The notes beneath the pieces are model-generated. The model was not told the origin of the DNA, made no database searches, and saw only the letters and a list, made by a program, of their open reading frames with translations. Shown here piece after piece: positions 1 to 64,000 of a stretch of 64,000 nucleotides of DNA. The position numbers and the translations under genes were made by a program. Positions within the stretch are counted from its first letter, which is position 1. Each line of letters opens with the position of its first letter. The stretch comes from Saccostrea cucullata (taxonomy: Eukaryota): the NCBI RefSeq assembly GCF_032062105.1, contig NW_026940997.1, positions 496,001 to 560,000 on the forward strand. Direction: 5' to 3'.

Positions 1-15
1 ATTAACAACTATTAC

Positions 16-1726
16 CTTCTCCTGGCCTTGTTTCAGCATTGGACAAAACCGGAGGTCTAACTTTAGAAGTACATCCACAGTATACCTCACAATAAAGATA
101 TTCTCATGCATCAGAAGTCTCCTGAAAATGGCTGTAAGCCAGGATGAATGTAGAGACCCTTGACCTATGACAGAAACAATCAATTTTTTTTTTGTTTTTA
201 CTATTTATATTCATAGGTTTAATGGTGAAAAAAATTGTTAGAAAAGGAAAACTACTTAACATACCATTCTGATCAATCTGTGTTGCTTTTATGAGTTTAG
301 ATAATCTGGGAAGCACTGGTTTAATGATGTGAACCTGCAGGAGAGAACGTCAAATATCAATGAAAATATTGCCTAAAGTACTCTATGCATGTTTTACACT
401 TATAAAATCATGCCATTAGTACATGAAAATAAAGGTATATAGAAAAACTCTCTTTTTCAAAATTCTTTTTCTAAGCAAAACAGTTTATCAATAGAAAATT
501 TTAAATGATAAAAAATCCTCATCATGACACATCTCAATTCAATGATGTCTAATGGTAAGAACAGGAAACTGCAAGAAGACTACATAATATACAAAATATG
601 TGAGAAATTTTATTTCATGAATGATGCTTCTAGTGATAATAAATTCCTCAAGTATTTTAAAGAAACTAAGTGCTTCAATTGCTTCTAACAACAGAATAAC
701 AATTCACATTAAACCTGCTCATCATTCAACAATAAAGATTACTAAACTAACCTGTTTTTCTTCCAAGGTTTCTAGAATTAGTATATAGTCCTCCCAGACC
801 TCCATCAAATTGTCTTTTGGTTTCCAGTGGAACAAGGTTTCACTTTGAACACTAATGTTACAGGAATGACAGATGTCAGTCACCCTCTTCAACAGGTACA
901 TCGTTTGTTTCCGGGAGGAGGGTGATTTTCGACTTACTCCTTGCTGAATTATTCTCCAGAAGTCATCCTTACATTTCAGATCAAAAACTACAGTGTCATT
1001 CACCACAGGAAAGAAATGGCCGGCCATACCACAAAGTACAATGTATGGCTTTTCATTCCCTTCATCAAACTCTTTGCAAATTAATTCCCAAACAGCTGAA
1101 AGTTTATCAAAATTTTCACTGATACATATATTCATCATATTCTTTAGGAAATTTAATGCCAAGTTTATGAGTAAATTGTCCTGCATACACTTTATAGAAT
1201 GAACAACACAGAAGTATGCCTTTAGGAGTTTGTTCTGTATAGAAGTTAAGAATTGGTTTACCCTATGTTTGGACATATGCTGTAAAACTGACACACAGCA
1301 ATAAATGTCCATGGACTCTCCGTCCTCGGATATCCAATCAGCCCCCTGACTGTAAGATGTCAAAATCCGCAAACACTGGTCAATCAAATCAGTCACCCTG
1401 GTCTCCTCAGCCTTCAATAGACACGCCCCACAAAGGGAGCTAACTGATGTCAGCAGAGCTACATTCTCTACATTACTGTCATATGAGGGATGAATCTTAA
1501 ACAGGAGTGGGAGGCACACCTCATCTAAAACTCTATGAATGCAATTAGTGTCCACATCTTGTTCTGTTGAGATGATGCCTTCCAGTAAATACAAGAGATC
1601 ACAGAATTCTGGATCTATTTTGTTGTCTTTTTTCTTTTTAACCTGCTTCACCAACAGTTCTATGAGTTTAATAGAACTAATAGACTCTGCAGCTATGTCC
1701 TTCACTGTCAGGAAGTCCATTTTCAT
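16..1726 (-). CDS. TARBP1: TARBP1/Trm3-like tRNA 2'-O-methyltransferase, N-terminal exons (gene continues beyond left edge)
   Basis: GT-AG exons 1726-752, 334-265 and 164-16 join in frame to give ...WEDYILILETLEEKQ|VHIIKPVLPRLSKLI...LHSSWLTAIFRRLLMHEN. This resembles the conserved TARBP1 segment (LEENQ.HVIKPVL...HPSW...ESEN). The catalytic SpoU domain is outside the window. Confidence 0.75.
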
Positions 1727-3266
1727 TTCATAATCTGTTCATATAAATGAAAAACTTTTTATTTAGTACATAGATTAAGGAAAATAAACATATTAGAATT
1801 TTAAGCTTGCATTAATCAGAATTTAAACAAAGAGAATTATATTATCTAGTTAATCTTGCATTTTTTGCCATGATTGTAATTTATATTTAATTTATGTGAT
1901 TTCTGAGCAACGAAAAAGCAACAAAAATGATTATAATATGTTATCAGATTCCAACAATGTTATCAGAAATGATGAGCAGGTGAAGTTTGCTCATATGTAG
2001 GAAGTTCTATCATCTACAGACTAATGTGCAAGAAAAGAAGAAATTAGAATCGAAAACTGCACCCTGTTAGATTTTTTTTGTTCCACTTCTAAGGATTGAT
2101 TCTATTCTTGAGATAGATCAGGGGGATTTTCCCCCCCAATATTTTTTTTAACAATTTGCACTCATTCAAAATGTTTAATTAGACACCTACCATAATCAAT
2201 TTACTTTCTTTCAAATATGCAAGCAAATCAGGATGTCATGAGAATTGAACATTGTTTTACACAATAAATAAAAAAAAATTACGAGACAGTCAAATGAATC
2301 GATCCTCTAAGCTAGGCTGGGATGCCTTGCAATATATTATTCTAAAATCACTACCCCCTAAATTGCCACCAGTATTGACTGAGTATTAATTTGGAGTTCG
2401 ATATCTTATGTGAAAACAGAGACAGAAATATTTGTGTCTCTGGTTAAAATTATAGTATTCACTATTTGGTTAAACATGTAAAACATGTTATAAAGTCTTG
2501 AAAGTTACTGTTAAATTTATCAGAGACTGTTTTGAACTTAGAAGTCAATTACTTGACAAATCTTGAAAAAAATTATGTAAACGTTATTATTTAATGATGT
2601 TCAGTGGGCCTTTGCCAATTACATGTATTGTAATTGTGTTTGTGCCAATAAAGTATTCAGCTGGTATTTGTATTTGTAACAAGAATAGATATGGGTTACC
2701 CCATATCCAAAGATATTCGACTGTTAGATTTAATATGTTTAACAGTGTTTATAATGACGTTAATAAAAAAAACTGCACTGTCTAATTATGGAACTGTTGT
2801 AAATTTCGTGATTCCATAGCATTACGGTCACCCAGTCTCCTAACAAACAGTACACATAGGCCTACATGTACCTGTGTCCGCAAGACCAATTTTAGCCTTG
2901 GTCTACACACGTGCAATGGAGCTGTCACACGCATCCAGCGAGCATCAAAGTGTCGGAAAAACACGTTTTGTTTTGCCGAGAAGTTACGGTGTCAGACAAA
3001 ACTTTTCTTTTCTTAATTATAAATCATATAAATACGAATTCTGATTAATAAAAATTATACAATCCCTGTTGAATTTTATATAGTTTGTCCTAACATTTTC
3101 ATCTGCAACAACTTGTGATTAAAATGGCCAGGTTGGGAAAATCAGGTCCGGGTCGGAAAATTCTAAACTGAAAACATGGAAAACCTTTTTTGTTTTGAAA
3201 ATAACTGAAATATACTAATGTATTTGTCGCAGAAATCTTACTTACATTATTCAAGTTCTATATATA

Positions 3267-6200
3267 ATGGTAAATGCTGAACTTCAACACGAACCCGAAT
3301 CTCCAACCCAGTTCTCGTTTTGCCACACATACCCTACAGTTTACAAAGTGTACACACGAGCAGGCCAGGGATTGAAAATTCCGTCATTTAATAATACACA
3401 TACACAGTATGATTAATTTTTTCTTTAAGAACAAATTGTATGATAATTAACGGGCTATAAACATGTACTTAATACAATTGTTGATATAGTATTATCAATT
3501 CATCGGTGAAAAGATATTAATCGAAGAATGACCTAATTATTCTCTGTTATCAAACATGTGCAAAAAAAAAAAAAAAAAGGTTTTTATTCACATAAAAAAA
3601 AAAAAAAGAAAAAAATGTGAGGAAGCGAGCGTAGGAATATTGAGGAGGGAAGCGAGCGTAGGAAAATGTACCCTGAAAGCACACTAAAAGATATTTTTTA
3701 TTTGCATTTCGGGGGGAAAGTGACTTTCTAATGATATTTTGACGTTATTTTTGATTTCTTTAACGTATGACATACACAACTAAATACTCTTATCATGAAC
3801 AATAATGTTGTATCTACTTATCATGATGGAATTATTTTGGTCAATATGTGTGAGCTGCCGCTGAATACAGTTATATATCTTGCAAAGATAGTATGCATTG
3901 ATCGAATATATGAAAATCAGTTATTAAAACCAGATTGAGTACCGGGTAATTCTGATGACTAAAATCACAGACAATACGTAACAAACTTGTAGGGGTTTTT
4001 ATAGAGAGTAATTAATTTGTGTTTACCTGATTATGACCAAGATAAGCAAATGTTTTGAGTAATCATTTTGCTCTCTTTAGCACAACAAATGCACGTGGAA
4101 CAAATGAAGAATATATTTAATAAAACGAAAATACTCAAACTCTTGTTAATTTGAGAATAGTTAGCCTCATAGGGTATATAGAAAATAAAGTCAAATATAC
4201 ATTATATTATGTATAGATAGTAAATTGTGTTAGTTGTGCAAAAAAGTTATAAAAAGAAAGTAAAAACATTTTTCGTTTTGTAAATAGTGAAGACAACCGT
4301 AAAGTACTTCCTATTTCCGGTTAAAATGGTAAGAAGTTTTGACAACTTTTGTGAAATTTCCGTTAGGTTTTTTTTATCGTCCTCATATTTTCCTTCATTT
4401 TTTATGTTCTTAGAAATTATTACAGTATTGGTCTTTATAGCAATTTTCACTCCGATTAACCGATTAATTGCACATATTTTGTTGAAAGGGGGAGGGGCAT
4501 TTCCTCGAATTTCCTCTGGCCTTTGATGGCATACAAGACAAATGTGTAGAATTCTGTGTTAATTGCTAAATATTTTACGTCGATATACAGGCCTTACTTT
4601 TCTTTGGAGTTTATCTCATGGACAGTTAATTCATTTTCGTTTAAAAATCCTGTAGAACCAGAAACTCTGATAATTTTCTAATTCAATGTTTTTAGATTTG
4701 CAGAAATCAATAAAATTCTCCTTTAATTCCATCGTAATTTTTTTTATTTACTTAGTTATATTCTGCTATTACCTGCAGATAGTGATTATGCTTCCCAACA
4801 TAGTCAATACTTAGAAAATGCTCAAAGTTTAAGTAATTTTCAAATTGATACCATGCTACTGACAAATAAATTGATGTAACATGACAACCCTATTTCAGGC
4901 AACAATTCTTGAATTCTTTGATTTTTTAAATATGTTTTATTAAATATTAAAAAGTTATTAATATATGTATACATGTACATCTGTTGTAATTTTTTTTTTT
5001 TTTAGTTTATGTTATGTCTGTGTGGGGAAAAGTTCTAAAAATCTCTTTATTAATAAATTTGAACTAAGGAATCTCTAATATGTTTGTAATCTGAATTATT
5101 TACCCTTATGTTATTTATTAGGATAAGATTTGTTGAAATAAATTGAAAATGAAGTTTAATTATTTTATAATCAAGGCATTTTTGTTTCCTGCATAAGTTT
5201 TTTTTTCAGATTTACTAAAAAATACACAAGTACATGTACTTACATGTATTAGACATCATTTTTATTAAATATAGCTATATTTACAAGATAAAGATATATA
5301 TAGATTTTATTTCCTGATTTGATTATTTTCACTTTAGGCACAAAATGTTCAGGTCTGTGATATACCAGCAGAGGTTGTTGACAGGTTGAAGAAATTCAGA
5401 TTTAGAAAGGAGAAAAATGTTGCTGCCATAATGTGTGAGTAGACAGTCTGTTGTTATCAGGATTGTCCTTAAAACACAGGAGTCGAGGAATTTTCTCTGG
5501 CTATAAAGATGAAGTCCCCCAGTTATTTTGGTATTCCTCCTAAACTCCCCTCTTTAGGGGAGAGACATCCGATTCTCTTATAATTTTTAAATGCCCCCTT
5601 CTATTTCAATTCTTATGGACAACCCTGTGTTATTTTGAATTGTCATTCGAATTGCATAAGGTTCAAGGTTACAATTTGCATGGGATGTTTTATTTGTTGT
5701 TTACGAACTTGTTTGCCTCTTTTAAGAAACACTTAGTATATTCTATCATTGGTTATTTCCTTCAGGAAAAGTTTTAAGTCATATTCGAAGTATGGATCAA
5801 TGTGGGTTATAAAGCATAATCTCTATGAATTTTGAATGTTAAAATTTACTAATGTCAGTGTACATGTTAAAATTGAATATTTATATGTTAGTTGATTTAA
5901 AGACTTATCAGTGTTTTTGTTTGTTTTGAACATATTTTATTGACAGTAGGTCAAAGAGATTGGACACAAGTTCCAAAAACTTTGATAGTCCTCTCTCACT
6001 TATCATTGAGCTATTTCCTAAGTTTTTACTGCATGTTGTGGGCTGTGGTCCATTTACTCTTAACAACAAAGCAAACACTTGTGTTAATTAAAAATTACAT
6101 GTATTACTGTTATTTTTATTTCAGTGAAAGTTGACAAAAATAGTAAGAAAATTATCATTGAAGAAGAATATGAGGTAGGTGGTCACTCACAAGGTATCTC

Positions 6201-9200
6201 ACACCAACTGCAGACATGTTTTTTGTCACTTCTTTCTAAATACAAATGTACTGATACCAGCATAAGTTTTCTCAACAATTTTTTTTTAGTAACTGCTTAC
6301 TCCCTTACTTTCCGGATCACATACCCAAATACTGGAATGTTTTTTATTTATTACATGAAACTCTTAACATCCTTACTTGCATTTTGTGATATTTATATAT
6401 AACATCTTCACAATTTCTATCTTCATCAGATATCAATGGATGTTCTCGATTTTTACACGATGAGATCACCTGTGGGTATCTGATGATTAATTTCTATTCA
6501 GTAAAAGATTCTTATAATGAGGTTCTAGAGGAGTAGAGAATTTTTCTTTTTTATATTAAGCATAGTCCTCTGAAATAGCAAAGTTTAAATTATAATATTT
6601 TAATATTGACTTTTCTGAATTGTGATTTTTTTGGATTGAAATTTGTCCATTTGTTTTTGTCGTTGTTGTTGAAATTTTTTATATATTTATCTACTTCTCT
6701 AGAACCAGTAGAGCAATTTCAACAAAAATTGACACAAAGCATTCTTGGATGAAGGGTATTCAAGTTTATTTGAAAGAAGAGGTGCCTTCACTCTCTATAA
6801 AGGGAGATAATTATGAATGAAAGAAAATTTATGTCATCTTTCAAAAATCTGATGGAAAAAGTTGAAACCTAAGTGAAAGTTTCATTACATATTATAAATT
6901 TAAGTTCAAATCATGACCTCTTGGGTAGGATGGGACCACAAAGGGGATCAACGTCTTATTAGGAATATGTAGGAAATGTCTTTAAAAATTGTATTCCTAA
7001 AAAAAAACAACAAAGAAATGATTAGTCCTCATAATATAGAAGTATTCTCATTTAAAATAAATGCAAATTTGTACAAATCATGACCTGAGGGGATAGGATG
7101 GCACCACAACATATCAAGGTCATGGAGGAGGAGGGCTGGGTGGGTCCAAATCAGGGGAACAAAGTTAACAAAGTTATTCATTGAAATAGTACTTAATTAT
7201 TCATGTAATAAATACAGTAGCATTTCTAGGTATTGTTGTATATACAATTTTGTGTAAATCATTTGAATTTCTGCAGGATTGTAATGTAGATGACCTGCAA
7301 CCAGAGTTACCAATTTCCCAGCCTAGATACATTGTAATCAGCTATGTTAGACATCATGATGATGGTAGGGTGTCTTATCCGCTCTGCTTTGTCTTCAGTA
7401 GTCCTTCAGGTCAGTATACTAGTAGTTCTGTTGCTATGGTGATGATCATGTGGCATCACAAATGTTAATTGCTAAAATTACAATGTATAAACTCAATCCC
7501 AATGCTGTAAACATGAATGATATTTTTATGAGATAAACTTTCATCACTTCCATGTAGCAAAGCCCTGTTGGGGTTATTTTTAATGAGAGGGGGGCTTGAT
7601 AAAGATATTTCACACTGTTAGCTTAGACTGGATAACATGGCATCATAAATAAAGGAAGGATAAAGGCCCTCAGAGGTAGAATTTTGGTACATAACACCAG
7701 TGTCTGAAATAAGTGTGAGCTGACTGCCTGAGACGCCTACATTTTGTCTCAGGCAATCAGATAAGCATGTATTGATGCCCGGCTGGACGTGTAAATATTA
7801 CTGATTGCAAAGTGTAACAAGCAAACGGGTAGAATTCATCATGCAGTAACAAGCAAATGGGTAGAATTCATCATGCAGTAACAAGCAAACAGGTAGAATT
7901 CATCATGCAGTAACAAGCAAACGGGTAGAATTCATCATGCAGCCTATAGGTCTGGGATCAAATATATATAGTGAGCTGGCCCCATTCACATTGTAATGTT
8001 CTATGTAATCCGGAATTATGTTCATGATTGGTTCCAATGTATAGAATATATATAACGGAAGTAGTAATAAAATATGACAGAACCCGGCATGGTCACGGTG
8101 TGTTGTCGCATTATCCCTTAACATCATACACTGAGAACATAACAATTGGTGACGAGTAAAGTAAACGGACCCAGAATTTATGATGGATCAACTGTCAATA
8201 CCGATTTTCCCGGCATTCGATGCAGAAGTGGATAAGTCAACAGTAGGCCCAAGATGGGACAGGTGGGTCGGACGTTTAGAGAATTTATTTGTGGCATTAA
8301 AATTAGTAAACCCTATTGTACCGGAAGGTGAGGAGCCTAACGAAGCTTTGATAAAGAGTGTAGATGATCATAAACGAGCGTTGTTACTGCACTACGTAGG
8401 TGAACAAACTTTTGACATTTATGAGGCTCAAAAGGGGGAAAACGAAACTACATATACAGCAACGAAGAAAGTTCTCACTGATTATTTCAGGCCGCGGAAA
8501 AACACACAAATGGAGATATACACATTGCAAACAAAAGGAGGGACAAACTTTGGATGAGTACCTCACTGAGTTGCGGAAACTCGCCAAACACTGTGAGTTT
8601 GCAAACATTGACAAGGAAATTCTGTCTCAAATAATCCAGTCATGCAGGTCCAACCAACTCAGGAGAAGAGCTTTGAGAGAACCTGATAAGGGATTAGAGG
8701 ACATAATTCAATTAGGGCGCTCACTAGAATTATCGGATTCTCAGGCTCAAGCTATGGAGCGTCATGTGGATCAGACTGTAAATAAGTTACATGTTCGTAG
8801 TTCTCGACCGAGTAGTGGTGCGTCGCGAGGAGGTAAGCGTTATCAGTCAAGGAGGAAACCTGACAAACATTGTTGGAAATGTGGAGGAGTGTTTCCACAT
8901 AAGGGAGACAAACCATGCCCAGCTCATAACCAAAAGTGTCACAAGTGCCAGAAAATGGGACATTTCAAGTTTGTGTGCAGGAGTAAAAAGGATACTAAAG
9001 TCAGGACGAAAGAGAAAGTACAGTTCATGAAACAGCACAAACACTCTTCATCTGAAAGTGACAGTGATGATTACTGTTATGGAATCAAAATAATGAAATC
9101 GGGTGTAAACCGTGTGAAAGGCCCATATGCTGGAGTATCCATAAACAAACACAAGCTCAAGTTACTGGTGGATAGTGGTTCATCTGTAAACATACTAGAC

Positions 9201-12200
9201 GAAGCTGATTATGTTAAAGTAGGAAGTCCCAAGCTTCGGAGAAGGAAGGAACATTGTGAACTTGTACCTTATGGAGGTGGCAAAATACCAGTTCTAGGGA
9301 CTTGTGATTTGACATTAGAAACAGAGAAGAGCTATGATATTGTGAGGTTCTATGTGGTGAAAGGTGTAAATGGATCCTTGTTGGGCTACCCCACTGCTGA
9401 TAGCCTACAAATCATCAAACTGGTGAACAATGTAAATGACATCAAGAAGAAAGTGGAAGATGACTTTCCTCAGTTATTTCAAGGCATTGGGAAATTAAGG
9501 AATCATCAAGTGAAGATTCACATTGACACGACTGTCAAACCAGTGGCACAGAAGAGGAGAAAGACTCCATTTCATTTGAGGGATAAAGTTGAAAAGGAGA
9601 TAAATGAACTGTTAAAATTAGACATTATAGAGAAAGTCGAAGGAGAGCCTACACCGTGGGTGTCCCCTATTGTGACCCCACCAAAGAAGGATGGAAAAGA
9701 AATCAGGCTTTGGGTTGACATGCGCCAACCAAATAAAGCCATAAAGCGTGAGAGGCATACCATGCCTACCATAGAGGAGCTCGTATTAGACTTAAATGGA
9801 TCCAAAGTTTTTAGTAAACTTGACTTGCGTAGTGGATACCATCAGTTGGAACTTCATCCAGATTCCAGATATATTACTACCTTTAATACACACATGGGTA
9901 TATTCCGCTACAAGAGATTGAATTTTGGTGTGTCATCTGCGTCGGAAATCTTTCACGAAACCATACGCCAAGTTGTTCAAGATATTTCAGGAGTGCGGAA
10001 TATTTCAGATGACATAGTGGTTTTCGGAGCGAGCCAGGAACAACATGATATAGCTCTACGACAAGTACTGAAACGACTCTGTGAAAAAGGATTGACTCTT
10101 AATTACAAAAAATGCGTCTTCAGAACGGATCAGATATCATTCTTTTGAGTGATCTTTGGAACAAAAGGGATTTCACCAGATCCTCAGAAGGTGACAGCAG
10201 TACGTGAATTCAGTAGACCGGAGAATGTGAAGGACCTAAGAAGTTTCTTAGGCTTAACAAACTTTTGTTCTCGCTTTATTAAGGACTATGCCAAGATATG
10301 CAGACCTCTTCGGCAATTGACACACAAGGACCAAACCTGGACCTGGAGCGAAGAGTGCGAGGAATCATTCATAACACTGAAGGAAAGGTTGTGTAGTGAG
10401 ACGGTTATTTCCTACTATGATCCTTGCAAAGCGGTGACAGTGCAAGTGGACGCCAGCCCAATAAGACTTGGTGCGATACTACTACAGGAGGATAAAGTTG
10501 TGAGTTATGCGAGCCGTGCCCTTACACCAGTAGAGTCCAGATACAGTCAAACAGAACGAGAAGCGTTAAGTGTTGTGTGGGCGTGTGAACATTATGATTT
10601 ATATCTCAGGGGATTATCACACTTCACAATCATAACAGATCATAAACCCCTGGAAACAATTTGGAATAAACCTCAACCACCCTTGCGAATTGAAAGATGG
10701 GGACTACGCCTTCAGCCCTACTGTTGTACGATTAAATACCAACCTGGAAGTGAAAATATTGCCGACTACATTTCCAGGCATCCAGTCGGAGAATCTAAGA
10801 AATCACTGGAAGAAAACTGGGCTGAAAAATATGTCAACTTCATCGCAAAAGAATCGTTACCACAAGCTATTGACTTAGATGAAGTACGAGAAGCCACTCA
10901 TAAATGCAATACCTTACAGAAAGCAATCTATTATACAAGATGTGGAAAGTGGTACGAGATGAAGACTGAGGTATTGGAAGATGCTGACGTGTGTGAATTG
11001 ACAGCAATCAAGGCTGTTCGGGATGAACTTACTGTACATTCTGACAATATTTTACTTCGGAACCACCGCATTGTGCTACCCAAGAGTCTCAGACAGAGAG
11101 CTGTTGCTCTGGCGCATGAAGGTCATCAGGGTATAGCCAAAACAAAATCATTCTTACGTTCTAAAGTTTGGTTTCCTGATATGGACAGAGCTATCGAGGA
11201 AGCAGTTAGGAACTGTGCATCATGTCAAGCTCTAACTCCAGAAACCCGTTCTATGGAACCTTACAAGATGTCAGAACTACCTTACTCACCATGGGAAAAC
11301 ATCAGTATAGACTTTTGTGGACCTCTACCCTCGGGTGACTACCTCTTTGTCATGGTAGATGAATATTCCCGTTATCCTATTGTAGAGATAGTGAAGTCAG
11401 TATCTGCACGCTCAACGATTCCTGTACTTGACAAAGTAATCAGTACTTTTGGATTACCAAAAACTGTAAAGAGCGATAACGGCAGCCCTTTTCAGTCACA
11501 TGAATTTAAGCAGTTTGCAGAGAACATGGGTTTTGTACATCGCCGAATTACTCCAAGGTGGCCCCGAGCTAACGCTCAAGCCGAGAGCTTTAATAAACCT
11601 CTTATGAAGGCGATACGCTCTGCTCACATCAATCAGCTGAATTGGAAACAGGAGATGTATAGATTTCTACGGCAGTATCGAGCAACACCACATACCTCGA
11701 CAGGTCAAACCCCGTACAGATTACTTTTCAATCGAGAACCAAAAACTAAATTACCGCAAATTTCAGAAAAGACACAGGAACCAGTACTTGATGAGATGGT
11801 GAGGACACGGGACAGTGAAGCGAAACGCGTTATGAAGTATTATGGTGACCAGAGGAATCGTAGCAGAAATTCGGAAATAAAAGTGGGAGATTCTGTTTTG
11901 ATGAAGAAGGAAATTCGTGGAGACAAGCTACAATCTACATACGAGCCACAGCCAAGAACAGTGTTAGAAAAGAAAGGATGTATGGTAACAACTGATAATG
12001 GTGTTACGCGTAACGTGTCGAAATTCAAGAAAATAAGTGACTCTGTTCGTAGCAGTCTTGAGGACAAAGCAATGGTCAGGATTCCAGAGGAGGATATTCG
12101 CTGGCCGAGTCCAGTTTCCATTTGTCCAGAGGTGTCCGAGTCAGATGAACAACCCAATTCTACAAGTGCGACTTTAAAGGAAAAAACTCCAGTTGTGCGC

Positions 12201-13488
12201 CGAAGTGGCCGAGAAAGGAAACAACCAATTAAACTGAAAGATTTTGTGTTGAAGTGAGTTAGGTATGACCTACAGTGATTGGGGCATAATAATCCCCAGT
12301 AGGTTCATAGAGCTACATAAGTTCTCAATATTGTATCATGTTATATTTTGTTGATTGAATATGTCAAGTAACATTTTATGTTTTAATGGCAATCTGACTT
12401 TAAATGAAAACCTGGGTAATCTGTGTCTGCAAATCTTCTTCTTGGATCTCTTGTGTATTCTTGATCTGTTCTACACATTGACAATTTATAATCTATATTT
12501 ATTTGCTGGAAATTCTTTAAACTTTTATTTAATTTTGTTAATACCAATTTCAAAAAGAGAGGAATGTAATGTTCTATGTAATCCGGAATTATGTTCATGT
12601 TTGGTTCCAATGTATAGAATATATATATAACGGAAGTAGTAATAAAAATATGACAGAACCCGGCATGGTCATGGTGTGTTGTCGCATTACCCTTTAACAT
12701 CATCCACTGAGAACATAACACACATTATAATGCTTAATGCTAAAATGAACTTATCAATGACAATTATTTTTTTCGGGCTAGTACATTTTTGGCAGGGCTG
12801 ACAAGTTTCATTAGCAATCAGCCCTGCATGTCTAGCTAATTTTACAGTGAGTTTCAAACACTGATTACACACCTTAGGGGTTAATATAAGGATTATAATT
12901 CCATATTTAGGATAAAGCCAATTATGATTATATGTATTTCTTACAGGCTGTCCCCCTGAACAACAGATGATGTATGCAGGGAGTGTTCTCAGTTTAATTC
13001 AAACCCTGGGTCTCACAAAGGTAGGCAGATTCGGACAAGCTTAATGTGCTTGTAACTAATGCATGGAAGCTTGTTTCGTGCTGAGTGGTATATCTCAAAG
13101 TATAGTTTTAAAAATAGCAGGGCTTTGATGATTGCTATACTTCAGAAAAATGAGAGAGTAAAAAATAGTAAAATTAAAAGTAAAAGCATGCATAAAATAT
13201 TATTTAAAAAGAATGATAAAGTTAATCTGACAGTAAAAAGTTTGACAATTGTCAGCACTTTGTCCATTTTGTTCACATTTTCACATTGTCAAAGCTGTTT
13301 TGAACTTTTTCAGTAGACAGTGACATTATTTTATTCTGCAAAACTGAAATAAAATACATGACTGATACTTTCATAAAAGTTTTTATACGTGTATTACATA
13401 TATATCATTTTATTGACAGACATTTGATGTAAGGAATCCAGAGGAATTCTCAGAAGAATGGCTACTGGAACAGTTAGGCAAGGTGTAA
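3267..13488 (+). CDS. GMFB: Glia maturation factor (ADF-H family), 6 coding exons
   Basis: Exons 3267-3269 (ATG only, least certain), 5338-5434, 6125-6174, 7277-7409, 12947-13020 and 13420-13488 give (M)AQNVQVCDIPAEVVDRLKKFRFRKEKNVAAIM...[48 protein letters not shown]...EEWLLEQLGKV*. These are hallmark GMF motifs, and all splice phases are consistent. Confidence 0.93.
6640..7110. repeat. Degenerate Cg170-like / Helentron-associated satellite remnant in GMF intron 3
   Basis: Motifs ttctctagaacca..gcaatttcaacaaaaattgacacaaagcattcttggatgaagggtattcaagtt and a repeated aaatcatgacc..ggtaggatgg recall the abundant oyster satellite. Recognised from memory, boundaries approximate. Confidence 0.5.
7814..7941. 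repeat. 32-bp minisatellite, 4 copies
   Basis: Unit gtaacaagcaaacgggtagaattcatcatgca is repeated 4 times with single-base variants. Confidence 0.9.
7992..12720 (+). mobile_element. Full-length, decayed Ty3/Gypsy LTR retrotransposon (probably Mag-like) in GMF intron 4
   Basis: LTRs 7992-8144 and 12565-12720 (TG...CA). 5-bp TSD CACAT (7987-7991/12721-12725). PBS TGGTGACGAG at 8147, close to the complement of the tRNA-Ser 3' end. PPT aaaaagagaggaa at 12552-12564. Domain order is gag-PR-RT-RH-IN. Confidence 0.95.
8180..12257 (+). pseudogene. Gypsy gag-pol polyprotein, disrupted by a frameshift near 8520 and a TGA at 10146-10148
   Basis: Gag has two CCHC knuckles (CWKC..H..C, CHKC..H..C). Protease LLVDSGS. 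RT PWVSP / KLDLRSGYHQ / ISDD. RNase H VDASP / TDHKPL. Integrase HEGHQG..CASC and DFCGP / SDNG / AES. Confidence 0.92.
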
Positions 13489-13846
13489 CGGATCTCAAAG
13501 AGACGTAATAATGGACCAACAACTCAGCAATATGGCTCACTCGTTCATCCAACATGAACCGATATTATACAAAAAGAACCTCCTCTTAAAGTTATAAACC
13601 CTTAAGAAAGTTGAGCCAATAACTCGCAAATCAATCAAGGCAACTTACAAAGGGACCATATTTTTTCTTTGTTGCCAACTGATATTTTATTCTTAGTCCT
13701 TTTAAAGCTTTGTTTTGTTTCATATCTAACAAATGCTTTTAGATATACATGTATCTATCCATATTTGTATAAAAATTTGTTGAAACTTAGAGTGTATTGT
13801 TTATATTGTTCACTTTTAATGTTGCCAGATTTAAAGAAATCTTATA

Positions 13847-14592
13847 CAGTGGAGCCTCATTTATCCGGACACTTTGGTTCCCAATTGGTTCACTTTGGTT
13901 CCCAATCAATTTTTCCGGATATGTGCATCTTCGCTAGCCAAGGGTTTCTGATACGCTTCTCTCCTCATAAACCCTTGGCCTACGGTGAAATCAAAAGACG
14001 GGATTGTTTTCCGTCACGTGATCTCGAGTCTATCAGGTACGCACAGATTGCATCATCGCCAGAAATAAAGACACGTGTTAAAAAAAATTAAATCAAAGTT
14101 TTTCAAGAATAATTAAGAAGCAATAATTGAGTTACGTTTATTCATTATTTATAGAACAAATCTGAAGCTTCAATATAGATTCTTAATCACATATTTAGAA
14201 GATATTGGATGACACCATGGCTATTCATAGAATTGAATGTTATCTTACGGATCGTTGTTTTCTTGCGTTTTTCATTTCCGAGATTAAAGAGTGAAGATGT
14301 ATCCCGAACGCAAATATCGTCATTTACAAAAAACAATTGCTGATTGGTCGACCTGGGTGTACTGAAATCCAATCAGAACTCTGGTAAAAAATCCTGATCT
14401 CTATGAACACCGTAGGCCAAGGGTTTATGAGGAGAGTAGCGTATCAGAAACCCTTGGCTAGCGAAGATGGGATATGTGAAGCGTCCGGATATCTGAATTA
14501 CCTGTTAAATAAGACAAAATAACTTTTAAAAATTCTTTTCTGATGAAAAATCGTCCGGAAACTGAAGCATCCGGATATCTGAAGGTCCACTG
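13847..14592. mobile_element. Tc1/mariner-pogo-like MITE (TA target) carrying a nested MITE
   Basis: Ends are TA|CAGTGGAGCCTC ... GAAGGTCCACTG|TA, with repeated internal TCCGGA(T/C)A motifs. Confidence 0.8.
13926..14469. mobile_element. Non-autonomous DNA transposon with ~62-bp TIRs and 9-bp TSD
   Basis: TIR catcttcgctagccaagggtttctgatacgct.ctctcctcataaacccttggcctacggtg at both ends (1 mismatch). TSD GGATATGTG at 13917-13925 and 14470-14478. Confidence 0.92.
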
Positions 14593-28936: not shown

Positions 28937-31900
28937 ATGAGGGCCCGGGATTTTGCCCACTACAGCCTGAGGATTTTTTTCATCACCGTAGCCAACTTGT
29001 TTGGAATCCCTTCATATCTCACCTGGATTTTACTTCTCCAGCCCTTAAAGCATTATTACCCAGAGTTATTTTGGAAAATTGAATCTGTTTTATTCCAGGG
29101 ACTTTTAACTATAGTTACGACATGGCTGTACTCAGGGGGATATACAAGTAAGCAGCAATTATTACACAATCTGAAATGTATCCATTGTAAATAGATGTAC
29201 TTTTTAGTGTAAATATCAGAATACAAAGGATAGTGGTTAATGGCATATTCCATACTACCCTTTTATCTCATGCAGATACACTGCAGATAAACTCACCAGT
29301 GTCACAATGGTGCAGCTTTTTTCAGGACATTTGCTTTTAACTAGCCTCAGGGGACATGATTTGAACAAACTTAATAACACACATCTACATATGCTTTTAC
29401 ATTATGACTAATAATGACCATGGTGATCTTCACAATTAAAAAAAAAAGTCTCTGAGTCTTTATTGTACCCCTACCATATCCCAGACTATTGCAACCTCCC
29501 AATGCTCCCAAACCCCAGACTATTGTAGCCCTCCCAAACCTCAGACTATTGTAGCTCTCCCGAACCCCAGAGTAGAAGCTCTTCCAAACCCAAGACAAGA
29601 TTATTGTAGCTCTCTAAACCCCAACTATTGAAGCTCTCCCAAACCCAAGATTATTGTAGCTCTCCAAAACCCCAGATTATTGTAGCTCTCCCTAATTCCA
29701 GACTATTGTAGCTCTCCCATACCCTAGACTATTGTAGCTCTCCCATACCCTAGACTATTGTAGCTCTCCCTTACCCCAGACTATTATAGCCGTCCAGTAC
29801 CCCAAACTATTGTAGCCCTTCCATACCCTAAACTATTGTAGCTCTTCCATACCCCCAACTATTGTAGTCCTCCCATACCCCAGACTATTGTAGCTCTCCC
29901 ATACTCTAGACCATTGCAGCTCTCCCATACTGTAGAGTATTGTAGCTCTCCCATACTCTAGACCATTGTAGCCCTCCCATACGCTAGACTATTGTAGCTC
30001 TCCCATACTCTAGACTATTGTAGCTCTCCCATACCCTAGACTATTGTAGCTCTCCCATACTGTAGAGTATTGTAGTCCTCCCATACCCCAGACTATTGTA
30101 GCTCTCCCATACCCTAGACTATTGTAGCTCTCCCATACTCTAGACCATTGTAGCTCTCCCATACTGTAGAGTATTGTAGCTCTCCCATACTCTAGACCAT
30201 TGTAGCCCTCCCATACGCTAGACTATTGTAGCTCTCCCATACCCTAGACTATTGTAGCTCTCCCATACTCTAGACCATTGTAGCTCTCCCATACTGTAGA
30301 GTATTGTAGCTCTCCCATACTCTAGACCATTGTAGCTCTCCCATACTGTAGAGTATTGTAGCTCTCCCATACTCTAGACCATTGTAGCCCTCCCATACGC
30401 TAGACTATTGTAGCTCTCCCATACCCTAGACTATTTATAGCCCTCCCATACTCCCAAACTATTGTAGCCCTCCCATACTCTAGACTTTTGTAGCTCTCCC
30501 CATTGTCGGAAACCCACGGGTGATCTTGTCTATACTTATCACCCGTGGGCAAACTGGCTGAAATATCGCCTTAAAATATGCTAATTTGTTGTTCTTAGTC
30601 AACCAATCAGAAAGTTGGAACTCTTCAATTTTGAAAAATATGTTTATTACTTTGCTATTTATGGTAAATATTTTGAAGCTCGTTAAAACGTGCTAAGTTT
30701 GATTTAAAACAATGAAAGTCAATTCGTACAGGTCACTGACATTAATATCCCTCAGATATTACATAGGAGTACCTCTTTCTAACTGCAAAATGCACCGGTG
30801 ACTGGATTTATCAGCTGTGTTAACTACAGAATGAGTATTTCATGTTTTTGGCAATGCCGAACATGCATATGTAACGTGAACTGTGATTCGTTGTTTCGCA
30901 TCGCGACTCTGTGATGGGGGCAATCAAATGACCCATGCATATTTAATTACATACGATGATTTTTCGGCGAGTTTGCCCACGGGTGATAAGTAAAGACGAG
31001 ATCACCCGTGGGTTTCCGACGATGAGCTCTCCTGTACCCTAGACTATTTTAGCTCTCCCATACCCCAAACTATTGTAGCCCTCCCATATCCCAAACTATT
31101 GTAGCCCTCCAATACCCCAAACTATTGTAGCTCTCCCATACCTAGACTATTGTAGCCCTACCGTACCCCAAACTATTGTAGCTCTCCCATTCCCTAGACT
31201 ATTGTAGCTCTCCCATACCCTAGACTATTGTAGCCCTCCCATAGGGTAAAAAAACTTCCACCTTTCTGATCTGCTGTTTGCGTATTAGTTTTACTAATCA
31301 TGGGCCTATTGTTTGAATAAGGAATATTTCACAAGATTTTTTCCCATATATTCCCATGTGAAACTTTGATACCCCAAGGCTAGCTCCACCCTTTCTCCTG
31401 GGGGACTTCTTTTGAACAATCTAGAATATGCACTGTCGAAGAATGCTAGCAAAAAATATATAATATCACATGGTCCTGCTATACTTATGAAGATTTTTAA
31501 ACATTTTCATGTAGCACTGACATCTGCTACTGAGGCCCAATCCTACTGCCTGTGGCTATGTTATGAACAAGGGTACCACAAAACTGATCATTAAGCAGGA
31601 TCATGATTAAATCAAATCTGCAATAGCCAGAGATGTTTATGAATAATATCACTATAATCATCACATGGTCTTGCTGCAGTTGAACAGATTAGAAAGATTT
31701 TACAATGATTGCATATTATTTGTCCCATGCTTCTTGAAAATATTTTTCACAATGCATTACTTTGCTTTTTTATGCTCTGTAAACAAAGTTTCAGGGGTAT
31801 ATAGTTTTTGTCGCGTCCTTCCATCTGTCTAGCTGTCTCTCTGTCTGTCTGTCTGTCTAGCTGTTCGTCTGCAAAAACTTTAACTTTGCCCATAACTTTT

Positions 31901-34900
31901 GATTTAGTGGAGCTATGACTTTCATATTTCACCTGTATATTCCTTGTGACAAGACCTTTCTTTGGGTACCACCAAATTTGACCTTTCGACCTTGGAGTTT
32001 GACCCACTTTTACACAAAAATGCCAAACATTTACTTGGCCATAACTTTTGAACAGTAAGGACTAGTGCTTTCATACTTCACGGTCACCATACATATGTAA
32101 TTCTTGTGAAAAAAAACCTTTCATTGGATACCAAGAACTTTGACCCTTTGACCCTGACCTTAGAGTTTGATCTACGGTACTTTTAGAAAGCAAACCTTGA
32201 CCATAACTTTTAAAGGGTCAGGACTAATGTATTCATACTTTACATATTTATTCCTTGTGACAAGGCCATTCCTTGTGTACCACCAAATTTGACCCTTTGA
32301 CCTTGACGTTGGAGTTTGACTTACTTTTCAAAATTGATAACCTTGGCCATAACTTTTAAAGGATTAGGGCTAGGGCTTCCATACTTCACATATGTATTCT
32401 TTGTGGCAAGACCTTTCATTAGATTCCAGTAACCTTGACCTTTTGACCTTGACCTTGGAGATTTCTGTACTTATAAAAACTTTAACCTTGCCCATAACTT
32501 TTGAACTCTAAGGGCTAGTCCTCTTATACTTCACATATGTAATCCTTGTGAGAAGACCCTTCATTGAATACCAAGAACTTTGACCCTTTGACCTTGACGT
32601 TTGACATACTTAAAAAAACAAATCTTGATCATAACTTTTGAAGAAGGCAAGTGCTTTCACACTTTTCATATCTAAACCTTGTGACAAGACCTTTCATTTG
32701 ATGTCAAGAATTTTGACCCTTTGACCTTGACCTTGGAGTTAGACCTACTTTTAAAAATAGGTAACCTTGGCCATAACTTTTGAAGGGTTAGGGCTACGGC
32801 TTCCATACTTCACGTATGTATTCTTTGTGGCAAGACCTTTCATTGCATACCAATTACCTTGACCTTGGGGATTTCCATAGTTATGTCCATCCATCTGTCT
32901 GTCTAGCTGTCCGTCTGTCTGTGCAAAAGTGTCCGGTCCATATCTTTCTTACGGAGGAACATTAGAATCTACTATTCCACACAAATATTGCCCATGACCT
33001 AAGGGTGTGTCATGACCTTGACCCAAGGTCATTTGGGGAAGTTCAAGGTCACTGGAAGAAAAAATTCATAATTCGTGTCCGCTCCATACTTTCTTATGGA
33101 TAAACTTGGTAGGTTCTAATTTCACACAAAGATTGTACATGACCTAAGGGTGTGTCCTGACCTTGACCCAAGGTCATTTGGGGAAGTTCAAGGTCACTGG
33201 AAGAAAAATTTCATAAGTCGTGTCCGGGCCTTATCTTTCTTATGGATAAACTTGGTAGGTTCTAATTTCACACAAAGATTGCTCATAACCTAAGGGTGTG
33301 TCATGACCTTGACCAATGGTCCTTTGGGGAAGTTCAAAGTCACTGGAAGAAAAAATTCATAATTTGTGTCCGGTCCATATCTTTCTTATGGATAAACTTG
33401 GTAAGTTCTCATTTCACACAAAGATTCCTCCTGACCTAGGGATGTGTCATGACCTTGAGTCAAGGTCATTTGGGGAAGTTCAAGGTCACTGGAAGAAAAA
33501 ATTCATAATTCATGTCTGGTCCATATCTTTCTTATGGATAAACTTGGGAAGTTCTCATTTCACACAAAGATTGCTCATGACCTAAGGATGTGTCATGACC
33601 TTGGGTCAAGGTCATTTGGGGAAGTTCAAGGTCACTGGAAGAAAAATTTTATAATTTGTGTCCGGTCCATATCTTTCTTTATGGAAAAACTTGAATCTAC
33701 TACTCCACACAAACATTGCTTATGACCTGAGGTTGTATCATGATTTTGAACCAAGGTCATTTATGCAAGTTCAAGGTCACAGACAGAAAAAGTTCATCAT
33801 AATTTGTGTCTGGTCCGTATATTAAGTCTATTTTTTTTATTAGGCTGCGCCTTCGTTTCATTTAAGAAAAATATAATGAGCAATTACATTTGCACTAAAA
33901 ATATTTTAGCATTTCTCTCGTTCTTTTAGATCCATAAAATATTCACGATTTAGCACTTCTGAAAAACCCAGCAGGGGGTATTTTGTCCCGTTTGGACAGT
34001 TCTAGTTATCTCTTCTTTCAAGAAGCCCTGGACCTTTATTTGAACAAAGGGATATTCAGTGCCAGATTTGTCAGAAATTGGTCAAGTGGTTTTGGAAAAG
34101 ATTATAAAATTGAGAGAAAAAAAAATTATGACACCATCAAGGACAATTAAAAAAAAAACCAACAGACAAATTTTGTCCAGGAAAGCTCATGTGCAATATT
34201 ACTTAGAATAATTTTAACTGAACAATATATACAGTTTTGATCCTTTTTATTAACACAATATTTATTAGGTAAAGGGTGAATAACTTTTGTTTTTATCTCT
34301 CCCCCCCCCCAAAATATACCAAGTGCCTTATTGTTAGATACCCTTGTATATTTTTTATTTTATTTTCATATACTTTCTAAGTATTCTTAAATTGAGTTTC
34401 GATCTTTGTAGTAATGGAGTCTGGAGACAGTTTGGAGGGGATCATGAATGATGAAGCAGTGGTTCTAGTAAATCATCAATCCACATCAGACGTTCCCATT
34501 GTCATGTCAGCTCTTCATAACAAAGCTCAGGTGGTCGGGAAGGTCATGTGGGTCATGGACGACATCTTCAAGTACACAAACTTTGGGTGGATTTCTTATT
34601 TCCATGGAGATTTTTTCATTCTTCAGGTAAAATGATGCTTGAAATAAGTTAAAATTTATTGAGAGTTTTTTTAAAGTGTTTATTTTAAATTGCTTGGAGA
34701 CAAAGTATTATGTTGTGTTTTTTCTTAGGGAAAAGAAGCAAGAACAGATTCTTTAGAGAAGTTACAAAAACACATAAATGAAATATATAAAACAACATTC
34801 AAAAATTGGATCATCCTGTTCCCAGAGGGAGGGTTCCTTCGAAAACGTAGATTTCGCAGTCAAGAGTAAGTGTACTGGTATATTTTACATAATAAATATT

Positions 34901-35886
34901 TTTTTCATAATTCTACAATTTCCTTCTAATGAAAAGAAAAAGCTTCTGATTCTTCATGAATAATAAACATCTATGTATTATAGATGATTTACCGGTACAT
35001 CTTTAACCTTGACCTCTTACAGATTTGCCAAGAAAAACCACCTACCAGTTCTCCAACATGTAACACTTCCTCGTGTTGGGGCACTTAAAGTGATAATAGA
35101 CAACCTGGCTTCACCAACTACAGTTAATGGGAATGTTACAGGTCAGGCTAGGTCAATCAACCAAAAATTTCAGTATGTGTACCCTCACAATAAAATTAAC
35201 TGGGGGAAGGGTAAACTGAAAATAAAATCTGTGTGTACATCAGTTTGTTAATGTAGGTCAGTGTCAGATCAGCTCTGAGCTCACCAAAAATGATATATCC
35301 CAATGAATATTGAAATTCTTGTATTGTCAAATTGGAAATGCTTAAAAATTAACCATTAATGAAAATAAGACAATAATTAAGTTCAATAATTTAAAAAAAT
35401 CAAAGATATGAATTAACTTTGAAATGGAAGACATGGTATATATATTTATTTACAGGAAGCAAATCAAATGAAAAGACACTAAAGTGGGTGATAGACATTA
35501 CCATCGGTTATCCAGGGGCAACTCCTTACAACTCACATGGCATGTTTGTGGGGTACTGGCCACCCCATAAGGTGGACATCCATTATCGTGTGTATCCCAT
35601 ACAAGAGATTCCCACCGAAAAGGAAGCCCTGACAAAATGGATGTACGATCGCTACGAGGAAAAGGAAGTGCTCCTACAGGAATTTTACACAAAAAGCAAG
35701 CCTCTAGATGAATCAGATAACCAGAAGCGAGCCATGCCGAGGGTCAGGCGTCATGATCTGGTTATTGATAAATGTTTAGCCTGTCTTTTCTACCTGCTTC
35801 ATTTGTGTTCATTTATAGTGTTCTGGTTTTATTTATATTGTCCTGTTATAAGGATCATCAGATTTATGATGAGTTTTGTATTTTAG
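28937..35886 (+). CDS. LPGAT1: Acyl-CoA:lysophosphatidylglycerol acyltransferase 1 (5 coding exons)
   Basis: Exons 28937-29147, 34412-34626, 34729-34865, 35023-35141 and ~35456-35886. Acyltransferase motifs [37 protein letters not shown] and [11 protein letters not shown]. Confidence 0.93.
29470..31245. repeat. ~26-bp minisatellite array (ctagactattgtagctctcccatacc), interrupted by a MITE
   Basis: More than 40 tandem copies with sub-variants, in the first coding intron of LPGAT1. Confidence 0.93.
30501..31024. mobile_element. Non-autonomous DNA transposon with ~63-bp TIRs and 9-bp TSD, inserted in the minisatellite
   Basis: TIR cat(t/c)gtcggaaacccacgggtgatct.gtct.tacttatcacccgtgggcaaact. 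TSD AGCTCTCCC / AGCTCTCCT. Confidence 0.9.
31790..34010. repeat. Two adjacent Helentron/HINE-like elements with internal satellites (~150-bp units at 31890-32870; 146-bp units at 32930-33800)
   Basis: (GTCT/GTCC)n leaders at ~31820 and ~32885. Recurring ccataacttttg..tgaccttgacctt and gtgtcatgaccttgacccaaggtcatttggggaagttcaaggtcactgg at regular spacing. Confidence 0.8.
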
Positions 35887-36166
35887 AGTTTATTAAAATA
35901 ACTTTTTATTGTTATTTTATGGTTTTTTGTGACGTACAATCAGGAATTTTTGCATCATATTTATCGTAATACCAGTGAACTGGTGCATTTTACTTGCAAG
36001 TTCTCACTATATTTGTCCACAAATTGAATCATAGTATTAGTTTTTATATAGACAGGTTTTTATAATCTGTACTTGAGATCTCTGTATGACATTTTTTATA
36101 TAACTTTTCAATATCTTTTGAATTTTATTTATTTCATCTTCCCAGATAAGATACTGTGTATATATA

Positions 36167-36374
36167 CTGTAAATCACTTTTTATTCACGAGAACTTTATT
36201 TTCGCGTTATTACGCGAGACAGTGTGCTTGTAAAAATTTATTTCTCGCATATAATAGTATTCCTTAAGATTATATAGAGCAATTACTACAATTTGCGAAA
36301 ATTTTGTCTCGCTAATTAAGAGTCAATGACTATCTCGCAAAAATAAGGTGTCACGAAAATTTAGTGATCTACAG
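36167..36374. mobile_element. Tc1/mariner-type MITE downstream of the LPGAT1 stop
   Basis: TA|CTGTAAATCACT ... AGTGATCTACAG|TA, with internal tcgcg / cgcga motifs. Confidence 0.75.
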
Positions 36375-38935
36375 TATTTAGATTAAGGTTTGTGGTCCCC
36401 CGTTTGCTCAATTTAATTTTTTGCTTTCATAAATAATTTTCCAAAAGAAATTTATAATTAAAAATGCACACAATTTAGGCATACTTTGTGGGGGCAAAAT
36501 ATAACTGATTTAGAAATGGCCTTAAACTTAATATTATAGAGGTCTCAGGAGTTATATTCATTTATCCCAGTCTTGATTATCGCTGATAAACCTTAATCTT
36601 AAGACAATGTTAACATTTTACATTACATGCATATGCATTTATAAATCTCCTTAATCTAAGAACCTTGTGATTTGAGATCATACATGTATTTTCTTCTTCA
36701 GGCATATCAACATGCACAAGTATGGATAATTTTAAGATAAAAGACTTTAAAATTATTTTATTACAAATGTTATCTGGGTTATGTCAGTAACATTGGTATA
36801 AAAAAAATTACATTGTATACCTGAGGAACAAAATTTAAATATGAAACTTTGATTTTGGCGGAAACTATGTAGTCATTTTTAGGAAGTTCATAAAGATACT
36901 TCCTATGTACATACTAATTAAGTACCAGTAACCAGAACAAAGTATAATGCATGTATTCAGGGGTCAGCTGTGCATTGTGTGTTCATTAATGAAGCTTCTG
37001 CCAATATTTTCCTTCTTTTGAGGTTGTTTGGTTGACAACTACAAATTGTACATGTACTAGTAAATTTCAGAAATTAGGTAACTAACTTATTTATAGAATG
37101 TTGCAAAGATCATTTTTGTAGTTGTAAATGTACTAAGTTCACGCTTTGTCTTGCCAGCCCGAGTGTTGGATTTCCAGTTTTTTTTTTGGTAATGATAAAT
37201 GCATTATGCTGGAGATATAATCTAGATCAAGTTGTATGTTTTTTAAGTCTTTCAGCAATAACATTCATGTTTGATTACTTGATTTTATGTTTTCTACAAT
37301 AATTTTTCTAAGCTGCCACCCATTTGAAATCTGTGTATATATATACATGTACCAGCACTAGATCTTGACATTCCTGATATCTTAAATACCTCAATATATT
37401 ATCAACTTGATATATTTTAGAAAAAAAAATTTAAACCATGAAAACATGGAAATCTTAGAGTAACTATCATACTGTAACTTTCAAGACTCCGACTGTTTCA
37501 AGTACTTATGATATATCACAAAATGAAGATTCTGGTATGCCAACATTTTCTTTGGATACACCATATAAGCAGAATTTTTAGCGTGGATTTAATTTTGGCA
37601 TTATTAGCAAGGGTGTTTAGAATTGAATATTGCTAATAAATAATTGCATTTTATTTATAAAAGTTTCATTAGTGAGCATTTTTAAAATCGCTAAAATTAC
37701 ATCTCACTAAAAATAACTTTAATAAATTTTCAGGACAATTGCTAAATTTGTGTCTTGCTAACATTTCAACTTCTATGTTAATAGGATATATGTGTGCTAA
37801 AAGTATACATTAAGTACCAGCTTTGGTTTTGATTGTCTGTAAACTAGCTTTTTTCTGATTTAAAGTGTATGATTTATATACTAATATAGTTTGGTATACT
37901 AGCTGGTATTGATATCATCTTTTTGAAATTAAAATGAGTTGAATTTTAAGAAATTTGATACATGTATACCATACTGATTTTTAAGCATTAATTTATACAT
38001 GTATTCCAATTATTAAAAAAATAATGTTTATTTATTGAAGTCTCATTTTATTTTTAAGTTAAACCCATAGTTTTGTTCTCTTTACTATATTCCCCCTTTC
38101 CATTTGGCATACAAAAGTAGGTCACTTGAGACTACTTTTACTTTGCAATTTTACAGCTGAGAACCTTAACAAAACTCAGACTATAAACTGAGAACAGACT
38201 TATGGAATGATATGAACTTAGTAAAACCTTAAGTCTTTATATAATAAATACAGTGGATTTTAAATGAATATTTTTATTTTCATTCTAAATTTCACAATTA
38301 ACGAGAGGTTCAGCAAACGAACGTGTACATGTAAAAGGGAATCCCCCTCCTGAATTCTGTCTATTATGTCATCAGTTCTGTTAGTGACAAATTTCTACAT
38401 GTATTCACTTACATGTAGAATGCCGAGTACGTTAGTCCACACATGTAGCTTATATTTCTTTTTTAGAAATATTTTTTTAAAACCTGTAGCTTTTATGCAA
38501 ATTCTAATACATAGAACTAAACAACTAGAATTGAAAAATATGATTTTATAGAGTACATGTATTAAATACTCAACCTCTAGATTTTCAAAACAGGCTTTGA
38601 AGGGCTAAACTTATAAGAACTCTATTCAATTCTATCCTGATAAATATATGCAAATATTTATTTAACATGGCGATATACATATTAAATTTATTCTGTTTTG
38701 TAACTTTTTGTCATTGTAAGCACTTTTGCATTTAAAACACTTACAAGTACACATACAGGATATACTTTGCTAAACAAGAGAAATCATTTTCTATTAGTTG
38801 TATGTGGGGATTATTTTATACGCGTAAGCATATTGAAGGGTAGTTGTTTGGTCATAGTATATAAGAAGTTGGTCAGGCGTAAAGTGGTCATCGACGAGCA
38901 ATAATCAACCAGATTTCGAACACGCTTTACCTGTT

Positions 38936-39772
38936 ATGAATGAGTCAAATTCTAGTCACGAGGAGCGGGTTTTACATGCTGCGCCCCAAATTGGCCAAAG
39001 TGGACGACCTGGCTTGACACAAAATTCGCAAGACGAATTCACTAGTGAAGATGCACTGGATATTTTTACAGACAAATTAGAAAGGGCGCTTAGACGGCAA
39101 AAGCAAGAAATCGTCAGTGAGTTGAGTTTAGCCCAGAGGTCAACAGAAAAAAAGGTACCTGATTTTAGATATCAAGGCAATAAAATTCAGTTTGAATTCA
39201 ATGCAGAAAGAGAAACTGACATTAGAAAAGTATTAAACCTGTTGGAAAATAACAGAATAGAAGCGGCTAAAGAAATTTTGAATTCTACCATAACACATTT
39301 GAATAAAAGAAATAAAGTTGTTCGCATAGCGGATAAATATGGTTGGGATGTTGTACATGAGTATGAAGATGATCCTATTACTGACGACGCTGACGATGCT
39401 ACTAAGCTTCGACAAGCTATTTTCAGAGCAAAGAAAAGAAGCAACAACAAGAAGCCTTATGACAGAACAACACGTGCTTATCCTGGACAGGAAGTGCAGT
39501 CATTTCCGGGACAGTTTTTTCGTTCATATGGGCAGGATTCTGGACAGGGTTTCCCCAGAACAGAGTACGGAAGACAATCGTTCTATCAGCCCTTCACATA
39601 TCCTCAACAAGGGTACAGAAAGGCAACTTCAACTGTCACAAGTAACAACGGAGCAGCAGCCAGCAACATCTGTTTCTACTGTAACAAATTTGGACACTGG
39701 GCCAACAAATGTCCAGAGAGAGGAAGTGGAACTTCCACTACAACCGCAACAACAACAACAGCCAGCAAATAA
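38936..39772 (+). CDS. Gag-like ORF1 of the YR retrotransposon
   Basis: FRYQGNKIQFEFN..RNKVVRIADKYGWDVVHEY core and CCHC knuckle CFYCNKFGHWANKC. Overlaps pol in another frame. Confidence 0.88.
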   Translation: MNESNSSHEERVLHAAPQIGQSGRPGLTQNSQDEFTSEDALDIFTDKLERALRRQKQEIVSELSLAQRSTEKKVPDFRYQGNKIQFEFNAERETDIRKVLNLLENNRIEAAKEILNSTITHLNKRNKVVRIADKYGWDVVHEYEDDPITDDADDATKLRQAIFRAKKRSNNKKPYDRTTRAYPGQEVQSFPGQFFRSYGQDSGQGFPRTEYGRQSFYQPFTYPQQGYRKATSTVTSNNGAAASNICFYCNKFGHWANKCPERGSGTSTTTATTTTASK

Positions 39773-41178
39773 TGACTTGGTGAGCACTTGTTCTTTGAAT
39801 GACAATGTATGTGAATTTGAAAATTTTAGTTCAAATAGTGTTAAAGGCAATTTAAAGAAACACGCAAAATTTTGGAAATATCATATAGGTGCCTCAGATT
39901 TTATTTTAAATGTCATAGAATATGGTTATTTTATTCCATTTTTAATGTTGCCTCCAACAGCATGTCTCACTAATAACAAATCTGCATTACAGCATGGACA
40001 ATTTGTTGACTGTGCTATTAATGAGCTCTTAGTTTCAGGAATAGTAGAGGAACAGATGACTCAACCTTATGTGGTAAACCCTTTATCTGTGTCGGTTAAT
40101 TCTGCTGGAAAATGTAGATTGATATTAGACCTCAGGCATGTTAATCAATTTATTGAAAAGAAAAAATTTAAAATCGAAGGTGTTGCTAATGCATTACAAT
40201 TGGTGGTAAAAAATGGATTTATGTACAAATTTGATTTAAAGTCAGGGTACCACCATGTAGAAATACATGATTCGCATCAAAAATATCTTGGTTTCACATG
40301 GAAATTTGGAGATAAAAAGAGGTATTTCATTTTTAAATGTTTACCTTTTGGTTTGTCGAGTGCCCCGTATTTATTTACAAAGTTACTTAGACCTTTAGTG
40401 AAATTCTGGAGAAACAAAGGTTTTAATTCAATCGTTTATCTAGATGATGGATGGGGTATTGCTGATGATTATCATACTTGTGCAAAAATTTCTTGTGAAG
40501 TTAAAAAAGATTTAATTGATGCAGGTTTTGTTATCAATGAAGAAAAGAGTGAGTTTCAACCCAAACAAGTCATTAAGTGGTTAGGATTTTTATGGGATAC
40601 TAAATTGGGAACTCTATCAGTACCTGATGATAAACTTTTGAAATTTCAGAATGATATTGAGTTCATTATCAAAAACAAAAGTAATGTTACAGCTAGACAG
40701 TTGGCTAAAATTACAGGGAAAATCATTTCATTTTCTTTTAGCCTTGGTAACATATGTAACATCATGTCTAGATATTTACATATAGCCATTGCAGAATGTG
40801 TCTCATGGGATCAAACAATATTATTTAATGATAACATCGATCATGAAATTAACTTTTGGTTACAAAATTGTAGATCTTTAGCCAGAGTGTGTTATTTTGA
40901 AAGTGACAAACGTCCAGAGCAGATTTTATATACAGATGCTAGTGGTATTGCAGGAGCTGGTTATTCTGTTAAGACAAATAATTCGTTGGTTCATTATATG
41001 TGGACACCTGAACAGAAGTGTCAAAGTTCCACATGGAGAGAACTTAAAGCAGTACAAATTACTGTAGAGAGTCTCAAAGAAATGTTAAGCGATAGGGTAG
41101 TTAAGCTGTACACTGATAATCAAAATGTAGTCAAGATCGTTGACAAGGGCAGTATGAATCAAGAATTGCAAAGTTTAT

Positions 41179-42000
41179 TGTGATAAATGTGAAATGTTAA
41201 TTGCGTTGTCATGTTTACAATGTGCGATATTTCTTGTCTCATACTTTGTTGTGACATGTCGAGGAAATTCGAACTGGTATTGATGCATGATTACTGTATA
41301 AATGCATATTATATTTATTAATTTCGATGTTAATCATATTCATTTTTACATACTTAATTACCTCTATTCATATGATTACGTCTATTATTGTGGAAAACTA
41401 CAACTTGTATCCAAAACTGTGAAGAAAGATGTTTTGACTTTACCGGGAAATCACATGTTTTCATACTGCAATCCCGATCCCGATCGAACATGATTTGTAT
41501 AAAGAATTTCGTATTTATTCTGTACTTTGACTCGAGTACTGTTTTCTTGTAGTAATATTATGTAATTAAAATAAATATTATCATATTTTTATTACCGTTT
41601 TAATGATACAAGTTGTGTATTGTAAATATGTAGATATTGCTATGACCTAGTTACCTAGATACGTTTGTATAACATACGGGTTCTTGTGCTATATAGAGGT
41701 ACGGCAGCCGTTAAGGGTGACTATCTATTATTGTTGAAAGGTATTTTTTATTAGTTTTTAAGTACTTAAATGATATTGTAATATTATAGAAAGGATTTTT
41801 AACGAATGTTATAGTGAATAGGGATTTGTATTACATTGTTCAATATTTTTTAAAGGAAAATATCTAAATTTAAACCTGAAAATATTATATTTCATATTTT
41901 ATGTTCTAAATAAATAGTTCATATTAATTGATATAATATTTGTGTCTTTTCTAACGTTTTTGAATTTAAATACACATAACAAATTCAGCAAACGCAATAA
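41179..42000. mobile_element. 822-bp AT-rich insertion, solo-LTR-like, in the RNase H region of pol
   Basis: 4-bp TSD TTAT (41175-41178/42001-42004). Starts TGTGAT, with TATA-like (~41690) and AATAAA (~41908) motifs. The 3' end is not a canonical CA, so the class is uncertain. Confidence 0.65.
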
Positions 42001-42406
42001 TTATCAATATCTATTTATTCTATTTGTTTGCAGAATAAAATTAAGTTAGAGACTGAATGGATTCCAAGATCTGAGAATGAAATTGCAGATGCGTACAGTA
42101 AGATTTTTGATTTTGTTGATTGGTCAGTGGGTGATCACATTTTCCAGTTTTTAAGTAAAAAATGGGGGCCATTTGATTATGATTTATTTGCAGACTGTAA
42201 AAATAAGAAAGTAGAAAAATTTTATTCCAGATTTTGGAATCATGGAACATCAGGTGTAGATGCTTTTGGGTTTGATTGGTCTATAGGTAATAATTGGATA
42301 GTACCTCCTGTTAATCTAATTATAAAAGTGATTAAACATTTGATTTTGTGCAAAGCAAGAGGTACTCTTATTGTTCCTAAATGGCAGTCTGCACCTTTTT
42401 GGCCTT

Positions 42407-43527
42407 GGATAGAATGCACTTTACAGGTACGGCCGCCATTTTGATTCTAGATCCGCGCGTGAGAGTGCGCGGCGTAAAAACTTAGCAACGTATCAACTAT
42501 GATGGGCGACGCCATTTTGTTGTGTAAGAAACTCTCGAAGCGAGAAAAAAAGATATCTAAATGGGTTTTCGCTTTTTTAAGCGGGGGTGTGGGGGCGGCA
42601 GCCCCCAATACGTAAAAATAAATAAAACAAACTTACCTTAGTCGTTAGATAAATCTGCGTTAAGACTCGGGGCCACACCTACGTGTCACTATACATGTAG
42701 AACCATTGTGTCTTTTTTTTGATGAGTTGTAAATACGTTTTTATGGGTGATGAAGGAGATAAACGTCAATTTTAAATTATAGCTACTATCCTAGTGCATT
42801 CTTGTTTTAGTAGAGATTTCCTATATAACTGCATTCCATGTGGTCTCAATGATTGTAAAGTATCCAGTGTTAAATAGATAAATTTTAGTTCGTAAATCCA
42901 GGATTTACTGCAGCTCTGTTTCCAGAAATCTAAGATGTGACTCTTACGTTTCATTTTTCTTATACTGCCGATTGCTGTTTCTCGAAACAAGACCGTCCTC
43001 ACTGCATGTTTACAAGTTTTGCCCCTCCACTTATTCAACATTTCCATAAACTAAGGATCACATTTATCGCTAAAATTTCCAAAAATTCTAGTATGTTGCA
43101 GTCAGTCAATTAAAAATATCCATTCATAGAAAACACAACACAAATCATCTTAAATAAGGTGCATGATGAATCACTGTTTACAATCAAATAGAGTGGAAGT
43201 CAAACTTTCTATTTCACGTCACCTACCCTGACCAATCACAGCACTGAAATAAGTCACGTGCTTAACAACGTCACGACTTTGGAATGTGGCCGACAAAATG
43301 AAAGCCAAAGGTTTGTTTTGAAAGTGCTTTTAGTTTTAATTAATAACTTCGTTAATTAAACGAAGTTTATTAACATGAAAAATGACGAGGAATTCAAAAA
43401 ATAGGTTATTTTTGCATTTTATTGCCTTTTTAGCGAAATCGTCACGCTGACGCGTGACTCTCTTATAGAGAAGGAACACGTGCTATTTCCATGTTATTTG
43501 GACGTACCGGTAAAGTGCAGTTGTCCC
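42407..43527. mobile_element. Non-autonomous DNA transposon, GG...CC termini, 8-bp TSD
   Basis: TIRs ggatagaatgcactttacaggtacggcc / ggacgtaccggtaaagtgcagttgtccc. TSD TTGGCCTT (42399-42406/43528-43535). Confidence 0.85.
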
Positions 43528-43755
43528 TTGGCCTTTATTAGTTAAGCCGTTTTCTGGAAATTTTCAAAATTTTGTTAAAGAATGGCTTGAATATCACAAG
43601 CCTCGAAACTTTTTCAGGAAAGGATCTCATGCAGAAAGTGTGTTTGCTGAACCACAGTTTCAGAGTAATGTTATTGTGCTTTACATAGACTGTTCTGATT
43701 GTTGAATTTTGTGTTTATGCTATGTTATAACAGACAATGATCATGAATTTATGTT

Positions 43756-43900
43756 AGCCTTTATGAGGCTTTTGTAAAGCCCGGATGGGGCAATTGTGAT
43801 GAAGCCCGGATGGGGCAATTGTGATGAAGCCCGGATGGGGCAATAGTGATGAAGCCCGGATGGGGCAATTGTGATGAAGCCTTGATGGGGCAATTATGAA
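43756..43900 (+). repeat. 25-bp tandem hairpin array between pol and YR
   Basis: aagcccggatggggcaattgtgatg, about 5 copies, plus an upstream variant agcctttatgaggct. Confidence 0.9.
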
Positions 43901-44142
43901 TATAAAATTTATGTTGCATATAATTGTTAATTATTATGAATTATGAAGCATTATGAATAAGATTACAGATGTACTTATTAAATTTGATCAAGAAAGGGCT
44001 GAAATGTTGATCAAGAGACATAAATGTATATATATTTAATATGAAGTAATTTTTTTTTTAATTTCAGCTCACATGTAGTTTCTCGACTTGGAAAGAAATT
44101 AAAAAGATTCAAGATCCTAGACTCAAGGACACGGTACTCAAA

Positions 44143-45084
44143 ATGAATGATATAGTAATGCACAGTAAAAGTGATAACACGTATAAAAAATACAGAAGCT
44201 ATTTTCTACAGTTTAAGTCTTGGTGCACAAAATTTAAATTTCTTGCATTACCTGCTACACCATCTTCTGTTGCAGTTTATTTGTCTTATCTTATACAAAA
44301 GCAGTCTTCAGTTGCAGTCATTAATGCGGCATATTATAGTATTCAATGGGCACATCATATTAATCTTTGTAATAATCCATGTGCAGACAATCTTGTAAAT
44401 TTGATTTTAGAAGGAGGGAAGAGATTGTTATCGAAACCTGTAGTTAAGAAGAAACCTATTACACCTGAGATTTTAGATAAAATAATGGATAAATTTCCAC
44501 AGGTAGAAAATTTATATCATTCGAGATTGGTATGTATGTTGTTATTAGGTTATGCAGGTTTCTTAAGATATGATGAACTTGTGCATATTCGAATGTGTGA
44601 CATTAAGTTTCATGAATCAGGTTCACATGTTGAAATTAGAGTTGAAAAAAGCAAAACGGATATTTTCAGGCAAGGTAATATTGTTGTTATAGCGAAAACA
44701 GGTAATAAACTTTGTCCTGTTTCTTATCTTGAAAAATACATATCATTAGCTGGTCTTGCTTTTCAGTCTAATGATTTTATTTTTAGAGCAGTTACATTTT
44801 TCAAAAAGGACAATGTTTATAAGTTATGTAAATCAAATAAACCTTTGACTTATACTAGAGCTAGAGAGCTTCTTCTGGATGCTCTTAAAAGTGTGTGTGT
44901 AGATTTTAAAGATTATGGTTTACATAGTTTGAGAAGTGGTGGAGCAACTGCAGCAGCTAATAACAATATTCCAGATAGACTTTTTAAAGCTCATGGCAGA
45001 TGGCGTTCGGAGAATGCTAAAGATGGTTACATTTCAGATAGTTTAAATAACAAACTCGTGGTTACTTTGAATCTTGGATTATGA
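44143..45084 (+). CDS. Tyrosine recombinase of the retrotransposon (frame open upstream to an acceptor at 44067)
   Basis: Catalytic set intact: FLRYDE, KSKTD, HSLRSGGAT, HGRWRSE..DGY. Confidence 0.93.
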   Translation: MNDIVMHSKSDNTYKKYRSYFLQFKSWCTKFKFLALPATPSSVAVYLSYLIQKQSSVAVINAAYYSIQWAHHINLCNNPCADNLVNLILEGGKRLLSKPVVKKKPITPEILDKIMDKFPQVENLYHSRLVCMLLLGYAGFLRYDELVHIRMCDIKFHESGSHVEIRVEKSKTDIFRQGNIVVIAKTGNKLCPVSYLEKYISLAGLAFQSNDFIFRAVTFFKKDNVYKLCKSNKPLTYTRARELLLDALKSVCVDFKDYGLHSLRSGGATAAANNNIPDRLFKAHGRWRSENAKDGYISDSLNNKLVVTLNLGL

Positions 45085-46337
45085 ATTCTTTAATTTCTTT
45101 TGTAGGTTAATGATATACCCAACCTTTGTGTTCGAACTGGTTGATAGGCGCTCAACATACTACATCTGTGTTCTGTTAATTATTTTCTAAGTACTTAGAA
45201 TAGAAATATTTTATGTTCGGATGAGTGAAACGAAGGAGAACATAAATCATTTTCTATTAGTTGTATGTGGGGATTATTTTATACGCGTAAGCATATTGAA
45301 GGGTAGTTGTTTGGTCATAGTATATAAGAAGTTGGTCAGGCGTAAAGTGGTCATCGACGAGCAATAATCAACCAGATTTCGAACACGCTTTTTTTGAATT
45401 ACTTAGATATATATATATTGTATAATTAAGACATGTTTCATTGTATTTTGCAGATAGATTGTATTTGGAATTTTGGTAATATTCTTGGGGTCATCATCCA
45501 GGGCATCGCTACTTAAAGTCGCGTGTTTATTGTACATATATATGTGAATAAACTGGTTGATAGGCGCTCAACATACTACATCTGTGTTCTGTTAATTATT
45601 TTCTAAGTACTTAGAATAGAAATATTTTATGTTCGGATGAGTGAAACGAAGGAGAACATAAGTACTGTAAACATGTACAAGTAATTCTGACTTGTAGTTT
45701 ACATGTACAAGTGAGCTTGCTAAACTTCTCTAATGTGTAATAAAGTCCCAAAAAATTATAGATTTATAAGGGTGACTGCAGAAAGGTAGAATTTTGAACA
45801 ACATAAAAAGTTTACATTTCGAAACATTTTAGAAATCTTGCAATTTGCATCAAGTCTAGTTTATAAAAGCATTGTGTTAAATCTGGCTTCTAACATTTCT
45901 TCCATTACTTAAGAAGATATGGTAAATACACATGTACAGGAATGGTAAAGTCTTCTAAGATAACTCATTTTCTTCTCACCACTTCAATTTTAACAAACGC
46001 AAGTCATCATTATCATATGGAGCTCCAGCCAAAGTAGAAATAAATATGCATCAAAAAGTTTAAATTCAGTGTATTTCTTTTTCAAAGTATAAAATTTAAA
46101 ATCTATTGAACCAAATAAAAGATAAAATAAAGTTAAGTCTTCTTCTACAAGTAAATTTAAAATATACTGGTAATTCATCTTAAAGTTCATATATGTAAAA
46201 TTAAATTTGGAAAATCAATTTGCGTGGCAAATCTTACAATCATTTTAAAGGTTATGTTTTTTAGAGTGTATTCATATCATTTGTCTCTAGCACTACTGTC
46301 TTTCCATGTGTATAGTTACAACAGTCAATAACAGTTT

Positions 46338-49300
46338 TTAGGGAAGGAGTTTCCTTTGTACTGCCTTTGAGCATGGCTTATTAGAGGGGGTAAATGAGAC
46401 TAGGTCTTCATCTGTATCTTTTACTTCTCGACTAAGTTTCTCCTCTCTGAAATAATTAAAATACAGTTTATACTGTACATGTTTAAAATAATGATGCAAA
46501 ATCTTAACTATTTTCAACATGCACACACATATGCACTGCATGCAACTCCCTATGGCCTAAGGAAGACCCCTGTTTATTTTTAAATCAAAAGGTAGAAGGG
46601 TGTAAATTAATATTCTCTGTCTTTTGTGTAAAACTTTCATTTCAGGGAAATATGACCAGAAACTTTTGAGCTTTTGCAATGAAATTTCATACCATAACAT
46701 CCTATGCCTCCCCCCACCACCACCCCCCAATCTGGATCCATGCATACTCTTCTTTTTTTCTTAAGTGAGGAACTCTGATTCTCTGAATTAGCTTTTACTA
46801 ATTACATTGGATAAATAGAGATCTAAAATCCATTTCTTAAGCAAGCTTTGTATCAAAATTACCTTTTGTTAAATGCAAACTTGGAGAAAAGGTCTTTGAT
46901 ACTCCGTTGTTTGTTATCTGTTGTTATCTTGCCTTTCCTATTTTTAGACAACCCACTTGCTCTACATCCTGACTTTAAAGAGCCTAAAAATTAAAATAAA
47001 ATGAAACAATTGTAGACACTTGTACAAAAAATGTTTTTACATATCAATATTTGTTTTTAGAATTTTCTTGTATACATGTAAATTGTAAAGCCCTGTGGGT
47101 ATAACTGACTTGCCTTTCAGATATTAACTATATGTATACAAAATATGCCTGCATCTAATTACAGGTGAACAAATTTTGATCTGGAATTATTTTACATTTG
47201 ACAATGAGTTTAAGGTGATACCAAAAAAAAAACTTTGCTTCTTACCTACACTTGACTTTTCCTTTGTTTCCTATAAATAAAACAAGCATAAATTAGTATT
47301 TCCAGAATTTGTAATTAATGTGTCAACAGAAAAACTTAGTAAGGTGAATTTGAAGAGACCTCTAAATTAATTGTGGTATGCCAAAATTGGTGTGTTATAT
47401 AAAATGTACTTAAAATTTTTCTCATCAGACCTTATCATAGCCACAGTTGTTCTGTTCACATTGAAATTTTTCAAAGCAAAAGGGTATATTTGGATCATTA
47501 CAATTTTCTTCATGCCAAATGAATTTGAAAATGTATGCAATTATCAGCATGATATCAAGATTCAAAGCCCATTTGCTCTAGTCATTTGGAAAAAATTTAA
47601 AAGATTTTATTCTTATATATTCCGTTGTTTATTTGGGACCAATCTTTTTTGGAGGCACAATAATTTCAATAAAGTGCCGCGCCACAGCATGATACGCCCG
47701 TCAAAAAATACAATTTTTTGAACAGTTTAGGTGCAAGAAAATCACACCTTGATTCTCAGATTTCGATGATTTTTCCATTCCTTAAAATATTTATCCATCC
47801 CCTGTGATGTAGGCATCAATTATAATAAATATTACATCACTGATAGACTTCTTTGCTGGTTGTGTTAGACCTTGTCAAATGCCCATCATCAAATTAGTCT
47901 TAACAACTTAATCTATACCAAATTAATTTTGAAAAGAAAAGGCTGGCCATCAAATGACATATGTTATAATAAACTGACCAGCAGTTCTTCTGTCTAATCC
48001 CCAAAGGGTACAGATAAGACTGAGACAGCTAGCCTTCCTACAATGAACTCATTAATTAATCTTTAACTGGATGCTTGTCTACTCATTACTACCAAGAGAT
48101 GAATGGGTCTGCACTTTCTCTTTTTAAAAACATATAAAATACTCAAAGATTTTTTTTTGGTTGAGATTTAATGTCCGACAGGTTTTAATATGTAATCCAT
48201 ATGGACATGCTGATTCCACCCCACCCCATAAAATTAGTTTTTGAATTAAAAATATTACATAATATCAGATTAGTCTATTATGCAATATCAAATTAGTTTT
48301 AATTACTTTTCATCCAATTCATTTTAAAACTTAAGCTAGTCAACAAGAACTATTTTTAATCAAACAGGCTTACCCATTTGCCCAATACTCAAGGGATATA
48401 GATAACACCAATGCTCTGTCAGTTAGCTCCTCGCACTCAAATCCCATTAATTTCTCTCTAATTTGACATGCAATTTTCTGTTATCAAAATTCTTCTTGAC
48501 CAGTGCTTGATAATTACACTCATGGGAGAGGCAGGATTTCTCTGACATACATTAAATTTGTTATAGATTGCTGTCAAGTATATGCTTAAAAAAAATAAGT
48601 ATTTTCTTGATTTAACACTTTTTTAATAAGAACAGTGCAACACTCTTACATTATTTGGGATGTGTTAATGAATAATATAAAGAAACATTTTTTTTTTAAA
48701 AATTCACTTAAATTAAAGGTCACAGTGACCTTGAAATAGGTCGCGACACACCTTCTACCTAAGATGCATAAACTGGCCAAGTTTGATGATTGTACCGTAA
48801 TTTTCGGGTTATATGTCGATACTTTTTTCTCAGAACCGCTGGGGTCGCCCAATATACGAATTCGACCTTTCTTAGGCTCAAGTTTACGAAAAATGCCCCA
48901 AAATCAATAAAATTTACGTAAATTTCAGAGCAAATCTGTGCCACTTTTATAACTTTTTTCATTATTTTACGCAGAAAAATTAATGCCTAGGTAAACAATA
49001 AAATATTTATTCTATAGCTTTCTTACAAAATAAATTCCATTAAATATCCGTTGATGACAAAGGAAAAAACTGCTTCATCAAGTTAATAATTCCTCAACGT
49101 GTTATCCATTGCCATCATGCGGTAGCCATCTTGTGAAGTTAGGAAGTCGCTATCGTTTACTTAAAGTAAAACCGCAACCGTATCAAAATTTAAAATACGG
49201 AAAATTTTTCAAGATCACAAGTGTAGTGTTTTGCCATTAATTAGTAGATTGATAAATTGAAATAGTATTAATTTTTTTATTGTAAAAGTCTTATATTTAT

Positions 49301-52300
49301 TTTAATGTAAAATTAGTGAAATAAATTGTTGCCAGTCAATTCCTAAAAATCGTTTTGAAAGATAGTTTGAAGTTTTACAAGCAATTATGGAAATATACAT
49401 GCGGATGATAAAAAATTAATTTTATTGATATGGAGTTTTACAAGCAAAGAATTAGTAATAAATGCAGGTTACAGAAATATGATTTAAGACAGAAATGTAA
49501 TTTTAACTGATATAATAAGGTTTATCAAAAGCTTCTTCGTACACAAGAAGTACACTGAATTACCGCTATACAAAGATTGGCTTCTAACGAATTTTAATTG
49601 TCTGACAGATAAAAGGATTTACACTGTGTGTACACGCAAAGGTTTCAACACCTGTGTTGGTTTAATACCCGCAGGGCATGATTAGCAAATCCACGTGCCG
49701 TTATAGGGTATTAGTGTTACACATCATTGAACAAACAAAGCCATGAAATTCATAATGACTGTCAAATTGTGGATGTACCGGTACTCTCAATTAAATTTAT
49801 AAATTAAACTTTCAGCGTGGTAATATTATTTCAATTTTTTACTGTTGCTTTATATATACATTCAATGGTCGTTTGCGGGTTTTAGAATGGCGGACATCGA
49901 AGCAATTGTCGTCCACCGGTAAATAACTAACTGAATAAACTATATTAGGAATGTGTCCAAGTTGTTCTGAAATCAGAATTATTATTCTTTGATCTCGGGT
50001 ATTTCCCGAATTATAGCTTAAAATAAGAAACGTATTTACGTGTTATTTTTGCCTCTGGTTTAACAACAGTATGAAACTACGGAGGCATTGAACAGGCAAG
50101 TTGGAGAAAAAAAAGTAGTAACACAATTCAAAGAAGTTTTAACTACATTTTTTTTTAAAAACTTTATTTAAATGCTGTACTCATTAAAATACCTGTTTGT
50201 TTTCTTGATACGTTCATGTCACGGAATTGCCCCGGTAATTTTAGAGATTTACCTGTTCTGATACGTTGTATCTGCGTGAGAATCTTTAGAAAACGGGAAA
50301 CAAAGCCTCGTCCTATATAGTAAGTTCGTCCTATCTTAGGATTTTTCAAAAATTAAGGCTGAAAATGAGCCTTTCGACCTATATACCCCATCGACTTATA
50401 ACCCGAAAATTACGGTAGGTCTTATAGTTTTCTAGTTATGGGCCGGAAAGGATTTTTCCATATTTGGCTATAACTTCTTAATTAAAGGTCAGAGCGACCT
50501 ACTTTTTATGCGCGACACACCTTCTACCCAAGATGCATCAGATGACAAAGTTTGATAATCCTAGGCCTAGTAGTATTAAAGTTATGAGCCGGAAACGAAA
50601 AAGCTAACGGACAGACAGACGGACGGACACGAAGCCTATAACATAATACGTCCCGTCTTAAGATGGGCGTATAAAAAGCGATTAAATGATCCATTACCTC
50701 CCCCAGAAAAAGAGCAAGGCTACTTTTCACCACAAAGACATATCAGAGGACATTTTTTTCCATACAATATATAAATATTATTGCTGTTATTATATTAACA
50801 CATCAAATGTGAGACAAACCTGGGAAGACCTCGCCTGACTTGAAATTTCTGATTCTCTACTTTTCTGAGCTGCATATTCCTCAGATATAATCTGTACTTC
50901 CTGACTGTCTGGGAAACAGTCAAGGTCAATACTGTAGGCCCCACTCTCCTGGCTGTAGGACACAGAGCTAGCCTGGCTAAGAGAGTCCTGATTGCTGCCC
51001 ATTTCTACACAACTCTCAACATGCTGAAGCTGCTTGCTCGACTGCACCTCCGAATCATTCTCTGTGGATTTTGAAGAAAAGTAATTTGAAAGACATGGTT
51101 CTGATACCACTTTTTTGTAGCTTGTATTCACTTTGTCTAATTTTGTGCTGGTAATATTGTTTATCTTTGAGAATTTGAATTTGGACCAAGTGAATGCTGA
51201 GCCAGGGGAGGGTTTTGGTGTTGATGGACTTTGTTTGATTTTTTTGTTTTTCTCTGTTGGATTTGGCTTGGATACCAGTGATTTTGAATTATTTGACACA
51301 TCTTCTTTTCCAATCTTCTCTTCTTCTGTCCAATCATCATTCTTCTCATTACCTTCATCCATGTTACTCTCTGTGGGAGCTTCAGGTTCATTCACATTCA
51401 CTTTACTCTCTGTAGAAGTTTCAAGTTTTTGAATTTCAAGAGAGGAAGCAAAAAATCTGTAACAAGATAACTAAAATTAAGATTTTGATAGCATCACACA
51501 AACCTTTCTTTATGCACAAAAATTTATTTATTTTTGATGGGTTATTTAATGTACTAATAAGGCAATAATTTACAACTTCATACCTGCTTTTGACTATATC
51601 CTTGGAGGCATTGATGTTAAATTTTTCCTTCTTCTCTGTGTGTACAGCAAACCTGTTTCTTACGGGAGATGGTTTTGGACATGGCTGTGGGGAACTTGGA
51701 ATCCTTTCCTCATTGCTCTCAACCTTTGATGGGGAAATTTCACAAGCATCCTGATCAGCATCTTTTAAAGAATCAAAAAACTGCACTTTGTTGGGTGACA
51801 TGTAGAGTTTACGGAACTTCTTCACAGGACTCTTTGGAAGCTCCTCCTCTGAGTCACTAGAAGCCCTCCGCCTCTTCTTGTGGGATGGTGGGGAGGGGGA
51901 ATTTTCTTCATTCTCCTCCTGGTACATACTGGTTAATTCTCTATCAGACTTGACATTTTTATCATCTTCTGAAATAAGTTAGTGGTATTTTAATAATGTA
52001 TCAAGTACTTTGTGGACTGTCCTTGAAAATTCCCTTTATACAGACTTTCTCTCAAAATTTTAACATTTGTATTTAACATTAAAATTCTTTACCTGGAGTT
52101 GGCCTTTTTTGATGGAAAGTTTTTTTCACTATGACCTCTTTTCCTTGAAGATTAGGTCTCTCAATATTCTGCACCTCCCTTAGCTCTGTTTTAGGTCTGA
52201 TTCTGTAGTTTTTGTCCCACATACTCAGGCGGTGCAGCTGTTCAGGCTTCTTTTTACTGGCTTTAGAGGGCTTTAAAAACAAAGAAAACAGCTAAATCTT

Positions 52301-55300
52301 ACAATCTTTAAAACTAAGAATATACCATTAGTTCAGAAAAGCATTTCAGGTTTAAAAAATATCTGAAAGTATGTAATCAAATCATTTCTTTATCATATTT
52401 CTGAATCTTATTTTAGAAGACCTTGGTGATTCATATCAAATTACAGGTAGTCTGCTTTTAAACAATTGGAATTTACTAAATGGGACTTTAAGTTTACCTT
52501 GTATTAAAATTTTTTTAATATATATTTAGTCTGGATTAAAAAAGTTTCACTGTATAATTACATAAAAAATTTCTCCGACTATAAAACCTAAATCTGAGTT
52601 GCTGATGACCTAAACTCACCACATGAGTGTCAGGATCAAAGTCAGCAAACTTTTCTTTGGTGTAAATGTTAATATTTCCTAAAGCTATCTGATATGCCTG
52701 GTCTTGTGGAATTAATCTGTTATTTGTTAAAGAAAATGTTTCAGCTTTATCTGTTCACCTCTGCTCTAAGATACAAATACATGGTACCAAACTTCTTTTT
52801 TATGTAGAACAAAAATAAAATTCTCGCTGTATATAAATACAAGTCTAGCAAAGTTGGATTATTAAAAAACAGGCTTTAAATCAACAAAATGATTGTAAGG
52901 ATACGCTCCTGCATAATGCATCTGCTTGGCATTTAGTCCCTCCTCATAAGAATTTAAGGGACGAATCCTCCTTTGAATGGGATCATAAACAAGCTGATAA
53001 AGGAATGTGTTATTGGCACGAATAAACCCCTCTATATACTCATCTGGGACTGGCAGGGACATGTTCAGGTAAGTACTAGGAAACTTCTTCAATAGCTGTC
53101 AAAAGACAAATTCAGTCAATCATATGAATAAGAGGTAAAGCTCAATGACTTTTCAATAGACAAAAAACATAGGTAATCAAAGATTACGAAGCTCACCTCG
53201 ACGAATGTTATCAGTGTAAGTAATGCAAATCTCGCATCATATTTTCTTAAGTTAGTATTTATCCTGACAACAATATTCAAGCAAGTTCTGTTTAAAAAGG
53301 AATTAAAGTTCACTGGGGATTGACCTGTTCCAAAAACTAGGTCAGATCTAGCATCAGAAGCAAGTCTGGTAGTGTCCCTGGATGCATCATTCATGCAATT
53401 TTAGTCCGGGTAGGGCTTATAGTTACTTGGGAATGGACCTGCTCCAAAATGTAGGTCAGACCCAGCATCTGAAGCAAGTCTTGTAGTGTCATCAATGCAA
53501 ATTTGGTCCAGGTAGGGCTTATATAAATACTAGGGAATGGACCTGCTCCAAAAACTTTAACCTGGTCACTCATCTGGAAAATGTAGGTCACATCCAGCAT
53601 CCGAAGCAAGTCTGGCAATGTCCATCCCTAGATGCATCATCCATGCAAGTTTGGTCCGGGTAGGGCTTATAGTTACTTGGGAATGGACCTGCTCCTCAAA
53701 CTTTAACCAGGACGCCGATGCTAACGCTGACGTCGAGGGTATAGCATAAGCTCATCTCTACTTCGTCGAGGGGAGCTAAAAAAATGTTAAAATATATCAA
53801 AAAGTGAAAACCAATAATCAAAGATATCAAAATACAAACAAAAGATGTTTGTAAAAACACTTATTGCCCCCATCCAAATAATTGGGATTTTTCTATAAAA
53901 TAATTGGGATTTTTATATTTCCAAGAAGCACACCTGTCAAAAATTACCTAGACCATACCAAAAAATAAACTTGACCTAGATATTCTTATGATAAATTTCA
54001 TTTTAGTGTGTACCTGATAGATCCTCTGCAAGGAAGAGCAAACAATTTTGAAGAAAAGTTATGCCCCTTAGACTTTGAAACTTTCAAAAAATTTTCAGTT
54101 TCTGTTCATTTTCTTTGCAGAGGTTGTGCATACTGGAATGGAATTTCGTATACAAATTAATAATAAGAATATCAAGGTCAATTCTGTTTTGGGTAAAATC
54201 GGGCAATATTGGACAGAGTTATGTCCCTTGGACTTTGAAAAATTCCAATAATTTTCAGTTGCTGTTCATTTTCTTTGCAGAGTAGTGTTTCACAAACACC
54301 TCTTGTTCATGTTTTATTTTTACCAGTTTGAGATCAGATTGTCTTGCACGTTTAAAGACTTTTGCTGCCTTTCCCAGCCCAATTCCTGGTAAAGAGGACA
54401 GGTAATCACAGCCAGAGAGAATACACATGTAGCGGAATTTCTCAAAAGTGTAAAACCCACTCTGTATCTCCATCACTTCATTTAGTCGACTCTGCTCTAT
54501 CAGAACACCATTCCCAAAATGATCCATCTTAAACAGCACCTGTTATGTGTTGGAACGATGAAAATTATGTAACTAGATTTGCTCAATTGATATGAACTTA
54601 ACTGTGTATAAAAATATTTGAGACTTTAGGAAATTCACTCCTAGTCCTCAAAGAATAAATCAATTTTTTAAAGTTCTGTTGGTTCAAAGTCTAGCATATA
54701 TTATGAATTGGTAAAGTACAATTATATAAGCATGTATGTACATGCTTTTATGTCTTATTTGTCACAGGTGGTGAAAAATCAAGTCTCAACCGGGACTCAA
54801 ACCCAGGTCCTCTAGCATACCTTGCCATCACTCTAGCCATTGAGCTACTGAGACCCGACATATTGACTGACTTTCACACACCTGTGAACCCAGTGACACA
54901 CATACATATACATACATGTATATATATCTGAAACATTTAGTCTCAATTACAGTTATGCATCTTTTCCTTTTGAACATACCTTTTCACAGCCGAAGAGAAG
55001 CAGATCAGAATCTTCTGTGATGATCACCTGAGCAATACCACACTTATTGAGATAGGCCAACTGGGCATCAGCCTCATAGGGAGCTACAATACAATCTACG
55101 CCCCGAGCTCTGCAGGCCTGCAATAGAAAAACAAGTGATGGGTTTCGCATAATACTTGAGTTACATCTAAACAAACATAAGTAAGCCAATACTGAGTAAA
55201 AAAGCCTATTACATTCATTAATTGAAGCGCCATGTCTGGACTGATGTCAATACATCTCTGAAGACATTCCCTGGCCTCCGCCCTTCTGCCCTCTCTCAGT

Positions 55301-56145
55301 AACTGGGCTGCCTTCTTTCTGTTAACGTCACGCTTTCTGTAAAAGAAATTTAATACATGTATTTGTTATACAGTATTTGAAAGTGTGATGATAGCAACTT
55401 CTCTCTCATTTCACAAGAAAGAAGAATATCATCTCTGCCAAAAGAGTGAATGAAATCTTTTTTGAAGAATCATGCCTCTTTATTTTTGTATTTAACCATT
55501 AGATAAGTTAAAATTTCCATACCTAAATAAAGAAATTCTAATGTTTATACATGTATATAAATCTACTCACTCCCTACGAGTTTTTTCCACTTCCTGCTTA
55601 GAAGGAAGGTGACAACCATCAAACACAAGCACAGGCTTAACGTTCTTCTTCAGGAGCATTTCAACATACTTCATGCAGTAATATACATATCTGAAAATTA
55701 AAATCCATCCAATAAAAATTGTCAATGTAGCACATTATGAAATTTAACTACCAGACGTACCAGTAGCTTAAAAATTGCAGTCAAATGCAACATTTATTGT
55801 AAAAGTTAAAATAAAATACTGCAAAATTGTGAACATCCAAACATAAAAAACAAAGAACAAGTAAATTATCCTTACATTGTATTTATTTTTTTGTTTTTCA
55901 TTCCGTCATCAATATTTCAATAGGAATTAAGCCAGTGCTTTGAATCTAAGCTATGTGTGTTGGTTTATGACAGTACACACTTACTGGTCAGTGGACTCCC
56001 CAAGAGCTAGTTTCTCCGCACAAGAGAAGGCCCCCTTGTGGAGCCAGCAGTAGGCATCTATTGCCACAGTGCAGCCCTCAAACTTTGCAATGTTGACAGG
56101 AACATGGATCTTCTTCAGAAAGGGCAATAACCCTGTAACACCCAT
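46338..56145 (-). CDS. EXO1: Exonuclease 1 (about 13 coding exons)
   Basis: [81 protein letters not shown] (MIP-like) and C-terminal PIP-like QRSIKDLF. Includes the micro-exon 47270-47246 and last exons 46983-46863 and ~46447-46338. Confidence 0.95.
47669..50677. mobile_element. Helentron/HINE-like non-autonomous element in an EXO1 intron
   Basis: Subterminal inverted repeat atacgcccgtc (47692) / gatgggcgtat (50662), 3' hairpin, (GGAC/AGAC)n tract, A-rich ends and duplicated gcgacacaccttctacc units. Confidence 0.6.
48795..50415. mobile_element. Tc1/mariner-pogo-like non-autonomous element nested in the previous element
   Basis: TA|CCGTAATTTTCGGGTTATATGTCGA ... TCGACTTATAACCCGAAAATTACGG|TA. 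Confidence 0.88.
52717..52904 (-). other. U12-type (minor spliceosome) GT-AG intron of EXO1
   Basis: 5' site GTATCCTTAC, branch site TTCTTTAAC about 10 nt from the AG, no polypyrimidine tract. Flanking exons join in frame (HYAGA|LIPQDQA). Confidence 0.9.
53260..53785. mobile_element. Helentron/HINE-like repeat, same family as 21430-22020
   Basis: Tandem units agttacttgggaatggacctgctcc..aaactttaacc and a terminal hairpin followed by agctaaaaa. Confidence 0.65.
54760..54898 (-). mobile_element. Solo tRNA-derived LTR (TRIM-like) or SINE-like unit
   Basis: TGTCAC...GTGACA termini. The minus strand has an A-box-like TAGCTCAATGG and a B-box-like GGTTTGAGTCC. Confidence 0.65.
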
Positions 56146-56668
56146 CTGTGGAGGAAAGTGAAAAAAATTAAATTATTAAAATATATTTAAAATTTTTTAT
56201 GATTTGAATCAATAAACACAATAATTAAGTAAGTAAGTCTACCAAACTGCAAATATTTTTAATCAAAACTACAATGATGAAAACTGTTGCTAGCTAGGAT
56301 ATGTCAGTCACAATTTCTTAAAAAATGATTTAATTACTATATTTCAAGGAACAAAAAATAATTTTGGGGGCATATGAATTATGACTGAAAATGAAAATGT
56401 TTTGAGCCGTAAATGGTGAAGCAACACCGCCAGCCCTACCAGCAAACAGTATTAAAAGTCTCCATGTGAAACTTAATTCTTAAATGGATCTTTGTTTGAA
56501 TTTTGATTTTGCACATTGATCATGTTTATCAAAATGATTTTTCCCACAATAACCTAGCTCTGGAAGCATTCAACTGTGCCCAAGCTTTTATAAGCCTCAT
56601 ATTATAACAAAAACTTTTTTGTGAAATATAAGACTTGTACTGTGATTACAGTCTGAAGGAAATATATG

Positions 56669-58283
56669 TATTATTGTTTTACAAACAGCGTGACAGTTTG
56701 CTTTATAGGGCGTGCTAAAATTTTGTATGCTGATTATCATTTTACTCATCGATTGGATGTTTGATTTCAATGGAATCTATAACACTTTGCATATGAAACA
56801 CAGAACCCAGCAATACCACTGACAATACTGACCAATCGTATTGAATGACATGTTTACTAGCATGCAGGGGTAACCCGAATTACCGAAATGCCCGATTTAC
56901 CGAAATGCCCCTGGGAATTACCGAAATGCCCCCTAAACTTACCGAAATACCGAAGAAATATTAATCATTCCAATTTCATGTTAAGTGAGCATGCAGAGTT
57001 CTATAGGTAAAAAATATTTTTTTTAAAAATGCAATTATGCTTAAAAAAAATTACGACACGTCTGAATACTGGTCCTACATAGTAATTGGAGCTCATGGCT
57101 AAGATATCATTGATTTAAATTATTTTGTACTTATTTTTTGATCAAAATGTTGATTACAAATAAATAAAATTAACCATCATCATAATCATTTCGTCTGATC
57201 ACTTTAAAGAAGAATTAGAAGCGGATTACGGAAAGTTAAACTACTAAAAATAATTATTTGAATTGTTTGAAAAAAGCCATATGTGAATGGGTTTTTTTTT
57301 TCGCTTTTATACATATTAAGGGCTTACTACCAGCTAAGAAATAAAAAAACTTACCTCTCCAGTGCTTTAAAAGTCGTACTCTTTCTCATAGTAATCTCGG
57401 CAAATTTTTAAATGGATAACGGTACGCAGTGGGAGACTACGTAAACCCCTGGGGTTCAGAGTTGTAAAATTTATAACCAAATAAACAAATCTATAGCACA
57501 TTAAACTTAAAAAAAATTAAGTATTAAATTAATTCAAATTATTCAGCATGTAAATTGACATCATCAAGAAAAAAATATTTCTGCAGGCTACACATGTAAT
57601 ATGAATACAAATACTACCAGAGTTATCTCTCTTAGATATTAGATAAACGAACCTTTTGAACGAAAAAAATACATTTGTAAATATTTTTTTAATTCATTTT
57701 TTGAAAATATGTATAATTAACTCACTACCTTTTATAAAAACCAACTTTTCTAAGTTTTAAAGGGGCATTTCGGTAGTTTTAGGGGGCATTTCGGTAATTT
57801 CCAGGGGCATTTCGGTAAATCAGGGGCATTTCGGTAATTCGAGGTACCGTAGCATGCAGTAAAACAACAGTTACACCTGGACAGAAAAAGCAAGTTTTAC
57901 AACCTATAATGATGATATTGATAGCTACATAGTACAACAGTAGCAGAGTAGACTTACTAATTCTGTTCTTTGAATTTTCATATACGTATATAAAACCATC
58001 CGGTCAAATCATAACAAATATAATACATGCTTTTTTTAAGGACAGAGAACGGGCTTTGACTGACCACGTGTTGCTGGTGAGTACAAATGCGCACTGGTGA
58101 ACAATCATTCAATGTGATTGGCCAGTATTCTCAGGACATTGTTGTATTCTGAGTTTCATATGCAAATTAGTGTTGATTCCATTGAAAAAAAGCATCCAAT
58201 CGATGAATAAAATGAAAATCAGCACACAAAATTTTAGCACGCCCCATAAAGCAAACTGTCATGCTGTTTGTAAAACAATGATA
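56669..58283. mobile_element. Older long-TIR element (~190-bp diverged inverted repeats) between EXO1 and YIPF4
   Basis: ttgttttacaaacagcgtgacagtttgctttatagggcgtgctaaaattttg... is mirrored by ...caaaattttagcacgccccataaagcaaactgtcatgctgtttgtaaaacaa. Confidence 0.75.
56868..57849. mobile_element. Mutator/foldback-like non-autonomous element with modular TIRs and 10-bp TSD
   Basis: TSD TAGCATGCAG (56858-56867/57850-57859). The ends are built of 4 copies of ttaccgaaatgccc / gggcatttcggtaa. Confidence 0.88.
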
Positions 58284-58580
58284 TTTTTAACCTGTGCAAT
58301 AAATACATAGGAAAAAAGATGCAGTTTATTAAAATCATTTCTTGCAACTACATCAGTACATGGTATGGCCACTTTTTGTAGCATCAGATTGATGCTACAA
58401 AAAGTGGCCATGTCATGTGTGGAAAATTGTTTATAAGTATATTGCTTTGTTTAACTGTCTTTTATTTTCATTAATTTTACCTTAATTGATTCTCACAATA
58501 ATCCCTAAGCTACTTTCAAGGCTCTTGTTACTCTGAAGTCTGTTATCAAGATTCATAAAACCATCTTCTCAAAAATCTAA

Positions 58581-58588
58581 TTTCCCGC
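58581..58588. promoter_or_regulatory. Candidate E2F site in the EXO1/YIPF4 divergent promoter
   Basis: TTTCCCGC about 180 bp upstream of the YIPF4 ATG. EXO1 is a typical E2F-regulated S-phase gene. Motif match only. Confidence 0.4.
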
Positions 58589-58768
58589 AAAATTTTCCAT
58601 AGTTTCGAATTTTGCTTTGATCTCATTTTTAATATCCCTTGATATTTTTATGTGTTAAAACTCTGTTAAAAGGATAAATTATTATTATATTAATTGTAAC
58701 ACTTTCAACAGAATATTTTGGGGGTATATATTATACAGAACTTATACGAAACTTTCGTATCAACAAAC

Positions 58769-62920
<4,152 letters not shown>

Positions 62921-63356
62921 TTCAAGTCATTGGGAATTCATTTATTCTGTATCATAGTAAAAACAGACAGTGACCTTTTTACCTATATGAGTATGTGAAA
63001 GTGGTGGATCGTATAAAGCGGGGTTATTCCAGCTCTGTATAAAGCTGACATTTTAAAAAAGCTGACAATCTGTGTACTTCAATATTTATGATGAATTCAC
63101 TTTGATACATGTATATTATGTACATTGATTTTTTTTAATATATTTATGACAAAGAAACTTTATGGTTACGACTCATTTGTACTGTCCCCCTAGGTAAAAG
63201 CACTATGTAGTGTTCACTGTAGTGAAAAGAACTTGGAATAATTTCACTGAGTACATACATAAGTTATTCAAAATGGAACAAAAATAGAACTTTTTGTTTA
63301 GAAATCTAATTATATTTTTTTTAACATATATTAAGTATATATGCAATGCATATTTA

Positions 63357-63718
63357 TGTAACAGATGATGGAAATTCAGTTTCAACCTGGACTTCGTCAG
63401 GAACTCTGTTATACCATGTCAGTGCTATTAAGATGTGATAAATTGACCGACTTTTACACACCTATGAACCCTGGTGACATATTCCCACTCTAAGTTGAAA
63501 TTCCTCTTCGATTTCAATGAGTTGGAGAGATGCTGTGAAGCATATTCTTTGGGAATAGTGAGTTTCATATATTAGAAACCAAATGTAACAGGTGATGTAA
63601 AATAAAGTCTTAACAATGTATAAACCCAAGACATCTGACATACAATGTTAGTGTTTTAACCTCTTAGCTACCAAGGCCTGATGATATTGACTTACATACA
63701 CCTGTGAACCCAGTGACA
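63357..63718 (-). mobile_element. Degraded complete TRIM-like element with tRNA-derived LTRs
   Basis: Two direct repeats TGTAACAG...GTGACA (63357-63479, 63584-63718), related to 54760-54898. On the minus strand, TTTGG follows the upstream LTR and a purine run (agagtggg) precedes the downstream LTR. Flanks are TTTA / TGTA. Confidence 0.6.
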
Positions 63719-64000
63719 TGTACCAGTACTTTACATTTAAAAAGTTACAAGAGTGATAAGAATAGTCTGGCCTTTCAGATAAAATATATTCAGGGATGTG
63801 ACCTTTTGACAGGGGATGCTTACTCCTCCATGGCGCCTGATCCCACCTCTGCTGTTTTAGAGGTCTGAGTTTGCTGTGCTCTTGATTTTTATTGGTTTAA
63901 ATTAACTTTTGAGCACGATTACTTTTTCATTCCATATTTTTCATCTGCTTTATAAGTAACACCACTCAAAATTTAATTATACAATAGCATGTATATACTT

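Follow-up and report, generated by a model that had tools for sequence, protein, structure and literature searches.

Repeated stem-loops between pol and YR in PAT-like retrotransposons: a hairpin array in Saccostrea cucullata and its counterparts in relatives

Retrotransposons of the Pat1-like echinoderm form were reported from a mollusc, a cnidarian and a sea urchin. They possess a gag with a zinc knuckle, reverse transcriptase and RNase H (RT/RH), a methyltransferase (MT), a tyrosine recombinase (YR) encoded on the same strand and split direct repeats in the order A1...B1 A2 B2, with the internal pair located after YR (PMC4157794). Neither a hairpin array in the spacer between pol and YR nor a spliced YR is described in the intron and repeat passages of that paper or in the passages on hairpins, splicing and introns of further papers on YR elements (PMC3266345, PMC9210276, PMC6681497, PMC7192593); Repbase notes or reviews may mention internal repeats or splicing. 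Retroviral psi packaging signals contain hairpins with short stems and G/U loops at several sites (GGAG/GGUG in HIV-1, UCUG in MoMuLV, SL-C in RSV), they are located near the 5' end within an intron, so that spliced RNA is devoid of them, and the corresponding Gag carries a CCHC knuckle (PMC7599994). Signals or factors that act for intron-retaining retroelement RNA and are located 3' of pol are the HIV-1 RRE with Rev, the MPMV CTE and the Cer1 CERV (PMC10309623).

Here, we analyzed a stretch of 64,000 nt of Saccostrea cucullata DNA (64 kb; the window, to which all positions refer), which contains a retrotransposon with an array of six hairpins in its pol-YR spacer. The element is of a known kind, and it carries a cis-signal that was not found described in the cited passages of the YR-element literature. 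The array resembles psi in its short stems, its G/U loops, its several sites and the presence of a CCHC knuckle in Gag, and would resemble it in its intronic position if the introns described below are right. In contrast to psi, it is located after pol and consists of simple repeats of one loop, a dimerisation loop was not seen in it, and binding by Gag is proposed by analogy only. With the export signals it shares the position 3' of pol on intron-retaining RNA, while no Rev-like ORF was identified in the window element. RRE and CTE are large single folds and not arrays of 10-15 nt hairpins, and the RRE is present on singly spliced HIV RNA, as the array is on the inferred pol mRNA. The PAT elements TOC1 and kangaroo carry internal tandem repeats with units of 76-89 nt in non-coding parts, for which we know of no claim on loops or covariation.

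The retrotransposon has split direct repeats and is a PAT-like YR element of the DIRS order, which agrees with the PAT/DIRS type named in the first-pass annotation; Pfam domains RVT_1, RNase H, Dam and Phage_integrase are all present. Its left end is the 153-nt repeat A1 (38776-38928), which is 99% identical to A2 (45239-45391), and its right end is repeat B2 (45551-45661), which is 100% identical to the 111-nt repeat B1 (45135-45245). All features are encoded on the plus strand, apart from two insertions to which no strand is assigned. The gag ORF starts at the first in-frame ATG (38936-39772, within the ORF 38858-39772) and encodes a single CCHC zinc knuckle near the C-terminus (zf-CCHC, E 1.3e-4). 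The pol frame (39330-41183) overlaps gag by 150 codons and continues with RT and RNase H (RVT_1, E 3.8e-18) until it is broken by insertion 1 (about 826 nt, 41175-42000). The insertion is bridged by a joint 41174 to 42001 in contigs of the runs X1 and X9; it is missing from other copies, and RT and MT are contiguous in relatives. The Dam-like MT is split into an N-terminal part with the motif NWIVPPV (42001-42398; Dam, E 3e-7) and the C-terminal end of MT and pol (43528-43705, stop TGA at 43703-43705), which matches the relatives L007, L035, L059 and L070. Between them lies insertion 2 (about 1129 nt, 42399-43527), bridged by a joint 42398 to 43528 in X1; it has terminal inverted repeats of about 25 nt, and eight letters are shared at the joint, corresponding to an 8-nt target duplication. 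Both are abundant host insertions, and both break pol. The non-coding pol-YR spacer (43706-44067) ends in a polypyrimidine tract with AG, the likely 3' splice site of the YR exon (44045-44067, by sequence and joint), and is followed by the intact frame of the YR exon (44068-45084; Phage_integrase, E 1.6e-7). This frame has no conserved start codon and begins directly past the T-run and the AG at 44067; the named best homologues of YR are bivalve proteins with 45-55% identity, and a search of viral contigs for YR relatives found none.

The zinc knuckle in Gag, the same-strand YR and the internal repeats after YR are features of the Pat1-like echinoderm form. The locus differs from that form in that A2 and B2 are 159 nt apart (45392-45550) and in that this copy is broken by two insertions. 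An assignment to Ngaro was rejected, as Ngaro is defined by the lack of an MT domain and a Dam domain is present here; a DIRS1-like assignment, which needs inverted terminal repeats with an ICR, was rejected as the termini are direct repeats. One X1 contig joins the end of A straight to the start of B (38928 to 45135). The end of repeat B at the B1/A2 junction (45218-45245) contains a short self-complementary TTCG...CGAA without an Rfam match.

The spacer harbors six short GC hairpins with loops ending in AUG, as the first-pass annotation had reported, and the AT-rich surroundings it described correspond to 33% GC in the spacer. Pattern matching located GCCT-TTATG-AGGC (hairpin 1) at 43757-43769, four copies of GCCC-GGATG-GGGC starting at 43779, 43804, 43829 and 43854, and GCCT-TGATG-GGGC at 43879-43891, all on the plus strand. 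The pattern GCCYNNATGRGGC has six matches in the 64 kb, all on the plus strand in 43757-43891, compared to 0.01 expected from shuffles, and a count of six was reached in 0 of 100 shuffles of the window. The six motifs are the window's only NNATG pentaloop hairpins with three to four G-C among the first four stem pairs. Five of them are part of a 25-nt tandem repeat of 4.9 copies (43777-43899, plus strand; four GCCC-GGAUG-GGGC and one GCCU-UGAUG-GGGC) with 94% matches between copies and near-identical linkers, so that the six copies amount to three distinct hairpins only. Hairpin 1, which can be extended to AGCCU-UUAUG-AGGCU (43756-43770, plus strand, -5.8 kcal/mol), lies outside this repeat, 22 nt upstream of its hairpins and with a different linker. 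The four identical copies arose by recent tandem amplification of a single 25-nt unit, and the window alone therefore shows little covariation: pairing of its own six copies is 15/15 in every permutation, which makes the test uninformative here. The compensatory stem change proposed earlier does keep pairing, but the variation across the six copies is limited to one position, the loop-closing pair (C-G, U-G, U-A).

Folded singly, the six hairpins have predicted energies of -4.9 to -8.2 kcal/mol, with -8.2 kcal/mol for each GCCC-GGAUG-GGGC copy, and none of 200 shuffles folds as well as the array region (z -4.2). Its minimum-energy fold is one long irregular hairpin with arms of different repeats paired, and not a row of six hairpins; in this context hairpin 1 has a predicted local stem probability of 0.6-1.0, and the other hairpins reach 0.1-0.6. 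The spacer is furthermore ATG-rich (24 ATG vs 4 CAT in 365 nt) and contains the 300 nt with the densest ATGs of the 64 kb. Across 38500-46000, no Rfam covariance model (hammerhead, k-turn, SECIS and others) matched at an E value of 5 or below. A degenerate hammerhead or a C/D k-turn (GUGAUGA in the linker) was rejected, the core letters being absent by eye and Rfam giving no match. With regard to a G-quadruplex, the spacer has six G-runs, those of the array are about 21 nt apart, and at least four GGG runs are found in just 12 of 45 relatives.

Contigs and reads of four (X1, X9, X10, X24) of 24 listed runs were aligned to 38700-45230 at 80% likeness, and copies of the window's own family were seen only through contigs of these runs. 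Among these close relatives the copy number varies, stems are kept in X9 and X10, and AUG is not invariant. In X9, which carries another organism label, a back-joint implies an extra copy with the loop UAAUG and one U-G pair; in an X10 contig the first hairpin has the loop AAAUU, the UGAUG hairpin comes directly next and the four-copy block is missing.

One X1 contig also reveals two GT..AG joints that likely correspond to introns on the plus strand. Likely intron 1 (39155-39329, 175 nt; joint 39154 to 39330) has both ends at codon boundaries, and its removal would shift the gag frame into the pol frame. Likely intron 2 (39780-44067, 4288 nt here; joint 39779 to 44068) has the donor TTG|GTGAGC and, after the T-run, the acceptor AATTTCAG|CTC, both in phase 0; its removal would take out pol, MT, the spacer and the hairpin array and join a pol-frame exon in frame to YR. 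The sides of the joints, 28 nt for intron 1 and 30 nt for intron 2, are shorter than the 31 letters of the tool's bridging rule, and X1 is only presumed to be RNA. Both joints have an equal depth of 14.2 and their sides match the ends of a 509-nt contig, so that they are read as one molecule. Among the raw RNA reads of X24, 92 of which aligned to the element, no joint was seen. The Mytilus YR protein P0018 has a weakly similar extension at its N-terminus (E 1e-4). The array is thus likely located inside a GT-AG intron that is removed to make the YR mRNA, which supports what the first-pass annotation had proposed. If the introns are right, unspliced RNA and the inferred pol mRNA would carry it, whereas YR mRNA would not; the further claim that it marks the full-length genomic RNA alone does not hold, as the inferred pol mRNA retains it too.

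The two introns imply that Gag, Gag-Pol and Gag-(pol-frame exon)-YR would be made from one transcript, and pol would be reached through the 175-nt intron rather than by frameshift. In relatives, conservation of intron 1 is not evident, and the match in phase between donor and YR acceptor is mixed. The array is skipped by one of several deletion-type joints, 42281 to 44921 (X1, depth 39); this joint and three others that likewise lack GT-AG ends (39487/42075, 41061/42198, 41141/42148) may mark internally deleted copies. A clade with ACUG loops contains an AT-rich stretch between gag and pol (L016:1039-1514, L029:1-490, L059:1251-1741), with a donor-like site directly past the gag stop in L016 and L059 and acceptor-like sites before pol; this suggests one donor with two alternative acceptors.

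Distant relatives were collected by YR alignment. Of the 385 metagenome stretches that were confirmed the best 80 were used, together with 9 of the 27 candidates from genome contigs. Loci without MT were dropped; 71 spacers including the window had MT and YR and group into 46 families at 80% YR DNA identity, 45 without the window. Nine of the loci (L081-L089) are GTDB contigs labelled bacteria or archaea that encode an animal-type retrotransposon YR, probably due to host contamination of bins. The window's exact motif and its NNAUG loop class were found in 0 of 89 related loci, so that NNAUG was rejected as a clade-wide loop; together with the AAAUU loop in the closer relative this contradicts the earlier view of an AUG-ending loop as a conserved feature. 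Searching with a 19-letter pattern produced 19 isolated matches, none of which formed an array or had a gag, RT, MT or YR match in its vicinity, and these were taken as chance.

Nevertheless, a search for the 6-mer repeated most often in each spacer, made without regard to structure, landed on hairpins in many of them. The tetraloop ACUG was obtained in eight families by this search, and other repeated loops are CAG (L004, L033, L036), GAGU (L018, L025), UGGAG (L083), GUGGG (L087) and more. At least three hairpins with the same loop are present in 11/45 spacers of related families compared to 0.26 in shuffles (maximum 2), 0/42 pol, 1/45 YR and 0/32 downstream segments, with 0.43 for segments drawn at random from the window; at least two are present in 25/45 spacers vs 4.1 in shuffles. 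The best cluster of at least three in the whole locus falls into the spacer in 12 of 15 cases, the window included, with spacers making up mostly 2-26% of the loci. The distance between pol stop and first hairpin ranges from 11 to 205 nt across the 16 arrays in which it was measured. The stem type of the window, GCC-N3-7-GGC, reaches 2.7/kb in spacers, four times the density of 0.66 found elsewhere in the loci, and 0.13 in the remaining sequence of the window. Arrays are not ubiquitous: 20/45 families score below two same-loop hairpins under the strict rule, and a well-supported clade of seven (100/100) has short spacers of 33-186 nt without arrays, the pol end of its member L027 being mis-called owing to an early stop. 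In L034, L052 and L056 of this clade, the 3/3 with a readable junction, gag and pol share one open frame; their spacers are 33-36 nt long, without a hairpin array. A transfer of the arrays to the gag-pol junction in this clade was rejected, as the repeats of L052 and L050 lie in frame within coding sequence and no repeats are present in L034 and L056.

Among all 256 tetraloops ACUG ranks first (29/56 in 10 families, corrected p 4e-27 with occurrences treated as independent) and AAUG second (12/94, corrected p 6e-3). Under a looser rule, ACUG is closed by at least three pairs at 31/56 spacer sites, vs 72/853 in the rest of the loci and 2/73 antisense. The claim of selection rests mainly on a set of 27 CACTGG copies from eight families that was picked by core and loop alone; the covariation over all families (186/204) is partly circular, as its cores were picked on hairpins. 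In the CACTGG set 70/81 outer cells are paired, compared to 57.4 +/- 3.1 when the 3' arms are permuted within an element, and 0 of 5000 permutations reached 70. Stem changes are two-sided in 15, one-sided in 5 and broken in 11 cases, and all four Watson-Crick types are present at stem position 2. Over all 30 CACTGG sites (11 families), 81% pair in register vs 32-49% with slid partners. Host satellites run through the same pipeline gave 131 paired vs 131.1 permuted, without excess. Tandem arrays of 26-nt and 146-nt units at 29505-33797 of the window served as negative controls. Dinucleotide shuffles do not preserve repeats, and the claim is carried by the permutation, slide and regional controls. 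The flanks of the CACTGG copies are near-random (9-55% identity), and the fixed loop, the floating stem sequence and these flanks show that the copies are not tandem duplicates. The ACUG-loop families are spread over four separate clades of a YR tree which contains no named reference elements and leaves the row of the window unresolved. Non-canonical pairs on the sense strand (11 G-U vs 1 A-C, p 0.067 after composition) are weak evidence for the strand. The spacer stem-loops thus constitute a selected single-stranded stem-loop signal at a fixed place in the relatives, while for the window's own family the evidence is thin. Hence the hairpin arrays and the covariation beyond tandem duplication, whose absence from relatives would have refuted the first-pass annotation, are present in their spacers, and the selected structure assumed in the first-pass annotation in place of a neutral minisatellite is upheld by covariation and position there, but not by the four copies here, which are a recent tandem repeat.

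What reads the array can be proposed by analogy. We tentatively favor, at a little short of an even chance, that it acts as a multivalent binding tag through which the Gag zinc knuckle selects intron-retaining RNA for packaging. The array would be the form that the window's family has of a stem-loop signal repeated in the pol-YR spacer of many PAT-like elements; the knuckle would bind the hairpin loops on RNA retaining the likely YR intron, so that packaging and copying would be confined to this intron-containing RNA and would not include the spliced YR mRNA. Since both terminal repeats would still be present on the spliced YR mRNA, an intronic tag would stop the formation of pol-less copies. 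We infer that it is the sense-strand RNA which is recognised, with Gag as reader and packaging as outcome. Retroviral knuckles bind G residues exposed in the tetraloops GGAG and GGUG or in UCUG, whereas isolated hairpins are not bound by MoMuLV NC (passages on these loops in PMC7599994); the spacer hairpin loops contain G/U. The lineage-specific loops suit a co-evolving element protein as reader. As the array is also part of the inferred pol mRNA it cannot single out the genome alone, array-less families and the seven-member clade mean that the tag is not universal, and predicted pairing between repeats competes with the local loops. A possible but rather doubtful extension is a lineage-coded barcode, in which the loops (ACUG, CAG, GAGU, UGGAG, NNAUG and others) would each be read by the Gag knuckle of their own family, selecting the genome for packaging and balancing unspliced, pol and spliced YR RNAs.

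As the main rival, selected hairpins could instead control splicing, export or stability of the intron-retaining RNA through a host or element protein, by holding back the YR 3' splice site or by licensing export or stability of the gag/pol mRNA as RRE and CTE do, and this we hold to be somewhat unlikely. The position fits, as the YR acceptor follows the array at 177-311 nt and the pol stop precedes it by about 50 nt, with 11-205 nt between pol stop and first hairpin in the 16 measured arrays; the array would be in unspliced and singly spliced but not in fully spliced RNA; retroelements need export of intron-containing RNA, by an RNA structure in MPMV and by Rev in HIV (export passages of PMC10309623); and the single gag-pol frame in 3/3 members of the array-less clade is another expression scheme. 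However, the loops vary by lineage, which better fits a co-evolving element protein even though ACUG recurs, the distance of the arrays to the acceptor ranges from about 38 to 386 nt, and acceptor-like ends before YR are also found in the array-less clade. It is unlikely that the window locus is just a neutral 25-nt minisatellite with a short inverted repeat and that only the hairpins of relatives, if any, are functional. Its period of 25 with 94% matches and near-identical linkers, the differing arrays of close relatives (the extra UAAUG copy in X9, no four-copy block in X10), the 0/89 loci with the exact motif and a minimum-energy fold other than six hairpins are what such a repeat would give; yet hairpin 1 keeps its stem outside the repeat, the X9 and X10 variants still pair, the GCC/GGC stem and position match relatives (2.7/kb vs 0.66), and covariation and positional conservation are found across relatives.

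Hairpins of single-stranded DNA, either antisense cDNA or plus-strand DNA, read by YR or another element protein are quite improbable. DIRS-1 does make a single-stranded, almost complete antisense cDNA (according to the cDNA passages of PMC7192593). Watson-Crick stems are possible on either strand, with -1.5 to -3.7 kcal/mol predicted for the minus strand, but the G-T pairs of the sense strand (11 vs 1 A-C, p 0.067) would be mismatches on the minus strand. Furthermore, recombination in the DIRS/PAT model is expected at the termini and not in the middle of the element, which counts against such a DNA signal. A role of the loops as substrates or docking sites of the Dam-like MT domain, which ends directly upstream, is very improbable: MT adjoins the spacer, most loops contain A and the function of the element MT is not established (MT passages of PMC7192593), but its motif is V/A/C-P-P vs the conserved catalytic triplet N-P-P (in the motif passage of the preprint 10.64898/2026.05.21.726589), array-less relatives carry the same motif, and A is absent from some loops. 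We give equally little credit to the AUG-rich spacer as a translational trap that keeps ribosomes on unspliced RNA off YR. Of its 24 ATG (vs 4 CAT) 16 are left without the four-copy block, and the 25-nt period spreads ATGs over all frames; relatives, however, average 22 ATG per kb vs 66 in the window spacer, and covarying stems with non-AUG loops would be left unexplained.

Even for DIRS-1 no primer is known (priming passages of PMC7192593). A short modular covarying motif with fixed loop and place across many families provides a direct experimental handle on how DIRS-order elements choose the RNA for reverse transcription and express YR. The two-intron scheme, if right, would account for the lack of a conserved start codon in the YR frame, and with the loops read as a barcode, if true, a signal for packaging or RNA sorting would be known in the DIRS order for the first time.
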